A stretch of DNA of 64,000 nt, from positions 1,676 through 65,675 of the forward strand of contig JBPOJJ010000002.1 in NCBI GenBank assembly GCA_052033715.1. The letters are read 5' to 3'. Of the stretch, positions 1 through 64,000 are shown in pieces. Every line of letters starts with the position of its first letter. The stretch's first letter is position 1. Made by a program: the position numbers and the translations under genes. The DNA comes from Patescibacteria group bacterium. GTDB lineage: Bacteria > Patescibacteriota > Minisyncoccia > Phycocordibacterales > CSBR16-119. The notes below the pieces were generated by a model, which was given only the letters and a program-made list of their open reading frames with translations, was not told where the DNA came from and did not search any database.

Positions 1-66
1 GCTTGCCGAACAACATCAGCATGCGTTAGTGGAACGAAGACAACAAGTTTTACATTTTCTGACATA

Positions 67-993
67 TTAATTAACTTTATTTTTATCTTCCCCTGTCTCC
101 AAAATATTCAAAATCGATTTGGTAGTCTCGTCACTCATCTTTTTAATTGCAGAAACAGTATTGAAGGCATTTGAGCCGTTGAGTGAATACCAGACCGATA
201 GTGGCAAGTTCTTAAAGGCTTCATCTTTTCCTGGATAATCAGAAACCGCGCGGATCCTTCCAGATTGTAATTCTTTCAACAAAGCTCCTTCGTTCAAAAT
301 CCCGTGGCCCATAAATGTGACAATCAAAGCTTTGTCTTTCACTAGAGTAAACTCTTTCGCACCAATGAAATCATGACCAGCTTCTTTTGGTAGACAGAAA
401 AACACAATGTCGCTTTGTGACAAGAGATCATTCAATTCTTTATAAACGAGACCGGAGTCTTCGTGTTTGTGTTTACTGAAATATGAAATGCTTCCAGGAC
501 GAAAAGGTTTTAACATTTCTGCAATATGATTCCCGATTCTTCCCAGGCCGACGATTCCGACGTTCTGCCCTTCGAGGCCCGTTGTTGTTTTAAAATCTTT
601 ATCGCCAACTTTTCCAATTTCAAAGATTGAACGATTCATAGCCAACGCCATCGTAATCGCCCACTCCGCTACAGCGTGAGTTGGTCCGTCTGGAGAGTTG
701 GTTATCGCGACACCTTTCTTGGTCGCGTACTCCCAAGCTGGAATAAATTCCTTGTATCCAATTCCTGGAAACGAAATAACTTTTAATTCATACCCAGCAT
801 CAATTATCTTTTCACTTACTTCTTCTATACCACCTAGAATGTATCCGACTTTGCCCTTTATGGCTTCAATTAGTTCTTCTTCGCTCGGCTTTAGTTTATC
901 GATGCGTTCAATTGCGTAACCTGCGTCACGAATAAGATCTTCGTGCTCTTTGGCAATAAACAACGAGTCTGTAACTAAAATTTTTCCTTTCAT
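67..993 (-). CDS. D-isomer-specific 2-hydroxyacid dehydrogenase family (NAD-binding; glyoxylate/hydroxypyruvate reductase or PGDH-like)
   Basis: 308 aa ORF; Rossmann motif GIVGLGRIGNHIAEML; overall 2-hydroxyacid dehydrogenase architecture. Confidence 0.8.
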   Translation of the reverse strand: MKGKILVTDSLFIAKEHEDLIRDAGYAIERIDKLKPSEEELIEAIKGKVGYILGGIEEVSEKIIDAGYELKVISFPGIGYKEFIPAWEYATKKGVAITNSPDGPTHAVAEWAITMALAMNRSIFEIGKVGDKDFKTTTGLEGQNVGIVGLGRIGNHIAEMLKPFRPGSISYFSKHKHEDSGLVYKELNDLLSQSDIVFFCLPKEAGHDFIGAKEFTLVKDKALIVTFMGHGILNEGALLKELQSGRIRAVSDYPGKDEAFKNLPLSVWYSLNGSNAFNTVSAIKKMSDETTKSILNILETGEDKNKVN

Positions 994-996
994 AGA

Positions 997-1668
997 CTAT
1001 ATTATTAAGCTTCTTACTTCTTTAATCAACCCATCTCTATATTCCCCATCAAAGTTATGTCCTCCTTCTAGATCTACGAGTTTTATACTTTCATTCAAGC
1101 CAACAACTTCTTCGCCAGGCAAAACCTCATCTTGTTTCGCTCGGATTATCGTAAGCTCGGTTTCTTTTGAAACTTCATTAAAAAGACCGACGATTTCTGA
1201 CATGCTTCTGTCCTTCCAAAAGTTCGCCGGAATCAAAGTCATACTTCCATCTTTTCTGGCAAACTTCGAGACACCCGACATGTTTATTTCCGTGCCCGGG
1301 CGATTTTTGAAAGCGTTAAATGTTCTTTGAACGTCGATATTAAAAGGTGGAGTTATAAAAATTGTTTTTCGAATTCCTTTTGGTTTTAGTAGAGAAGCCG
1401 TTATCGAACCCTGCGAGTGACAAACAAGATCAATAACCGCTTCAGGGTTGGCTTCCCTAGTCCGCAGTAAAACCTCTTCTAACATCTTGGCCTGCTCTTC
1501 GAGCGGACGAGCGGTCAAAGTATTTTCAGTATCGTTTATTTCATAGTAATCGAACAACACACATTCGATATTCTCTAAACTTTTTTCAATCGCCGTAAAG
1601 AGCCCCCTATCATCTTTACGGGTTCCAAATCCGTGAGAGAAAATTACGATGTGTTTCGGATTACTCAT
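997..1668 (-). CDS. alpha/beta-fold hydrolase (esterase/lipase-like)
   Basis: 223 aa; N-terminal HGFG oxyanion-hole motif and nucleophile elbow CHSQGS (GxSxG); 4-nt overlap (ATGA) with downstream gene. Confidence 0.7.
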   Translation of the reverse strand: MSNPKHIVIFSHGFGTRKDDRGLFTAIEKSLENIECVLFDYYEINDTENTLTARPLEEQAKMLEEVLLRTREANPEAVIDLVCHSQGSITASLLKPKGIRKTIFITPPFNIDVQRTFNAFKNRPGTEINMSGVSKFARKDGSMTLIPANFWKDRSMSEIVGLFNEVSKETELTIIRAKQDEVLPGEEVVGLNESIKLVDLEGGHNFDGEYRDGLIKEVRSLII

Positions 1669-2309
1669 ATCACCTTATTTCTAAGCTCTCCCATCAAATC
1701 TTTTATCTTTTCATCTGTTATTTCCTCCGGACGAATTTTGGTCTGGCCAAAAATCTGGTTCTCGATCATTCTTCCTGACTGAGCCAATTCTTCATATTTC
1801 TCCGAGGCAACCATGTGTTTGCTACCAGAATATCTCTTGTGTCCGTCGACGAGCCTTTCCTCAAAAGAAATTATTCCATGCGGACCAACACGCATGTCAG
1901 AGTAATTACAAATTTTGTTTTCAAATGAATCCCCTATTTCGTTTATGGAAAGATTGGAAAAGCCAATGTGATTTAGACATTCTGTCGCACCAGAATTTAA
2001 ACCAATTTCCTTGGCGATCATGTGCGTAGCCACATGTTCATCGGGTCCATATTTCTGGAAAAATTCGTCTTTCACTCCTTGCCAATATTCAATTCCTTTT
2101 TCCTCCACAAATTCTGGGAAGCGCGCCAGATCTGACTTGAGTATATTTCCCATGTCGTGGAACAAACACGCCGTGACAATACTTTCAACATCCAAATTCC
2201 CACTGAAATTGTCGGTAATAGTTTTCGCCACAGCCGCCACCCGCAACTGATGCTCCTGCAAATTCGGCATTATTTTGTATTCGGAATATATTTCTTGAAC
2301 GGTTTTCAT
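1665..2309 (-). CDS. HD-domain phosphohydrolase
   Basis: 214 aa; H...HD motif (CLFHDMGN) typical of HD superfamily. Confidence 0.6.
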   Translation of the reverse strand: MKTVQEIYSEYKIMPNLQEHQLRVAAVAKTITDNFSGNLDVESIVTACLFHDMGNILKSDLARFPEFVEEKGIEYWQGVKDEFFQKYGPDEHVATHMIAKEIGLNSGATECLNHIGFSNLSINEIGDSFENKICNYSDMRVGPHGIISFEERLVDGHKRYSGSKHMVASEKYEELAQSGRMIENQIFGQTKIRPEEITDEKIKDLMGELRNKVI

Positions 2310-2311
2310 AT

Positions 2312-2878
2312 TTATTCCATCATCCCCATTAATCCCTCTAAAACTTCCGGTAATTTATCAAAGCCATCCTCAGCCGTAATGTGTCCAGCATTTGGCATGA
2401 CAATTATTTCTGCGCCAAGTTCTGCGAACTTTGTTTTGTTTTCTTCAAAAGCTCCATACGGATCGTTATTTGAAATTATAAGTTTCGATTTCGGTAAAAC
2501 TTGTTTTACCTTCTCAGGGTCGATCGATGTTTCAATCCACGGCCGAGCAATCTCTTTTGATTCTTCATCTTCTAGATTTTCCAAATTAAACCATCCGGCA
2601 ACAAAAACCGCACCGCCAACTTTTACATTTTGTTTTTCTAAATATCTAAGAATTGTCTGACAACCAATACTGTGTCCAACAAAATAAGTTTCTTCGTCCA
2701 AAGTTCCAACAACTTCACCAAGTTTTGAAACCCACGCTTCTATTTCTGGTTCGCCAGAGTTTGGCATATCCGGAGTCATGACTTCCAAACCTTTCGCTCG
2801 TAATTCTTCTGCAAGCCAAGAAAGCCAATCGCTCTTGGAATTTTCTCCCCACCGGTGAACGATGACAACTTTTTTCAT
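2312..2878 (-). CDS. alpha/beta hydrolase, RBBP9/YdeN-like serine hydrolase
   Basis: 188 aa; GHSIGC nucleophile elbow; size and motif spacing like YdeN/RBBP9 family. Confidence 0.55.
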   Translation of the reverse strand: MKKVVIVHRWGENSKSDWLSWLAEELRAKGLEVMTPDMPNSGEPEIEAWVSKLGEVVGTLDEETYFVGHSIGCQTILRYLEKQNVKVGGAVFVAGWFNLENLEDEESKEIARPWIETSIDPEKVKQVLPKSKLIISNNDPYGAFEENKTKFAELGAEIIVMPNAGHITAEDGFDKLPEVLEGLMGMME

Positions 2879-2880
2879 TT

Positions 2881-2917
2881 CCTAATTCTGCTCTTTTTTC
2901 CAAACTTTTACAAGAAA
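2881..2917 (-). repeat. copy 1 of a duplicated ~36-bp 5' leader/promoter module (CCTAATTCTGCTCTTTTTTCCAAACTTTTACAAGAAA)
   Basis: Near-identical to 3353..3388. Both copies sit immediately 5' of a minus-strand start codon (hydrolase at 2878, DoxX at 3350). The minus-strand reading gives TTGTAA-N17-CAGAAT then AGGAA RBS. Confidence 0.5.
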
Positions 2918-2918
2918 A

Positions 2919-3350
2919 CTAGTTCTGTGAGATTTTGCGCTTATTTTCGATCGCGAGAATTGCGAAAACCAAGATATAAATCAAATGATCGTCGACGACG
3001 GGATTATTTTCCGGCGGAAATGATGCCAGATACATGAGGAGCATCATGACGATACCGGCGAGAGCACCCCATTTCAGATATTTCGGGATGAGAAGCGCGA
3101 GACCAATACCGAGAAGTCCAAGCATAAAAAGCCAGTCGACAATTCCTGAGTTCGCCAAGCTTTGGAAAAATGTCGCAAACGGTCCATGTGTTCCGTGAAG
3201 AAGAAACCCACTCGTTGGCGATCCACCAGCAATCCAAGCCGATGCTTTGGCTGTCGCAAATCCTAGTCCGAAAGTCTTGTCCAAAAATGCCCAGAGAAAA
3301 ACGAAACTCATCGCATAACGCAAACATTTTAAAATATTATTTTTATTCAT
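2919..3350 (-). CDS. DoxX-family membrane protein
   Basis: 143 aa, 4 predicted TM helices; DoxX-like N-terminus (LRYAMSFVFLWAFLDK). Confidence 0.55.
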   Translation of the reverse strand: MNKNNILKCLRYAMSFVFLWAFLDKTFGLGFATAKASAWIAGGSPTSGFLLHGTHGPFATFFQSLANSGIVDWLFMLGLLGIGLALLIPKYLKWGALAGIVMMLLMYLASFPPENNPVVDDHLIYILVFAILAIENKRKISQN

Positions 3351-3352
3351 CC

Positions 3353-3388
3353 CCCAATTCTGCTCCTTTTTCCAAACTTTTACAAGAA
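3353..3388 (-). repeat. copy 2 of the duplicated ~36-bp 5' leader/promoter module
   Basis: CCCAATTCTGCTCCTTTTTCCAAACTTTTACAAGAAA; only 2-3 mismatches to copy 1. Confidence 0.5.
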
Positions 3389-3415
3389 ATGAAAATCATT
3401 GACTAATTATTCGAA

Positions 3416-3685
3416 TTGTATTATTTTCTCTACAAAACCCCCGTCATGGACAAGCCCGAAGTAAAGATCACGATCAATATCACTGATACCGACACAACGC
3501 CCAGTATTCACCTCGCCGAAGTCCTCGTTGAAACGGAGACCGGCTCATGGCCAGAGACCGTTGGTTCGGCTGGAGAACTCAAGTGGTTCTTGCGCGGACT
3601 CAAATGCATGGCCGGAACCTTGGGGCGGCAAGATGTGGCGGTAAGCATACCCGGTGTTCCTCGCGAGATGCTTCAAGGATTCTGA
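3416..3685 (+). CDS. small hypothetical protein (89 aa; alternative start at 3446, MDKPEV)
   Basis: GC-rich ORF with a hairpin terminator ~95 nt downstream; no recognisable domain. Confidence 0.3.
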   Translation: MYYFLYKTPVMDKPEVKITINITDTDTTPSIHLAEVLVETETGSWPETVGSAGELKWFLRGLKCMAGTLGRQDVAVSIPGVPREMLQGF

Positions 3686-3780
3686 AGCACTTCAAAGCAC
3701 CCCGGTCAGTGTGACCTCAACTGGACCTGTTCTCTCGCAGGCCTGCGCATCCACGCAAGTTGAGACGTCATAGCTACCCG

Positions 3781-3814
3781 ACCCCCGTCAGCGATGACGG
3801 GGGTTAGCTTTTTC
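3781..3814 (+). terminator. rho-independent terminator (ACCCCCGTCAGCGATGACGGGGGT + TAGCTTTTTC)
   Basis: 10-bp GC-rich perfect stem followed by T-tract. Confidence 0.6.
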
Positions 3815-3864
3815 TAGGAAGAAAACCCTTGTAAAAACCCCGTTTTGGTATAACATCTAAAATA

Positions 3865-5145
3865 ATGACTTCAACGAAAAGGATCCTGCTTGTTTTGGGC
3901 GATATCATCGCCTTAGGGCTTGCCTTTGCCGGCATGCTTCTTATCCGTTTCGGCTGGAATCCAGACCCGGTAATTGTCTTGGCTCACACAACCTCTTTCA
4001 TAACACTATCCATCATCTGGCTCATCATTCTATATGTATACAACCTCTATGACGCTCAATTTATAAAAGCGACGCTCCGAAGTTTCAGAAATATTTTCCT
4101 GGCCCTCATCACTTGCCTCGGTGTCGGCTTCATCCTCTTTTACCTAGTACCCTTCCCTGTCGCACCAAAAACAAATTTGGTTATCTCTGTCGGGCTATTC
4201 GCTTTTTTCTTGGCTCTCTGGAGAATGGGTTACTCAGCCATAATCGCTCACAACTTCAAAAAAGTCGTTGTCATAGTTGGCGCCACCGATGAAACAAAGC
4301 GTTTGGTTGGAGAACTCGAGAGTCAGAAGCATCTAGGTTATGTGATATTTGGAACCTTCAATTCGATAACAGAAGCTTTCGCCGCGTGTCCACAAGCCGA
4401 GATGATCATTTACGACAAAGCTCTGCAAGGCAATGATTTACAGACCGTTGTCGAGGCTGATGTCGATGTCGTGAATGTTCGCGACGCTTACCAAGAAATT
4501 TTTCACTTGATTCCTGTGGAACTAGTCGATGATGGATTTGCTGTGCGAGTAATTGAGAAGAACGACAATCCGCTTTACAGACTCACGAGCCGATTAGTTT
4601 CCATAATTTTTGCTTCAATAATTCTCATCGCTACGCTTCCAATTACGCTCGTATTCGCAATGCTCATTTATCTATACGACCGCGGACCAATATTTTTTAA
4701 TCATGCTCGAGTCGGTTATCGCGGAAAAGTTTTTCAAATCTTCAAGCTCCGTTCAATGGTTATAAATGCTGAAGGTAACGGTGCTGTCTGGGCTGAAAAT
4801 AAAGATCCTCGCATCACGCCAATCGGTCGCATCATTCGAAAAACCCACATCGATGAAATCCCACAAATGCTAAACGTCTTGCTCGGCGACATCACCCTCG
4901 TCGGACCAAGACCTGAGCGCCCAGAATTCGTGAGCAAGCTCGCAAACGAAATTCCTTATTATTACTTGCGACACAGTATCAAACCAGGATTTACTGGTTG
5001 GGCTCAGATCAAATTCCGCTATGCCCGCTCTGTCATGGATTCGAAGGAGAAATTCGAGTATGATTTGTACTATATCAAGAACCGCAATTTCATCCTTGAT
5101 CTAGGCATCATCGCCAAGACGATCCAAATCATTTTTACCCACTAA
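3865..5145 (+). CDS. undecaprenyl-phosphate sugar phosphotransferase (WbaP/'bacterial sugar transferase' family, initiating enzyme)
   Basis: 426 aa; N-terminal TM segments; C-terminal sugar-transferase motifs (FKLRSMV, DEIPQMLNVLLGDITLVGPRP). Confidence 0.85.
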   Translation: MTSTKRILLVLGDIIALGLAFAGMLLIRFGWNPDPVIVLAHTTSFITLSIIWLIILYVYNLYDAQFIKATLRSFRNIFLALITCLGVGFILFYLVPFPVAPKTNLVISVGLFAFFLALWRMGYSAIIAHNFKKVVVIVGATDETKRLVGELESQKHLGYVIFGTFNSITEAFAACPQAEMIIYDKALQGNDLQTVVEADVDVVNVRDAYQEIFHLIPVELVDDGFAVRVIEKNDNPLYRLTSRLVSIIFASIILIATLPITLVFAMLIYLYDRGPIFFNHARVGYRGKVFQIFKLRSMVINAEGNGAVWAENKDPRITPIGRIIRKTHIDEIPQMLNVLLGDITLVGPRPERPEFVSKLANEIPYYYLRHSIKPGFTGWAQIKFRYARSVMDSKEKFEYDLYYIKNRNFILDLGIIAKTIQIIFTH

Positions 5146-5147
5146 AC

Positions 5148-6596
5148 ATGGAAAAACTCAAAGCCTTCTTATTCAAAAACACTTCGACCAAACAAACCGT
5201 CGCCAAAAATTCTATTTGGCTCCTTGTCGGCGACATCCTCGGAAGGCTTTTGAAACTCGCTATCGTCGTCGTGGCCACTCGCGAACTGGGAGTCGAAGGT
5301 TGGGGAATTTTTTCATACGGCCTGGCTTTCGTCGGGCTCTTCTTTTTATTGGGTGACTTTGGCATCAACACTTTCATTACCAAAGAAATGTCCAGAGACG
5401 AAGAAGGAAAACACAAATACCTGGCCACAGCCATTGTCATTCGTCTGTCTTTCCTACTTATATTTTTCCTGGCGGCAATTTTGGCCGGGCCACATCTGGG
5501 AAAAATCGAGCTCGGCTTCAGTATGATTTTGGTCCTAGCGACTTTTTCCATTTTCGAATCGATCCGCGAATTCGCCATGTCGATCAATCGTTCAAGACAG
5601 AGGATGGAGATTGAAGGCTTCTCAAAAATACTCATCAACCTCTCCATCACAGTAATTGGAATCCTACTGCTCTCACAAAGCGCCGAACCATTTTCTGTTG
5701 CTATGGCCTACATGCTTGGAAGCATTATCGCCACAATCTACATTCTCTGGAGCATCCGTAAAGAATTCAAAGGTCTCAAATGGAAATTCTCCAAAGAAAA
5801 TTTCAAAGTCATCTACAATTTCTCTTGGCCGATTGTCATTATGGGATTTTTTGGAGTTCTCTTTAGTCTCGACACCATAATGCTCGGACAAATGAAGTCC
5901 GCGACCGAGGTCGGCCTCTACACCACCGGTCAGCGAGTCATCACCCTGTCTTCGATGATCCCAGGATTGATCGCCGTATCAATACTCCCAATATTTTCAA
6001 AATACGAAAATGATCCGATCCGTGCTGGTGCAATTTTCGAAAAAATTATGAGGGTACTTTTAGCTTTTGGTATTCCGATCGCCGTCGGCGGGATATTTTT
6101 TAGCTACGATATTATCGCGCTCATGTTCGGTCCGGAATTTTTAGCTGGAACATTAACTTTACAAATATTAATGGTCTCGATTTTGGCTTCTTTCCCGAAC
6201 ATTATCCTGACCAATTTGATATTTTCCAAAAGCCTCCAAAAAACTTTTATCTTCGTAACTATCTTTGGCGTCTTGCTTGATATCGGACTAAATTTCTGGC
6301 TAATCCCGATTTATGGTGCGGCGGGTGCGGCGGCCTCTACAGTACTCGCCGAACTTATCATTATGGGCGCAAACTGGCGCAAGATGAAAAAATTCGTGCC
6401 GTTTAGTGTTGTGTCAAAACTTGGTAGAGTAATTCTTGCGACCATCATCATGACTCTTGGCATTGTGGCACTGAACGCAATCGGTATTCATTTTATCCTT
6501 GTTATAATACTAGCGATGGGAATTTACGCACTCGCACTTCATCTCTTAAAAGAGCCGATTTTCAAAGAAATACTTTCGCTGCGCAAAGCCAAGTAG
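5148..6596 (+). CDS. Wzx-type polysaccharide flippase (MOP/polysaccharide biosynthesis protein family)
   Basis: 482 aa, ~12-14 TM helices; N-terminus typical of PST/Wzx family; 2-nt gap after transferase gene. Confidence 0.75.
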   Translation: MEKLKAFLFKNTSTKQTVAKNSIWLLVGDILGRLLKLAIVVVATRELGVEGWGIFSYGLAFVGLFFLLGDFGINTFITKEMSRDEEGKHKYLATAIVIRLSFLLIFFLAAILAGPHLGKIELGFSMILVLATFSIFESIREFAMSINRSRQRMEIEGFSKILINLSITVIGILLLSQSAEPFSVAMAYMLGSIIATIYILWSIRKEFKGLKWKFSKENFKVIYNFSWPIVIMGFFGVLFSLDTIMLGQMKSATEVGLYTTGQRVITLSSMIPGLIAVSILPIFSKYENDPIRAGAIFEKIMRVLLAFGIPIAVGGIFFSYDIIALMFGPEFLAGTLTLQILMVSILASFPNIILTNLIFSKSLQKTFIFVTIFGVLLDIGLNFWLIPIYGAAGAAASTVLAELIIMGANWRKMKKFVPFSVVSKLGRVILATIIMTLGIVALNAIGIHFILVIILAMGIYALALHLLKEPIFKEILSLRKAK

Positions 6597-6627
6597 TGCA
6601 GTATGTGCAATAATATTTTTAATTTAT

Positions 6628-7494
6628 ATGAAAATAATAACTATATTTGATCGCAACGAGGATTTTATAAAGATGCAATACGAAAGTATCGTCAAACACG
6701 TCAAAGGTAACTACGAATACATCGTTTTTAATAATGCGAAGACCAAAAAGCAAGCTGAGAAAATAAAGGCCTGCTGTGACTCTTTGGGAATAAAATCAAT
6801 AAGAATTAAAGTACCATTTTCTTGGATGAAAACTCCGTCTCAAATAGCCGGAATCGCCCTGAACAAAGCGCATCGACACATTGCCGATATCGAAGGACCT
6901 TTCTTCAAACTCGACAGCGACATGTTTTTCATTGCCGACGTGAACTTGGAGAATCTTTTCGAGATAAACGACCTAGTCTATGTTCCAACTTACGTGCCGA
7001 TAAAAACTGTCTGGAGTGGGCTCTTCGGCATAAACTTGAAAAAAGTAAAATTTGATTTTGATTACAGACCCGGACTTGTGCCAAATACTGATACCTTTGG
7101 CAAAAGTTATTACCTGGTTAAGGACAATATGTATAGCGAAACACTCCTCGGCATGCACAATCTAATAGACATTCAGGATGGGGTCATCGAAACAAATCTA
7201 AATGGCTGCTGCTTGATGAAATTCGACCACAGCGGTTTGATCTTTAGAGAGAACAATAATTTCAAAGACGTCGATGTTGTTGAATTGAGAAAGAGATATG
7301 AAGAAATTATCGAGATTATGGAAAAATATGGTTTTCCAAAACCATATAATCTTGATTTTATGACCCTGAATGGCGAAAATTTCGTGCTTCATTTCAAATC
7401 AAGCAACTGGTGCCCTTGGTATACAGAAAATTACGTTTATTCGAAAAAAGAAGCCATTAAAAGACTCCTGGGAGACACTCCGTCGGCATCCTAA
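6628..7494 (+). CDS. putative GT-A fold glycosyltransferase (hypothetical)
   Basis: 288 aa; DxD-like LDSDMFF; position inside glycan locus. Confidence 0.4.
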   Translation: MKIITIFDRNEDFIKMQYESIVKHVKGNYEYIVFNNAKTKKQAEKIKACCDSLGIKSIRIKVPFSWMKTPSQIAGIALNKAHRHIADIEGPFFKLDSDMFFIADVNLENLFEINDLVYVPTYVPIKTVWSGLFGINLKKVKFDFDYRPGLVPNTDTFGKSYYLVKDNMYSETLLGMHNLIDIQDGVIETNLNGCCLMKFDHSGLIFRENNNFKDVDVVELRKRYEEIIEIMEKYGFPKPYNLDFMTLNGENFVLHFKSSNWCPWYTENYVYSKKEAIKRLLGDTPSAS

Positions 7495-7550
7495 ACAAAG
7501 GCTTATTTTTCTTGCAAAAATGCTCCTAAATGGGATAATGACGAGCATCA

Positions 7551-8492
7551 ATGGTTATGAGCAAGCTTGTCTGGATAAAAAACCATATCATTAGGGTCCT
7601 GCATCTTGTCTTACATGCCTGGATTCCTTTTTATTTCCGCAAGATTTTTGGACTAAAACCAAAGATTCAAACAGAGTTTCAAATGAAGCTCGGTGTTTCT
7701 TACAACCTCTTTGACGGCGAGGAACTCATGGAATACTCAATCAAAAGCATCCGTGAAAACGTTGATTTCATCTGTGTCGTATGGCAGAAAATTTCAAATC
7801 ACGGCGAAACGTGTAATCCTGAAGTTCCAGCACTTCTCGATCGACTTGTAGCCGAAGGCTCGGTTGACAAACTTTATTTGTACGAACCCGACATTGCAAA
7901 CACCGGCGGAGAAAATGCCTCTATGAACGAAACCAAAAAAAGAAATATCGGTCTGGAACTTTGCCGCGAAGCTGGATGTTCACATCACCTGACGATCGAC
8001 ACGGACGAGTTTTATACTGACGAACAAATGCGATTTATGAAAACTGTGATGGAGTATGGTGATTACGGTACAGGCTACTGTCAGCACCGTCAGTATTACA
8101 AAGATTCGATTTATCAAATCAAACACCCAGAGCGTCAGTATGTTGCTACAATTGAAAAAATTATGCCGGAGACAAAATATGTTTACGCTATCCCCTGCGT
8201 TGTAGGCATCGATCCAACCAGAAAAACGAACAATGTAAAAGGATTGGGAATGCGCTATAGAATTTTCGCTCGACAAGAATGCGAGATGCACCACTTGTCG
8301 TTCGTGAGAAAAGACATCAAGAAAAAGCTTTGGAATCATTCGTCAAAGAGATTTTTTACCGAAGAATCGGTCGACCGAATCGTTGAATATTATAAAAATT
8401 GGAAATACCCAGCCAAAGCCATGTGGGCCGGCGAAGCCATGCGTGAAGTGATCGAAGTTCCGCGCCAGTTTGAAATTTATAAAATAGACTAA
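7551..8492 (+). CDS. putative glycosyltransferase (hypothetical); more likely start at 7683 (MKLGVSYNLFDGEE)
   Basis: DxD-like IDTDEFY; GT-like N-terminal beta strand after internal Met; glycan-locus context. Confidence 0.4.
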   Translation: MVMSKLVWIKNHIIRVLHLVLHAWIPFYFRKIFGLKPKIQTEFQMKLGVSYNLFDGEELMEYSIKSIRENVDFICVVWQKISNHGETCNPEVPALLDRLVAEGSVDKLYLYEPDIANTGGENASMNETKKRNIGLELCREAGCSHHLTIDTDEFYTDEQMRFMKTVMEYGDYGTGYCQHRQYYKDSIYQIKHPERQYVATIEKIMPETKYVYAIPCVVGIDPTRKTNNVKGLGMRYRIFARQECEMHHLSFVRKDIKKKLWNHSSKRFFTEESVDRIVEYYKNWKYPAKAMWAGEAMREVIEVPRQFEIYKID

Positions 8493-8493
8493 T

Positions 8494-9879
8494 ATGAAAT
8501 TTTTAAGTATCTGTATTCCAACATACGAAATGGGCGGTCTGGGGACTAAATTTCTGGCCGAATCTTTTGATATTCTAAATAGACAAACATTTAAAGATTT
8601 TGAGGTTATTATTTCTGATCATTCCAAAGATTCTTTGATTAAAGATCTCTGTAACAAGTACGCCGACAAACTAGATATCAAATATTTTCAAAATCCAGAT
8701 AATCGCGGTAATTCTTCTGCTAATCTCAACAACGCGATTAAGCACGCCGATGGCAAACTCATAAAAATCCTTTTCCAGGACGATTTTCTTTTTGATGAAA
8801 AATCTCTAGAGAAAACTGTCGCTAATTTTGATTTAGAAAAAGATTTCTGGCTTGCAAGCGCCTGTGAACATTCTCGAGATGGAAAAACACTTGAAAGGTC
8901 CTTCTATCCAAAGTACAATCACAAAATTCATCTTGGCAAAAATACTTTAAGCTCTCCTTCGGTAATCACGATCAAAAATGATTCTCCACTCTTTTTTGAC
9001 GAGAACCTGATTTGGCTCATGGACTGCGATTACTATCGACGATGCTATGAAGCTTTTGGCGAGCCGAGGATTTTAAAAGACATAACCGTCGTTAACCGCA
9101 TCGGAAAACACCAGGTAACAAAAGTTTTGGCAACACAAAAAGTAAGGTCCAGGGAATACAAATATATGGTTGGGAAATTTGGCAGAAACCCTGGTCCGGT
9201 TATTTTATCAAACGTATCCCTTATAACAGCGGGTAGTGTCAAAATTTCGGAAGCCATCGAAGCTTTGAAAAAAAGCATGCGCGGAATGAAATTTGCCGAG
9301 GTTTTATTTTTTACGCACGAAGATTTGGATTTGAAGGAAGACGGTATAAGCGTAATAAAAATCCCGCGCCTCGATTACAAGGGCTATAATGAATTCATTG
9401 CCTACAAACTGTCTCGATACATAAAAACAGATTTTGTTCTTGTCGTACAAAATGATGGATATATTCTGCGTCCACAAAAGTGGCAATCAAAATTTTTGGA
9501 TTACGATTACATCGGAGCACCTTGGCCGCCAAATGTTCATTTCACCAACAGAGGCGTAAATGTTCGGGTTGGCAACGGAGGATTTAGCTTGCGCAGCAAA
9601 AAGCTCCTCGATATTTTAAACGAGCTTAATCTTACTTTTACTGACGGCGGCACCGGATACCCCCACGAGGATGGACTTATCTGCAATCATTATCGTCACG
9701 AGCTTGAAGACGCCGGTATAAAATTTGCTCCAGTTCACATCGCAGCTGAATTTAGTCATGAAGTTGATTGTAAAGAATCTGTGTATCAGCCTTTCGGCTT
9801 CCACGGAAGTAAGCTGGTCCTGCCAAGAATCTTCTGGCCAATAAAAAAGATTCTGCGTAAAATGGGCATACGGATATGA
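8494..9879 (+). CDS. family 2 glycosyltransferase fused to a C-terminal DUF5672-like domain
   Basis: 461 aa; N-terminal GT2 signature (CIPTYEMGG...FEVIISDHSKD); C-terminal half with GNGGFSLRS motif. Confidence 0.7.
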   Translation: MKFLSICIPTYEMGGLGTKFLAESFDILNRQTFKDFEVIISDHSKDSLIKDLCNKYADKLDIKYFQNPDNRGNSSANLNNAIKHADGKLIKILFQDDFLFDEKSLEKTVANFDLEKDFWLASACEHSRDGKTLERSFYPKYNHKIHLGKNTLSSPSVITIKNDSPLFFDENLIWLMDCDYYRRCYEAFGEPRILKDITVVNRIGKHQVTKVLATQKVRSREYKYMVGKFGRNPGPVILSNVSLITAGSVKISEAIEALKKSMRGMKFAEVLFFTHEDLDLKEDGISVIKIPRLDYKGYNEFIAYKLSRYIKTDFVLVVQNDGYILRPQKWQSKFLDYDYIGAPWPPNVHFTNRGVNVRVGNGGFSLRSKKLLDILNELNLTFTDGGTGYPHEDGLICNHYRHELEDAGIKFAPVHIAAEFSHEVDCKESVYQPFGFHGSKLVLPRIFWPIKKILRKMGIRI

Positions 9880-10850
9880 TAACTACCGAACTATACAAAG
9901 GACAGGGTCTAGGTAACCAATTGTGGTGCTACGTAGTCACTCGAGCTATTGCCAAAAAACGCGGCTTTGATTTTGGTATTGAGTCTCCTCAGAATTTCAA
10001 AGGAGGAGATTTTATGCAACTAGATTTCGGTCAAAAACCGATTCGTATTTTAAATACTTATCATGAACGTTCGATGTTCCACCCCATTAACAATGCTGAC
10101 ATCACCTTGCACGACCCGGGGCTATTGCGTGTTTCCGATAACACAAAAATCCTCGGAGTCATGCAAGACGAAAAATATATTTCTGAATACAAAGACGAAA
10201 TCCGAGAATGGCTTATAATAAAAGACATCGACGTAAGCGATTGCATTGATGAAAATACCTGCGTACTGAATTTTCGCGGGGGCGAATATGCCAGACACCC
10301 AGAAATATACCTTCAGAAAAAATATTGGATTGATGCGATAAACAACATGAAAGAATTATTTCCGGGATTAAAATTTATCGTTATAACCGATGACGTGAAA
10401 GCTGCTCGAGAAATGTTGCCCGAAATATCTGCATATCACTTTGATATCGCCAAAGACTACACTGTAATCTCAAAAGCTAATTATTTAATCCTTTCCAACT
10501 CCAGCTTCGCCTGGTTTCCAGCCTGGTTATCAAAAAATTTAAAATATTGCATCGCGCCAAAATACTGGGGTAGGCACAACATTTCCGACGGTTACTGGAG
10601 CGCAGGCTATAATATAACCAGTGGATGGATGTACCAAGACCGCGATGGAAAATTGCAAAATTACGATTCCTGTCTACAAGAGTTTGAAACATATATAAAA
10701 AATCACTCAAACTACTTTGCCGAAAACAACGCGACGAGTCGACAACGCCCCAGAAACAACATCGTGTTATTTTTAAAGAAAAAAATTGGAGAAATATTGC
10801 CGGAGAGGACAAAAAATTTAATTTTCAAAACCTTTCGAATAAAAAAATAA
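9876..10850 (+). CDS. GT11-family alpha-1,2-fucosyltransferase
   Basis: 324 aa; GT11 motif I variant GQGLGNQLWCY and motif LILSNSSFAWFPAWL (cf. canonical SNSSFSWWAAWL). Confidence 0.7.
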   Translation: MITTELYKGQGLGNQLWCYVVTRAIAKKRGFDFGIESPQNFKGGDFMQLDFGQKPIRILNTYHERSMFHPINNADITLHDPGLLRVSDNTKILGVMQDEKYISEYKDEIREWLIIKDIDVSDCIDENTCVLNFRGGEYARHPEIYLQKKYWIDAINNMKELFPGLKFIVITDDVKAAREMLPEISAYHFDIAKDYTVISKANYLILSNSSFAWFPAWLSKNLKYCIAPKYWGRHNISDGYWSAGYNITSGWMYQDRDGKLQNYDSCLQEFETYIKNHSNYFAENNATSRQRPRNNIVLFLKKKIGEILPERTKNLIFKTFRIKK

Positions 10851-10871
10851 ATTATTAATTAAAATAAAAAT

Positions 10872-11879
10872 ATGGAAACAAAAAAAATATTAATAACGGG
10901 TGTAGCGGGACTATTTGGTTCACATCTGTCTACCTATCTACTGGATAAAGGATACGAAGTGATCGGAATTGACAATTTATCTGGTGGCTACGATGATTTT
11001 GTAGACGAACGATTAAAAAATAGTGCTCGTTTTTACGCCACAGATTTGCTTGATACGGCAACTATAGAAAAAATATTCTCTGAACATAAGCCCGATTTCG
11101 TATATCATTTTGCGGCGTATGCGGCTGAAGGACTTTCTCCGTTTATTCGAAATTTTAATTACAAAAATAATCTGATTTGCTCCGTGAATATTATTAATGC
11201 CTGTATAAAACACAATGTAAAAAAAATCATATTTACTTCTTCTATGGCGGTTTATGGACACGGCGTACCGCCTTTCAAAGAAGATCAAACGCCCACCCCA
11301 GCTGACCCATACGGAATTGCAAAATACGCAGTAGAGATGGATATTATTCAAGCGTGTGAGCAATTCAAACTTAATTATACAATTGTGCGCCCGCACAATG
11401 TTATCGGCACCAGACAAAATATTTGGGATAAATATAGAAATGTAATTGGTATATGGATTCGCGAATCACTTCAAAATGGAACGCTTCTCGTCTTTGGAGA
11501 TGGTGAACAAACGAGAGCCTTTTCGGATATTAAATATTACATGGAGCCTTTTGAAAAATTATTATACAAAGCAGATGGCGAAATTCTAAATCTGGGGGCC
11601 GACAAAGAATTCAAATTAAATATGATTGCAGCGCTGGTAAAAAAGGTAGCAAACGAACTTGGATATAATCCTGATATCAAGCACGCCGAACAACGCAACG
11701 AAGTAAAAGATGCTTACTGTGATCATGCTAAAGCAAAGGACTTACTCGGATTCAGTGATGCAACCGACATAGAACAAACGGTTCGAGAAATGTTCGTTTG
11801 GGCAAAAGCTCAGCCGGCTAGAGAAGTGAAAAGAATGGATTACGAAATTGAAAAAAATATATATAGTTTTTGGAAATAG
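10872..11879 (+). CDS. NAD-dependent epimerase/dehydratase (SDR superfamily, UDP-sugar 4-epimerase/decarboxylase-like)
   Basis: 335 aa; GxxGxxG (TGVAGLFGS), catalytic YxxxK (YGIAKYA). Confidence 0.85.
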   Translation: METKKILITGVAGLFGSHLSTYLLDKGYEVIGIDNLSGGYDDFVDERLKNSARFYATDLLDTATIEKIFSEHKPDFVYHFAAYAAEGLSPFIRNFNYKNNLICSVNIINACIKHNVKKIIFTSSMAVYGHGVPPFKEDQTPTPADPYGIAKYAVEMDIIQACEQFKLNYTIVRPHNVIGTRQNIWDKYRNVIGIWIRESLQNGTLLVFGDGEQTRAFSDIKYYMEPFEKLLYKADGEILNLGADKEFKLNMIAALVKKVANELGYNPDIKHAEQRNEVKDAYCDHAKAKDLLGFSDATDIEQTVREMFVWAKAQPAREVKRMDYEIEKNIYSFWK

Positions 11880-11898
11880 TGAGAATAAGCGAATAGAC

Positions 11899-12834
11899 GA
11901 TATGAAATTAGGAAAAATACTACACAAAATAAGAACGCTACTCCGTAGTTTTAAATACGACCTACTTTCGACGACGCAGGAAAAACTAAGCGAAGAAGAC
12001 ATCTCGACTATCCGAGAGTATCGGAAAAATATAAAGATTTATGATATCTTTACTTACAATGGCGAAGCAGATATCCTGGAAATCCACTTGAACGTCCTTT
12101 ACGAACATGTCGATATGTTCGTAATAATCGAAGCCCCGACAACATTTTCCGGCCAGAAAAAACCTCTCTACTTCGAAGAACAAAAAGAGCGATTCAAACC
12201 ATTTTTAGATAAAATAAAATATTTTGTAATCGATGATTATCCAAATGATCCGGAAATCTGCGCGTTGGCCGATATAAGCATATCGGTACCCAAAGGCGGT
12301 CCAGAACACTGGCGTCGAGAGTTCTACCAGAAAGAAAGTATAAAAAAAGCCCTTACAGAACTGTGCGATGTCGACATTTGCTTCGTCGGCGACGTCGATG
12401 AAATATGGGACCCAAAAACTATTGTTGATTACCGAAAGGACGACATCTTTAAGCTTGAACAGACTGTTTACACTTATTTTCTAAACAATCGCTCAAACCA
12501 ATATTGGGCGGGCACAATTGTCACCAAGTACAAAAACGTAAAAAATTCCTGCTTAAATAACTTACGAAACAAAACAAATACAAAATATACTTATGTGAAG
12601 AACGGTGGCTGGCATTTTACCAATATGGGCGGCATAGAAGAAATACGAAGAAAACTAAATGATTCGTACACCGAAGAAAGTTACAATTCGAAAGAAATCC
12701 AAGACAATCTGACCAAACGATTCGGAAAAAAAGACTATGTGGGCAGGAGTCATAAATATAAGATCGATGAAAGCGCTCTCCCCGACTACGTGATCAGGCA
12801 AAGACAGGCTTACAAAAATCTATTCAAAGAATAG
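11899..12834 (+). CDS. GT17-like glycosyltransferase (beta-1,4-GlcNAc-transferase III-like fold)
   Basis: ~311 aa from the ATG at 11899; the track ORF begins at 11848 with a non-ATG codon inside the upstream gene. Matches the GT17 pattern FTYNGEADILEIHLNVLYEHVDMFVIIEAPTTFSGQKKP. Confidence 0.5.
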   Translation, partial: DMKLGKILHKIRTLLRSFKYDLLSTTQEKLSEEDISTIREYRKNIKIYDIFTYNGEADILEIHLNVLYEHVDMFVIIEAPTTFSGQKKPLYFEEQKERFKPFLDKIKYFVIDDYPNDPEICALADISISVPKGGPEHWRREFYQKESIKKALTELCDVDICFVGDVDEIWDPKTIVDYRKDDIFKLEQTVYTYFLNNRSNQYWAGTIVTKYKNVKNSCLNNLRNKTNTKYTYVKNGGWHFTNMGGIEEIRRKLNDSYTEESYNSKEIQDNLTKRFGKKDYVGRSHKYKIDESALPDYVIRQRQAYKNLFKE

Positions 12835-12860
12835 GTTATTTGTGATAATATAGGCCAATT

Positions 12861-13631
12861 ATGACAAAGTCTTTTATCGGTAGATGCGCGAAAGTGATCC
12901 GTGAAAAAGGGATCGTGGGCTTTATCAAAAAGATAAACGCCAGGCATTTTGATCCTCTCAAAGTAGTTTTTTATCCATATATTAATTTACGAATTTCGTC
13001 CGTAATAAAACAAAAATTCACGGCCGAAAAAGCAGTTAATTTTGTTTTTCATCGCTTCGGAGCATTTTTGAAACCCTACCAATTTAAGTCAGAAATTCTG
13101 GCGCTCGCAAAAACGGTTGAAGCTCTTCGTCCAAAGATCGTGCTCGAGGTGGGAACTTCGACTGGCGGAACTTTCTTCATCTGGTCGAGACTGTCGACCC
13201 CTGACGCGCATCTGGTTAGTGTCGACTTGCCCGGCGGAGAAAATGACTGGGCTTTTCCTCGTTGGAAAGAACCTTTCTATAAAAAATTCGCTTTGCCTCC
13301 GCAAAAAATTAATCTCTTGCGTGGGGATTCCCAGACACAAGAAATGCTTGAAAAAGTAAAAAATATCTTGGTCGGAGAAAAAGTGGATCTGCTTTTCATC
13401 GACGCCGATCATAGTTACGAGGGCGTCAAGAAAGATTACGAGCTTTATTCCCCGCTCATGAGAAGCGGAGGCGTCATTGCTTTCCACGACATCGTCAAAT
13501 TCCCCGACTACACCCAGGTTAAGGTAAAAGACTTTTGGGACGAAGTAAAAGCTGGCAAGAAATTCGAGGAATACATAGAAGATCCGGATCAAAAATGGGG
13601 AGGCATCGGCGTAATCTTCGTCGGAGAATAA
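12861..13631 (+). CDS. class I SAM-dependent methyltransferase (CmcI/Methyltransf_24-like O-methyltransferase)
   Basis: 256 aa; IVLEVGTSTGG SAM motif I; DLLFIDADH...GGVIAFHD. Confidence 0.65.
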   Translation: MTKSFIGRCAKVIREKGIVGFIKKINARHFDPLKVVFYPYINLRISSVIKQKFTAEKAVNFVFHRFGAFLKPYQFKSEILALAKTVEALRPKIVLEVGTSTGGTFFIWSRLSTPDAHLVSVDLPGGENDWAFPRWKEPFYKKFALPPQKINLLRGDSQTQEMLEKVKNILVGEKVDLLFIDADHSYEGVKKDYELYSPLMRSGGVIAFHDIVKFPDYTQVKVKDFWDEVKAGKKFEEYIEDPDQKWGGIGVIFVGE

Positions 13632-13639
13632 TCAAAAAG

Positions 13640-14332
13640 ATGAAAAAAATCGAGAAAAATTTCTTGGTGATCTCCAGTTACAATAACGATGTAAGCTGGG
13701 TGCCGACGTACACGGAAAACTATGTCATTTATGACCGGAGCGATATAGAAGTGCCTCACGAAGGGGTCGATCCTAAAAAACTAATAAAGTCTCCGAACGT
13801 TGGCTACAATTTATACGACTACTTCACTTTCATAATCGATAATTACGAAAACCTCCCCGACTGCATTATTTTCGCCAAAGGCAACATCTTCCCTCGCCAC
13901 CTGAGACAAGAATATTTTGATTCGGTCATGAATAATGATTTTTTCACACCCTTAATAGATCGAAAAATGCACGGGAGGTCTTCTTGGCCGATTTCTTTTT
14001 TTGATAAAAAAGATGGGCTTTTCCACGAGTTGAATACAAGTTGGTACACAAAATATTTCAAAACAAAATATTTCAAAAAATATCTTGACTTTTTGAGGTT
14101 CTGCTTTAAAAATCAAGTCTGGCAAATATATACTCGGTTCGCCCCAGGAGCAAATTATATAGTTACCAAGGAACATATTCTAAGATTACCGAAAGTTTTT
14201 TATGAGAATCTTCGAACTTTTGTTTCTCACACAACCCTACCGGGCGAAGCGCATATCGTCGAGCGCGCACTATATGATATATGGAATAAAGATTATAAAA
14301 TATCAGAAAAAATGTTAACAAAAATAAAATGA
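13640..14332 (+). CDS. hypothetical protein (glycan-locus associated)
   Basis: 230 aa from ATG at 13640 preceded by GGAGA RBS; the track ORF start at 13535 is an upstream extension overlapping the methyltransferase. Confidence 0.45.
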   Translation: MKKIEKNFLVISSYNNDVSWVPTYTENYVIYDRSDIEVPHEGVDPKKLIKSPNVGYNLYDYFTFIIDNYENLPDCIIFAKGNIFPRHLRQEYFDSVMNNDFFTPLIDRKMHGRSSWPISFFDKKDGLFHELNTSWYTKYFKTKYFKKYLDFLRFCFKNQVWQIYTRFAPGANYIVTKEHILRLPKVFYENLRTFVSHTTLPGEAHIVERALYDIWNKDYKISEKMLTKIK

Positions 14333-14952
14333 CAAGAATTGAAATCATAAACGCCCTTATAAAGAAAAACGGTTACCAAAGTTATTTGGAAATCGGCGTC
14401 AATACTCCTGCTCAGCCCGGCTACAGTCATACCAGTATTGAAATTGCCACCAAGCACGGAGTTGACCCGGCGGTCGATACGACTTTCCGAATGACTTCTG
14501 ATGAATTTTTCGTGCAAAATACGAATACTTACGACATAATTTTTGTCGATGGATTACACATCTTCGATCAAGCGCATCGAGACATCGTAAACAGTCTGAA
14601 ATTTTTAAATAACAACGGCACGATCGTCGTCCACGACTGTTACCCACGCCGAGAGGTTACTCAACGGCCCGTTCGCGCCTCGAGCGTTTGGCACGGAGAT
14701 GTCTGGAAAGCTATTCTTAAGCTTCGTACAGAAAATCCCGACATAGAGATCTATACAATCAATGCCGACGAAGGTTGCGCCATCATCCGGAAAGGTCACC
14801 AAGAACTCTTCAGGCCAAAATGGAATGGAGATTTTTATACGTACGACTTTTTCAAGAAAAACAAAAAAGAGGTTTTGAATCTCATAAGTGTCAAAGAATT
14901 CAAGAAAAAAATAGGCCTTCCTCTGGCTTGGTACGAAAAAATTTTCGGCTAA
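14329..14952 (+). CDS. class I SAM-dependent methyltransferase (Methyltransf_24-like)
   Basis: 207 aa; YLEIGVNTPAQ; YDIIFVDGLH...GTIVVHD; 4-nt overlap with upstream gene. Confidence 0.6.
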   Translation: MTRIEIINALIKKNGYQSYLEIGVNTPAQPGYSHTSIEIATKHGVDPAVDTTFRMTSDEFFVQNTNTYDIIFVDGLHIFDQAHRDIVNSLKFLNNNGTIVVHDCYPRREVTQRPVRASSVWHGDVWKAILKLRTENPDIEIYTINADEGCAIIRKGHQELFRPKWNGDFYTYDFFKKNKKEVLNLISVKEFKKKIGLPLAWYEKIFG

Positions 14953-15767
14953 ATTTTCTTGTGAATTCTCAATAGTAATCCCTTTAGACTGGGAGGCACA
15001 ATGCTAAAAATCGGTAGAAAAATTATTTTTGCCCAGCCCAACAGAAGAGCCGACATATAATTTGGATAAAAAGCCTTATTCTCCTTGGCAAGACGCATAT
15101 TCTGCCTGAGTCTTAGAATTTTATTCTGAGAATTTACTCCTTTTGTATGGAAAAGATATTTAACAGAATACTCTGGCAAGTTGGCGAATTTGCCTACCCG
15201 ACCGAGTCGCAACCAAAGATCGTGATCTTCCAGAATCTTTTCGTGTAAATAACCTCCGATTTCTTTGACTATTTTCGTTCTGAATAGGACGCTCGTGTGA
15301 ATAAAACAATTCATCCGAAGGATCTTTCTTCTTATTTCCGAATCAGTTTTTGGTAATAAATATCGAGTTATTTCTTCGCCATCCTCGTCAACAACAATCG
15401 CACCCGTACCAACCAATAAATAATCCGAATGTTTATCTAGTAAAGAAACTTGTTTTTTCAACTTATCCATATCTATCCATTCGTCGTCGGCATCCAGCCT
15501 AGCGATGTATTCTCCTTTCGCCAAACCAAGTCCAATATTTAAAGTTTCGGCCAGACCCAAATTTTTGCCGTTTTTTAAATAAATAATTCTTTGATCTTGT
15601 GGTACAAGTGATGAAACTATTTGTTCTGTGTTGTCAGTAGAGCAATCGTTTATGACAAGTAATTCGAAGTCGTTAAAGGACTGTCCCAGAGCACTTCGAA
15701 TTGATTTCTCAATCCATTTGTTACCATTATATACTGGTAACAATATTGTAATTTTCGGATAATTCAT
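14949..15767 (-). CDS. family 2 glycosyltransferase
   Basis: 272 aa; ITILLPVYNG...FELLVINDCSTDNT; DxD (RLDADDEW). Confidence 0.8.
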   Translation of the reverse strand: MNYPKITILLPVYNGNKWIEKSIRSALGQSFNDFELLVINDCSTDNTEQIVSSLVPQDQRIIYLKNGKNLGLAETLNIGLGLAKGEYIARLDADDEWIDMDKLKKQVSLLDKHSDYLLVGTGAIVVDEDGEEITRYLLPKTDSEIRRKILRMNCFIHTSVLFRTKIVKEIGGYLHEKILEDHDLWLRLGRVGKFANLPEYSVKYLFHTKGVNSQNKILRLRQNMRLAKENKAFYPNYMSALLLGWAKIIFLPIFSIVPPSLKGLLLRIHKKI

Positions 15768-15769
15768 GA

Positions 15770-16648
15770 CTATATTTTAATCCAATTTTGTGGAATTCTG
15801 TGACTCGTATCAATAGACTTATCACCGAACCAAGCCTTTGGCGCTATAACAATTTTATCAGAATTTTCGGCAAGCCAAGCTGCCCACCAAGAAAAGCTAC
15901 TGTTAGCGATGATGAAATGTTTACACGATTTCATGAGCTCGAATTGTCCCGACGCACGTTCTCCAGAACATTCTTCGCCAACGAAAGTTGTTGGCCGTCC
16001 AAAAGAAATATTTTCTTTGCACCAATTTATGTCATCAGAAAAGACGTAGATGTGTTCGATGTTCGTTTTCTCAGTCAAAAGATTTACGGCCTGAGTGTAG
16101 TAGTCTTTGGAAACAACATCATGGAACTTGTTACCAACATAATCACCTCGCCGCACATGCACACATACGGAATTCTGGCTTTCAATTTCCTTTTTCAAAG
16201 ATTTTATATTTTCTGGAAGTAGATTCTTTAAAAAGAAGTCTTTTCGAATAGTGTCAGCAATCAATTCAAAGTATTTATAACTCTGCCAATAACCATCAAT
16301 GTAGGCATTCGGACCAAGATCAAGGACTTCTGGATTAAATTTGAAACCCCTTTCTCTGCCCCGCCCACCAAACAAATTTCTACGTAACTTGTTTAAAATT
16401 GCGCCAAAAAATCCACCCCCGCAAGACCTATGCCAAAATGGCAATGACCGCTGATCAATGATTCTGGCTTCGACACCAAACAAATCAAGATCGTAGCTAC
16501 GAAAAGTAAATCCCTTTCTTGGGGTTCGATCTAGCAAATCGTAAATGTCGAGCCCGAGCGTAGTTTTGTTCTTAATAGCCAGAGCGCGACCCAGAGCATA
16601 CTGAAACATCTGATTACCCATTCCACCAGAAAGCCGTACGATAATCAT
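15770..16648 (-). CDS. GT11-family alpha-1,2-fucosyltransferase
   Basis: 292 aa; canonical GT11 motif I SGGMGNQMFQYA and motif IIANSSFSWWAAWL. Confidence 0.85.
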   Translation of the reverse strand: MIIVRLSGGMGNQMFQYALGRALAIKNKTTLGLDIYDLLDRTPRKGFTFRSYDLDLFGVEARIIDQRSLPFWHRSCGGGFFGAILNKLRRNLFGGRGRERGFKFNPEVLDLGPNAYIDGYWQSYKYFELIADTIRKDFFLKNLLPENIKSLKKEIESQNSVCVHVRRGDYVGNKFHDVVSKDYYTQAVNLLTEKTNIEHIYVFSDDINWCKENISFGRPTTFVGEECSGERASGQFELMKSCKHFIIANSSFSWWAAWLAENSDKIVIAPKAWFGDKSIDTSHRIPQNWIKI

Positions 16649-16651
16649 AAA

Positions 16652-18580
16652 TTAAATTTTATTACCGAAAAGCTCCTCGAACCTATTTAGATAATTTTGT
16701 GATTGCACAACTTTCGGATTTATATCGTGGGCCTTTTTATAATATTCATATGATTTTTTGAAATTATCATCATGAAGATAGACTTGGCCATAGGTCCAGT
16801 AAACTCGAGGATTATTTGGTGCCAGCTTTTCTGCCCGCTCAAGATATTTCAAAACACGATCAACTTTGTCTTTGGTTATTTCATCTGTGATTGTCATTTC
16901 GAAATTCAAAAGTTCTGCAGATACTAGCCACAGTCTGGCATGATTTCCCGCAACACCTTCCAAAGAATCCACAGTATTCAAGAAGTCATGTATTTCTTTT
17001 TGGGTAGTTTTGATCATTTCTGGGCTATTCATTATTTTCGAAGCATGTTCACGATAAGCCGACATCATAACAGAAGCTAAGTATCCAACATCTCCGCCAT
17101 TGCCCATTGGAGAGATTTGTATAAGCTCAGCGAATTTTACTTGTCTGTCAACGCCAACACTAAGCGAACTGATTATCGCCTTCGATTTTTTGAGCGGGTT
17201 ATGAACGAAGGAAATCCAACAAAAGACAAAGGCGGCGAGGCATAGGGCAACTATTGCAAAATTTTTATTATCCGACGCTCCTTTGCTGCTAGTTGAGCCA
17301 GAAGATCCAAAAGCAAGTCCGACAAACAGACCGAACATCACAAATAGCAACGTCCACGTATGGACCATATCAAACAATATTAACGCCTGAAGAATGTAGG
17401 CCACAAACATCCCTATAAACAGCCCGAGAGTAATTCGATCAAATATCTTCTTGTGATAAAGATAAATCGGTAGAAATAAAAGTGAAATCAAGAATACTAA
17501 ATATAATATTCCGCCGACAAATCCTCCAATAACGAATGCCTCTAGAACGGAATTGTGTGGTTTATCTGTCCAAATTTCTGGCACGCCCGGTATTTCTAGA
17601 AGTTTTGGATTAAAATGTTTGGTAAATGCTACGACGTAATTCTCAGACCCCCAACCAAAAACCGGTCGATCTTTTATACCATCAACGGCAGCCTCCCAAA
17701 AGATAAAACGACTATTTGTTGCGGCTTCAGCGAAGGCGTTATGAACTTTTGAATCCGGGCGTAACAGAGCTGCGCCGATTACTACTCCACCCGCAAGAAT
17801 TAGTCCAAGTAAAGAAAAGCCCAAAATTTTAATCGTCTGTCTGACGTGGGTTGCAAGATAAATTCCAAATGCCACAATGGCTCCTATCAAAATACCTCCT
17901 ATGGAACCACGGGCCATGACAGCCACCGGCGAAACAAGAATGGCAATAAGACCAATAGTTATCCAAATTTTGCTTTTACGGTCAGATTTTCCAAGTAGAA
18001 ATACTGCGCCCAGAAAAAGAGAGAAGATCAGGTAAGCTCCAGAAAAAGATGAGTTACCAAATAAATCTCCGCTATTTGGTCCATCAAAAAGGAACAATGA
18101 AGGAATGTTTATAAGGTGCTCGTTAATAAACGTTGAAAGCGCAATAATAATTCCTGAATAAAAGACCGTTCGACAAATCTTGTACAGAAAATCCTTCCCG
18201 TGAAATCGGACCAAAGAAGCAATCACGATACCAAAGACCAAACAGTGATAAAGGAATATTAGTCCGGTGGCTCGCTCAAATGTTCCCCAGAAAGCAATGT
18301 TCGGTACCGGCGCAAAAATGGCACTAACGGTAAGCGAGACCATTAAAAGCATTGGTAACAGAAGCACGAGAACTTGTTTTCTAGACAATCGATACCGATC
18401 GTCTGTAATAGCCAGATAGGCCCAGAGGAAAAATGTAAGCTCGGCAAAGCCCATGAAGAAGAAGCTTTTGGATGAAATAAAAGGATAGAGCCGACCAGAA
18501 AACAAAGCCAAGGGTGTAGCAAAAATAGTAAGAAGCGTCAAAAACGACAGGGCTTTCTCGGCAAACGTAGCATCTTTCAT
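16652..18580 (-). CDS. Wzy/O-antigen ligase-like polymerase with C-terminal TPR-repeat periplasmic domain
   Basis: 642 aa; ~12 TM helices then soluble TPR-like C-terminus (YYKKAHDINPK...); last gene of glycan locus. Confidence 0.6.
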   Translation of the reverse strand: MKDATFAEKALSFLTLLTIFATPLALFSGRLYPFISSKSFFFMGFAELTFFLWAYLAITDDRYRLSRKQVLVLLLPMLLMVSLTVSAIFAPVPNIAFWGTFERATGLIFLYHCLVFGIVIASLVRFHGKDFLYKICRTVFYSGIIIALSTFINEHLINIPSLFLFDGPNSGDLFGNSSFSGAYLIFSLFLGAVFLLGKSDRKSKIWITIGLIAILVSPVAVMARGSIGGILIGAIVAFGIYLATHVRQTIKILGFSLLGLILAGGVVIGAALLRPDSKVHNAFAEAATNSRFIFWEAAVDGIKDRPVFGWGSENYVVAFTKHFNPKLLEIPGVPEIWTDKPHNSVLEAFVIGGFVGGILYLVFLISLLFLPIYLYHKKIFDRITLGLFIGMFVAYILQALILFDMVHTWTLLFVMFGLFVGLAFGSSGSTSSKGASDNKNFAIVALCLAAFVFCWISFVHNPLKKSKAIISSLSVGVDRQVKFAELIQISPMGNGGDVGYLASVMMSAYREHASKIMNSPEMIKTTQKEIHDFLNTVDSLEGVAGNHARLWLVSAELLNFEMTITDEITKDKVDRVLKYLERAEKLAPNNPRVYWTYGQVYLHDDNFKKSYEYYKKAHDINPKVVQSQNYLNRFEELFGNKI

Positions 18581-18651
18581 ACCCCAATTCTACACAAAAA
18601 TACCTCACGAACAAGGCCCTCGAAGGAGGGCCATGCTCTAAAAAGAACTCG

Positions 18652-20433
18652 TCAATCTACCACAACCAGTTTGGTTCTCTGACAAGAACCGCTATCAGAA
18701 GTAGTGGAAATGACGTAACTGCCTACCGGCAAGTCGATTATGAGCTCACGGAAACCGTGAACTATCGGACGTCCAAAGACATCAAAAATATCCAGCATGG
18801 TGGGGGCTCGAGCCCTCAAAACCTCACCACGACGGATTGGATTTGGAAAAAGATTGAAGTCTCCCAAACCCAGAGACACTGAGACAACCTTGAACGTTAC
18901 CGATTCACCCGCGACATTGGTCTCACGGAGACGATAATAATTCACTTGTCCCATCTTCGGACCATTGTCAACGACACCATAGACTGCTCCAGTGCCAGGA
19001 GAGCCCAATGGTAAAATTTCAGCGACCGTTTCCCACTCTTCGCCATCAAAAGATCGCTCAACACCAAAACGATCGACGGCTTCTTCGGATCCGGTCGCCC
19101 ACGATAAACGAACGCGTCCCACTCCTGCTGCCTCACCAACAAAGTACAGAAGTTCTATCGGCAATATCCCTGGCTCACAGTCTTCCAACAAAAGTGGGTA
19201 ACCGTTAAAGCTCGGCGTCGGCGAAGGAGTAATCGTCAGATCGACCCAAACGGACGGTGGTTGATCTGTCTGTATCAATCCCGTGTACGGCCCGGAATTA
19301 ATTACAATCGGCGGCGGAGCCTCGCACGCAGTACCAGTAAAATTACCGGTTACAGGATCAACCGAAGCTAACACCACTCCGCGAACGGAACCATTTAGGC
19401 TCGGATACCTCATGTAAGGAACGCGTAGGGTTCCATCCACAAAAGGCTCACAGGCCGGGAACGAATTTGCGGAACTCAGAGCTCGACTCCAAGCCGGATC
19501 AAGAGATGCTGTGTCGAGCTTCATAACCAAGACTCTTTGGGAACCAGCCGACATCCTGTTGCAAGCTAAGTACAGATGGCCATCATCGTAGACCAGCTTG
19601 CCGTTTTCGAGAGCGCCTCCCGGTGTAGTGTACGACCGAGATTTTACGGTGTCGAAATTATGGTCGAGGACGATTAGTCCCATCGCTCCGGGCCTGGTGG
19701 CGGCAAGAACGTATCGCGATCCAGGAATCTCAACGACGCTTGTGAGCATCTCTCTGACGTCTCCTGGGATTCCGTAAGTTCTGTGGAAAAGCTGGTTGCC
19801 GTCTGGGTCCAATATCCGAAGCTCGAGGTCGCCGGCAAGTCCACCGTTCGTGATTGGATCATTAAAGGAAAAAAGACTATCGTTCCGAGGAAGGATTCTA
19901 GCGTGATCTACCGCACCAAGCGACACAAGTGGCTTCTTCGCCCAAATCAAAACACCAGCCGGAGAAAGTTTGGTGAGGAATTGATCATTCGCCAAAAACC
20001 TTTGGCCGGTTACAAATATGTACCCATTGATTGATTCTGTCACGTGTGTTGGGGAAGCGGCTATGTCGAGAAGGCCTGAATTCAGCCAAACAACATCGCC
20101 CGTCTGATTGATGCGCGAAATAAAAGCTTCCCCCGACATTTCGCCGACAACAAACAGGTCCCCGGCAGCTGCCAGCGCCATAGATGACATGATTGAAACA
20201 GTAAAATACCTGCTCCAGGACATCTGCTGTCCTGAAAAGCGGGCAACCATTCCAAAGTCGCTTCCTACGGGCAGAATTCCGCAGGCGAAGTATTCGTTTG
20301 GCGACCCGTTAATCACACTCGAGAGATTGAGCTGTTGGATAGTACTGTTCGGATCTATCAACAACTGCGTCTGACCCGCGAACTGTAAAGGAGCGATCCC
20401 TAGCAGGATCACGAGAATCAAGTTCTTCTTCAT
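18652..20433 (-). CDS. secreted protein (beta-propeller-like) with FN3-like domain and T9SS-type C-terminal sorting domain
   Basis: 593 aa; signal peptide MKKNLILVILLGIAPLQFAGQ; FxVERSxDG...YYRL segment then C-terminal FNLFPNPIRRGEV...GSYVISTTS...KLVVVD resembling Por/T9SS CTD; GC-rich relative to neighbours. Confidence 0.55.
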   Translation of the reverse strand: MKKNLILVILLGIAPLQFAGQTQLLIDPNSTIQQLNLSSVINGSPNEYFACGILPVGSDFGMVARFSGQQMSWSRYFTVSIMSSMALAAAGDLFVVGEMSGEAFISRINQTGDVVWLNSGLLDIAASPTHVTESINGYIFVTGQRFLANDQFLTKLSPAGVLIWAKKPLVSLGAVDHARILPRNDSLFSFNDPITNGGLAGDLELRILDPDGNQLFHRTYGIPGDVREMLTSVVEIPGSRYVLAATRPGAMGLIVLDHNFDTVKSRSYTTPGGALENGKLVYDDGHLYLACNRMSAGSQRVLVMKLDTASLDPAWSRALSSANSFPACEPFVDGTLRVPYMRYPSLNGSVRGVVLASVDPVTGNFTGTACEAPPPIVINSGPYTGLIQTDQPPSVWVDLTITPSPTPSFNGYPLLLEDCEPGILPIELLYFVGEAAGVGRVRLSWATGSEEAVDRFGVERSFDGEEWETVAEILPLGSPGTGAVYGVVDNGPKMGQVNYYRLRETNVAGESVTFKVVSVSLGLGDFNLFPNPIRRGEVLRARAPTMLDIFDVFGRPIVHGFRELIIDLPVGSYVISTTSDSGSCQRTKLVVVD

Positions 20434-20470
20434 GGGAGTAGGGTTTTTAGTTTATAAAAATAATACCACA

Positions 20471-20502
20471 AAAACACAAAAACCCCTTTCGGGGTTTTTG
20501 TG
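20471..20502 (-). terminator. rho-independent terminator (AAAACCCCTTTCGGGGTTTT, flanked by A/T tracts; bidirectional-looking)
   Basis: perfect GC stem, tetraloop, T-tract on minus strand downstream of 20531..22429. Confidence 0.6.
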
Positions 20503-20530
20503 TTAGTTACTTTCGCTAAATGCTGTGCAC

Positions 20531-22429
20531 TTAGTTCAATGTAACGTTGCGTCCTGTCTTCAACATATCTGTCAAAGCTGTGTAGCTTAGAGTGTTGGCA
20601 GATCGAGTGGTATCAGACGTTGTCGCTGTACCAAACAGGATTGCTGTTCCCTTCATTCCTGAAAGGATTGGGCTTCCGCCATTACCCTTGGCAACGATTG
20701 CCTGGATATCGACGTACATAGTATCTCCTTCATTTACTGTGTAGTACTCGTTGTCAGCAGCATCGTTAGTTACTGTGTAAGTACCAGATGGAGTAAATGT
20801 GTAAGAAGAGATAGTTACTGAAGCAGCACCTCCAGCATCAGCAGCGATAGTAAAGAATTCTTTCGCAGCTGTTGATTCATCATCACCGTTTAGGTAGAGA
20901 GTTCCACCTTCAGCAACAACCTTGACTTTCATAGTCGCAGTCGCTGATGTAGGAGCTGATGAACCGTTGTCGTTAGCAACGACAGAAGATGATACTACTG
21001 TGATTTTAGGGAATGTAACGAAGAAGATTTGATTCTTTCCGTTAGCAGCACCTGTAACGTTAGTAACATCGTCACCGTTTTCATCTTCGACATCACCAGC
21101 AGTCATTAGGTTAGCGACGTTTGTAGATGTGATAGATGCTGATAGATAGTCTCCTTCAGCAAATGTTCCACCTGTGTCGTTAAGGTCAACAACGATTTCG
21201 AAATCAGTGTCTCCTTCTGAGAGATCAAAGTCTGCATCAGAGAAAGTACATGTTCCAGAATCGCAGTCTGAAGAGTTGATAGAATCAACTTCATCTCCGT
21301 CAACAACCAAAGTGAATGTCTTAGCAACGCCAGAGACAGTACTTGATTTACCGACAGTAATTTCAACGTCCTGAACATTCATGTCACCACCTGTTACTTC
21401 GAACTCACCTTTTAGCAAGGTAACGTTGTTAGTATCGTTAGTGTCATCAACTGCGACAACCTGAGACTCAGGATTGTCAGAAGCTGTAGAGATGTTCAAT
21501 TCTAGGTCATTTGCAGTTTCAAATGATGCAAATGAGAATGTTCGAACAGCTAGAGTAGGATCTTCTGAGATCAAACCGCCCTGTCCGTCCATCCATCGAA
21601 CTGAAGTAACATCAAGTGTCCAAGTATCACCGATATCTGGAGTGTCGATGTTCTCCTGTCCTGAGATAGCAACGTAGAAGTTAGCTTTTTCGCCAGCTTC
21701 AACGACAGCTGATCCTGTTAGAGAAACAGTCTGAGCGTATCCGTTGTCATCATCAAAGTCTTCAGCGTCAATTGAAGCAACCTTCTCGCTTCCAAACCAT
21801 ACTGTTACTTCATCAGCATACTTGTGGAAATCGTGGTTAGCTGTTCCCTGAGCGAAATCAAGCTTGATAGCTTTGACTCCAAGATCAGAGTTGTCATCAG
21901 CTTCGATTGAGAAACCGAGAACCTTTACATTGTTCTGTCCTTCTCCAACCTCTTCATTGTTTGAAGGTGATGATAGAAGTTTGTACTCATCAACTGTTCC
22001 AGCTCCTCCAGAAACTGTTGTAGGTCCTGTTGGAGTTGTAGGTGTTGTTGTTGAACATCCAGCGTTGTGGATAGCAAGACCTGTCATAGCGCCGACGATA
22101 CCGTCAGCTGTTAGGCCTTTTGAAGCCTGGAAAGCTTTGACTTTAGCTTCAGTCATAGGACCAAAGTTTCCGTCAGTTCCAGCTCCAACAACTGCCTGCA
22201 TAGCAGACACCTGTGATCCTGTTGAACCTCTCTTTAGAGTAACAGTGTGGTTGTAGCAAGCTGTTGTGCTTGTTGAACCTGTCAACGCTGAAAGCTGTGC
22301 TTGCAATGAAGCAATCAAAGCCTGTAGCTCTTCCATAGTAGCAGCTTTTGCAACTGGAGCTTTTACTGCAAATGCAGCAACGGCAACCAATACAAACGCG
22401 GCCAAAGTTTTCTTAAAGTTTGTACTCAT
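20531..22429 (-). CDS. cell-surface protein with N-terminal signal peptide, peptidoglycan-binding (PG_binding_1-like) domain and long low-complexity T/S/D/N-rich region
   Basis: 632 aa; signal peptide; GSTGSQVSAMQAVVGAGTDGNFGPMTEAKVKAFQASKGLTADGIVG motif of PG-binding domain. Confidence 0.55.
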   Translation of the reverse strand: MSTNFKKTLAAFVLVAVAAFAVKAPVAKAATMEELQALIASLQAQLSALTGSTSTTACYNHTVTLKRGSTGSQVSAMQAVVGAGTDGNFGPMTEAKVKAFQASKGLTADGIVGAMTGLAIHNAGCSTTTPTTPTGPTTVSGGAGTVDEYKLLSSPSNNEEVGEGQNNVKVLGFSIEADDNSDLGVKAIKLDFAQGTANHDFHKYADEVTVWFGSEKVASIDAEDFDDDNGYAQTVSLTGSAVVEAGEKANFYVAISGQENIDTPDIGDTWTLDVTSVRWMDGQGGLISEDPTLAVRTFSFASFETANDLELNISTASDNPESQVVAVDDTNDTNNVTLLKGEFEVTGGDMNVQDVEITVGKSSTVSGVAKTFTLVVDGDEVDSINSSDCDSGTCTFSDADFDLSEGDTDFEIVVDLNDTGGTFAEGDYLSASITSTNVANLMTAGDVEDENGDDVTNVTGAANGKNQIFFVTFPKITVVSSSVVANDNGSSAPTSATATMKVKVVAEGGTLYLNGDDESTAAKEFFTIAADAGGAASVTISSYTFTPSGTYTVTNDAADNEYYTVNEGDTMYVDIQAIVAKGNGGSPILSGMKGTAILFGTATTSDTTRSANTLSYTALTDMLKTGRNVTLN

Positions 22430-23043
22430 AATTAAATTATCGTTATTAATTCTTCGCGCGCTCTCAACTTTTATTGAAGAGAGTCTGCGAGCGCGGTCGG
22501 TATTTAGTTCGACTAACTACGACCGTGACTTTTTTAATCTTTCCAAACTTGCGTCCGGAAAGTTTTGCACAGAAGATTTTAAACTCTTGCTATGCAGACA
22601 GACGAACGATTCACTGAATATTTTTGTGCCTTGTGGACAAAAAATAAACAGAGGATCTAAATTGTATCTGCCTTGTCGACATGGCGGATCCACGATCGAC
22701 GAACAACGTAAAATTTTCGCCAGCTTTTTAAAAAACTGGAAAACATTTTTATATTGTCAACGATCACGTCTCCTAATGTTTGAACGTACCCGCTTTCACG
22801 AATACGCCAAATAATTTTACAACCATTTAAGGATTTCGCCCTAAATGGTTTGTGGATAACCTACAAGTTTTGAATCTTATAAATTACCCGACAATCATCT
22901 CATATTTGGTCCGAAAACTCAAGCGAGTTCTTGATACAAAGTTCGATGACCTACCGATTATGACGAGGCTACGTAAGGCTTATTACGGAATAATGACTTG
23001 ACACTACGTATTTTTCTACGTACTACGCACTATTTTCTAATTC

Positions 23044-23889
23044 CTAAATACTATACCTGCTCCAGCGTCTTTCCCCTGTCCTTTTGATCTTGCCAGCCTG
23101 AATAAGAGAAATTAGGTCTCTTTGAACTGTTTTTGGGTTATAGTCGCTGAAATACGAAACGATGTCGTTTATAGAAATGTCCTTTTTCTCTTGAATAAGT
23201 TTAAGAATTCGTTCTTCTCTATCGAAACTCTTGGTTTTTACGCTCACACCTAAACTTTTCGGTTGTGATCCTGGGGCAGTATTTCTAAAGGACATTTTTC
23301 TATCGGACAATGTCCTTGATGAATGTCCTTTAGAATCTTCCTCTTGGGACGCCTCTTTTATTACTTTTAACTCTTCTTCGTCTAATCGGAAGAAGTCTGA
23401 CTTCAGTTTGAAATTACCCGCCTCTCCAGCGACAACCTTTAAATCTTGAATATTCGTAAATCCTTCAATGCGCTGTCGGTTACGCAGATCTCCAATGAAC
23501 TCAACCAAGGCATTTTTCAATATGTTGTAGTTCATGTCTGACATAAACCCGACGGCCACACAGACCTCGATCAAAGACACTAATTCCCACGATTTGGCAA
23601 TTACCCGCCCTAGATGAAAATAGAGGTCGCCAGTAACGGCATAAGACAATGCTCGTGTATCGGACAAAATAGCCACAGATATGGCTCGGATTTTTTGTCT
23701 CATAGGATCACCGTCCTTAATAAAGTCCGTTAGCATATAGAGCGCGGTTGTAATCTTTTCGGCCTTCTTAGAGACAGACATAAACACACCTTCTTTTGGG
23801 ACACGCCTTATCTTGGACAAATTACTGGAGTTGGAAATTTGTCCATTGGATTGTAATTCATTGTCTCTCATGTCTTTTAATGTGTCCAT
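23044..23889 (-). CDS. hypothetical protein with C-terminal winged-helix (DeoR-like) DNA-binding domain
   Basis: 281 aa; C-terminus REERILKLIQEKKDISINDIVSYFSDYNPKTVQRDLISLIQAGKIKR is a wHTH signature; divergent from ftsK. Confidence 0.45.
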   Translation of the reverse strand: MDTLKDMRDNELQSNGQISNSSNLSKIRRVPKEGVFMSVSKKAEKITTALYMLTDFIKDGDPMRQKIRAISVAILSDTRALSYAVTGDLYFHLGRVIAKSWELVSLIEVCVAVGFMSDMNYNILKNALVEFIGDLRNRQRIEGFTNIQDLKVVAGEAGNFKLKSDFFRLDEEELKVIKEASQEEDSKGHSSRTLSDRKMSFRNTAPGSQPKSLGVSVKTKSFDREERILKLIQEKKDISINDIVSYFSDYNPKTVQRDLISLIQAGKIKRTGERRWSRYSI

Positions 23890-24142
23890 TATACACTGTC
23901 CTTTAGGCCCCGCAATCTTGACGCCTTTGTCCTTTATCTTCCATCTTCCTACGGAGCAAAATGTCTTTTGGAAAAGGCTCGCCGGAGGATTTTTGTTTAC
24001 AAAAAAAATCCGAGGCGGAAGAAAATTTTTCTCCTCAAAGAAAAATTATTCTGAACTTTTCCAAGAGACATTTTGCGAAGCGCTTTTGCACACCATAAAA
24101 TAAGGCTCAATCGCAATTCCACATGTTACAATATCTCCATAT

Positions 24143-26539
24143 ATGGCGAAAAAAGGCGTAACAAAAAAAGCAAAGGCTCCGAAAGCGAGCGCGGTTGACG
24201 ATGACTTTGTTTCGATCTTTGGCGTACACATAAAAAGGGAGACAAAGAACGGAATCGTGGCCATTGGATTCTTCGTTCTGGCAATTCTATTTACCCTATC
24301 TGGTTTCAATATTGGTGGAGTTGCCGGACACTTTATATACAAAACCCTTTTCAAAGTTCTGGGTGTTGGTTACATCTTATTACCAATTGTTTTCGTACTT
24401 CTGGGTACCTCATCTTACAAGTCCGAGAGACCAACATTCGGAACGTCCAACACGATTAGTTCCCTACTCTTCCTGTTCGCCGGACTTGGACTCATTCATA
24501 TCATCAAGTACGACGCGGCCGGAATTGTCGGACGAGCCTCGGCTTGGCCTTTCGTAAAACTGTTCGATGTTTACTTGGCATTCATACTCTTGCTGGCTCT
24601 GTTCGCCATCTCGCTTGTCATTATGTTCGACAAGCGTCCAAGTTGGAGTGGCTTTGTAGCTAGGATCAAGCGATTTTTCGGCCGAGGTGAATCAAGTGAA
24701 GAAGAATATTATGAAGAAGTGGCCGAAGAAGAACCAGAGGAAGAAATCGAAGAGCCCGAAACACCTCCAGAGTCTCCACAGCCACAACTTCCACAAGAGA
24801 CACCCAAAGAAGCTTTTGCCTTGAACGCTGCCTGGAAATCCTCGGGTAAATACATTCCTCCCCCACTCTCACTGCTTCGAAAAAACGAACAAAAGGCTGT
24901 CACGGGAGACATTAAGGCCAACTCCAATATCATCAAACGAACACTCCAGAACTTCGGCATCGATGTTGAGATGGATGAAGTAACAGTCGGACCGACAGTT
25001 ACAAGATTTGCCCTAAAACCAGCTCAGGGTGTCAGACTTTCTCGTATCACCGCACTCCAAAATGAACTCCGTCTAGCGCTGGCCGCACCTTCTATCCGCA
25101 TACAAGCTCCAATTCCAGGACTCTCTCTGGTCGGTATCGAAGTTCCAAACCAAACAAAGGCTATGGTTGATTTACGCAGTCTTATAGGCGCCAAAGAATT
25201 CAAAGAAAGTTCCAAACCTCTTTTAGTGTCTCTTGGTCGCAGCGTGTCAGGTAAAGCCGAATACGCCAACATTGCCAAAATGCCTCACCTTCTCGTTGCT
25301 GGAGCAACCGGTGCCGGTAAATCCGTAACAGTCCACACACTTATCACATCCCTTATTTACAGAAACGGTCCAGAAGATTTACGTTTTATAATGATCGATC
25401 CAAAACGCGTCGAGCTCACACTTTATAACGGCATTCCGCATCTGCTTACACCGGTCATCACCAATCCAAAAAAAGCTATTCTTGCTTTGAAGTGGGCGAT
25501 ATCTGAAATGGAAAGGCGTTATGATATTTTGGAAGGTCATGCCGTTCGAGATATTGATTCATATCACGAAAAATACAATAAGAAAAAAGAAGAGATGGAA
25601 TCAATGCCCTACATTTTGATCTTCATCGATGAACTTGCCGACATTATGCAAAGTTATCCTCGTGAACTAGAGTCCGGCATCGTGCGCCTAGCTCAAATGT
25701 CTCGCGCTGTTGGTATTCACCTAACACTTTCAACTCAACGTCCATCGGTTAACGTCATTACTGGTCTTATCAAGGCCAACGTTCCAACCAGAATCGCTCT
25801 TCAAGTGGCTTCCCAAATTGATTCACGTACAATTCTCGACGCAGCCGGTGCAGAAAAATTGCTTGGTGCTGGCGATATGCTCTATTCTTCTGGTGACATG
25901 GCTCAACCGAATCGCATCCAAGGCGCATTTATTTCTGAAAATGAAGTTAAAAGCGTCACTGATTATTTGAAAAACCGCTACAAAGATGAACTGCCTGATG
26001 ATTTGAACTTGGCCGAAGGCTCAATCAGCGCCGACAAGAGCATCTTTTCTAGTTCCCTGGAAGATGATTCTGATAAAGACGAAATGTTTGAAGAGGCCAA
26101 GAGATTGGTGATCGAAGAAAAGAAAGCCTCGACTTCATACATCCAAAGACGTTTAAAGATCGGCTATTCGCGCGCCGCGCGAATATTAGATGAACTCGAA
26201 GAAGCTGGCGTAGTAGGCCCAGGAAACGGCGCTAAACCACGTGAAATCCTTATGGATGGTAGTGAGGCCTCAAAAGCAGCTCCTGCCCCCCTCCGACCAA
26301 ACGCCTCGGTAAGTACCCAAACCTTCCATTCCGTCACACGGGTCCGCGACGATATAGAGGAAGAGGAAATAGAGGAATTAACTGAAGATTCTGAGGAAGA
26401 AGAGTATGAACAGGTATTCACAGAAACGCCAATCGAAGAGCAGGAAGAGGTGCTAGAATTAGATCAGGATGTTGGAGCTCCAGAAGAAAGTGAAAAAGTT
26501 GAAGAAAACAAAGAATATGACGAGAACGATAAATATTAA
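24143..26539 (+). CDS. ftsK: DNA translocase FtsK/SpoIIIE
   Basis: 798 aa; N-terminal TM helices, acidic linker, Walker A GATGAGKS, Walker B, C-terminal gamma (wHTH) domain; acidic C-terminal tail. Confidence 0.9.
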   Translation: MAKKGVTKKAKAPKASAVDDDFVSIFGVHIKRETKNGIVAIGFFVLAILFTLSGFNIGGVAGHFIYKTLFKVLGVGYILLPIVFVLLGTSSYKSERPTFGTSNTISSLLFLFAGLGLIHIIKYDAAGIVGRASAWPFVKLFDVYLAFILLLALFAISLVIMFDKRPSWSGFVARIKRFFGRGESSEEEYYEEVAEEEPEEEIEEPETPPESPQPQLPQETPKEAFALNAAWKSSGKYIPPPLSLLRKNEQKAVTGDIKANSNIIKRTLQNFGIDVEMDEVTVGPTVTRFALKPAQGVRLSRITALQNELRLALAAPSIRIQAPIPGLSLVGIEVPNQTKAMVDLRSLIGAKEFKESSKPLLVSLGRSVSGKAEYANIAKMPHLLVAGATGAGKSVTVHTLITSLIYRNGPEDLRFIMIDPKRVELTLYNGIPHLLTPVITNPKKAILALKWAISEMERRYDILEGHAVRDIDSYHEKYNKKKEEMESMPYILIFIDELADIMQSYPRELESGIVRLAQMSRAVGIHLTLSTQRPSVNVITGLIKANVPTRIALQVASQIDSRTILDAAGAEKLLGAGDMLYSSGDMAQPNRIQGAFISENEVKSVTDYLKNRYKDELPDDLNLAEGSISADKSIFSSSLEDDSDKDEMFEEAKRLVIEEKKASTSYIQRRLKIGYSRAARILDELEEAGVVGPGNGAKPREILMDGSEASKAAPAPLRPNASVSTQTFHSVTRVRDDIEEEEIEELTEDSEEEEYEQVFTETPIEEQEEVLELDQDVGAPEESEKVEENKEYDENDKY

Positions 26540-26903
26540 AAAATTCCTTGGATTTGGGGTGCTAGCGGGCCTGTTTATTTTTATCGTAGGTTATAGTATT
26601 TTCCAGACAAGATCTCTTGCTAAAGGCGTCGATTTGATAGTCAACGGGATAAAAGATGGTGCCGTATTCAATGGCAGCATCCTGACACTTTCCGGCCAAG
26701 CCACGCACGCCAGGCACATTATGATCAACGATCGTGAGATTTTGGTCGACAGGGATGATAATTTTTCGGAAGAATTGATTCTATCCCCTGGGCTTAATAT
26801 AATTACCGTTGAGGCCGAGGATAAATTCGATAAAAAAACTGACGTCACTTATCGAGTTTTTTATAAAGAAAATTCGGCCAAGGCAACAGCCCTTAATAAT
26901 TAA
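26517..26903 (+). CDS. small membrane-anchored hypothetical protein
   Basis: 128 aa from internal ATG ([10 protein letters not shown]...); single N-terminal TM; overlaps ftsK 3' end by 23 nt. Confidence 0.4.
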
Positions 26904-26913
26904 CAAAAAATTT

Positions 26914-28011
26914 ATGGCATTGAAGAAAAAGAAAGACACAGCCGCAAAGACGGTAGGTGTTAAGGAAGTTATAGATGAAACAAATTCCGACAGTGGCCGT
27001 GGTGCAACACTTGCCGGCATCGAAAGCACTCTCAAAGCCATTCAGACGAAATTCGGCGAAGGTGCCATAATGAAAATGGGAGACACTCCAAAAGTCGGTG
27101 TTGGTGCAGTTTCGACGGGCTCACTTGGACTCGATGCTGCGCTTGGTATTGGCGGATTACCAAAAGGACGCATCATTGAAATTTTTGGCCCGGAATCTTC
27201 TGGTAAAACAACTCTTGCCCTACACGTCGTCGCCGAAGCTCAAAAACGTGGTGGTATTTGTGCTTTCATTGACGCCGAACATGCGATGGATCCTGACTAC
27301 TCGAAAAAGCTCGGTGTTAAAATTGACGAGCTTCTCATCTCTCAACCAGACAACGGCGAACAGGCCCTCGAGATATGCGAATCACTTGTGCGAAGTGGAA
27401 AAATCGACGTCGTCGTCATCGACTCAGTCGCTGCGCTCACTCCAAAAGACGAAATCGAGGGAGACATGGGCTCACATCAAGTCGGTAAACAAGCTCGTCT
27501 CATGTCTCAAGCTATGAGAAAGCTCACCGCTCTCGTCTCTCGTACCAAAACAATCATCATTTTCATAAACCAAATCCGTATGCAGATCGGCGTGATGTTC
27601 GGTAACCCGGAGACAACAACCGGCGGCAAAGCGCTTAAATTCTATTCATCAGTGCGCCTAGATATTCGTCGTATTGCCCAAATCAAAAAAGGCGAAGAAG
27701 TTGTCGGTTCTAGGACACGCGTAAAAGTCGTCAAAAACAAAGTCGCCGCGCCATTCAAACAAACCGAATTCGACATCATTTATGGTGAAGGAATCTCGAT
27801 TGAGGGCGAACTCTTGGCCCTCGGCGAACGCATGGGCATCATCAAGAAATCTGGCGCTTCATACAGTTATGTTCCTGGCGGTAATGAAAAAGATGAAATA
27901 AAACTCGGACGCGGTTATGACGCCACTCGCCAATTCCTCCGTGAAAAAGAAAACAAAGACGTTCGAAGTAAACTTTTGAAAGAAGTGATTGCTGGACTGA
28001 AAGCCATCTAA
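26914..28011 (+). CDS. recA: recombinase RecA
   Basis: 365 aa from ATG at 26914; Walker [10 protein letters not shown]; strongly RecA-like throughout; the track ORF start (26809) is an upstream extension. Confidence 0.95.
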
Positions 28012-28017
28012 ACAATA

Positions 28018-28050
28018 AATCCCCACGTTTGACGCGGGGATTTATTGTCT
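28018..28050 (+). terminator. rho-independent terminator after recA (AAATCCCCACGTTTGACGCGGGGATTT)
   Basis: stem-loop + T-rich tail; could act bidirectionally for 28042..28587. Confidence 0.55.
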
Positions 28051-28587
28051 TACGATCATTTCAACTAATTTATCTACGAGTTTATCTGGATCATCTTCAA
28101 ACACGACCGGCTGATGACTTCTCGGATATCCTCCCAAGACTTTCTTTATAACCTCATCCTCTTCCCAGTCTCCTCGCAAAACTCCAACTGGTTTGCCGGA
28201 TTTAAGGGCGAGGTTAAACTCGTGTAACGAATCAAGCTTGCCACAACCAATGATAACAGCATCGGCCGAGCGCGCCAAGAAAATCCCCGCTCCCCCCTGC
28301 CCAAATCCCGTATAAACCACCAGGTCGGCATTATCATGATCGAGTCGATAAACCTCCTGGTGCTCTTCTTTACTTGCTGCAGGAGAGAAATATATGACGT
28401 TTCCCCCGGCTTCTTTCGCTCCCATGGCCGAGAACATTGGAAATCCATGGTGTGATCCGGTAACCAAAAAGTGTCCCTTTGAAGCGATGGCTTTACCCAA
28501 CTTTTTTGCTTTTTCCAAAGTCTCCAAACTCGCGCCAGAAGCATCAATCGCGCCAGCAATAGCAATTTTATGTCGCGATTTTTTCAT
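28042..28587 (-). CDS. LOG/SLOG-type Rossmann-fold protein (TIGR00725-like, lysine-decarboxylase-like family)
   Basis: 181 aa; KIAIAGAID...VVYTGFGQGGAG pattern typical of TIGR00725/LOG family. Confidence 0.5.
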   Translation of the reverse strand: MKKSRHKIAIAGAIDASGASLETLEKAKKLGKAIASKGHFLVTGSHHGFPMFSAMGAKEAGGNVIYFSPAASKEEHQEVYRLDHDNADLVVYTGFGQGGAGIFLARSADAVIIGCGKLDSLHEFNLALKSGKPVGVLRGDWEEDEVIKKVLGGYPRSHQPVVFEDDPDKLVDKLVEMIVRQ

Positions 28588-28653
28588 TACGATAATTATA
28601 CCAGACCCTCAACCTCTCTACGAAGAAAAATCCCTTGTGTAGATTTTACGAAG

Positions 28654-30033
28654 CTAGAATTCCAATTCCACACTCTGATTTATCTCCGGAGCAATCGCCG
28701 TGATTCCTAAGTTGTCCCGAATCTTTTGCGCCAGAAACATCGCCGAACTCGTCTCGCCCATCACCGTGAAAACTTTTTGCAAAGTATCTTTTCCGGTCTC
28801 AACAAACTTAACTAAGTGAAACGAATCTTTGTGGCCCGAATAACCCTGAATCATCTCGATTTTGGCTTTTACTTTTACACGTTCGTTTAAAATCATAACT
28901 TCGTGCCGGCCTTCTTGGAGAATTCTGCCGAGCGTTCCCGGAACTTGATAACCGGTCAGAAGCAATGTTGCATTTGGATCAGAGAGATAGTTTTTCTCAT
29001 GATGGAGAATTCTTCCGCCCGTGGACATTCCAGACCCTGCCATGATTATTTTCGGTCCAGCAATTTTCAAAATGTTGATTGAGTCTTGAGTCACCTCAGT
29101 CTCGCGAAGGCCTGGAAATTGGAAAATATTATCACCTTGGCTAATCTGCATACGCACGGTTTCTTTGAGTAAATTCAAATGCTTGCGGAATACATCAGTA
29201 ATCCGAATCGCGAGTGGCGAATCTAGGAATATTTTCATCACCGGGATTTGCTTCGATTCAACAAAATTATTCAGTTCGTAGAGAAATTCCTGTGTACGCT
29301 CAAGTGAAAATATCGGCACCATCAGCACGCCCTTTTTCTTGTACGTTTCAAGGATGATTTTCTTGAGATTTTCTTCACGTTCCGCCCGATGCTCGTGGTT
29401 CCTATCGCCATATACGGACTCCATAACCAAATATTTCGCCCCCTCGATGCTTTCTGTATCGTTTAAGAGTGGCGATGGTGAATTACCCAAATCTCCCGTA
29501 AAAACGATCTTTGAGCCGTTATACGTGATTTCCGTCAGACACGAGCCGAGAATATGCCCAGCGTCTTTGAACATGACTTCCATGTCGCCTCCTAGCGTAA
29601 ATTTCTCGTGATATTCGCGCGTTTCCCACATCCCTTTTATCTGAGACAGTATTTGTGGCGAGTATATTTTGTTCAGATGAAATTCCGCCCCACTTCGTGA
29701 ATTAGCCAAAATGTGTGCCGTGTCTTCGAGCATGACCGCCGTCAAATCAGCCGTGGCTGCTGTTCCAATGATTTTACCTTTGAATCCTTCGTAGACAAGC
29801 TTCGGAATTCGGCCAATGTGATCCTCGTGGGCATGACTTATGATGAGTACATCAACTTCTGCCGGATCATAAGGAAACGGATCCCAGTTTTCATGCTCGG
29901 CCATTTTCTCGCCCTGAATCATTCCACAATCAACGAGTAATTTAAATCCGTCAGGACGTTCTAGTAAAAAGTTCGCGCCAGTAACCCAGCCCGTACCTCC
30001 GGCAAAAGTAAGCTTTAATTTTTTAGTTTCCAT
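28654..30033 (-). CDS. MBL-fold metallo-hydrolase of the beta-CASP RNA-metabolising family (RNase J/CPSF-like)
   Basis: 459 aa; HxHxDH (ISHAHEDHIG), beta-CASP and RMMBL-like C-terminus. Confidence 0.7.
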   Translation of the reverse strand: METKKLKLTFAGGTGWVTGANFLLERPDGFKLLVDCGMIQGEKMAEHENWDPFPYDPAEVDVLIISHAHEDHIGRIPKLVYEGFKGKIIGTAATADLTAVMLEDTAHILANSRSGAEFHLNKIYSPQILSQIKGMWETREYHEKFTLGGDMEVMFKDAGHILGSCLTEITYNGSKIVFTGDLGNSPSPLLNDTESIEGAKYLVMESVYGDRNHEHRAEREENLKKIILETYKKKGVLMVPIFSLERTQEFLYELNNFVESKQIPVMKIFLDSPLAIRITDVFRKHLNLLKETVRMQISQGDNIFQFPGLRETEVTQDSINILKIAGPKIIMAGSGMSTGGRILHHEKNYLSDPNATLLLTGYQVPGTLGRILQEGRHEVMILNERVKVKAKIEMIQGYSGHKDSFHLVKFVETGKDTLQKVFTVMGETSSAMFLAQKIRDNLGITAIAPEINQSVELEF

Positions 30034-30460
30034 CCCGCTTTTTTATTAGACTAAGATTTCGAACTTTGTTTAGGAAGTATGTGAGACCCACCAAGCTTCC
30101 AAGCGCGCCAAAGAGTAGATCGTCAACGGAGTCCATCGGGTTTGCTAGCAAGTGATCGAGACCGAAAATTCCTTGAACGGAAAACTCCATAACCTCCCAC
30201 AGACCCGCCGCGGCCAGAAACACCAAGGTATTAAAAACAAATAGGCTTCTTATGTTTCGGTGATTCAAAAATTTCAAATATTTTTCATAAAAAAGCCAAG
30301 CGAGGAAGAAACTTCCAACCACGCCACCGACAAAGTGCATCAGACGATCGAAACTAGTGAAGCTCTGATACCAAAAAAAATAGTTGGCAAAAGTATTTAC
30401 GACAAACAATCCGAAAAGCAAATATGCAAAGCGCCTAAAAATCTTTGATCGTAAATTCAT
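30023..30460 (-). CDS. small integral membrane protein (hypothetical)
   Basis: 145 aa, 4 TM helices. Confidence 0.4.
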   Translation of the reverse strand: MNLRSKIFRRFAYLLFGLFVVNTFANYFFWYQSFTSFDRLMHFVGGVVGSFFLAWLFYEKYLKFLNHRNIRSLFVFNTLVFLAAAGLWEVMEFSVQGIFGLDHLLANPMDSVDDLLFGALGSLVGLTYFLNKVRNLSLIKKRDGN

Positions 30461-30716
30461 GACTCAATTCTACTAGGCTTTCGACAAAAAGAAAAACCCT
30501 TTTTAAAGGGCCTGAAAGAAAAGTTTCTCTTTACGGCTATCCAAGTTATTATCCTAGCTTAATTAAAAACGTGGGTGCAATGTGACGCGAACCACGGCTC
30601 GAATCAACTTCTCGCTCCCCTAGGACTAATGTTCTAGATAATACTTTGAAATAACCGTGACTTAATTATAAGCCACGGTTATTCTATTCGCAATATGGAC
30701 AAAGTTTTATTTTGTT

Positions 30717-31193
30717 TTAGAAATTGTCAGCGTAGACGAGAGCCTGATCAATCTTGGTATATGAGAAGATTTCATCCTCGGAGAAGAATCTGGCAACTTC
30801 TTTTGCACCGTTTTCCACAGAATCAGATGCGTGAACGACGTTTGATTGGATAGACATGGCCAAATCACCCCTTATTGTTCCCGCTGGGGCTTCGTAGGCC
30901 TTGGTTGGACCAACAATAATGCGTACTGCGTCCACTGCGCCAATACCCGAAAGCGCCATCACGACGACTGGAGAAGATTTCATAAATGATTTGATACCAG
31001 CAAAGAAAGGTTTATCTTTGATGTGGGAGTAGTGATCCTCGAGCAAAACGTCTTCGAGAGTAAGCATCTTTAGGCCATTGATTTTTAAGCCCTTCTTCTC
31101 GAATCGGCCAATAATCTCGCCAACCAAATTTCTCTGGATGGCGTCAGGCTTCATAATGATAAGGACTTTTTCGTTTTTCGGATGAGTGTTCAT
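30717..31193 (-). CDS. ndk: nucleoside diphosphate kinase
   Basis: 158 aa from ATG at 31193 (MNTHPKNEKVLIIMKPDA...); active-site NVVHASDS; the track ORF extension to 31415 runs into a structured element and is rejected. Confidence 0.85.
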   Translation of the reverse strand: MNTHPKNEKVLIIMKPDAIQRNLVGEIIGRFEKKGLKINGLKMLTLEDVLLEDHYSHIKDKPFFAGIKSFMKSSPVVVMALSGIGAVDAVRIIVGPTKAYEAPAGTIRGDLAMSIQSNVVHASDSVENGAKEVARFFSEDEIFSYTKIDQALVYADNF

Positions 31194-31211
31194 ATTTCCT
31201 AGTGAGGAGCA

Positions 31212-31231
31212 TTTGCGAGCTTGCTCGCAAA
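31212..31231. promoter_or_regulatory. perfect palindrome TTTGCGAGC-TT-GCTCGCAAA in ndk 5' region (putative operator)
   Basis: 9-bp perfect inverted repeat 19-38 nt upstream of ndk start. Confidence 0.3.
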
Positions 31232-31332
31232 ATCTCCGAACGACGGAAATATACGAGACGAGCGGAGCGAGGGCTCTTATATTATTCTTAAATTTTAATA
31301 AGCGTAGTTTAGCAGACTTCCGTTCCCCCTTC

Positions 31333-31490
31333 AAGCGGAGCAAAACATGCCAGAAAAAGTTTTCAAACGCACCCGCAGTCCTGACGCCAAAGCGGAAGGA
31401 CGTGAGGGGGCGCACCTCTATTTCGACGGGTGTTACTTAGGAGGAATAGGCGCGCTTTTTGAAAACTTTTTCTGGCATGTTTTGCGGAGC
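31333..31490. repeat. structured intergenic element, copy A: conserved core flanked by ~26-bp closing inverted repeat
   Basis: AAGCGGAGC + stem AAAACATGCCAGAAAAAGTTTTCAAA ... core GAAGGACGTGAGGGGGCGCACCTCTATTTC..GTGTTACTTAGGAGGAATAGGCGCGC ... stem TTTGAAAACTTTTCTGGCATGTTTT + GCGGAGC; abuts stop codon of upstream ATPase gene. Confidence 0.6.
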
Positions 31491-34225
31491 TATATTTTCA
31501 TGAACTTATCCATCACTTCCTTCTCCACTTCATCTCTCGGCCTGCCGAATTTAAGGAATGACAATTCTTTGAGCGAGTCAACGATTTCCGGATTACCTGG
31601 TGGCAAGTCTTGAGTTCGAATGTTAAATGGTTTGACTGGTACACCATCAACAAGCATCGAAATGTAGGCGTTTCGATTATCGAGCTTCAATATGTCTTGG
31701 ACCGTAAACGTCGGTTCGAGACGTTTGACCAAAACCTCGGCATCTTCGGAGCTGATGCGAAAAATTCCCATTGAACCGACGTTTCCGAGAACCGCGTTTC
31801 TAATGTCATCAGAGAGCTGTGACAAGTATTGATGTGCAACATTAAGTGAGAGTTTGTATTTGCGAGCTTCGGAGAGGATTGATGAAATTGAGGGTGTGGT
31901 GAAGTTCTGGAACTCGTCAATATAGAGATAAAACGGTGGCAAACTTCCGGCTCCGTCAGCACGCGACAGTGCGGCCATCTGGATTTTGCCGACAAGTATG
32001 AGACCGAGTAGGTTCGCATTGATATCACCGAGCCTTCCCTTTGACAGGTTCACCAAGAGAATTTTCTTATTATCAATAATCTCGCGGAAATTGAAACTCG
32101 ATTTCTCCTGCGCAATAATCGGACGCATGATTTCGTTTGAGATAAACGTGTCGAATTTGGACGTGATGTATGGCACAAAGTTCTCAAGACCCTGCTCACC
32201 CGTCGTCGCCTCAGCCGTTTTCCAAAACTGGGTGATGATTGGGTTCGTACAATGAGACAATTTCATATCGCGGAATTTCTTGTCCGAAAGCACGCGACCA
32301 ATTTCAAGCACGGTGTTTCCTGATTCTGGATGGGCCATAACCAATCCAGCGGAATTTTTAAAATATTGTTCGAATAGCGGTCCGCCGGCCGTCTTCATGT
32401 CAAAGAGCTGATTAAAAATGCCTAGCAGTTCGTTAATAACGAGAGTTTTCTGTTCTGGACGCTCTGGGTCAAACTCAAGCATATTGAGCGCCATCGGCCG
32501 AGAGGTCGAAGCTGGATCAAAGTAGATAACGTCATCAATTCGATGTTTTGGAATATAAGAGAGAATTTTCTGAATATCAGTTCCGTGCGGATCGATATAA
32601 CAAACCCCATCACCTCGCTCAATATCCTGACGAATCATATTCATGAGAATTCCCGTCTTACCCGTTCCTGTTTGACCGATAACGTAAAAATGTCGCATAC
32701 GATCAATTTCTTTCAAGAACACGTCGGTATCTACACCACGATAAGAGTTGATACCAATCTGAATACCGTCAGTCCCCATATTGATAGGCACTGCCCCTAC
32801 ACCGGCTTTGGACTCACGAAGTTCTGGTGAGCCAGTCGTACCAACTGGGAAATGCACAAGCGTAGAAAGCTCTTTGAAATTTAGCGGCATAGCGTCGCGC
32901 TCGTTTGGCATACGGAAAGAAAATGCATGAAAAAATTGCGTCGTGTCTTTTTCTTGGACCTTGTGAAATCGAACACTGTTAGAGTTCGCCTTGGTAAATT
33001 GGGAAAAAGACGACTCAATGTTCGATATTATCTCGGCGGTACGGCCAGCGGATGGCGATGACGCAATGATGCGAATGTTTGCCAAGACGATGGTTGATTT
33101 GATTTTTTCAGAAATATTTTCGACGGCTCGATCATCGACGTCTTTGCCCTCATCGGACTTTTCCCTCTCCGCGACTTTCTGACTTTTGAAAAGTGATGTA
33201 CCGAAATTCTTGAACTCTTGTTTTATATCGTGAAAATCATCAAGCGCGTGTTTCAATTTTTCTCCATGTTTTACTTTGTCCAAGATTTTGGAGAATTTTT
33301 TGATATACGTGTCGCCAGCCGGCATAATGACGAACTGTAAAGCGGCTCCTTCGGTTGTCTTGTCGAGCTTGGAAAAGGCGTTCAAAATCGCCCCCATTGG
33401 ATCGTGGTCAAATTCGTCGTGAGTCTTGAGCGGAAAGACATCATGATCAGAAAGTGTGGCATAAGCACCCGAGGTTACGCCCTTGTCGATAAAAATATTG
33501 TAGTCGTTGGTGACTTCGGTCACACGAGCGTTTTTATAAAAAGAAAGAATTTGTTTTTCTAGCAAGCTCTTGCGATCCTTTGGAATTGAAACGTAGAGGA
33601 TTATTTCCGGTGAATCATGTGAGACAGAAATTTCAATAGTGAAATATTGCTTGAAACGATTTTGCTCACCTGACGCAATCGTCTGCATGCCGGCCAAAAA
33701 CTGCTCCATGGCCGTGAGGAAATCTTTAAAACTTTTACTCTCACCTTCGAGTGGCGGAAGCGTCACTTCGAAAAGAGCGAGGTTCAATGACTTCCATTCC
33801 GGCGTAGTTTCTTTGAGACCCGGAATATTGCCAGAGGTGTGCAAGAACTGAACAAGAAATCGGTGAAAATCATCCTCGACGTGAGGATTTTTCAAGCGCG
33901 ACACAATTTCCATGGTGTTTTTGATTCCGTGTTCGAGCAACATTCCATACAACTCCTCGATCTGGCTATCGTGCTCTTCGGGCTTGAGCGCGAGAGCTAC
34001 CGCTTCGGTTTGGGTATCTTCCATGCGGAAATTATCGTGCAAGACTTCGGCCGAGTCAGCTTTCTTGTACGCAGACAATGTCTCATGTGTCGCCTCTTCG
34101 CGAGACTTCTCGATATTTTGGCTAGCCAGAGATTGCTCATGCTTGGCGACTTGTTCTCTCAAATACGAAAGCTCCTCTTCGGGAGTTTTAAACTTCGGAG
34201 CTTCTCTCGAACCACCAAATTCCAT
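31490..34225 (-). CDS. VirB4/TraC-like (T4SS-type) P-loop ATPase, 911 aa, with ~500-aa uncharacterised N-terminal region
   Basis: Walker A HFYVIGQTGTGKTG followed by ...GVCYIDPHGT; Walker B YLYIDEFQNF; layout (long N-domain then ATPase) resembles VirB4/CagE/TrbE; no other T4SS genes nearby. Confidence 0.55.
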   Translation of the reverse strand: MEFGGSREAPKFKTPEEELSYLREQVAKHEQSLASQNIEKSREEATHETLSAYKKADSAEVLHDNFRMEDTQTEAVALALKPEEHDSQIEELYGMLLEHGIKNTMEIVSRLKNPHVEDDFHRFLVQFLHTSGNIPGLKETTPEWKSLNLALFEVTLPPLEGESKSFKDFLTAMEQFLAGMQTIASGEQNRFKQYFTIEISVSHDSPEIILYVSIPKDRKSLLEKQILSFYKNARVTEVTNDYNIFIDKGVTSGAYATLSDHDVFPLKTHDEFDHDPMGAILNAFSKLDKTTEGAALQFVIMPAGDTYIKKFSKILDKVKHGEKLKHALDDFHDIKQEFKNFGTSLFKSQKVAEREKSDEGKDVDDRAVENISEKIKSTIVLANIRIIASSPSAGRTAEIISNIESSFSQFTKANSNSVRFHKVQEKDTTQFFHAFSFRMPNERDAMPLNFKELSTLVHFPVGTTGSPELRESKAGVGAVPINMGTDGIQIGINSYRGVDTDVFLKEIDRMRHFYVIGQTGTGKTGILMNMIRQDIERGDGVCYIDPHGTDIQKILSYIPKHRIDDVIYFDPASTSRPMALNMLEFDPERPEQKTLVINELLGIFNQLFDMKTAGGPLFEQYFKNSAGLVMAHPESGNTVLEIGRVLSDKKFRDMKLSHCTNPIITQFWKTAEATTGEQGLENFVPYITSKFDTFISNEIMRPIIAQEKSSFNFREIIDNKKILLVNLSKGRLGDINANLLGLILVGKIQMAALSRADGAGSLPPFYLYIDEFQNFTTPSISSILSEARKYKLSLNVAHQYLSQLSDDIRNAVLGNVGSMGIFRISSEDAEVLVKRLEPTFTVQDILKLDNRNAYISMLVDGVPVKPFNIRTQDLPPGNPEIVDSLKELSFLKFGRPRDEVEKEVMDKFMKI

Positions 34226-34234
34226 AACAATATT

Positions 34235-34295
34235 GTATCATGCACCGAAAAAAGTATCTGTAGAAATGAAAGCGCCCCCGCTGTTGGCGGGGGCA
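34235..34295 (-). terminator. putative terminator after pyrC (GCCCCCGC-TGTT-GCGGGGGC) with downstream T-tract
   Basis: 8-bp GC stem; T-run ~20 nt downstream on minus strand; followed by TACAAT-like -10 for the ATPase gene. Confidence 0.4.
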
Positions 34296-34314
34296 CTCAT
34301 CTGCAAAGGGTTCT

Positions 34315-35487
34315 TCAGTCCATTCGATGGGCTGGATCTTCAACATCTTCTGGAATGAGGAGTTCGGGCCTCAAAGCCTCCGGGATGGTGGGCTTCCAAG
34401 ACAGCCTGCTACCTGCCATGAGCGGTGTGATGCCACCATAAGATGGTGGAATTTCCCAACCTTCTTCGCCCGCGTATTCAAGCTCGAACGTGTCATCGTT
34501 CGGCTCCATTCCGTAGATACGTGCACCGTTCGTGACAGTGAAAGCTTCGAATGCTGGATGGTCAAGCCTCATCATCTGGTCGAAAATATAGACCATCAAT
34601 GGCCCCATCACTGGCGAACTGAAAACGCCAGGGCATCCGCAACTGCAGAGCTTTGTCGGATCGAGGTGTGGCGCCGAATCGGGTCCAAGATGGAGCTTGT
34701 TGTATCCTAGTTCATCGGCACGAAGCACCGCTGTAAGCAATGCTTGTTGATCAACGAATGTCTGCACCGGTGGACGACAGTGATGAAATGGGTTGATGCC
34801 AGGATTTCCACCAGCGACCGGCCACTCCAAGACATCGTTACGTGTCATCCAAAGATGCTGCGGGGTAATGCCGCCTGTAATGCACTCCGGCATCTTCAAG
34901 ACCATTTCTAGTGTGCTCGCGGTAGAAATGTGCTCGATGTTGAAACGCACGCCCGGGAATTTCTCAACAAGTCCCAAGAATGCCTCTTCCATGAACACGC
35001 CTTCGCGTGCGTATGTATCGATCTTCTCGCCCGGCTGTTCGCCGTGCAAACAGATGATGAGCTCGCGAGATGCTGCTTTTTCGATCGCAGAGTACATTTC
35101 TTGGAATGAATTCCAAGCACTTCCCTTTTCGTTCGAATTGGTCACACCCTCGGGATAGATCTTGACCGAGCGACCACCGAGGCTTTGAAACGCGGCAAGC
35201 TCTAGTAGATGAGTGTCTTTCACCAGCTTCATCGCAACACTATGCCTCATCTGTGGTGCCCTTCTGTGAAGTTCGCGCCGGTAATTCTGGGAATCAGTCG
35301 CACTGAGAATTGGCGGAGCCGTATTCGGCATCCACACCTCGTGTTGCGCCCACCAAGCAGTGGTCGTTACGGCGGTATGGAAGCGTGGTACAGGCTTTTC
35401 GTTGCCAATCACGTTGCGAGCGTGCCCGTGGGTCTGGAAGAACTTACGGAATTTTCGGCGTTCGCCGATTTGCGGTCGTGTGTTCAT
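34315..35487 (-). CDS. pyrC: dihydroorotase (E. coli PyrC-type, class II)
   Basis: ~390 aa from internal ATG (MNTRPQ...). PyrC motifs WMPNTAPP, ITPQHLWMTRNDV, GPDSAPH, SCGCPGVF, FTVTNGARIYG. ATGA overlap with pyrD stop. GC-rich (~55%). Confidence 0.85.
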   Translation of the reverse strand: MNTRPQIGERRKFRKFFQTHGHARNVIGNEKPVPRFHTAVTTTAWWAQHEVWMPNTAPPILSATDSQNYRRELHRRAPQMRHSVAMKLVKDTHLLELAAFQSLGGRSVKIYPEGVTNSNEKGSAWNSFQEMYSAIEKAASRELIICLHGEQPGEKIDTYAREGVFMEEAFLGLVEKFPGVRFNIEHISTASTLEMVLKMPECITGGITPQHLWMTRNDVLEWPVAGGNPGINPFHHCRPPVQTFVDQQALLTAVLRADELGYNKLHLGPDSAPHLDPTKLCSCGCPGVFSSPVMGPLMVYIFDQMMRLDHPAFEAFTVTNGARIYGMEPNDDTFELEYAGEEGWEIPPSYGGITPLMAGSRLSWKPTIPEALRPELLIPEDVEDPAHRMD

Positions 35488-36446
35488 GCGAAGTTTGGGT
35501 GTTGGTTGATGGTTTTGATGAGTTCTTTCATGCGCCATGGACGCGTGATAGCAGCGGTACCGAGTGAAATGCCTTTGACGCATTTCAATTCAGCAAGCTG
35601 TTCAATATCCTGGACGGATGTAACTCCGCCCCCGGCAATGATCGGCTTTTTGAAGCCGCTATACTCAGCATGTTGAAGCCACTGCAGTGTCGTTCCGAAG
35701 ATTGGTTGTCCTGACAGCCCGCCGCCGCCATACTTTTTGAGAGGCGAGCCGTTTGGGAAATAGGTATGTACACCAGCTTCGGAAATGGCGCCGAATGGAA
35801 GAGTGTTGAAGCAAACAAGTCCAGCGCAAGCCGGATGTTCTTCGATCGCCTTGGCATCTTCAACGGACGTAAGCTGGTTGATCTTGACCAAGATCGGAAC
35901 ATCCAGGCTCGCAAGAACATCCAGAAGCGGCTTCGCAGCTTTTGCGGTCTTCGCTGTATCATGACCAGTATTAGGACAAGACACGTTCAGCTGTACCGCG
36001 AATTTCGTCATAAACCTGGTCTTGTTGACCAGATCTACGAATCCTCGCGCCTGAAATTCCTGCGCAATGGGATCGTCGCCGATCGCCATGAACGAGAGCA
36101 TGAACGGATCACGTCTACGCTGCCAGTGACCTTGTGCAATTAGGTGCGCAACTCCAGGTCCGCTAAGTCCAACCGAGTTCAGAACAAGGTTGTTAACGAA
36201 ATCGACGTGGACCGAATCCGGAAACATCTTCTTCAGGCCGATTTGATTCTCGGTCAATTCAGTATTCCCCTTGTTAGGATTGAATGTCGTCGTCTTGGCA
36301 CAGAACGTCATACCATCGAATGTAAATCCAGGCATGAGTTTGTAGAACGGATGATGGCGGTACTCGGTACCAGCATCACCCCCGAAGAAGCCTTGAACGC
36401 CAGAGGCGCCCACGGCAGGACTGAAGTGGATTCCTCCGATATTCAT
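35484..36446 (-). CDS. pyrD: dihydroorotate dehydrogenase family protein (class 1 DHOD/DHPD-like TIM barrel)
   Basis: 320 aa; NSVGLSGPG, LNVSCPNTGH, GGGGLSGQPI, IIAGGGVTSVQD motifs matching class-1 DHOD; GC-rich. Confidence 0.7.
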   Translation of the reverse strand: MNIGGIHFSPAVGASGVQGFFGGDAGTEYRHHPFYKLMPGFTFDGMTFCAKTTTFNPNKGNTELTENQIGLKKMFPDSVHVDFVNNLVLNSVGLSGPGVAHLIAQGHWQRRRDPFMLSFMAIGDDPIAQEFQARGFVDLVNKTRFMTKFAVQLNVSCPNTGHDTAKTAKAAKPLLDVLASLDVPILVKINQLTSVEDAKAIEEHPACAGLVCFNTLPFGAISEAGVHTYFPNGSPLKKYGGGGLSGQPIFGTTLQWLQHAEYSGFKKPIIAGGGVTSVQDIEQLAELKCVKGISLGTAAITRPWRMKELIKTINQHPNFA

Positions 36447-36518
36447 GGTAGGTGGTTGTGTTTAGTTGTTGTAGGATTGAATCCTTTGCAGATTGTAAAA
36501 GGACTCGTGTCGAGTGGA

Positions 36519-36547
36519 GTATATAGGTTTAGATCAGTTTTTGCAAA
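36519..36547 (-). promoter_or_regulatory. sigma70-like promoter for pyrD-pyrC (TTGCAA-17 nt-TATACT on minus strand)
   Basis: near-consensus hexamers with 17-nt spacer, ~70 nt upstream of pyrD ATG, immediately after map stop. Confidence 0.5.
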
Positions 36548-36550
36548 AGA

Positions 36551-37315
36551 CTATTTTGTGAGCACAATTGGCCCTTTTTCGGTGATGGCGACGGTGTGCT
36601 CGAAGTGTGCCGAGAGTTTGCCGTCTTTAGTTATGAACGTGTATTCGTCTTCGGTGACGTAGACATCGCCGGTACCGAGATTGATCATCGGCTCGATAGC
36701 GATAACCATGCCCGGAACAAGTCGCTCGCCCGTGTTGGCTCGGCCGAAGTTTGGAATATATGGATCTTCGTGGACACTGTAACCAACACCGTGACCCGAG
36801 AGGATTTTAACAATTCCGTAACCCATTGGCTTGATATAACTTTCAACCGCGTGACCAATGTCACCGACACGATTCCCGGGCTTCGCGGCCGCGACCGCGA
36901 GCTCAAGAGCTTTCTTTGTAACCTTGATCAATTCTTTGGCTTCTTTGGAAATCTTCCCGACCGGTACAGTAATAGCGCCGTCAGTGATGAGACCCTTGTG
37001 CACGAGACCGAGATCAAGCGACACGATGTCGCCGTCTTTTAGAAAAACCTTTTTGTTCGGGATGCCGTGAACGATTTCATCATTGATCGAGACGCATAGA
37101 GTCGCTGGATATGGATATGAAATTCCTTCGGGTGTGTAGTTTAGAAATGCTGGTTTATCTCCGCCCTCTTTTACAAGTTTGAATGCCAGATCATCCAGGG
37201 CTTTGGTCGAGACTCCCGACTTCGCTTCGGCTGCGACCAATTTCAAAATCTCGGCGTGGCGCTTGCCGCCTTCTCGCATGATTTTTATTTCTTCTTTTGA
37301 TTTGAGTTTGATCAT
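36551..37315 (-). CDS. map: type I methionine aminopeptidase
   Basis: 254 aa; full-length MetAP-I similarity incl. metal ligands (D..D..H..E..E pattern). Confidence 0.9.
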   Translation of the reverse strand: MIKLKSKEEIKIMREGGKRHAEILKLVAAEAKSGVSTKALDDLAFKLVKEGGDKPAFLNYTPEGISYPYPATLCVSINDEIVHGIPNKKVFLKDGDIVSLDLGLVHKGLITDGAITVPVGKISKEAKELIKVTKKALELAVAAAKPGNRVGDIGHAVESYIKPMGYGIVKILSGHGVGYSVHEDPYIPNFGRANTGERLVPGMVIAIEPMINLGTGDVYVTEDEYTFITKDGKLSAHFEHTVAITEKGPIVLTK

Positions 37316-37902
37316 GAGACAGATTCAACTTTTGAAATGAGATCCGCGTATACTTCTTCGATACTGCGCTCGCCATCTATTTCGAAGAAGTTGTAATCTT
37401 TGTTGTCATAGAAATACGAAATAGCTGGAACAACATTCCATTCAAACCACGACAAACGGCTTTTGATGTATTCGTCAGAATCATCTCCACGTCCACGAGC
37501 CTTGAGTCGAGCAAAACACCATTCGTCGCTCGTTTTGATATAGATGACCGTTGGCTTCTCTATTTTGTAGAACTTCATTGCGGAATCAAGCACGGGCGCT
37601 TCATCCGGACGTCGGCAGAGACCGTCGAGAATGAGGTCGCGCTTGCCATCAAACTTGTTCACCAAATCCATCGTCCAGAGCCAGATCGGCAGAAACACTG
37701 GCATAAGGCCACCTTTAGAAAGCACTTCTTTGGTCATCTGGGCAGAATAGTTGGATTGGTCGATAAAATTACGGAATTTCTGTCCGGTTTCAATGTAAAT
37801 TGGCTCAATACCCTTTTTGTCTTCTAGGTACTTTTTCAGCATGTCAGCCTGGGTTCCCTTGCCTGAGCCAGAACGACCGAAGAATATAAATGTTTGTTGC
37901 AT
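37312..37902 (-). CDS. adk: adenylate kinase-family nucleoside monophosphate kinase
   Basis: 196 aa; P-loop GRSGSGKGTQ; adk-map gene order as at end of spc operon; 4-nt overlap with map. Confidence 0.7.
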   Translation of the reverse strand: MQQTFIFFGRSGSGKGTQADMLKKYLEDKKGIEPIYIETGQKFRNFIDQSNYSAQMTKEVLSKGGLMPVFLPIWLWTMDLVNKFDGKRDLILDGLCRRPDEAPVLDSAMKFYKIEKPTVIYIKTSDEWCFARLKARGRGDDSDEYIKSRLSWFEWNVVPAISYFYDNKDYNFFEIDGERSIEEVYADLISKVESVS

Positions 37903-37958
37903 AGGGAAAGTATACCAGAATTAAGAAGTAAGTATTAGGAAGTAAGAAAGACGCCTGT

Positions 37959-38110
37959 AAGCGGAGTAAAAACAAAAAATTTCGTATCTGCGAACCAACC
38001 CGGAGCCCGAAGAGGCGTGAGGGGGCGGGCCTCTAATTTCTCCGCGTGCCACTTAGGAGAAATTGGCCCGCATCTCGCAAAGACACGAAATTTTTTGTTT
38101 TTATGGAGCG
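37959..38110. repeat. structured intergenic element, copy B (same conserved core as copy A, different but still complementary closing stems)
   Basis: AAGCGGAG + stem TAAAAACAAAAAATTTCGT ... core GAAGAGGCGTGAGGGGGCGGGCCTCTAATTTCTCCGCGTGCCACTTAGGAGAAATTGGCCCGC ... stem ACGAAATTTTTTGTTTTTAT + GGAGCG; ends 5 nt from rpsR stop codon. Confidence 0.6.
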
Positions 38111-38115
38111 CCTTG

Positions 38116-38313
38116 TTACTCGGCTACGAATGGTAGAAGTCCCATGATGCGAGCGCGTTTGACGGCGGTCGACAGGTGTTTCTGGTTCTTGGTTGAGAGC
38201 TTGGTCTTTTTCTTTGGCATCAAGCGGGCGCTTGAATCAAGAAATTGCTTCAAGATCGCAGTGTCTTTGTAGTCGATATACTTTATGTTGTTTGAAGAAA
38301 AATAATCTTGCAT
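38116..38313 (-). CDS. rpsR: 30S ribosomal protein S18
   Basis: 65 aa; S18 signature ...KKTKLSTKNQKHLSTAVKRARIMGLLPF. Confidence 0.85.
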   Translation of the reverse strand: MQDYFSSNNIKYIDYKDTAILKQFLDSSARLMPKKKTKLSTKNQKHLSTAVKRARIMGLLPFVAE

Positions 38314-38339
38314 GTTTTTGTTAATAATTTTAGTAAGTT

Positions 38340-38801
38340 TTAGAACGGGATGTCGTCTGGATTTATATCGTCTTCTGGATACTCTATCGTCTCAAGTTCA
38401 GGAGCCTTCATTTCTGGTGCGTCTCCTCCGTTGTTGCTTGCTGCTGCCTGACCGCCGCCATAGTTTCCTCCTCCGGATGATCTAGGGCCAAACTGAATCG
38501 TGTCAGCAATAATTTCTGTTCGATACTTCTTGCCACCATCGGCATCCCACGAACGAGTCTGCATTCGGCCTTCAACCATGATTGAAGATCCTTTTTTCAT
38601 GTACTGCTGAACGATCTCGGCTTGGCGTCCGAAGACGACAATGTTGTGGAATTCTGTTGATTCTTTCTTCGCGCCATCCTTGTCTTTCCATGTACGGTTC
38701 GTGGCAACGCTAAAGTTGCAAACCTTAATACCTGACGGTAGAGCTTTCATCTCCGGATCTCGAGTTAAATTCCCGATGATCATAGCTTTGTTTAGATACA
38801 T
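38340..38801 (-). CDS. ssb: single-stranded DNA-binding protein
   Basis: 153 aa; OB-fold N-terminus (MIIGNLTRDPE), Gly-rich linker, acidic C-terminal DDIPF tail. Confidence 0.9.
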   Translation of the reverse strand: MYLNKAMIIGNLTRDPEMKALPSGIKVCNFSVATNRTWKDKDGAKKESTEFHNIVVFGRQAEIVQQYMKKGSSIMVEGRMQTRSWDADGGKKYRTEIIADTIQFGPRSSGGGNYGGGQAAASNNGGDAPEMKAPELETIEYPEDDINPDDIPF

Positions 38802-38845
38802 GTGATTTAGAAGTTAGATGATAATACTCGTCTTATTGTAAGAGA

Positions 38846-39337
38846 CTATTTAACTTCTGGCAATGTCTCACCCGCGGTGTCAATTTCGATCATCTCGTCT
38901 ATTTTCTTATCGACTTCGGCTGTGTCCATAGGCGCTCCCTCGACGACATCAGACGGTGTTCGGCGAGCCATGCCCTTGTGAGCAAGCTTTGGCACAGCCA
39001 AAGTGCTTTCGCGAACAGTTTTGACAATAATGAATCGCAAGACGTTCGGGTTTTTATCCATGAGCTCTTTGAAGCCTTCGATGAGAGATGCTTCTATTTC
39101 AAATTTGATCCAACCAAAATATGCTGTGCCGAATTTTCGATTCTTGTTTTCAATGTCCTTACCAAGTTCATAGGCCAGAGTCGTCATGGCTGGATGAGCT
39201 TCGGCAATGATTTCGGCGTCTATCTTTGACAATTCTCCCTTAAGCGCAGTCACGACTTTGGAAACTTCGTCTTCAGACAAAGTTGGCAAAATGTGATATC
39301 CAAGCTCGTAGATTTGTTTTTTTGATGTTTCTTCCAT
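38846..39337 (-). CDS. rpsF: 30S ribosomal protein S6 (with C-terminal extension)
   Basis: 164 aa from ATG at 39337 (MEETSKKQIYELGYHIL...); S6-like core; rpsF-ssb-rpsR synteny. Confidence 0.7.
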   Translation of the reverse strand: MEETSKKQIYELGYHILPTLSEDEVSKVVTALKGELSKIDAEIIAEAHPAMTTLAYELGKDIENKNRKFGTAYFGWIKFEIEASLIEGFKELMDKNPNVLRFIIVKTVRESTLAVPKLAHKGMARRTPSDVVEGAPMDTAEVDKKIDEMIEIDTAGETLPEVK

Positions 39338-39523
39338 GTTTTTTCGATTATTTATAATTTGTAAATCATTTTTACCCCACTTCGCCAAGGCTTCGCGGGG
39401 CTTTTGCCCGGATTTGGGCAAAAGAAAAACGCATCGTTATCGGACCAAGCGACGCCCCATGTTTTCAGAGGAGTCGAACGAAACGCTTGGGCAATAATAG
39501 CACAGGGCCCTAAAAAGTAAAGC

Positions 39524-40309
39524 CTATATCTTAAAGAGATTTTTAACGTTTTGGAGAATTTGGAGACAGGTTTGTTCTAGGTCGAGACCCTTGATTTCGA
39601 CAATCTTCTTCACGACTTCTTCCACCATCCACGGTTCGCAGGTTTGTCCTCTATACGGCACAGGCGTCACAAATGGCGCGTCGGTCTCAGTGAGAATTCG
39701 ATCTATCGGCGCAAGCTTGATGACATCGTCGTAATCTCGAGCAAAAGTAATAACTCCGGTAAACGATAAATAAAATCCTAAATTGAGAAATCGTTGGGCG
39801 ATTTCTGGAGTCCCGACAAAGAAATGTACGTCTCCACGAATATTTTGATCTCGACGAGACTCGAGAATATCAATGACATCTTCGTACGCATCCATCGTCC
39901 CCTTTTGTGGACGGATATGGAGAATGAGCGGGAGATTTTTCTCTATACTCAAATCGATTTGCTTATTAAAAATTTCTTTTTGCTTTTCTTTCGTCGCAAC
40001 ATCACTCGAATCAATTCGGAAATAATCGAGTCCGCATTCACCGATAGCAACAACTTTCTCTCGTCCAGCAAGTTCGCGAAATTTCTCTATATCAAATTCT
40101 TTCTTGTCGGCATCAGATGGATGCAGTCCTACGGAAGCGAATAAATTATCGCTTTCTTTGGTAATTTCTACTGCCTGCGCTGAGGTTTCATAATCAACGC
40201 CGACGGTAATCGTCCCGACTTGTTTTTCAACGAGTATTTTAATTACTTCGTCTTTCTTCTCTAACAAAGGTGAAAGGTTTAGATGAGAATGGATATCAAA
40301 ATATTTCAT
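39524..40309 (-). CDS. tatD: TatD-family metal-dependent hydrolase (DNase)
   Basis: 261 aa; MKYFDIHSHLN N-terminus and TatD metal-binding pattern. Confidence 0.85.
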   Translation of the reverse strand: MKYFDIHSHLNLSPLLEKKDEVIKILVEKQVGTITVGVDYETSAQAVEITKESDNLFASVGLHPSDADKKEFDIEKFRELAGREKVVAIGECGLDYFRIDSSDVATKEKQKEIFNKQIDLSIEKNLPLILHIRPQKGTMDAYEDVIDILESRRDQNIRGDVHFFVGTPEIAQRFLNLGFYLSFTGVITFARDYDDVIKLAPIDRILTETDAPFVTPVPYRGQTCEPWMVEEVVKKIVEIKGLDLEQTCLQILQNVKNLFKI

Positions 40310-40310
40310 C

Positions 40311-41732
40311 TTAGTCTTTACGCAAAAATAGTGGAATTTCTGGCTTCTTGTTTTCTTTTATAAACTTTTCAATTTTGGCAGAAGTTTCTGGAATAAATGG
40401 TCGAAGAGTCACAGCGATGTTTGCCAAGCGCTTAACACATTCTCTGATAATTTCTTTACCGCTCTCTTCGTCGGTTTTTATGACCGAGAAAGGCTTTGTG
40501 TCGTTGATGTATTTATCAAGTTCCGATATTGTTCCACGAATTTTTTCTATTGTCTTCTGAATATCGAAATTTTCAATCACATTAGCATAAGCCGGTATGT
40601 CCGTAATTGGTTCAATATATTTTTCAGACAAAGTAAGGATTCGACTCGCTAGATTTCCTAGGCCATTGGCCAAATTTGCGTTGTAACCATCCTTGAAACG
40701 AGCAAGTGTAAAAGGACTATCTTCGAAACTCGATACTTCCGTGAGAAGAAACATTCGCAGGGCATCTGTACCATATTCTTTAGCTATTTCTAATGGATCA
40801 ACGACGTTGCCCAAAGTCTTGGACATTCTGATTCCTCCCTCACCCGTAATGAAACCATTCACCACAATGTTGTGTGAATTTGGCAATTCGGCGGCCAAAA
40901 GCATGGCCTGCCAAATAACACCCTGAAATCTAGTGTTGTCTTTGCCGCAGTATTGAACAGGGTTTCCATCTTTCCAATATTTATTAAAGGTCTCAATATC
41001 CTCTGGCCACCCTAAAGTTGAGATGTAATTCGAAAGCGCGTCAAACCAAACATACATGACTTGCGAATCATCGCCCGGAACCGGCACACCCCAAGACATT
41101 TTTTCTTTCAATCGCGAAATCGAGAAGTCTTCCAGGCCACGAGAAACGAAAGCTTTCATCTCGTTGTAGCGAAATTCCGGAACAATGAAATTTGGATTAG
41201 CGTCGTAAAACGCGAGCAGTTTTTCTTGGAGAGCCGAGAGCTTAAAGAAATAATTTTCTTCGTTAATAAGTTCAATTTTAACTCCCGGATGAAGTGGGCA
41301 TTCACCACCCACTAATTCTGAATCTGTTTTTTCACTTTCACAACCAACACAATATTTTGCTTGGTAAGATTTTTTGTAGATATAACCGTTGTCTGAAACA
41401 ATGCCCCAAAACTGTTGTGCGGCTTTTATATGATGCTCGTCTGTAGTACGAATGAAGTGCGCCGAACTAGTTATTCCGAAAGCGTCGACTTGGCTTTTGA
41501 AAACCTTAAACGCTTCATCGACAAAGATTTGAGGGTCTTTACCAGCGGCAACAGCTTTGGTGTAAATCTTCTGGCCGTGCTCATCTGTTCCGGTATTGAA
41601 AAACACGTCGTGTCCTAGAAGTTCCATGTGACGCGCAATCGCATCAGCACGAACAAACTCAAGCGCATGACCCATATGGAGAGGCGCATTAACATAAGGC
41701 AAAGTTGTCGTGACATAAACTGGTTTTTTCAT
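40311..41732 (-). CDS. metG: methionyl-tRNA synthetase (short form)
   Basis: 473 aa; HIGH-type motif (LHMGHALE) and KMSKS (RMSKTLGN). Confidence 0.9.
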   Translation of the reverse strand: MKKPVYVTTTLPYVNAPLHMGHALEFVRADAIARHMELLGHDVFFNTGTDEHGQKIYTKAVAAGKDPQIFVDEAFKVFKSQVDAFGITSSAHFIRTTDEHHIKAAQQFWGIVSDNGYIYKKSYQAKYCVGCESEKTDSELVGGECPLHPGVKIELINEENYFFKLSALQEKLLAFYDANPNFIVPEFRYNEMKAFVSRGLEDFSISRLKEKMSWGVPVPGDDSQVMYVWFDALSNYISTLGWPEDIETFNKYWKDGNPVQYCGKDNTRFQGVIWQAMLLAAELPNSHNIVVNGFITGEGGIRMSKTLGNVVDPLEIAKEYGTDALRMFLLTEVSSFEDSPFTLARFKDGYNANLANGLGNLASRILTLSEKYIEPITDIPAYANVIENFDIQKTIEKIRGTISELDKYINDTKPFSVIKTDEESGKEIIRECVKRLANIAVTLRPFIPETSAKIEKFIKENKKPEIPLFLRKD

Positions 41733-41739
41733 ATGAATA

Positions 41740-42795
41740 CTAGGCGTTCATGACTCGTTTCTTCTCGAAATCCTTTACGTATTCAAGAATCGTCACCGCC
41801 ACCGGCACCGCGAGAATAAGTCCCCAAAATCCAGCAAGTTGTACCCCTATCAAAACCGACAAAATAACAACGAGCGGAGAAATCCCCGTCATCTTGTTCA
41901 TCACGACGGGCGCAATAAAATAACCTTCTATTTGTTGAATGAGTATGTAGAGCGCCGCCACCATTATTGCAAGCGATACTCCTCCCGAAGCGAAGCCGAA
42001 AGAGACCGCCGGAATGGCTGCCAAAAATATTCCAAAGGGAATAAGTTCGAACAATCCCGCAAGCACCGCCAAAAGAAGTGCGTGATCAACTTTCAAAAGT
42101 GTCAAACCGATGAATGTTAGAACACCGATAACAAGTCCCAAGAAAAGCTGTCCCTGCATCCAGCGAGCAATTTTTGCCTGTGACCTATTCCATAAACCAA
42201 TGATATATTCTTCGCGCTCAATCGGAGAAAGTATTCGAAGAAATGACTCGATACCGTCGCTTGAAACCGACAAATAGAAAGAAATGACGACGACCAGAAC
42301 GACGTTGAGCAAGCTTCCAAAGAGCGCCGACAAAGTACTGCCGAATCCGGACGCTACCACTCCTAGGAAACTACTGAAATGATTGATGATTCCTGACAAT
42401 TGAACACCCTGAGCAATAACCCCCGAGCCTTCGGTCACAGCTAAATCAACTGTTTCGATAGGCACCGCTCCGGGTAAAAGTTTTGAAATGACCGGAATAA
42501 GATTTGAGATTTCGGTTAGAAGTATTGGTAGGAAGAAATAGATAAGTCCGGTAATTACCAAGAAAGTCAAAAGATACATAACAGCGATTGAGAGAATTCT
42601 GGTGATTCCAAGTCGTCTTTTTAAACTCGCCGCGGCGGTACGAATGAAGCTCGCAAGTACAACGGAAGTCATCACGACAAAAACCAAGCTTTTTAGAGTA
42701 AAAAGAAGCCAGGCAACCAGCCCGATTAAAACGACGTTTCTTATCGTCTTGGAACTTATATTGACGTTATAGACTTTTTCGCCCTTGTTTGACAT
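41740..42795 (-). CDS. AI-2E family transporter (PerM/UPF0118)
   Basis: 351 aa; 7-8 TM helices and AI-2E family organisation. Confidence 0.7.
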   Translation of the reverse strand: MSNKGEKVYNVNISSKTIRNVVLIGLVAWLLFTLKSLVFVVMTSVVLASFIRTAAASLKRRLGITRILSIAVMYLLTFLVITGLIYFFLPILLTEISNLIPVISKLLPGAVPIETVDLAVTEGSGVIAQGVQLSGIINHFSSFLGVVASGFGSTLSALFGSLLNVVLVVVISFYLSVSSDGIESFLRILSPIEREEYIIGLWNRSQAKIARWMQGQLFLGLVIGVLTFIGLTLLKVDHALLLAVLAGLFELIPFGIFLAAIPAVSFGFASGGVSLAIMVAALYILIQQIEGYFIAPVVMNKMTGISPLVVILSVLIGVQLAGFWGLILAVPVAVTILEYVKDFEKKRVMNA

Positions 42796-42828
42796 TGATT
42801 CTAATATAGCAATTTTCTAGAGCTTTTG

Positions 42829-44163
42829 CTATTTGAGGTTTTCAGTGAAATAAGTTGCGAGCTCAGAGATTTTTATTCTTTCCTGTAGGGCGGTGTCTCG
42901 GAAACGCACGGTGACAGATTCGTCATCGAGAGATTCGAAGTCAATGACGACACAAAAAGGTGTGCCGATCTCATCCTGCTTCTTGTAACGCTTGCCAATA
43001 TTTCCATTATCGTCCCAGACGACATTTCCAAAAACTTCTTTTAGCTCGGCAAAGACATTCTCGGCCTTGGAAACGAGTTCTGATTTATTCTTCAAAAGTG
43101 GAGAGACGCAAATTTTATAAGGCGCGATTTTTGGATGAAGAGCCAAGTATATTCTGATGTCGTCTCCCTCGCCCGATTCACGATAAGCCGATACTAGAAG
43201 CGCCAGAATTGTACGATCGAGTCCAAAGGATGGTTCAATGACATGTGGGGTCAAAACTTCTACACCCTCTTCACCCTGGAAACGATATTCAAGTTTTTCA
43301 CCAGAACTTTCGGAGTGTCGATCAAGATCGTAGCTGCCACGATAAGCAAGGCCGTAGAGTTCTTTCTGACCAAACGGATATTCGAATTCGAAATCAACAG
43401 TGCGTGATGAGTAATGGGCTCGATCGCCATCGGGAATTTCGATGTCGTGAACCTTGTTCATGTCGAGTCCGACTGATTCCATCCACTCAAGGATTTCATC
43501 TTTCCAATATTCAAAATGTTTGGACCATTCATCCGGACGGACGAAGTATTCTATTTCCATTTGTTCCATTTCACGCAAACGGAAGATAAAATCGCGTGGC
43601 GTGATCTCGTTTCGGAAAGCCTTGCCGACCTGAGCGATACCAAATGGAAGTTTCGGCTGCATCGAATCCATCACGTTCTTGAAGTTCACGAAAATTCCTT
43701 GAGCGGTTTCAGGACGCAGATACGATGTAGCCGCGGAATCTTCGGCCGCACCGACTTTTGTCTCGAGCATCATATTAAACTGACGAACTTCTCCAAATCC
43801 TCCACCACACGATGGGCACTTGTCGGAGTCTAGTTGATCGGCGCGAAATCTTTTGTTACATTTTTTGCATTCGACGAGAGGATCAGAGAAGTGATCGACG
43901 TGACCAGTCGCTTGCCAAACTTTTTGGTTCATGAGAATAGCCGCGTTTACCATATGCATATCACGGCGAGAGTGGACGAATTTACGTTTCCAGGATTCGA
44001 CGACGTTGTCGCGAAGAAGGGCACCCAATGGACCGTAGTCATAGGTTCCGGCCAATCCCCCGTAGATCTCGGACCCAGGAAAAACAAAACCGCGTCTTTT
44101 GCACAAAGACGTAATCTTTTGCATCAAGTCATCTTGCTTATTGGATGGTGTCATTCTCTGCAT
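42829..44163 (-). CDS. glyQS: glycyl-tRNA synthetase, alpha2 (eukaryote/archaeal/Gram-positive) type
   Basis: 444 aa; SLCKRRGFVFPGSEIYGG N-terminus, class II motifs; start may be an internal Met (44154 or 44124), which would reduce/remove the overlap with the next gene. Confidence 0.9.
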   Translation of the reverse strand: MQRMTPSNKQDDLMQKITSLCKRRGFVFPGSEIYGGLAGTYDYGPLGALLRDNVVESWKRKFVHSRRDMHMVNAAILMNQKVWQATGHVDHFSDPLVECKKCNKRFRADQLDSDKCPSCGGGFGEVRQFNMMLETKVGAAEDSAATSYLRPETAQGIFVNFKNVMDSMQPKLPFGIAQVGKAFRNEITPRDFIFRLREMEQMEIEYFVRPDEWSKHFEYWKDEILEWMESVGLDMNKVHDIEIPDGDRAHYSSRTVDFEFEYPFGQKELYGLAYRGSYDLDRHSESSGEKLEYRFQGEEGVEVLTPHVIEPSFGLDRTILALLVSAYRESGEGDDIRIYLALHPKIAPYKICVSPLLKNKSELVSKAENVFAELKEVFGNVVWDDNGNIGKRYKKQDEIGTPFCVVIDFESLDDESVTVRFRDTALQERIKISELATYFTENLK

Positions 44164-46036
44164 TATAATTACTATCGAGATTTAGTCTAGTCGTGATCGG
44201 TTGCATGTTTTTGGTGAGATCGGCATTGGCAAACGCATCCTTGGCCGTCAAGAAAATATTCGTCACAAGATTGACCACTGATCCTGTCTGCGAACTTGCT
44301 GGATTTAGTCTAACTTGGAAGTACAAAGTGGTCGGAGCCGCCGAGCCGCTCGAAGCTTCGATGTTTCCGGCATCCCAGATGACTTCGTGACTGGCCGGAT
44401 CATAAGTAACTTTGGCACTTTGCGGACTCCAATTATCCATCCATTCAACATAGAAAGGCAAAACTCCATGGACTTTGGTATTGGTTAAACGACTAGTACT
44501 ACCAGAAATGTTCCAAACAACCGTATAGGTCGTCGGAGATCCAGCTTTTGCGGGCAATCCCCCACTATTTGTAAATGGTCCCGAGTAATACAAAGCATTC
44601 CCAGTCACGCCACTTGAACTTGAGTACTTAACTTTTTTCCTTATGTAATCGTTAATAGTCTGGAAAGAATTACCAAGGGATGACTGACGTCCTCGGACAC
44701 TAACATTGATATTTATTTCTGGATTTTTTATATTTGTTCCATTCAAAGACACTGGTTTAAATTTAAAGTCTAGATCACCTCGTTTACCTGGATCGATATT
44801 GGCCAAGTCGGGTGTGGTCTGGCTATTCCAAACAATTGACTGATTGGTCGCGTCATAGAACCCTCCACTATTGAGCTGAACAGAGTTTGGATCAAAGGCG
44901 TTGCCCGAGAATTTCGCCGTGATTTCGACATCCGTCATTTTTGAATCCAAATTGTTTTCGTAATTTATTTCTGCTTGAGCATACTGACCGGAAAGCGCCG
45001 AAACTTCTGGAGCGGTGTTTCCATTGACCGCCAGCCTCAAGTCGAGAAACGGTTTGGCAATCGACAAGATGTAGTCTTGGGAATTAAACTGTGTGCCAAT
45101 TCTTTGTTCGTTTTCAAGATTGGCTGTTCCGGTCGTAATATTGAAAGCACGTTGTTCTCCAGGATCGGCGACCAAGACACCATGGATGGAAATCACTTTC
45201 TCAGCGCCTTTGGCCAAATCTCCCAATGCCCAAATGTTATCAGAAAAAGTTGGCTCTGGTGTAGCCTCTTTAAAATCAAAGCCTGGTGGATAATTCACAA
45301 CAATCATGACACCTTCCACAGACTTCTCGGTATTTAAACTCGCCGTTACATCAAACTTAAGATCTTGATTCGAATTGGCAACCGTCGGCCCGTCAACGAT
45401 AAGTGTAATTGGATTTGAAGAAATATTTACGACATAGGGTTTCTGCTTGATGAAAATGGCACTTGAGCCGTGCACACGATACTCGAGTGTAATGTTCACA
45501 TCTCTAGTTGTTCCCTGTGCGCCAAAAAGTGTTAGCGTTACAAGTTTTTCAACCATTCCACCGGCCGGGATTGTACCGACAGTCGTTCTATCGCTTTGGA
45601 TTGATTCCCCGCCACCCGAGCCTTTCTGATATTCCAAAATCAAGTCAGCGTATTCAAGCGCAACATTGTTTCTGTTTGAAAATTGGATCTTGAGCGGAAG
45701 TTCTTCGCCACCCGATACGAAAGCGTTACCTAAAATATTTATTTCGATATTGTCTGCCGAAACTGTATTTCGTCCACCAAAAAACATGACCGCACCGAAT
45801 CCCAAAGAAAGAATAAAAAATGCGATGGCTCCGAAAAAAAACTTTCGGAACATTGTGTTTTCGAGAACGTTTTTCCTTCTCTTTATCTGGGCAGGGGCTT
45901 CCTTTTTCCATTCCGAAGAAACAAGAGGTTCTTCTTGGTAAACTTCGCCACGCGGACGGAGATTTATGTCTTTGGTTTTTGGGCTATAGAGCTTCTCTTT
46001 GAGACGCTCTATATGGCTTTTTTTCTTCGGAGGCAT
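44138..46036 (-). CDS. large membrane-anchored extracytoplasmic protein (hypothetical; beta-sandwich repeat-like)
   Basis: 632 aa; basic N-terminus, single TM (FFFGAIAFFILSLGFGAVMFF), long N/S/T/G-rich ectodomain with repeat-like segments. Confidence 0.45.
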   Translation of the reverse strand: MPPKKKSHIERLKEKLYSPKTKDINLRPRGEVYQEEPLVSSEWKKEAPAQIKRRKNVLENTMFRKFFFGAIAFFILSLGFGAVMFFGGRNTVSADNIEINILGNAFVSGGEELPLKIQFSNRNNVALEYADLILEYQKGSGGGESIQSDRTTVGTIPAGGMVEKLVTLTLFGAQGTTRDVNITLEYRVHGSSAIFIKQKPYVVNISSNPITLIVDGPTVANSNQDLKFDVTASLNTEKSVEGVMIVVNYPPGFDFKEATPEPTFSDNIWALGDLAKGAEKVISIHGVLVADPGEQRAFNITTGTANLENEQRIGTQFNSQDYILSIAKPFLDLRLAVNGNTAPEVSALSGQYAQAEINYENNLDSKMTDVEITAKFSGNAFDPNSVQLNSGGFYDATNQSIVWNSQTTPDLANIDPGKRGDLDFKFKPVSLNGTNIKNPEININVSVRGRQSSLGNSFQTINDYIRKKVKYSSSSGVTGNALYYSGPFTNSGGLPAKAGSPTTYTVVWNISGSTSRLTNTKVHGVLPFYVEWMDNWSPQSAKVTYDPASHEVIWDAGNIEASSGSAAPTTLYFQVRLNPASSQTGSVVNLVTNIFLTAKDAFANADLTKNMQPITTRLNLDSNYNAENDTIQ

Positions 46037-46062
46037 GGATTAAATTGTAACACGAATTAAAT

Positions 46063-46647
46063 TTACAAAAGCTGGGTCGCACGAAGAGAATTGTTTAACT
46101 CCTTGATTATAGTTTTCTTCGTAGCTTTAATGCGTTCAACAACACTTTCATTGAACGGACTTTTGACCAAATCGTTTTCACTTTGTTTATCTCCCCAATA
46201 ACCAAGGATGTGTAGAATTTTTAGCGCGATCAGGGCTTCGATACTTTCCAGATCTTCAATTTTTGGATGCGTAGATGATGTATAGGTATAAGCAGCGACA
46301 AGTTCATGAAAAAGTTCTGCCAGTGGTTCACCTTCTGGAGAGAGCTTCCCCACCAACTGCAAACTTCGAATACGCGATGACGTTGTAAGAGACTTCCTAG
46401 AATTAAGTTCGTGGATTGGTCTAGCTGAAACAAGTCGCCAATAATTTTTACCCTTCACCAGACTCGCATCTATGTATTTGAAATCTTGGACGAAGAATCG
46501 CAGACGCGATTCGACTTTCCTGATACCTGTTGCCTTGGCAGTAATGACACCAAAGTCTTTGGTGAAAAGTCGATATGTTTTATCAGCTTCACCAGAGTTT
46601 CTACTGGAGATAACAAATGCTTCGGTATTGTAAATAGTGTGAGACAT
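46063..46647 (-). CDS. recO: RecO-like DNA repair protein (N-terminal OB-fold domain; no C-terminal Cys motif seen)
   Basis: 194 aa; RecO_N-like pattern EAFVISSRNSGEADKTYRLFTKDFGVITAKATGIRKVESRL. Confidence 0.45.
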   Translation of the reverse strand: MSHTIYNTEAFVISSRNSGEADKTYRLFTKDFGVITAKATGIRKVESRLRFFVQDFKYIDASLVKGKNYWRLVSARPIHELNSRKSLTTSSRIRSLQLVGKLSPEGEPLAELFHELVAAYTYTSSTHPKIEDLESIEALIALKILHILGYWGDKQSENDLVKSPFNESVVERIKATKKTIIKELNNSLRATQLL

Positions 46648-46732
46648 GTCCCTAATTATACTTTATTTCTACTTTCGTAATGAATTGACACAATTCGTCC
46701 ATTCATATAGAGTTTCGAACAAACGACCCCCC

Positions 46733-47158
46733 ATGAGATTCGCCACCTTCTTCATAGTACTGGTGACCGCCATCTGCTTCGCTGTCTACCCGGTGTTTGG
46801 GAGACACAGCGGCGCTTCTACCAATTGGATGAGGGCTGTAACAGCTGTTTCAACCATCATCATCGTCTTGGCCTTCCAAGCGAAGAACCCCTACGGTCCA
46901 ATGCCTGCAGGTAAAGAGCTCCTGTTTCTGGTCTTGGCCGGAATTACCGCCGGAATAGGGACCCTCTACTTTGGCAAACTTTACGCCATTGAAACAGTTC
47001 AAGGATTGTCTGTGTCGATACCGCTCGTTTCGATACTGACGATTTGCCTAAACGGACTACTATCTAGATTTTTCTTCCACGAACAAATAAGTTGGAGGAT
47101 GGGTCTTGGCTACCTCCTGGCTTGCGCAGCCATCTGGCTAATCGCTAGCAAGAAGTAG
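46733..47158 (+). CDS. small 4-TM membrane protein (SMR/DMT-like), paralog 1
   Basis: 141 aa from ATG at 46733; alignable with 47928..48335 product (e.g. GKELLFLVLAGITAGIGTLYFGKLY vs GKMLWVLVIAGLMNGVATWYYGRLV; C-termini AIWLIASKK vs AIWLMSR). Confidence 0.5.
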   Translation: MRFATFFIVLVTAICFAVYPVFGRHSGASTNWMRAVTAVSTIIIVLAFQAKNPYGPMPAGKELLFLVLAGITAGIGTLYFGKLYAIETVQGLSVSIPLVSILTICLNGLLSRFFFHEQISWRMGLGYLLACAAIWLIASKK

Positions 47159-47175
47159 CCCGCACAACATCATTG

Positions 47176-47213
47176 CAAAGGGGCCGTAAGGCCCCTTTGA
47201 TGTTTTTATTTTA
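47176..47213 (+). terminator. rho-independent terminator with GNRA (GTAA) tetraloop: CAAAGGGGCC-GTAA-GGCCCCTTTG + T-tract
   Basis: 10-bp stem, GUAA loop, TGTTTTTATTTT tail. Confidence 0.7.
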
Positions 47214-47849
47214 GAATTCTTCTTCTTTTCCTATTTCGGGTATTTTGTAAGCAATATTGTTTTTTTCGAGAAACGTTGGTGGAATCTTGGAAAGAAATGC
47301 CGCACTTTTAATATTCCAGTCATGAACTGGGAAACAGATTCTAGGAGCGAGAGCAATCGCATAATCAATTGAGTCTTTTATCCGCAGCCATGGCGCGAGA
47401 ACGGGTAGAGCTAAAATGTCTACAGGCTTGCCCGGATTCACAAAAGCATCTCCAGGATAAAACAATTTGTTGTCGAAAAAGTATCCAGTATTTTGAACCA
47501 TTCCGAAGTCTTCGTAAATTTCTGCGTGCTGATCACCGTGCCCCTCGAGATGAACTCCGGCAAAATCTCCATTTTCACCATCTTCGAGTTTTTGATATTT
47601 TATTCCAGCTTCGTCGAGAAGCTTCCCCACTCCCGTATTTGTCACAACGATTGCGGTTGGATTATTCGTGAGAATATTTTTCAATGAATCAACGTGGATA
47701 TGATCGGCGTGTTCATGAGTAATAACAACCACATCAATATTTCGTTCGAGTTCTTGTTCGGAAATTGTATAAGATCCAGGATCAGTCATAATCCTTTTGC
47801 CATTACTTTCTATCACCAAACAACAATGTCCTAACTTTTTTATTTTCAT
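47211..47849 (-). CDS. MBL-fold metallo-hydrolase
   Basis: 212 aa; HxHxDH motif (ITHEHADHIH). Confidence 0.75.
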   Translation of the reverse strand: MKIKKLGHCCLVIESNGKRIMTDPGSYTISEQELERNIDVVVITHEHADHIHVDSLKNILTNNPTAIVVTNTGVGKLLDEAGIKYQKLEDGENGDFAGVHLEGHGDQHAEIYEDFGMVQNTGYFFDNKLFYPGDAFVNPGKPVDILALPVLAPWLRIKDSIDYAIALAPRICFPVHDWNIKSAAFLSKIPPTFLEKNNIAYKIPEIGKEEEF

Positions 47850-47927
47850 AAAAACATTTTAACAGGCGCTTAAACTATTTGACAAATCCAAATATGTATG
47901 CTAGTTTACCACACAAACGAGTTCCCG

Positions 47928-48335
47928 ATGAAATACATCCTCTCCCTTGTAGTCGGCCTCCTTTACGGAGGATGGCCAATCCTCGCCAGCAAATCCGGGG
48001 CTAAGCCGTTCTGGATCTCCCTGTCGATATCTCTCATGACGGTCGTAACCATCCTTGTGATGGGAAACAAGAACGTCATGACGAATATCCCGAGCGGTAA
48101 GATGCTCTGGGTACTGGTTATCGCAGGGCTGATGAATGGTGTAGCTACGTGGTACTACGGCCGGCTTGTAGGAACGCCTGGCTGGAACGTGTCCACACTG
48201 GTATCGATATCAATGATGGCCCTCGTCTTGACATCGACAATTGGTGGAATCGTTTTCGACCACCAACCAGCGACCACGAGTAAGCTCATTGGCATAACCT
48301 TGGCGCTACCCGCCATATGGCTCATGTCACGCTGA
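47928..48335 (+). CDS. small 4-TM membrane protein (SMR/DMT-like), paralog 2
   Basis: 135 aa from ATG at 47928 (MKYILSLVVGLLYGG...); paralogous to 46733..47158. Confidence 0.5.
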   Translation: MKYILSLVVGLLYGGWPILASKSGAKPFWISLSISLMTVVTILVMGNKNVMTNIPSGKMLWVLVIAGLMNGVATWYYGRLVGTPGWNVSTLVSISMMALVLTSTIGGIVFDHQPATTSKLIGITLALPAIWLMSR

Positions 48336-48354
48336 CACAACCCACCCCAAAGCA

Positions 48355-48390
48355 AAGGGCCCCGTAAGGGGTCCTTCATGCTTTCTAGTT
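48355..48390 (+). terminator. rho-independent terminator with GNRA (GTAA) tetraloop: AAAGGGCCCC-GTAA-GGGGTCCTT + T-tract
   Basis: near-duplicate of the 47176 terminator. Confidence 0.65.
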
Positions 48391-48391
48391 T

Positions 48392-51300
48392 TTATTTTTC
48401 TATTCTTATTTCTTCTCCGCCAAATTTTATTTCCTTTATACCTGCGACTTTTTGGAGTTCGGATTCGAAGCCAGAAATGATTTCTTTGGAAGATTCTGGA
48501 ATTGTAAGAGTGACTAGATCACTTGGCGACAAATCATTATCTTTTCGAAGACCTTGGACACTGCGGAGAAATTCTCGGAAATCGCCCTCCTTCTTTAATT
48601 CGTCAGTGATGTTTGTGTCGAGTGTAATTTCTGATCCAGAAATTATTTCTTTGACGTTTACTTCATCTTTGAGAAGTTCCAAATATTCCCCATCTAACTT
48701 TTGATTTATCGTAAGTGTTGCAAGCGGCTGGCGGACTTTGATATTAGCCTTCTGACGTGCTTCAAGTCCAGCGGTTACAAGTTCACGAGTCACTTTCATC
48801 GATTCTAAAACTTTTTCATCTATCTTTTTCACTTCGGGCCACGACTCGAGATGAACCGATTCTTTCTCGCCACCCACTTTCTGGTATAAATCTTCGGCGA
48901 AAAATGGCGTCATTGGCGCCATAAATTTCGCGAGTTCTGTAAATACGTGTTTGGTTGTCGCGAGAGCGAATTGTTTATCATCTTCGTCATCGCCCTTGAA
49001 GCGATCACGCGAACGGCGGATGTACCACGTCGATAAATCATTTACAAAATCACGAAGCGCACGAGCCGGCTCAAATATTTTGAACTCATCAAACTTCTCG
49101 GTTCCCTCTCTAACCATCTCGGCAAGTTTGGCCAAGATCCAAGCATCGAGAACGTTCGGACTTTTGTTCGGCTCGAAACCAGATTTCATCTCGCCAACAT
49201 ATGTTTCATAGAATTTATGACAATTTAAAATAAGTGTGAATATTTTGCCATGAAGTTCAGCCACCGTTTTCTCATCGAAGTTTTTCGAATCTCCCGGCTG
49301 GTTCACCGAATACATCCACAGACGCAATGTGTCGACGCCGTATTTGTCCATCATCTCCCATGGGTTCACGATGTTGCCAATTGATTTCGACATTTTCTTG
49401 CCCTGCGCGTCGAGAATGTGTCCGAGACAAATACAATTTTTATATGACGCGCCCTTGCCCATCAGTACGCCAACCGCAAGAAGCGTATAGAACCATCCAC
49501 GAGTTTGATCGACGGCTTCGGAGATGAAATCCGCCGGATAGCCCGGACCATCGACATATTCTTTGTTTTCAAACGGATAATGATGTTGTGCAAATGGCAT
49601 CGAGCCTGAGTCAAACCAGACATCCATCACGTCTTTGACTCGACGATATTCCACACCGTCTTTTTCGAGGACAACATCGTCGATGAATGGACGATGGAGA
49701 TCAAGTTCTTTTTTAGTCTCGTTGTTTACATAAACCGTATCGACTTCTCCATTATCAATACCGTGAAAAACTCGGATCGCTTCTTCATTGGACAATCCTC
49801 GCAATAATTTCAAAGCGATTTCATTTGTTCCTTGGTGAGCAAAACAAAGAATGGTCTTGCCGGAGTATTTTTCCAAGACATCATCAAGAAAATCCTGTAC
49901 TCGAGCTTCTAGATCCGCCCAACTTTCTCCGTCACCTCCACGCTTCATAACAAAACGATCTTCGGTGGACATATTCTTATAAGCATTTCGCGAAGCTTTT
50001 ATTGCCGGATCATGCTGTGATTTTTCCTCCCAATCACCGCTTTTTATCTCACCCAGACGCTCGTCGAGCACCATCTCAAATCCTCTTGATTTAGTAAACG
50101 CCTCGGCAGTTTCGCGCGCCCTCAAAATAGGCGAAGAGAAAATCACATCCGGCGTAAGATTATTCATCTTTTCAGCGCTCTGTTTGGCTTGTTCTCTGCC
50201 AAGGTCAGTCAAGTGATGAAGCTCAAGCGCGCTCGAAGACATTTCGAGAACATTGTGTTCAGCTTGGCCATGACGGACAAAAAGTATTTTTGTAAGTTTT
50301 TTCTTGGAATATTTTCGAAGTGTCTCAATCGAATCAACAATGATTTTCTCTCTCTTGTCTTCGGTCTGCCAGATTGGAAGCGGTGTACCCCAATAACGCT
50401 CACGAGAAATCGCCCAGTCTTTGATCTCGCGAAGCCACTCACCAAATCGGCCTTCTTTGATGTGAGATGGCTCCCAGTTTATTTTCTCATTCTGTTTTAC
50501 GAGTTCATCGCGAAGTTCCGACATCCGGATATACCAAGAATCCCGCGCGTAATAAATAAGCGGAGTTTTACATCTCCAGCAATGCGGATATGTGTGTTCG
50601 TAATTTTTCTTCCCAAAGAATAATCCCCTTTTGGTCAGATCGTTGATGATGTCTACCGCGACAAGTGGCTTCCCTGCCTCGTCTTTCTCCATAACAAATC
50701 GGCCAGCGAGAAATTCCACTCCCGGCAAGAATTTACCATCAAGTCCGACAGTGTGAATCTTTGGAAGTCCCTCACGTGTCGCCAACTCAAAGTCGTCCGC
50801 TCCATACATCGGCGCGATGTGTACGATTCCCGTTCCATCTTCGGTTGTGACGAAATCTCCAGCATAGACTTTGAAACTAGCTTCTAGCTTTTCGCTTTTA
50901 GCTTCTAGTGGATAAAGAGGTTCGTACTCCATGCCTATCATCTCACTACCTTTGTGTTCTGCAATAATTTCATAAGGCTCCGTGATGATCGAAAGCATCG
51001 CTTTGGCGACAACCAATATTTCCTCGCCGACTTTCGCTTCGACATACTCGACATCTTTTCCAACAGCTAATGCGACGTTGCCTGGAAGCGTCCATGGTGT
51101 TGTCGTCCAGGCGACGAAATATGCCTTGTCGAATCCTTTGATTGGAAACTTCGCAAAAATCGATAGGTCTTTGACATCTTCATACCCCTGCGCGAGTTCG
51201 TGTGACGACAAAGTTGTCCCGCAACGCGCGCACCATGGCAAGACTTTGAAGTCGGCGTACAATAAATTTTTCTTGTTCACTTCTGAAACGATATTCCAAA

Positions 51301-51781
51301 GTGATTCGATGTAATTTGTATTGAAAGTAAAATACGCATTTTTTTTGTCCACCCAATAACCGATACGATCCGTAAAATCTTCCCAATCTTTGATGTAATC
51401 GAAAACGCTTTGCTTACACTCGGCGTTGAATTTCTCGATGCCGTATTCTTCGATATCCTTCTTCGACTTTAGTCCGAGCTTCTTCTCAATCTGAAGTTCA
51501 ACTGGAAGTCCGTGCGTATCCCAGCCACCCTGGCGGGCGACGTGAAAGCCCTGCATCGTTTTGTAGCGAGGTATGACGTCCTTGAAAGCCCGAGCTTCGA
51601 GATGGTGAAGCGCTGGCTTGGCGTTAGCCGTCGGTGGGCCTTCGAAGAAGACGAATTCGCCTTTTGGGGATTCTTTCGAGAGAGATTTATCAAATATTTT
51701 GTTTTCTGCCCAGAATTTAAGAACCGCTTCTTCTTTTAGAGCGGCGTCAGACTTCTTGGGCACTCCCTGGTCCTTTTCCAT
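48392..51781 (-). CDS. ileS: isoleucyl-tRNA synthetase (type 2/eukaryote-like) carrying an internal histidine-phosphatase (PGAM-like) domain insertion
   Basis: 1129 aa; HIGH-region (PALHHLEARAF), CP1/editing region, WGTPLPIW, DVWFDSGSMPF, KMSKSIGN, anticodon-binding C-terminus; ~195-aa insert with RHG...R...E...H phosphatase motifs. Confidence 0.9.
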   Translation of the reverse strand: MEKDQGVPKKSDAALKEEAVLKFWAENKIFDKSLSKESPKGEFVFFEGPPTANAKPALHHLEARAFKDVIPRYKTMQGFHVARQGGWDTHGLPVELQIEKKLGLKSKKDIEEYGIEKFNAECKQSVFDYIKDWEDFTDRIGYWVDKKNAYFTFNTNYIESLWNIVSEVNKKNLLYADFKVLPWCARCGTTLSSHELAQGYEDVKDLSIFAKFPIKGFDKAYFVAWTTTPWTLPGNVALAVGKDVEYVEAKVGEEILVVAKAMLSIITEPYEIIAEHKGSEMIGMEYEPLYPLEAKSEKLEASFKVYAGDFVTTEDGTGIVHIAPMYGADDFELATREGLPKIHTVGLDGKFLPGVEFLAGRFVMEKDEAGKPLVAVDIINDLTKRGLFFGKKNYEHTYPHCWRCKTPLIYYARDSWYIRMSELRDELVKQNEKINWEPSHIKEGRFGEWLREIKDWAISRERYWGTPLPIWQTEDKREKIIVDSIETLRKYSKKKLTKILFVRHGQAEHNVLEMSSSALELHHLTDLGREQAKQSAEKMNNLTPDVIFSSPILRARETAEAFTKSRGFEMVLDERLGEIKSGDWEEKSQHDPAIKASRNAYKNMSTEDRFVMKRGGDGESWADLEARVQDFLDDVLEKYSGKTILCFAHQGTNEIALKLLRGLSNEEAIRVFHGIDNGEVDTVYVNNETKKELDLHRPFIDDVVLEKDGVEYRRVKDVMDVWFDSGSMPFAQHHYPFENKEYVDGPGYPADFISEAVDQTRGWFYTLLAVGVLMGKGASYKNCICLGHILDAQGKKMSKSIGNIVNPWEMMDKYGVDTLRLWMYSVNQPGDSKNFDEKTVAELHGKIFTLILNCHKFYETYVGEMKSGFEPNKSPNVLDAWILAKLAEMVREGTEKFDEFKIFEPARALRDFVNDLSTWYIRRSRDRFKGDDEDDKQFALATTKHVFTELAKFMAPMTPFFAEDLYQKVGGEKESVHLESWPEVKKIDEKVLESMKVTRELVTAGLEARQKANIKVRQPLATLTINQKLDGEYLELLKDEVNVKEIISGSEITLDTNITDELKKEGDFREFLRSVQGLRKDNDLSPSDLVTLTIPESSKEIISGFESELQKVAGIKEIKFGGEEIRIEK
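49712..50293 (-). other. inserted histidine phosphatase superfamily (branch 1, phosphoglycerate-mutase-like) domain within ileS (approx. residues 497-690)
   Basis: KILFVRHGQAEHN (RHG catalytic His), SSPILRARETAE (Arg), LDERLGEIKSGDWE (Glu), ILCFAHQGTNEIALKLL (second His); located between WGTPLPIWQTEDKREKII and ELDLHRPFIDD...DVWFDSG of the synthetase. Confidence 0.65.
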
Positions 51782-51867
51782 ACCTTTGAATTTAACACGA
51801 AATCAGGCTTTTAAAAAGTTTGTAAAAATGAAATTTTTGGGTTATAAAGTGGGCAAAGCCCAGGAAC

Positions 51868-52128
51868 ATGAACCTCTCCAATATATGGTTTCGTCTGCTT
51901 GGCTCATGCGGCCTAGGCAGACGCGCAAAGATGCGCGAAGCAATGAATCATGTCGCGTCGAATTCTCCCACACCTCTTGCGGGGAAGGCCTTGGCCAACT
52001 ACCTAAGAACGGGGGTCAATCCCGACATGGTGAAGTACAATTTCAGTAGCCGCTGCAAGGGTGACAAGAAACTTGCGGGGATGTTCGAACCACTCTTCAA
52101 CGAGATGGTAGGAGAACTGGAGGCCTGA
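51868..52128 (+). CDS. small GC-rich hypothetical protein (86 aa) with own terminator
   Basis: ORF divergent from ileS, stop codon embedded in hairpin GGAGGCCTGAGAGGGCCTCC followed by T-tract; no recognisable domain. Confidence 0.3.
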   Translation: MNLSNIWFRLLGSCGLGRRAKMREAMNHVASNSPTPLAGKALANYLRTGVNPDMVKYNFSSRCKGDKKLAGMFEPLFNEMVGELEA

Positions 52129-52155
52129 GAGGGCCTCCTTTCCTGTTTTTATATT
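52119..52155 (+). terminator. rho-independent terminator (GGAGGCC-TGAGAG-GGCCTCC + TTTCCTGTTTTTAT)
   Basis: 7-bp GC stem and T-rich tail. Confidence 0.6.
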
Positions 52156-52197
52156 CCGCTAGGTCGGACCTAGCGTAGCGATTTTATGTTTTAAAAA

Positions 52198-53892
52198 TCA
52201 CATCCTGTCAGGAGATTTAATACCGAGAAGTTGCAAACCGTTTTGAATTACAATTCCGACAGATTTCGCGAGCGCTAGATTGTAACTGGTGTTTTTATTT
52301 TCCGGATCAACAAGTTTGGTATTTCCGTACCAAGAGTTAAAAGCTCGAGCAAGTTGTAGAAGATACGTCGCGACGTGATGCGGCGCCCATTCGCTAATTG
52401 CGAGCTCGACGACTTCCGGAAATCTGGCGACCAGCTTCTCGACATCGCTTGGTAAATCTTCAACAACCCTCTCGGCTTTTGGCGCAAGACCTACTTGCGA
52501 AGCCTTTTCCAACACAGAATTGATGCGCGCATTTGTGTATTGCAAATATGGTCCAGAATCGCCTTCGAACGATAACGATGTTTCAGGATCGAAATTTATA
52601 TCTTTACCAGCCATCGTGCGAAGGATCGTGAATTTCAAGGCACCAATAGCGACGGCGTCGGCATCCCGCCCCAGATCAACTTCTTCTCCTGATCTATCGG
52701 AGACTTCAGTAAGCACCGTTTCAAGAACGTCGGCCGCGGTTGGCACGCCTCCAAGACGACTAGACATTTTCTTGCCCTTGAAACTCATGCGACCATGAGT
52801 CTTGTGCAAAGTCTTTTGTTGCCAAGCTTTTTCAATTTTCCCAGCCGCGGCCAAAACGACTTCGTAATAACGCGCCTGCTCCCTGTCGGTTACAAGTATA
52901 GAAATGTCGGGACTGTATCTTTCAAATTTGAGCCACAAAAGTCCAATGTCTTTGGCTTCGTACGTCGGATAACCTTCAGCGTTTATAAAGACTCGAGTGT
53001 GAAGTCCATCAGCTTCGCCTTTGTAGATAACAGCATTTTCTGATTCTTCGAAAATTCCTCCAAGGTTTTGAAGTACTATTTTTTTACCAACGTCTCCGGC
53101 TTCAGATTCATAGACGAAATCGTCGAACGTTGATCCGAGTCTTGCGGTGATATCGAGGAAGTACTGAAGCGTGATGTCTTTGCCGGCGACGTAAGCATCG
53201 TATTCAACTCCCGGAGTCTTTTCATAAATCATTTCGGTGATTTCTTTCACCCGACGCACGATTGATGGATTTTCATCGTAGGCTTTGGTGCCTTCAACGT
53301 AGCAAGTTCCCAAGAAAGCGAGTCTGTCAGAAAGAGTTGGAAGTTGCTTAAGCTCGGAAACACCATGCTCGAGAAGCGCCCAGACAGCTTTACCAATTCC
53401 AAGCGAGACGTCTGATGGATATGACATTTTGGTCACGCGAGCGCCGGACGCGCTGGCGAGTCGTGCAACAGACTCGCCGATAGCGTTGTTCATGACGTGA
53501 CCGACATGAAATGGTTTGAAAAGATTCGGTGATGAATGTTCAACGAGGATATGTTTGCCTGCGTGAACTTCTGATTTACCAAACTGCGAAGTTTGCGCCA
53601 AAATTTTTCCAATTTCTGATTGGAAAAATTTTGGCACCAAGCGAAAGTTTATAAAACCCGCCGCCGTTGTGACAGATTCGACAAGCTCATGCTTATCCAT
53701 CTTCTCGACGATACTTTCAGCCAGAGCCACAGGATTGGTCTTGGTCACTTTGGCCAAAATCATAGCGACGTTCGTCGAATAATCGCCATGAGAAATCTCC
53801 ACCGGATGATCAAGGGTTATTTTCTCTAAGTTTATATCTAACTTTTCCAACGCCTCTCTAACGAGGCTTATGATTATTTCTTTTATTTCCAT
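52198..53892 (-). CDS. argS: arginyl-tRNA synthetase
   Basis: 564 aa; HIGH-type (PFHVGHVMN), ArgRS N-terminal domain and DALR-like anticodon domain. Confidence 0.9.
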   Translation of the reverse strand: MEIKEIIISLVREALEKLDINLEKITLDHPVEISHGDYSTNVAMILAKVTKTNPVALAESIVEKMDKHELVESVTTAAGFINFRLVPKFFQSEIGKILAQTSQFGKSEVHAGKHILVEHSSPNLFKPFHVGHVMNNAIGESVARLASASGARVTKMSYPSDVSLGIGKAVWALLEHGVSELKQLPTLSDRLAFLGTCYVEGTKAYDENPSIVRRVKEITEMIYEKTPGVEYDAYVAGKDITLQYFLDITARLGSTFDDFVYESEAGDVGKKIVLQNLGGIFEESENAVIYKGEADGLHTRVFINAEGYPTYEAKDIGLLWLKFERYSPDISILVTDREQARYYEVVLAAAGKIEKAWQQKTLHKTHGRMSFKGKKMSSRLGGVPTAADVLETVLTEVSDRSGEEVDLGRDADAVAIGALKFTILRTMAGKDINFDPETSLSFEGDSGPYLQYTNARINSVLEKASQVGLAPKAERVVEDLPSDVEKLVARFPEVVELAISEWAPHHVATYLLQLARAFNSWYGNTKLVDPENKNTSYNLALAKSVGIVIQNGLQLLGIKSPDRM

Positions 53893-54425
53893 TATTTCTT
53901 TTTCAATAGATCGGCGTGTTCGGACTTTAACTTTTCGAGCTTCGGCGCGATCACCAGCTGGCAGTACATTTTGTCCTTGTTCTGTTCGTAATAATCGTGA
54001 TGATAGTTCTCGGCTGGATAAAATTCAGGAACCAGTATTAGTTCAGTCACAATCTTTTTGTCGTCAGGCAAAAGTTTATTCCGCTCGGCGATAATCTTGG
54101 CAGCAATGTCTTTTTGTTCGTGTTCTGTGTAAAAAATTGCCGAACGATATTGATTACCAACATCAGCTCCCTGTCGATCAAGAGTCGTCGGGTCGTGACT
54201 ATTAAAGAAAACATTTAAAAGTTCTTCTGTTGAAATGGTGTTTGGATCATATTCGACTTTTGCTGCCTCAGCATGGCCCGTATCGCCCTTGCAGACCTGC
54301 TCGTACGTCGGATGTTCAACGTGTCCACCAATATACCCAGGGCTAACAGACATTACCCCTCGAAGGCTTTTGAAGACCGCCTCGGTGCACCAGAAACATC
54401 CTGCCGCTAGGTATATAGTTTCCAT
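53892..54425 (-). CDS. msrA: peptide methionine sulfoxide reductase MsrA
   Basis: 177 aa; active-site GCFWC motif. Confidence 0.9.
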   Translation of the reverse strand: METIYLAAGCFWCTEAVFKSLRGVMSVSPGYIGGHVEHPTYEQVCKGDTGHAEAAKVEYDPNTISTEELLNVFFNSHDPTTLDRQGADVGNQYRSAIFYTEHEQKDIAAKIIAERNKLLPDDKKIVTELILVPEFYPAENYHHDYYEQNKDKMYCQLVIAPKLEKLKSEHADLLKKK

Positions 54426-54451
54426 ACCCTAATTTTAGCACAAACCCAAGA

Positions 54452-54994
54452 CTAAATCTTGCGACTGTCATATGCCCAATGCAGAAGCGCCTGACGCTGG
54501 CGTGGACGACAAAACAAATCTCCGGAGCTACAATTTGCCGCAATCTGCCCCATATGCCGACGAATGGCATGGAAGCGTCGGATCTGTCGAGTATCTTCTT
54601 TGGGTAGGCGTCTCCCCATATAGTACCGGCAATACCACTGAAACCACCCTCTCGGGTCGTCTTTAGATATCCAACCATTTTTACGCCAGACAGAAAGGGG
54701 CTGACTTGCGTTTATTTTAAACAAATTTATTTTTGGATCACGAGAAGCCTTGGCGAACTTGGCCCGCGTGAACCAGTCTTTCGGAAATTCTTTAGTGCAA
54801 TCGCGCATATATACTCCGCCAAAAACTCCGAGAGCAAGCATTTGTTTGGGTGTTAGATCTGGTTTGAAATCTGGCGCAAAATTTTTACCCACCGGCTCAA
54901 CAAGCTCGTATTTATAGCCTTTTTGCATCTTGTCATTGACTGTTACGACTTTCTTTTTCATAAAAATCATTTTAACATTTTCCAGGTAAGTCAT
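54452..54994 (-). CDS. hypothetical protein (Trp-rich conserved C-terminal motif GWFQWYCRYYMGRR)
   Basis: 180 aa ORF, no domain I can name with confidence. Confidence 0.4.
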   Translation of the reverse strand: MTYLENVKMIFMKKKVVTVNDKMQKGYKYELVEPVGKNFAPDFKPDLTPKQMLALGVFGGVYMRDCTKEFPKDWFTRAKFAKASRDPKINLFKINASQPLSVWRKNGWISKDDPRGWFQWYCRYYMGRRLPKEDTRQIRRFHAIRRHMGQIAANCSSGDLFCRPRQRQALLHWAYDSRKI

Positions 54995-55038
54995 GTGTTA
55001 GAATACTCTTGTTATAAGTTTAACCAAATTTAATTTAC

Positions 55039-55716
55039 ATGAAAGGATTTACTATTTTTATCATCTTGGTCGCCCTTGTCGTTGTCGGATTCTTGGTCTT
55101 GCGAAAACCAGCCACCGCACCAACCACAGAAGATCAAATGGTTGATACAAATCTAAGCAACATAAACACAAAAGACGAAAGCGTTGACGGTTCGAAAGAA
55201 TTTGACGCCTCAGCAAGTTCTGCAACTTGGACTGGATCAAAGAAACTTATTGCCACCTGGATAGACAAAGGGACAATCAAAATCAAATCTGGAAATGCTT
55301 TGTTCGATAAAGGGGCACTTGTTGGTGGACTGGTTGTCTTTGATATGAATTCGATCCAAGCGACAACTACGGGTGCTGGTGGTGGACAAGATAAACTGAG
55401 TGAAAATTTAAAATCAGATGATTTCTTTTCGGCGGAAAAATTCCCTGAAGCCAAATTTGTTATAACTTCTGCGACACATGAAGCTGGAGATACATACATG
55501 TTAACTGGCGATCTAACCATCAAGGGAAAAACTCTACCGACGACATTCCCTGTTGAAGTTGTAACAACAAACGGCAAAGTTACAATCATGGGTAGCGCGA
55601 CAATTGACCGAACTTTGTATGATGTGCGCTTTGGATCGGACAAATTCTTTCCTGACCTTGGAGACAATGTTATAAACGATGAATTTACACTCGAATTTAA
55701 AGCGGTAACTAAATAA
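55039..55716 (+). CDS. YceI-like family protein (secreted/lipid-binding beta-barrel), N-terminal TM/signal anchor
   Basis: 225 aa; YceI-like segments (FDASASSATWTGSK..., LTIKGKTLPTTFPVEV...DRTLYDV). Confidence 0.7.
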   Translation: MKGFTIFIILVALVVVGFLVLRKPATAPTTEDQMVDTNLSNINTKDESVDGSKEFDASASSATWTGSKKLIATWIDKGTIKIKSGNALFDKGALVGGLVVFDMNSIQATTTGAGGGQDKLSENLKSDDFFSAEKFPEAKFVITSATHEAGDTYMLTGDLTIKGKTLPTTFPVEVVTTNGKVTIMGSATIDRTLYDVRFGSDKFFPDLGDNVINDEFTLEFKAVTK

Positions 55717-55729
55717 AGAAAGCCCAAGA

Positions 55730-55760
55730 AAAGCCTTAGAAATAGGGCTTTTCTTATACC
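55730..55760 (+). terminator. putative terminator after yceI-like gene (AAAAGCC-TTAGAAATA-GGCTTTT)
   Basis: stem-loop with T-rich tail. Confidence 0.4.
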
Positions 55761-55769
55761 TGGCTACCA

Positions 55770-55799
55770 TTGACAAGTACCCTATAAATATGGTAGTAT
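55770..55799 (+). promoter_or_regulatory. candidate sigma70 promoter for DUF4407 gene (TTGACA ... TAGTAT, 18-nt spacer)
   Basis: consensus -35, near-consensus -10, ~60 nt upstream of ATG. Confidence 0.35.
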
Positions 55800-55860
55800 G
55801 CGGACCGGCATTAGCACCCTGAAAACCGACAACATCACATAGAACCAAACCACACCCAAC

Positions 55861-57408
55861 ATGGAAACTCCCACTCCCGCCACTGCGCCTGAGGGTCCGA
55901 AACGGACTTTCGGGCAGCGCTTCTTTGATTTCTTCGAGAAGCTTCCGAGCTACATAGCCGCATTCTTCTCAGCCATCCCCGCGTTCCTCTATCCTGCTTT
56001 CGCTTGGGTCGCCGGTTGCGACCTTGGCACTGTCAAGACGATGCCCTCGGGTGAGCTGAACAAGAAGGCCTCCCTTGGCCTGGCGATGATCTTCACGATC
56101 ACCGTAGCAGCTCTGGCTGCCAGCAATGCAGCCGGCATATTCCTTTCTGAGGAGATGCGTTGGCCGTTTGCAATTCTGTGGGCACTATTGATCTTCAGCA
56201 TCGACCGAATGATCATCGTATCCCTGGACATGCAGAAGGCGGAGGGCAATGGCGGCAAGGGTTTACGTAAAGTCCTGACCGTCGTTTTCCGTTTCATCAT
56301 CATCTTCTTCATGAGCTATATCACTTCGACTTCGGTCGAGATGATCGTGTTCAAGAAAGAGATCGCCAGCGTGATCACGGAAAAGCGCTACGCGGAAAAC
56401 AAGAAGATCAACGCGGAAGCTGATTCAGCTGAAGCGGTGGTCGACACCGCCCGGATCGAAGCCACCATGCAAGTGCGCGCAGCACGCCTGGAAGTGGAGC
56501 GCTACAGCGCGAAACTGGACTCCGAGATCGACACTCTGCAGAAGGAAATCAAATCGCGACGCGACCTGCTCCAAGAGGAGGTTGCCGGCCGAGTTGGTTC
56601 CGGAAAGCAAGGAATGGGCCCAACAGCCAAGGCCATTATGCTCAACATCACTGCGGACTCGACCCGGCTTGCCGTGCTCGAAGCTCGACGTGATTCGGCT
56701 ATCGCAAATTCAACCGCGATAGGTGAGCTCAATGCAGCGGAGGAATTCGCTGCAAAGGCTGTGGTTCGGCTCGACAAGCGAAGCGCGCTGATCAAGGAAG
56801 AACGACTGGCGAAGCTTGCAAAAGTGAGTCACGTCGTCGGTGACGGCTTCATGGACCGCTACCTGGCACTTGGAGAACTCCGAGGAAAGGCATCGTTCAT
56901 CATGATCGTCGTATTCGTCATCCTGATGTTGATCGAATCCTTACCGGTGATCCTTAAGCTCTCATCTAGCGATGGCCTCTACGAGGAAGCGCTCGGGAAG
57001 CAGCTACAGACACACCGAGTACAAGTGTTCAACAAGCAGGAACTCGATCTGGCCACACAAGAAGGTGAGCACCTCGGGAAACTGATCGCAGCCAAAAAGA
57101 TCATAAACGAGCACCAAGGCGCGATCCTGGACAAGGAAGAGGAATACATGACCGACATTGCCACGAAGAAGCACGATCTGGAAGAGGCCCGTCGCACGAT
57201 CATCGCAGCCGAGAACGAAACGGCCATGGCGGTCGCCAGCGAGCGGATGAAAGGCTTGACGGCAAGACTTGATCAGACAGCTGCCTTCATCAATGACGCC
57301 AATGCGAAGCTTGTCAACACGCCGGAGGAGCCGCAGCCAGTGCGCGCGGCAAAGAAGAACGTCCTGCGTCAACTGCTGGACGAAGTGCAGAAGACGGTGT
57401 TGTCGTAA
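55861..57408 (+). CDS. DUF4407-like membrane protein with long coiled-coil region
   Basis: 515 aa. N-terminal TM helices with the ...IFSIDRMIIVSL motif resembling the DUF4407 'DRFIVSS' signature. Extended coiled coil and a second TM block. GC-rich (~58%) versus the flanks. Confidence 0.55.
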   Translation: METPTPATAPEGPKRTFGQRFFDFFEKLPSYIAAFFSAIPAFLYPAFAWVAGCDLGTVKTMPSGELNKKASLGLAMIFTITVAALAASNAAGIFLSEEMRWPFAILWALLIFSIDRMIIVSLDMQKAEGNGGKGLRKVLTVVFRFIIIFFMSYITSTSVEMIVFKKEIASVITEKRYAENKKINAEADSAEAVVDTARIEATMQVRAARLEVERYSAKLDSEIDTLQKEIKSRRDLLQEEVAGRVGSGKQGMGPTAKAIMLNITADSTRLAVLEARRDSAIANSTAIGELNAAEEFAAKAVVRLDKRSALIKEERLAKLAKVSHVVGDGFMDRYLALGELRGKASFIMIVVFVILMLIESLPVILKLSSSDGLYEEALGKQLQTHRVQVFNKQELDLATQEGEHLGKLIAAKKIINEHQGAILDKEEEYMTDIATKKHDLEEARRTIIAAENETAMAVASERMKGLTARLDQTAAFINDANAKLVNTPEEPQPVRAAKKNVLRQLLDEVQKTVLS

Positions 57409-57427
57409 GCAACCACCCTACCATTGG

Positions 57428-57458
57428 AGAGGGCCCGCACCGCGGGCCCTCTTTTCAT
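57428..57458 (+). terminator. rho-independent terminator (AGAGGGCCCGC-ACC-GCGGGCCCTCT + TTTCATTT)
   Basis: 11-bp GC stem; may also terminate convergent DoxX gene. Confidence 0.6.
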
Positions 57459-57475
57459 TTCAATTATTTTTATGA

Positions 57476-57841
57476 TTATGACGCTAGCGCAATAATCATC
57501 AGAAGTGCGCCAACGATGGCCATGTTCTTCTGGAAATTAATTCGCTCCCCCATCTTCATCATCGGATCAGTAATTTTCCAGTATTGGTGCATCATGAAAC
57601 TTGTTCCGACAAGAAAGGCCACGAGAATCCAGCAACCGAGCGCCAAGCTCATACCAGTAAGTACCGAAGCGCCTCCGATGAAAAGCATCGCGCCACTAAC
57701 AGCAACAGAAATTTTCGGATGTGGAACTTTCTTTGAGCCAGCATATCCGGCTAAAGATTCGATGTTGGCAAAGTGATTGTAGGCATTGTACAAGAAATAT
57801 GCTCCCAAAATTATCCGTCCCAAGAAATAAATGTTTTCCAT
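57476..57841 (-). CDS. DoxX-family membrane protein
   Basis: 121 aa; DoxX N-terminal pattern (FLGRIILGAYFLYNAYNHF). Confidence 0.6.
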   Translation of the reverse strand: MENIYFLGRIILGAYFLYNAYNHFANIESLAGYAGSKKVPHPKISVAVSGAMLFIGGASVLTGMSLALGCWILVAFLVGTSFMMHQYWKITDPMMKMGERINFQKNMAIVGALLMIIALAS

Positions 57842-57881
57842 GATTTTAAATTGTTAAGGCTAATGTTCTTATTTTACCACA

Positions 57882-57949
57882 CCCCCACACCTATATTTTG
57901 ATAGTTCTTCGAACGCGCCTTTGGCGCCATCAAAATATAGGTGTGGGGG
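57882..57949. repeat. 21-bp perfect inverted repeat (CCCCCACACCTATATTTTGAT ... ATCAAAATATAGGTGTGGGGG) flanking 26-nt spacer
   Basis: long-stem element between DoxX start and PNP terminator; contains TATATT/-10-like boxes, so could be operator/promoter or hairpin element. Confidence 0.5.
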
Positions 57950-57983
57950 CACAAAAAGAAAAAGGGGGCCGAAGCCCCCTTTC
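57950..57983 (-). terminator. rho-independent terminator after PNP gene with UUCG tetraloop (GGGGGC-TTCG-GCCCCC + TTTTCTTTTTGT on minus strand)
   Basis: GC stem, UUCG loop, T-tract. Confidence 0.6.
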
Positions 57984-58001
57984 GCAAAGCGAAACCAAAC
58001 G

Positions 58002-58916
58002 CTACCCGTCGAGATCTCCCACTCCCGCCAAGGCAATAGACTGCAAACCATAGACCCTAGCTCTTAGGATCTTGGCAATGTAGTCAGCAAATGCCTCGTC
58101 GTACTCTTGGACAACCTCGAGCACATTCTTGTGAGAGAATTGTGACCCCTCCTGCACTTCCCGAGAATGTCGGCTTTTGTTGGTAACGAGAGACAGAGCA
58201 AGGACCCGACAGCCCATATGATGGAGCGCCAAAGCCTCTGGAACAACAGACATCCCAACCACGTCACCATCTCTCGCGTACTTCCTCACTTCCGCGCGAG
58301 TTTCGATTTGTGGCCCAGGAACTCCAACCAGAATTGTATTCTGGTTGACCTGAACCGTCAGTCTACGACCAGCTACATCACGAGCAAGTTCCTGGTATTT
58401 GAGATCGTAGACCTCTCCGCAATCCAGAAACCTGTCTGGTCCGAAAAGACGAATAGTGTCGACATCTCCCACAAGAGGCGAGACCCCGAGATAACTGCTG
58501 ATGTGATCGTCGAGGATGCAAACCGAGCCCACTTGGTAATCGGTATTGAGTGCACCAACTGCGTTCGTGAGAATGAACTCAGATACGCCCCATTTGGCCA
58601 AGGCTCGCAAATTGGTGACAATGCGATAAGGATCGTAAGCCTCTTCATTGAAGTGTGCCCTTCCTGCCAGCCAGACTACCCTCTCGCCACCAATGACACC
58701 AAGGTAGTACTTACTTTGGTGCCCTTCCGTAACTGGTGTCAGAAAGGGTGTTGGTAGTTCGTCAGACTCCACTTCTCCTTCAAAATGACGAAGGAGATTA
58801 TTCGGTCCCGATGAGCCAGTAATAATGGCAGTTCTGGGAGCGGCTCCAAGGTTTTCTTTGAGCCATTTTACACACTGTTCAACGCTAACGGTATGGTCGT
58901 GCAATGCCGTTGTCAT
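58002..58916 (-). CDS. purine nucleoside phosphorylase (trimeric PNP/MTAP family)
   Basis: 304 aa; PNP-I-like segments (FILTNAVGALN, GMSVVPEALALHHMGCRVLALSLVTN); GC-rich (~53%). Confidence 0.75.
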   Translation of the reverse strand: MTTALHDHTVSVEQCVKWLKENLGAAPRTAIITGSSGPNNLLRHFEGEVESDELPTPFLTPVTEGHQSKYYLGVIGGERVVWLAGRAHFNEEAYDPYRIVTNLRALAKWGVSEFILTNAVGALNTDYQVGSVCILDDHISSYLGVSPLVGDVDTIRLFGPDRFLDCGEVYDLKYQELARDVAGRRLTVQVNQNTILVGVPGPQIETRAEVRKYARDGDVVGMSVVPEALALHHMGCRVLALSLVTNKSRHSREVQEGSQFSHKNVLEVVQEYDEAFADYIAKILRARVYGLQSIALAGVGDLDG

Positions 58917-58960
58917 GGTGGTGGGTTTAGGTGTTGGTTAGGAACGAACGTTACCGAGAA

Positions 58961-58988
58961 AGTCTACTCTTCCTCGAGATTTTGTCAA
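58961..58988 (-). promoter_or_regulatory. candidate promoter for PNP gene (TTGACA-16 nt-TAGACT on minus strand)
   Basis: consensus -35 and near-consensus -10, ~45 nt upstream of start. Confidence 0.35.
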
Positions 58989-58991
58989 AAG

Positions 58992-60257
58992 CTAAACGAA
59001 TTTTTTAGGTATTGGGAATTTCTTCGCCATCTTTTTGATTTCGGCTTTGGCATTACTTAATATCTTTTTATTGTCCTTGTTTCGTAGCACCTCAATCATG
59101 ATTTCAGCGACTCTGGCACAATCTTTTTCCTTGAATCCTCTCGTAGTAATCGCTGGCGTTCCGAAACGTATTCCTGATGGATCCATTGGTTTCCTAGTAT
59201 CGTCAGCGATCGCATTCATATTTAAAGTAATGCCGACTTCGTCGAGAACTGTTTGAGCCTCTTTACCCGTAACGCCAAGCGAACCGAAGACATCAGCGAG
59301 AATTAGGTGGTTATCAGTTCCCCCGGCAATCATACGAATCTTTTCTCTTTTCAAAACTTTCTCCATCGCTTTGGCGTTTTTCAAAATTTGCTTGGCGTAT
59401 TTTTTAAAAGACGGTTTGAGGGCTTCGCCAAAAGCCACGGCCTTGGCTGCCTGGATATGAATGTGTGGACCGCCCTGAAGTCCTGGGAAAACCGCCTTAT
59501 TAATTTTTGAAATAATTTCCTCACTATCGCGAACGAGAATCATGCCTCCGCGCGGACCGCGAAGAGTTTTGTGCGTAGTCGTGGTGATGACATCAAATCC
59601 AGCATCAAAAGGATTGCTAAGTGCGCCACCCGCAATAAGTCCGGCGATGTGCGCCATGTCAGCAACGGTAATCGCACCGACCTCACGCGCGATGGCGACA
59701 AATTTCTTGTAATCCAGATTTCTCGAATACGCGGAAAATCCAGCGAGAATTATTTTTGGTTTTTCGGCGAGCGCTACGCGGCGAAGTTCGGCATAATCAA
59801 TCTCGCCAGTACCTATGTTCTTCATCTTGTACCTGACGAAACGAAAAACTTTGGCCGGAAAAGTTACTGGATGACCATGTGTGAGATGTCCGCCATGAGA
59901 AAGATCCATACCGAGAACCGTGTCACCAGGTTCGAGGAGTGCTGCGTAGACTGCCATATTCGCCGGCGCACCGGAGAGCGGTTGGACATTAGCGTATTTG
60001 CACTTGAAAAGTTTGCAGGCTCGAGCGATAGCGAGATTTTCAACGACGTCAGTAAATTCCTGACCGCCGTAATATCGGCGACCAGGATATCCTTCGGCGT
60101 ATTTATTGGTCAGAACCGAACCCATCGCTTCAAGCACGGCTTGCGAAACATAGTTTTCAGACGGAATTAGCTCCAAGCCCTCGGCTTGGCGTTTCTCTTC
60201 GCCCTTGATGGCATTAAAAACTTCTTTGTCTTGGTTTTGGATGTAGCTTTTTGACAT
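58992..60257 (-). CDS. glyA: serine hydroxymethyltransferase
   Basis: 421 aa; full-length SHMT similarity incl. PLP-lysine region (TTTTHKTLRGPRGG). Confidence 0.95.
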   Translation of the reverse strand: MSKSYIQNQDKEVFNAIKGEEKRQAEGLELIPSENYVSQAVLEAMGSVLTNKYAEGYPGRRYYGGQEFTDVVENLAIARACKLFKCKYANVQPLSGAPANMAVYAALLEPGDTVLGMDLSHGGHLTHGHPVTFPAKVFRFVRYKMKNIGTGEIDYAELRRVALAEKPKIILAGFSAYSRNLDYKKFVAIAREVGAITVADMAHIAGLIAGGALSNPFDAGFDVITTTTHKTLRGPRGGMILVRDSEEIISKINKAVFPGLQGGPHIHIQAAKAVAFGEALKPSFKKYAKQILKNAKAMEKVLKREKIRMIAGGTDNHLILADVFGSLGVTGKEAQTVLDEVGITLNMNAIADDTRKPMDPSGIRFGTPAITTRGFKEKDCARVAEIMIEVLRNKDNKKILSNAKAEIKKMAKKFPIPKKFV

Positions 60258-60346
60258 GAAGGAATTTTAGCATAAATCCAGTACAAGCGAGAAAGCCCCT
60301 TTTTGAGGGGCTTTCCATGTGAGTGAATAAACAGGAATCAGGCGAA

Positions 60347-60643
60347 CTAGTTCGCCCCAACCCAAGTTCGCTGTTCTCGCATCCTGCTGAGCCACAGTGG
60401 ATCTGGAGGAATCCATCCGTAAGACAAAGTGATTCCTGTGACAAACAGAGCGAGTACGCACATCTGTCCAAAGCTCATCGGGAAATTGCCACTTGAGCTT
60501 GAACCATTATTACGATTACCTCCTCCTCCCCGATACGGAGGCTTCCTTTTGGGTGGCCCCAATATGGAGGTCAATTTAGTGGGCTTTCTGTGTACTGTTG
60601 TTCTCCATACACGAACGTTCGAACGTAACTCGGTCGTTGTCAT
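60347..60643 (-). CDS. small hypothetical protein with C-terminal TM helix (doubtful)
   Basis: 98 aa ORF, Gly/Arg-rich, followed by weak hairpin; no homology recognised. Confidence 0.2.
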   Translation of the reverse strand: MTTTELRSNVRVWRTTVHRKPTKLTSILGPPKRKPPYRGGGGNRNNGSSSSGNFPMSFGQMCVLALFVTGITLSYGWIPPDPLWLSRMREQRTWVGAN

Positions 60644-60693
60644 GGTCGCGGGGTTTGAATTGAGGTTACACTAGAATAGCGTTCGTTGTCAAT

Positions 60694-61647
60694 TTAGTTT
60701 TCTATATCTCTTTTCTTTGCTCCCCCGGCGATTGTGAGTTCGCCCTTGATCGTATCGTGTGGATCATAATTTTCAAGTTTAACTTTATCCGCGGTGAAAT
60801 CAATCAATTCTTTGACTGAATCATCTACCGTAAGTGTTGGAAAATTCTTTGGTTCGCGAGAAAGTTGCTCTCGAACTTGATCAAAATGATTTTCGTAAAT
60901 ATGCGCGTCGCCAAATGTGTGAATAAATTCTCCCGGTCTAACACCGAGTATTTTAGCCATAACGACCAAAAGAAGGGCGTAGCTTGCGATATTAAATGGC
61001 ACACCAAGAAACATATCCGCGCTTCGCTGGTAAAGCTGAAGATGCAATCTGCCGTCTTTGATACTCATCTGATACATATTGTGACAAATGGGAAATCGCG
61101 ATGCTTCGTCGGGCTTCGCCATAGCATAGAGATATTCCGGATTCCATGAATTTACGATGACATTTCGAGCGTACAGATCCTCACGAAGCTCTTTGAGCGC
61201 CCAAGCCAGCTGATCCACACCCCGACCGTCTTTGGCCGGCCAGGCGCGCCACATTTCTCCATAAATACGCTTGAGCTCGCCGTGCTGTTTGGCAAAATTT
61301 TCATCGGTTTTTATTTTCTCGACGAATTCTTCTTTGGTCATTTCCGGGAAGCCCTTTTCTTTGTAAATCTTGTACGGATAATCATCCCAAATGTGAACAT
61401 TGTTATCAACCAGATATTTGATATTCGTCTGACCAGAGAAAAACCAATACAACTCGTGCAAAACACCTTTCCAATAAACTTTTTTTGTCGTAATCATTGG
61501 GAAACCCTCTTCAATATCAAACCGGATCTGTCGACCAAAAACACTTTTGGTTACCGCCCCCGTCCCCTCATCGACATTCCTAATACCCGTATCAAGAATT
61601 TCTTTTAGTAAATCTAAATATTGATACTCCGGATGTCTTTTTTCCAT
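60694..61647 (-). CDS. thyA: thymidylate synthase (ThyA, long form with insertion)
   Basis: 317 aa; ThyA motifs incl. catalytic Cys region (PICHNMYQ), LQLYQRSADMFLGVPFNIASYALL. Confidence 0.9.
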   Translation of the reverse strand: MEKRHPEYQYLDLLKEILDTGIRNVDEGTGAVTKSVFGRQIRFDIEEGFPMITTKKVYWKGVLHELYWFFSGQTNIKYLVDNNVHIWDDYPYKIYKEKGFPEMTKEEFVEKIKTDENFAKQHGELKRIYGEMWRAWPAKDGRGVDQLAWALKELREDLYARNVIVNSWNPEYLYAMAKPDEASRFPICHNMYQMSIKDGRLHLQLYQRSADMFLGVPFNIASYALLLVVMAKILGVRPGEFIHTFGDAHIYENHFDQVREQLSREPKNFPTLTVDDSVKELIDFTADKVKLENYDPHDTIKGELTIAGGAKKRDIEN

Positions 61648-61648
61648 A

Positions 61649-62224
61649 TTATTTTTTCTTAGGTTTTTTAATCACCTTTTTAGTTCGAAAATGATCTGAG
61701 TTTTTGCCATCATAACGACCAACACCATCTTTACCGTGATAAGTCTTGCTAGATTCGGTCGCAAGTTCAGCAAAGATGATTTGAGCGATTTCCATACCAG
61801 GACGCAAAATTATCGGCACATTACTAGTGTTTAGAAGTTCAAATGTTGGGAAAAAATGATGCCCGGGATTGAAAAGCATAGCCGTGGTGTGAACAGCGAG
61901 ACCAATTCTGGCGAGTGAGCTCTTACCAGAGAGAAGTATCAGATGTTTGTGATCAACACCAATAAACTCACGCTGCTTACCAAGAACTGTCTCTCCTGTA
62001 TGTAGGATAAAAGCGTCACCGTCTTTTATATTCAAGGTCTTAGTCTGGGGATAAATCTTGTTGGCGGGATCAACGGCTGTGGTCGCATGACGATCAACGA
62101 CTTTAAATTCGTTATCAAGTGTGACGTCATAACTTGCTAGTTGTAATTTTTTATCGGTAAAAGGTTTGATGACGATTTCACCAGTCTTGAGTTTCTTTTT
62201 TATATCTACGTCAGATAAAAACAT
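61649..62224 (-). CDS. dcd: dCTP deaminase
   Basis: 191 aa; dUTPase-fold Dcd pattern (MFLSDVDIKK..., GETVLGKQREFIGV, hinge and C-terminal region). Confidence 0.8.
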   Translation of the reverse strand: MFLSDVDIKKKLKTGEIVIKPFTDKKLQLASYDVTLDNEFKVVDRHATTAVDPANKIYPQTKTLNIKDGDAFILHTGETVLGKQREFIGVDHKHLILLSGKSSLARIGLAVHTTAMLFNPGHHFFPTFELLNTSNVPIILRPGMEIAQIIFAELATESSKTYHGKDGVGRYDGKNSDHFRTKKVIKKPKKK

Positions 62225-62226
62225 AC

Positions 62227-62925
62227 TTATTCTATGTTAAAGACTTTTTCAGTCCCATAATAATCCGGCCAATGTTCATTGTAATACGCAAACATCCGCT
62301 CGATGCGTTCTTGTGGAAGTTCGGCAAGTCCGAAAGATTGCATTTCACCCAAAAGTTTTGCTTTTGTGTCTTCGACACTTTCTCCGTCGCCAATGACAGA
62401 TTCGAACTCCGTCAGATATCCGTAGCCGGCATTTTTGTCTAGAGTGACGTTCATGTTTGGCAAAACATACTCGATTCTTTGTCTGGACCATTTAGCCTGG
62501 TATTGAAATCCAGCTTCCTGTAAAAGTCCATCGAGTTCGCCGAGAGTCAGAGGAACCGCTTCTTCAAACTCCATTCTTGAAACGCCATTCGCGCTCGTGT
62601 CGTCACCGATCGATGCTTTGATAACCAAGAGAACTTTGCCGTCGACTTCGCGAGTGCGCACTGAGAAAGATTTACCCTCCTCGATAATTTCTGCCAAGGT
62701 TTTGTTTTGCTCTTCGTTTAAATGAGAAGAGATTTTTTCTTTTAGAACTTGAAAATCGCCGTTTATGAAATAGTGATTGAGTTGAGAGGTGGCCGGCAAG
62801 ACTTTCGCGTCAGGATATTTGGCAACCAACTTTTCCCGGAAAGCATCGGCGTTCATCTTGTCTCCTAAAAGACATTTGATTTCTATCTCTTTTGATACAG
62901 CCATAGTAGGCCAATTATACTCCAC
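62227..62925 (-). CDS. hypothetical protein, possible CYTH-like (triphosphate tunnel) domain
   Basis: 232 aa; N-terminal EIEIKCLL resembles CYTH ExExK signature; weak. Confidence 0.35.
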   Translation of the reverse strand: MEYNWPTMAVSKEIEIKCLLGDKMNADAFREKLVAKYPDAKVLPATSQLNHYFINGDFQVLKEKISSHLNEEQNKTLAEIIEEGKSFSVRTREVDGKVLLVIKASIGDDTSANGVSRMEFEEAVPLTLGELDGLLQEAGFQYQAKWSRQRIEYVLPNMNVTLDKNAGYGYLTEFESVIGDGESVEDTKAKLLGEMQSFGLAELPQERIERMFAYYNEHWPDYYGTEKVFNIE

Positions 62926-62966
62926 CCTTTGGCAAAATCTGCAATTGACATTATGATGGTATTTAT

Positions 62967-63455
62967 ATGATTTTCATCGTTTCCTCGATACAAAAGGACA
63001 ATCTGGGCCTGGGCTTCGAGCAGGACCTTCTTTTCAAGATTCCAGCCGACCTAAAACGCTTCAAGGACCTGACCCTGGGACATCCGGTCATCATGGGCCG
63101 CCGGACCTGGGAATCGCTACCAGAGAAATTCCGTCCCCTTCCCGGCCGGACGAATATCGTCGTGTCTTCACAGACTAATAACTTTGAAGGCGCAACAGTT
63201 TGTAAGACTTTGGAAGAAGCTATCACGGCGGCGAAACAGCTTGATTCGGATATTGGCATTATCGGCGGCGCTAGGATTTTCACTGAAGCGCTTCCCCACA
63301 CCGACATCCTATATCTCACCGAAATAGAAGGAGAAAAAGAAGCTGATACATTTTTTCCAGAATTTAAAAATAATTTTGAAGAAATAAATCGAGAAGGACC
63401 GTTTGAAACAGATGAAGGTATAAAGTATTGGTTCGTGGATTATAAAAAGAAATAG
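62967..63455 (+). CDS. folA: dihydrofolate reductase
   Basis: 162 aa; DHFR motifs (VIMGRRTWESLP, IIGGARIF). Confidence 0.85.
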   Translation: MIFIVSSIQKDNLGLGFEQDLLFKIPADLKRFKDLTLGHPVIMGRRTWESLPEKFRPLPGRTNIVVSSQTNNFEGATVCKTLEEAITAAKQLDSDIGIIGGARIFTEALPHTDILYLTEIEGEKEADTFFPEFKNNFEEINREGPFETDEGIKYWFVDYKKK

Positions 63456-63547
63456 AAACGAAGAAAGGGCCACCTGTAGGCAGCCCTTCCCAATCCTGGG
63501 TCGAAGGTGCGAGTTCTCTAAACCAACCGCCCAAAGATGTCACCCGC

Positions 63548-63805
63548 CTAGGCAGCGATCGAGATGGTGGGAAGTACCACCACACCGAGTCGCCGTAGCG
63601 CTGATGGCTTCAAGGAGTGGGCCAGGAGCCCATCCTCGTCACTCGCAGGATGAAGTCCGTGCAAGTGCAGTGCGAACTTGAGCTTCTTGCGAGATTCCTC
63701 GATCTCACGCTGGATCAGTTTCCTTAGCGGAGCTGGGTCTTGCTTCGGTCGGATGAAGACGGTCGTCCCGCTTCGCCCAAATGGCAGTTTCCTTTTTTGG
63801 TTCAT
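63548..63805 (-). CDS. small hypothetical ORF in GC-rich tail (doubtful)
   Basis: 85 aa ORF within a ~58% GC stretch (63456..63830) that contrasts with AT-rich flanks. Confidence 0.2.
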   Translation of the reverse strand: MNQKRKLPFGRSGTTVFIRPKQDPAPLRKLIQREIEESRKKLKFALHLHGLHPASDEDGLLAHSLKPSALRRLGVVVLPTISIAA

Positions 63806-63895
63806 GTATCATGGTGTCTGTCGTCATATTACATATTATTCCCAAAAAAGCAATACCTCTCCACTCCTCTTCCCCTTGTTAAAGTAAAAATAAAA

Positions 63896-64000
63896 GTGGC
63901 ATAAAAAAGACATTACGGAGGAAGCCGGCCCATCAAGGCCGGCTTCCGAGTATAGCGGCCAACTGTTTACAAGTTGGAACGCGCGTCTTTTTTATGCCAC
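63896..64000. repeat. 16-bp perfect inverted repeat (GTGGCATAAAAAAGAC ... GTCTTTTTTATGCCAC) enclosing ~73 nt with internal hairpin GGAAGCCGGCC..GGCCGGCTTCC
   Basis: long-stem element ending exactly at window edge. Confidence 0.45.

Follow-up and report, generated by a model that had tools for sequence, protein, structure and literature searches.

A 515-amino-acid reading frame with an ATG start lies between a yceI-like and a doxX-like gene in the 64-kb stretch of DNA analysed here (the window), from a tiny-genome member of the Patescibacteria (CPR), and is bounded on the inner side of these two genes by a promoter and an intrinsic terminator of its own [Table 1]. An earlier sequence-only reading had placed the frame at the same coordinates and had noted its deviant composition. 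The frame is indeed the GC maximum of the window (1548-bp windows: mean 43.9%, sd 3.6%) and has the highest GC3 of the 57 window ORFs (0.682; mean 0.448, sd 0.078). The figures attached to this contrast require correction, however, as the ORF has 55.4% GC rather than ~58%, compared to 43.9% for the window and to 44.6% and 45.4%, rather than ~40%, for its 5-kb flanks. Its codons end preferentially in G, unlike those of host genes (CTG, 0.41 versus 0.10; AAG, 0.76 versus 0.30). A dual-coding or antisense gene behind the GC3 bias was considered and set aside, open antisense frames being expected anyway because TTA, CTA and TCA codons are avoided in the sense strand.

Table 1. Features of the DUF4407 locus, with window coordinates.
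Feature	Coordinates	Strand	Evidence
yceI-like gene, left flank	55039..55716	+	Pfam YceI, E=1.3e-24; syntenic across all related loci
yceI terminator hairpin	55726..55755		Inverted repeat I6; -19.3 kcal/mol, z=-3.5; aligns with the hairpin of L008 and L085
Cassette, ~1.7 kb	55757..57465	+	Present in window and L085; missing at L008/L006 empty site
Sigma-70-type promoter (TTGACA, 18 nt, TG-n-TAGTAT; perfect -35 and extended -10)	55770..55799	+	Pattern scan; kept in 7 loci
5' leader, CA-rich, unstructured, ~54 nt, without Shine-Dalgarno	55800..55860	+	Fold z=+0.5
DUF4407 ORF, 515 aa	55861..57408	+	Pfam match; AF2 pLDDT 90.3
N-terminal hydrophobic helix, aa 30-50, subfamily-specific	55948..56010	+	Hydropathy 1.73, two prolines
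Core TM bundle: TM-A aa 63-91, TM-B aa 97-127 (D115-R116), TM-C aa 135-163 (R144)	56047..56349	+	Hydropathy, AF2
Antiparallel coiled-coil hairpin, aa 165-328, predicted extracytoplasmic	56353..56844	+	AF2 model; spacer lengths; kinase/SPFH fusions
Glycine-rich hairpin tip, E240-x2-GRVGSGxxGxGPxA, extending to aa 266	56578..56658	+	Conservation
TM-D, aa 345-368, near-invariant E359 and K366	56893..56964	+	Hydropathy, AF2, alignment
C-terminal long helices, aa 373-483 and 492-514, predicted cytoplasmic	56977..57402	+	Identity; pLW2 kinase fusion at this end
Cassette intrinsic terminator: GC stem, 3-nt loop, T-rich tail	57428..57461	+	Inverted repeat and fold energy
doxX-like gene, right flank	57476..57841	-	Pfam DoxX, E=1.4e-8; synteny

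Both transcription signals proposed for this gene stand up to comparison with related loci. Sites fitting the strict pattern TTGACA-N13-16-TGnTAnnnT occur twice in the 64 kb versus 0.10 expected, and looser promoter-like sites around the gene are no more frequent than chance; at seven of seven related loci, TTGACA is invariant and the extended -10 (TGnTAnnAT) is retained. The leader is 82% identical to that of L085, above the identity of third codon positions (55%), and the Shine-Dalgarno sequence that it lacks is likewise missing from host genes. Searches of Rfam returned no match in the leader or the DUF4407 gene. The terminator hairpin (57428..57452) has an 11-13-bp G+C stem closed by the 3-nt loop, followed by TTTTCATTT; its fold (-25.4 kcal/mol, z=-4.7) is absent from the list of the consensus scan, and its pairing is retained in relatives though the stem sequences differ. 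The near-consensus promoter, the strong terminator and the monocistronic unit that they delimit, all three claimed in the sequence-only reading, are supported, and both elements are retained at the seven related loci.

Comparison with relatives that lack the gene delineates the insert. At the empty site, the yceI hairpin is the sole terminator, acting bidirectionally and common to the convergent yceI and doxX genes; homology with L008 ends right after this hairpin and restarts at TTATGATTATGACGC beside the doxX stop. Whether yceI and doxX would be found side by side elsewhere had been put forward as a check, and they adjoin each other in the closest relatives, L008 and L006, as well as in L005, absence of the cassette being judged within 10 kb of glyA such that copies elsewhere in these genomes are possible. 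Since the two flanking genes are adjacent in the closest relatives, it is well supported that the ~1.7-kb unit, which several relatives do without, is accessory and probably dispensable, and the locus allows presence and absence of the gene to be compared cleanly in natural, near-isogenic backgrounds. The same slot is occupied in L085, L088-90 and L091-92, and L001, L004 and L086 carry the cassette in a nearby slot; homologues lie in the slot or at most 1.5 kb away in no fewer than five divergent lineages of Patescibacteria. Neighbouring genes (argS, msrA, yceI, doxX, PNP, glyA, thyA) are of the housekeeping type at every Patescibacteria locus examined, and no conserved partner gene was seen. 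On a possible elevation of GC by the locus itself, in whatever cargo fills the slot, the observations point both ways: ORFs h153-162 have a GC3 of 0.63-0.73, but the PCD gene in L009 has one of 0.43.

The insert itself consists of a single ORF, with no integrase, transposase or terminal repeats, and no tRNA is found within the 64-kb window. Evidence for a target-site duplication is unconvincing, the candidates being a weak 5-nt TAT(T/C)T and, away from the junction, a repeat of 9 nt. An integron cassette is ruled out by the gene's own promoter and by the lack of an attC-like site. The organization is reminiscent of phage morons, the autonomous promoter-gene-terminator units described by the Hendrix laboratory, which sit between two genes and are often of deviant composition. 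Like them, the cassette is a single gene with its own promoter and terminator between otherwise adjacent genes, of deviant GC and with a membrane-protein product; unlike them, it lies not in a prophage but among chromosomal housekeeping genes, with no phage genes in its flanks, and is long-lived at one chromosomal slot.

The encoded protein is a new member of the uncharacterised DUF4407 family. Its likeness to DUF4407 had been proposed from a resemblance to the motif 'DRFIVSS', and a search with the Pfam profile (PF14362) bears this out with a score of 151.1 bits (cut-off 31.3, E=5.5e-44) across positions 4-296 of 297, covering aa 59-381. The arginine of 'IDR' in the corresponding IFSIDRMIIV segment is the family's near-invariant R116, which at least 90% of the 108 members aligned have in common. 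DUF4407 is a widespread family of bacterial membrane proteins whose function and structure are uncharacterised and whose literature is sparse: mentions are confined to gene lists, no homologue has been characterised, a profile search of the PDB returned coiled-coil noise and no structure of the family, NCBIfam gave no match, and nothing in PHROGs scored better than a marginal E=0.012. An exhaustive HMMER search over 1.84 billion representatives, used for distant homologues, retrieved 1421 DUF4407 representatives (50% identity) at E<=1e-3, and word-indexed searches, run with the single sequence and with 5- and 108-sequence alignments, yielded the five closest proteins each. Four of the matches scoring at least 437 bits were traced to contigs (P0002, P0005, P0006, P0007) and all lie in the same syntenic block; a further one, P0008, is unplaced, and the next scores fall to 222 bits. 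No close homologue was found beyond this Patescibacteria clade among the 1.84 billion representatives, no member of the subfamily was found in IMG/VR, and the scan of JGI metagenomes produced one distant match. With the rest of the family, the window protein shares the full-length profile match, the arginine conserved within core TM helix 2, the succession of three TM helices, coiled coil and fourth TM helix, and the glycine-rich tip motif of the hairpin; the Patescibacteria subfamily differs in adding the N-terminal hydrophobic helix and the long C-terminal helix. Members outside the subfamily are 18-26% identical to the window protein, or 31% in the case of the partial-length P0009.

The AF2 model of the protein is confident and agrees with the previously suggested order of an N-terminal TM bundle, a coil and a second TM block; the coil is nonetheless shorter than the ~250 aa suggested, at ~180 aa. 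The spacer between TM-C and TM-D is constant in length family-wide (median 181 aa), and the model predicts a hairpin of fixed length, ~12 nm, projecting outside the membrane. Foremost among the conserved segments is the tip of this hairpin, with 73% mean pairwise identity within the subfamily versus 21-55% elsewhere in the protein, and with E240, G243, G251 and G253 near-invariant across the family. Reading GRVGSGKQ in this segment as a Walker A motif was rejected on account of its unconserved lysine and of the lack of a Ser or Thr after it. In the membrane, W107, R116 and R144 are near-invariant among the 108 family members, and the four core TM helices are predicted to bury a set of conserved charges (D115/R116, R144, E359 and K366). 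A DGF-x-DRY amphipathic helix (aa 329-343) precedes TM-D, beyond which ~140 aa of C-terminal helix form the most variable part of the protein (21% mean identity). The N-terminal hydrophobic helix is missing in most family members, which have a median of 40 aa ahead of TM-A; it may or may not span the membrane, and could alter the topology of the subfamily.

Two fusion proteins are suggestive of the orientation of this architecture. On the Rhodococcus plasmid pLW2, a Ser/Thr kinase domain is fused to the C-terminus of DUF4407 with no TM helix between them, and P0077 has an N-terminal SPFH domain with no TM helix ahead of it. Together with the model and with the positive-inside pattern computed from charge counts over the 108 sequences, these fusions, which belong to distant relatives and on which the topology rests, point to a cytoplasmic location of both termini. 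The resulting structural and topological hypothesis, that of an extracellular hairpin of fixed length with a conserved tip, is confident and directly testable. The pLW2 fusion adjoins PP2C, FHA and FtsW/RodA genes, as do the PknB-type transmembrane Ser/Thr kinases in clusters of Actinobacteria, and therefore suggests by analogy that DUF4407 may act as the membrane or extracellular module of a signalling protein; the window protein differs in lacking both a kinase domain and neighbours of this kind. Long extracytoplasmic alpha-helical hairpins are also known from the EmrA and AcrA adaptors and from TTYH channels, with scores at a generic-helical level; these proteins show no sequence similarity to the window protein and have different TM cores, and neither a transporter gene nor one for a TolC-like partner lies near the cassette.

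How long the gene has resided in its slot can be gauged from the copies there, which are 35-69% identical between lineages, with synonymous sites near saturation (dS 0.97-1.4). The gene diverges faster than its neighbours, and a dN/dS of ~0.2 indicates purifying selection. Every copy has 52-56% GC and a GC3 of 0.59-0.70, even though GC3 in host genes spans 0.14 to 0.6, as illustrated by a copy with a GC3 of 0.60 in a host at 0.14-0.34; neighbouring genes run from ~30% to 50% GC across hosts while the gene stays at ~55%. Given that GC3 remains at 0.59-0.70 whatever that of the host, the bias is a maintained property of the gene; that GC and the use of G- and C-ending codons stay the same whatever the host genome is well supported. 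This constancy, although synonymous sites have turned over, is an evolutionary oddity.

These observations bear on the proposal, made in the sequence-only reading, that the compositional contrast reflects horizontal acquisition. A gene lately imported from a donor of ~55-60% GC, and still undrifted, would account for the most extreme GC and GC3 of the window, for G-ending codons that differ from those of host genes and of highly expressed genes in L001, for the absence of the gene from the nearest relatives and for the square-wave GC profile across the ORF in L088; we nevertheless regard so recent an island as quite improbable, as slot, promoter, leader and terminator design are the same in copies whose dS of ~1 would have left ample time for their composition to drift, the GC being kept in all of them, and as the lack of mobility genes, tRNA and terminal repeats, of close homologues outside the clade and of IMG/VR relatives all run counter to it. 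Well supported by these comparisons, instead, is a cassette that would be an old resident of its slot within a clade, a reading that presumes the copies in the slot to be orthologous. Deviant composition is commonly taken to denote recent transfer; this fails here, which calls for caution with island-finding methods. The contrary scenario of an ancestral gene of merely biased composition is right as to the maintenance of GC and wrong as to presence in all relatives, the distribution being patchy. Residence has apparently not precluded exchange: an 1844-bp tract spanning the cassette is identical in L088 and L089 (0 mismatches) within flanks that are 2-6% divergent, which indicates that the cassette is exchanged between strains by homologous recombination, through the conserved flanks. 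It is also possible that some replacement between lineages occurred, because the L091 copy has diverged beyond what would be expected from its host genes.

Alternatively, the gene may be GC-rich simply because its product is a structural envelope protein whose codons are optimised for very high expression. A full-consensus promoter is found at precisely two window ORFs, which are also the two with the highest GC3, and the L001 genes for EF-G, L11, S7 and NusG favour AAG, ATC and TTC, shun AGA and reach a GC3 of 0.50-0.58. The gene, however, favours CTG and GTG, which this highly expressed set shuns, its CAI relative to EF-G, S7 and L11 in L001 (0.61) is one that ordinary genes also have (0.55-0.67), and GC1 and GC2 are elevated too in the L088 copy, all of which makes optimisation a doubtful explanation.

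Another possibility is an anti-phage function, in which the product of this single gene would kill or seal the infected cell, as an abortive-infection membrane effector or by superinfection exclusion, and the gene would be gained and lost as defence genes are. Patchy presence, exchange from strain to strain and evolution faster than that of neighbouring genes would fit such a role, as would the autonomous, moron-like unit, a membrane protein with buried charges, and distant homologues in Lak megaphages and, beside a NYN nuclease gene, on a conjugative plasmid. DUF4407 proteins had been said to be frequent in mobile or defence contexts; this does not extend to the present locus, which has housekeeping neighbours, no mobility genes and no match in PADLOC-DB v2 (0 families at E<=1), the gene never having been found in a defence island at the Patescibacteria loci examined. 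A constitutive-looking consensus promoter would furthermore be atypical of a toxic effector, and conservation peaks at the exposed tip of the protein, unlike what a surface arms race would produce. We therefore consider a defence role unlikely.

The explanation that we favour, to which we would assign a probability of about 60%, is that of an old accessory promoter-DUF4407-terminator cassette encoding an envelope-spanning stalk protein. The sequence-only reading had named a membrane-damage effector, an abortive-infection protein and a cell-envelope structural protein as candidates; the topology favours an envelope or surface protein, and the stalk role as such is proposed with low confidence. 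The consensus promoter would drive a monocistronic DUF4407 message from a chromosomal slot of Paceibacteria-like Patescibacteria; the hairpin would stand outside the cell, where its conserved tip may interact with a conserved component of the envelope or with a partner, and the charge network of the TM helices may couple the tip to the cytoplasmic side, occupied by a kinase or SPFH scaffold domain in distant relatives and here by the variable helical tail. Such a protein might serve in sensing, scaffolding or protection at the surface or envelope, and would be neither a soluble toxin nor a component of a multi-gene defence system. The surface biology of Patescibacteria, including host attachment and phage resistance, is poorly understood, and an abundant accessory surface stalk, if confirmed, would be a worthwhile target. 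More speculatively, and with little likelihood in our estimation, the cassette may belong to a wider class of autonomous, GC3-rich membrane-protein units of Patescibacteria, with a base composition actively maintained whatever the host genome and spread between strains by homologous recombination, each made up of a consensus promoter, a CA-rich leader, the ORF and a GC-clamp terminator. The stalk tip would in that case contact another cell or envelope layer, for example for attachment of the episymbiont to its host or for the exclusion of phages or competitors. A candidate second unit of this kind is found in the window at 47879..48370.

The window holds a bona fide DUF4407 gene within a self-contained accessory cassette of promoter, leader, ORF and terminator (Table). 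The 515-aa ORF reported in the sequence-only reading is present as described, and the HMM search proposed there returned a full-length Pfam match of its product to PF14362 (DUF4407; 151 bits, E=5.5e-44), making the gene one more member of an already known but uncharacterised family. Its G+C content is 55.4% (GC1 0.59, GC2 0.39, GC3 0.68) versus 43.9% for the whole window and 44.6% and 45.4% for the 5-kb flanks; the contrast first put at ~58% versus ~40% is thus real, although the figures were somewhat overstated. The ORF is the GC maximum among all 1548-bp windows (mean 43.9%, sd 3.6%), its GC3 tops those of the 57 ORFs of the window (mean 0.448, sd 0.078), and the contrast lies almost wholly at third codon positions.

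Table. Features of the cassette, its neighbours and the encoded protein
Feature	Position	Strand	Basis
Second cassette of same design: full-consensus promoter, CA-rich leader, 4-TM ORF, GC-rich hairpin	47879..48370	+	
yceI, left neighbour of ORF	55039..55716	+	Pfam YceI
Promoter TTGACA-18-TG-n-TAGTAT	55770..55799	+	Motif scan
DUF4407 ORF, 515 aa	55861..57408	+	Pfam full-length match
Cassette terminator	57428..57452	+	Perfect 11-bp inverted repeat, 13 pairs in fold
doxX, right neighbour of ORF	57476..57841	-	Pfam DoxX
N-terminal helix	aa 17-27		AF2 model
Helix, candidate membrane-spanning in subfamily	aa 30-50		AF2 model
TM-A	aa 63-91		AF2 model
TM-B with D115-R116	aa 97-127		AF2 model
TM-C with R144	aa 135-163		AF2 model
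77-residue helix directly after TM-C	aa 165-241		AF2 model
Glycine-rich loop (hairpin tip)	aa 242-253		AF2 model
Return helices	aa 254-325		AF2 model
Amphipathic helix	aa 330-343		AF2 model
TM-D with E359 and K366	aa 345-368		AF2 model
C-terminal helices	aa 373-483 and 492-514		AF2 model

Loose promoter-like matches near the promoter are no more frequent than expected by chance; the strict form, with a perfect -35 and an extended -10, occurs twice in 64 kb versus 0.10 expected, confirming the near-consensus promoter claimed from the sequence. The strong terminator claimed after the ORF was likewise borne out (-25.4 kcal/mol, z=-4.7, followed by TTTTCATTT); a simple consensus scan overlooked this hairpin, which was detected by inverted-repeat search and folding. 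Across the seven cassette loci TTGACA never varies, the extended -10 reads TGnTAnnAT, the ORF opens with ATGGAA, and the G+C-rich terminator keeps its pairing although stem sequences differ. Two direct copies of the 9-nt sequence CTACCATTG flank the ORF at 55765..55773, inside the promoter, and 57418..57426, ahead of the terminator; just 7/9 positions match in L085, a Logan contig of 1.9 kb, so the repeat is probably due to chance. Shine-Dalgarno-like motifs were found at 2 of the 47 gene starts examined in the window, and a TAnAAT box 6-8 nt ahead of many ATG codons (e.g. 28587, 37902, 46036, 54425) is suggestive of leaderless mRNAs. CA-rich leaders are found instead at the DUF4407 gene, the PNP-family phosphorylase gene (58916) and the gene at 20433.

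The genes around the cassette are ileS, argS, msrA, yceI, doxX, the PNP-family phosphorylase gene, glyA, thyA and dcd. When GTDB genomes were scanned with glyA as the anchor, which gave 80 loci, the window fell within Patescibacteria alongside MAGs resembling Paceibacteria or Nomurabacteria, and many of those records carry the label 'uncultured Candidatus Saccharibacteria'; one of the 80 loci (L007, same contig as L001) has a DUF4407 homologue within 10 kb of glyA. The synteny comparison suggested by the sequence-only reading found yceI and doxX adjacent without the gene in the nearest relatives by flanking genes, L008 (argS 87%, doxX 93%), L006 and L005, with gaps of ~61, ~116 and ~323 bp, respectively. 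Since the corresponding gap of L009 (12793..13807) carries other cargo, a pterin-4a-carbinolamine dehydratase gene and a 144-aa ORF, and the cassette is missing from these three relatives, the yceI-doxX gap is a variable slot, a hot spot with differing cargo among lineages. We note that the L001 group carries a conserved 153-162-aa ORF of GC3 0.63-0.73 as slot cargo (L001 8383..8871; L004 1341..1802; L086 1389..1868). The PNP-family phosphorylase gene (58002..58916, - strand), likewise GC-rich at 51%, is present in some relatives only (L006, L008, L009); in the L001 group its approximate place is taken by the DUF4407 gene.

The convergent genes yceI and doxX of L008 end in one common bidirectional hairpin terminator. 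Homology between this locus and the window stops just past the yceI hairpin (~55757-55762) and restarts beside the doxX stop codon (~57465-57470), and the extra ~1.7 kb corresponds exactly to promoter, leader, ORF and terminator. The insert of L085 has these same junctions and encodes a protein of 68-69% identity, and the L085 flanks are 93% identical to those of L008 (138/148 positions) versus 76% for the window. Because a cassette-bearing locus so closely resembles an empty one in its flanks, cassette presence varies between quite close genomes. The insert contains no integrase or transposase and the 64-kb window no tRNA, and the candidate target duplications, a possible TAT(T/C)T and the 9-nt CTACCATTG, are both weak.

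An exhaustive HMMER search delineated a tight subfamily (P0002, P0005-P0008), all scoring at least 437 bits, with the next score at 222 bits. P0008 was assignable to no contig; the members traceable to contigs all map to one syntenic block, that of the window: P0006 (L088, L089, L090) and P0007 (L091, L092) lie between yceI and doxX, and P0003, P0004 and P0005 (L004, L001, L086) ~1.5 kb from this slot, in L001 and L004 between glyA and the small ORF adjoining doxX; the L086 contig stops just past the gene. Subfamily pairwise identities (37-71%) roughly track host genes; the L091 copy diverges more than its host genes predict. Flanking genes differ between the window and L008 by dS 1.2-2.6, and the DUF4407 genes of the window and L085 by dS 0.97 and dN 0.21, so synonymous sites have essentially turned over since these cassettes split. 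The proposal of a recent horizontal island was only partly right: the deviant GC and patchy presence hold, but near-saturated dS and the shared block indicate that the cassette did not arrive recently. Between strains, L088 and L089, metagenome contigs from different sequencing runs, are identical over 1844 bp (L088 4970..6813), a tract that starts 145 bp before the end of yceI and runs through the cassette to 27 bp beyond the stop codon, the next mismatch lying in the terminator hairpin. In the flanks, divergence is 2-6% (yceI 19/666, doxX 22/372), and dut differs by 14%. At ~3% divergence the tract should contain ~55 differences versus none seen, a pattern that, as read from metagenome contigs, marks a recent recombinational transfer or gene-specific sweep.

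Every cassette copy has a GC of 52-56% and a GC3 of 0.59-0.70 irrespective of host. In L088, host genes are at GC 28-39% and GC3 0.14-0.34 and the cassette gene at 53.9% and 0.60, the GC profile forming a square wave over the ORF; more distant Patescibacteria homologues (L093, L095, L097) show a smaller GC excess or none. With dS near saturation, recent transfer cannot account for the bias, which must be maintained. The DUF4407 gene is probably well expressed. Codon optimisation is not sufficient to account for its GC richness, as the CAI of the L001 gene (0.61 against EF-G/S7/L11) falls inside the ordinary-gene range and this gene favours CTG and GTG, which highly expressed genes avoid. As candidate causes we consider codon- or mRNA-level selection, a recombination hot spot subject to biased gene conversion, and an accessory-gene pool held in common. 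Apart from the cassette promoter, the window has a single full-consensus promoter (47879..47907, TTGACA-N15-TGcTAGTTT); it precedes a small 4-TM ORF (47898 or 47929..48335) without Pfam match whose GC3, 0.66, is the second highest in the window, so that a link between expression design and base composition is possible. Its CA-rich leader and post-stop GC-rich hairpin resemble those of the DUF4407 cassette, and the unit is flanked by two - strand genes. The window's other GC-rich spot is a 422-aa ORF (53% GC, 34315..35583, - strand) without Pfam match, adjoining a gene for a 911-aa VirD4/TraG-like type IV coupling protein (31490..34225, - strand). Antisense open frames (window 55989..56312, - strand) cover sense codons ~0-150 in the same phase in 7/7 homologues, as is to be expected where GC3-rich genes avoid TTA, CTA and TCA.

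AF2 modelled the protein with a pLDDT of 90.3 and a pTM of 0.65 from a 108-sequence alignment (pLDDT 65 with 5 sequences); among solved structures, only generic helical matches were found. Near-invariant residues family-wide are G73, W107, R116, R144, I168, E240, G243, G251, G253, E359 and K366, and the TM-C to TM-D spacer is almost fixed (median 181 aa, 10th-90th percentile 161-193). Within the subfamily, conservation is highest at the hairpin tip (73%) and lowest in the C-terminal tail (21%). Positive-inside counts over the 108 sequences place the pre-TM-A segment and B-C loop in the cytoplasm; in a protein of Rhodococcus plasmid pLW2, a Ser/Thr kinase domain follows the DUF4407 module with no further TM helix between, and no TM helix precedes the N-terminal SPFH domain of P0077. 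Together these features indicate a predicted N-in, C-in topology with the hairpin outside. Our best inference is that the protein is an envelope-spanning stalk whose outer tip, itself conserved, would bind some conserved partner or envelope component, and whose charged TM core would couple tip binding to the cytoplasm. This hypothesis on the structure and topology of an uncharacterised family, together with the host-independent composition, is the chief interest of the gene.

The three papers found to name DUF4407 do so in tables and give no account of its function. Its genomic neighbourhoods vary and consist mostly of housekeeping genes, and no partner gene recurs across the loci compared. 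A role in defence or exclusion is possible but unsupported. PADLOC and NCBIfam gave no match, and PHROG matches were marginal (E>=0.012) and to families without assigned function. Lak megaphages carry weak homologues (24-29% identity, E~1e-6), as does one conjugative plasmid. On pLW2 (L087 7118..10370), the DUF4407-kinase fusion gene starts within the last 8 nt of an NYN-domain gene, and PP2C, FHA and FtsW/RodA genes come after it; this cluster may be a module for signalling or conflict carried by the plasmid. L089 (8814..9158) and L095 (5184..5453), both of which also carry DUF4407, encode small 23S_rRNA_IVP/bAvd-like proteins, of the four-helix-bundle type serving as accessory proteins of diversity-generating retroelements.
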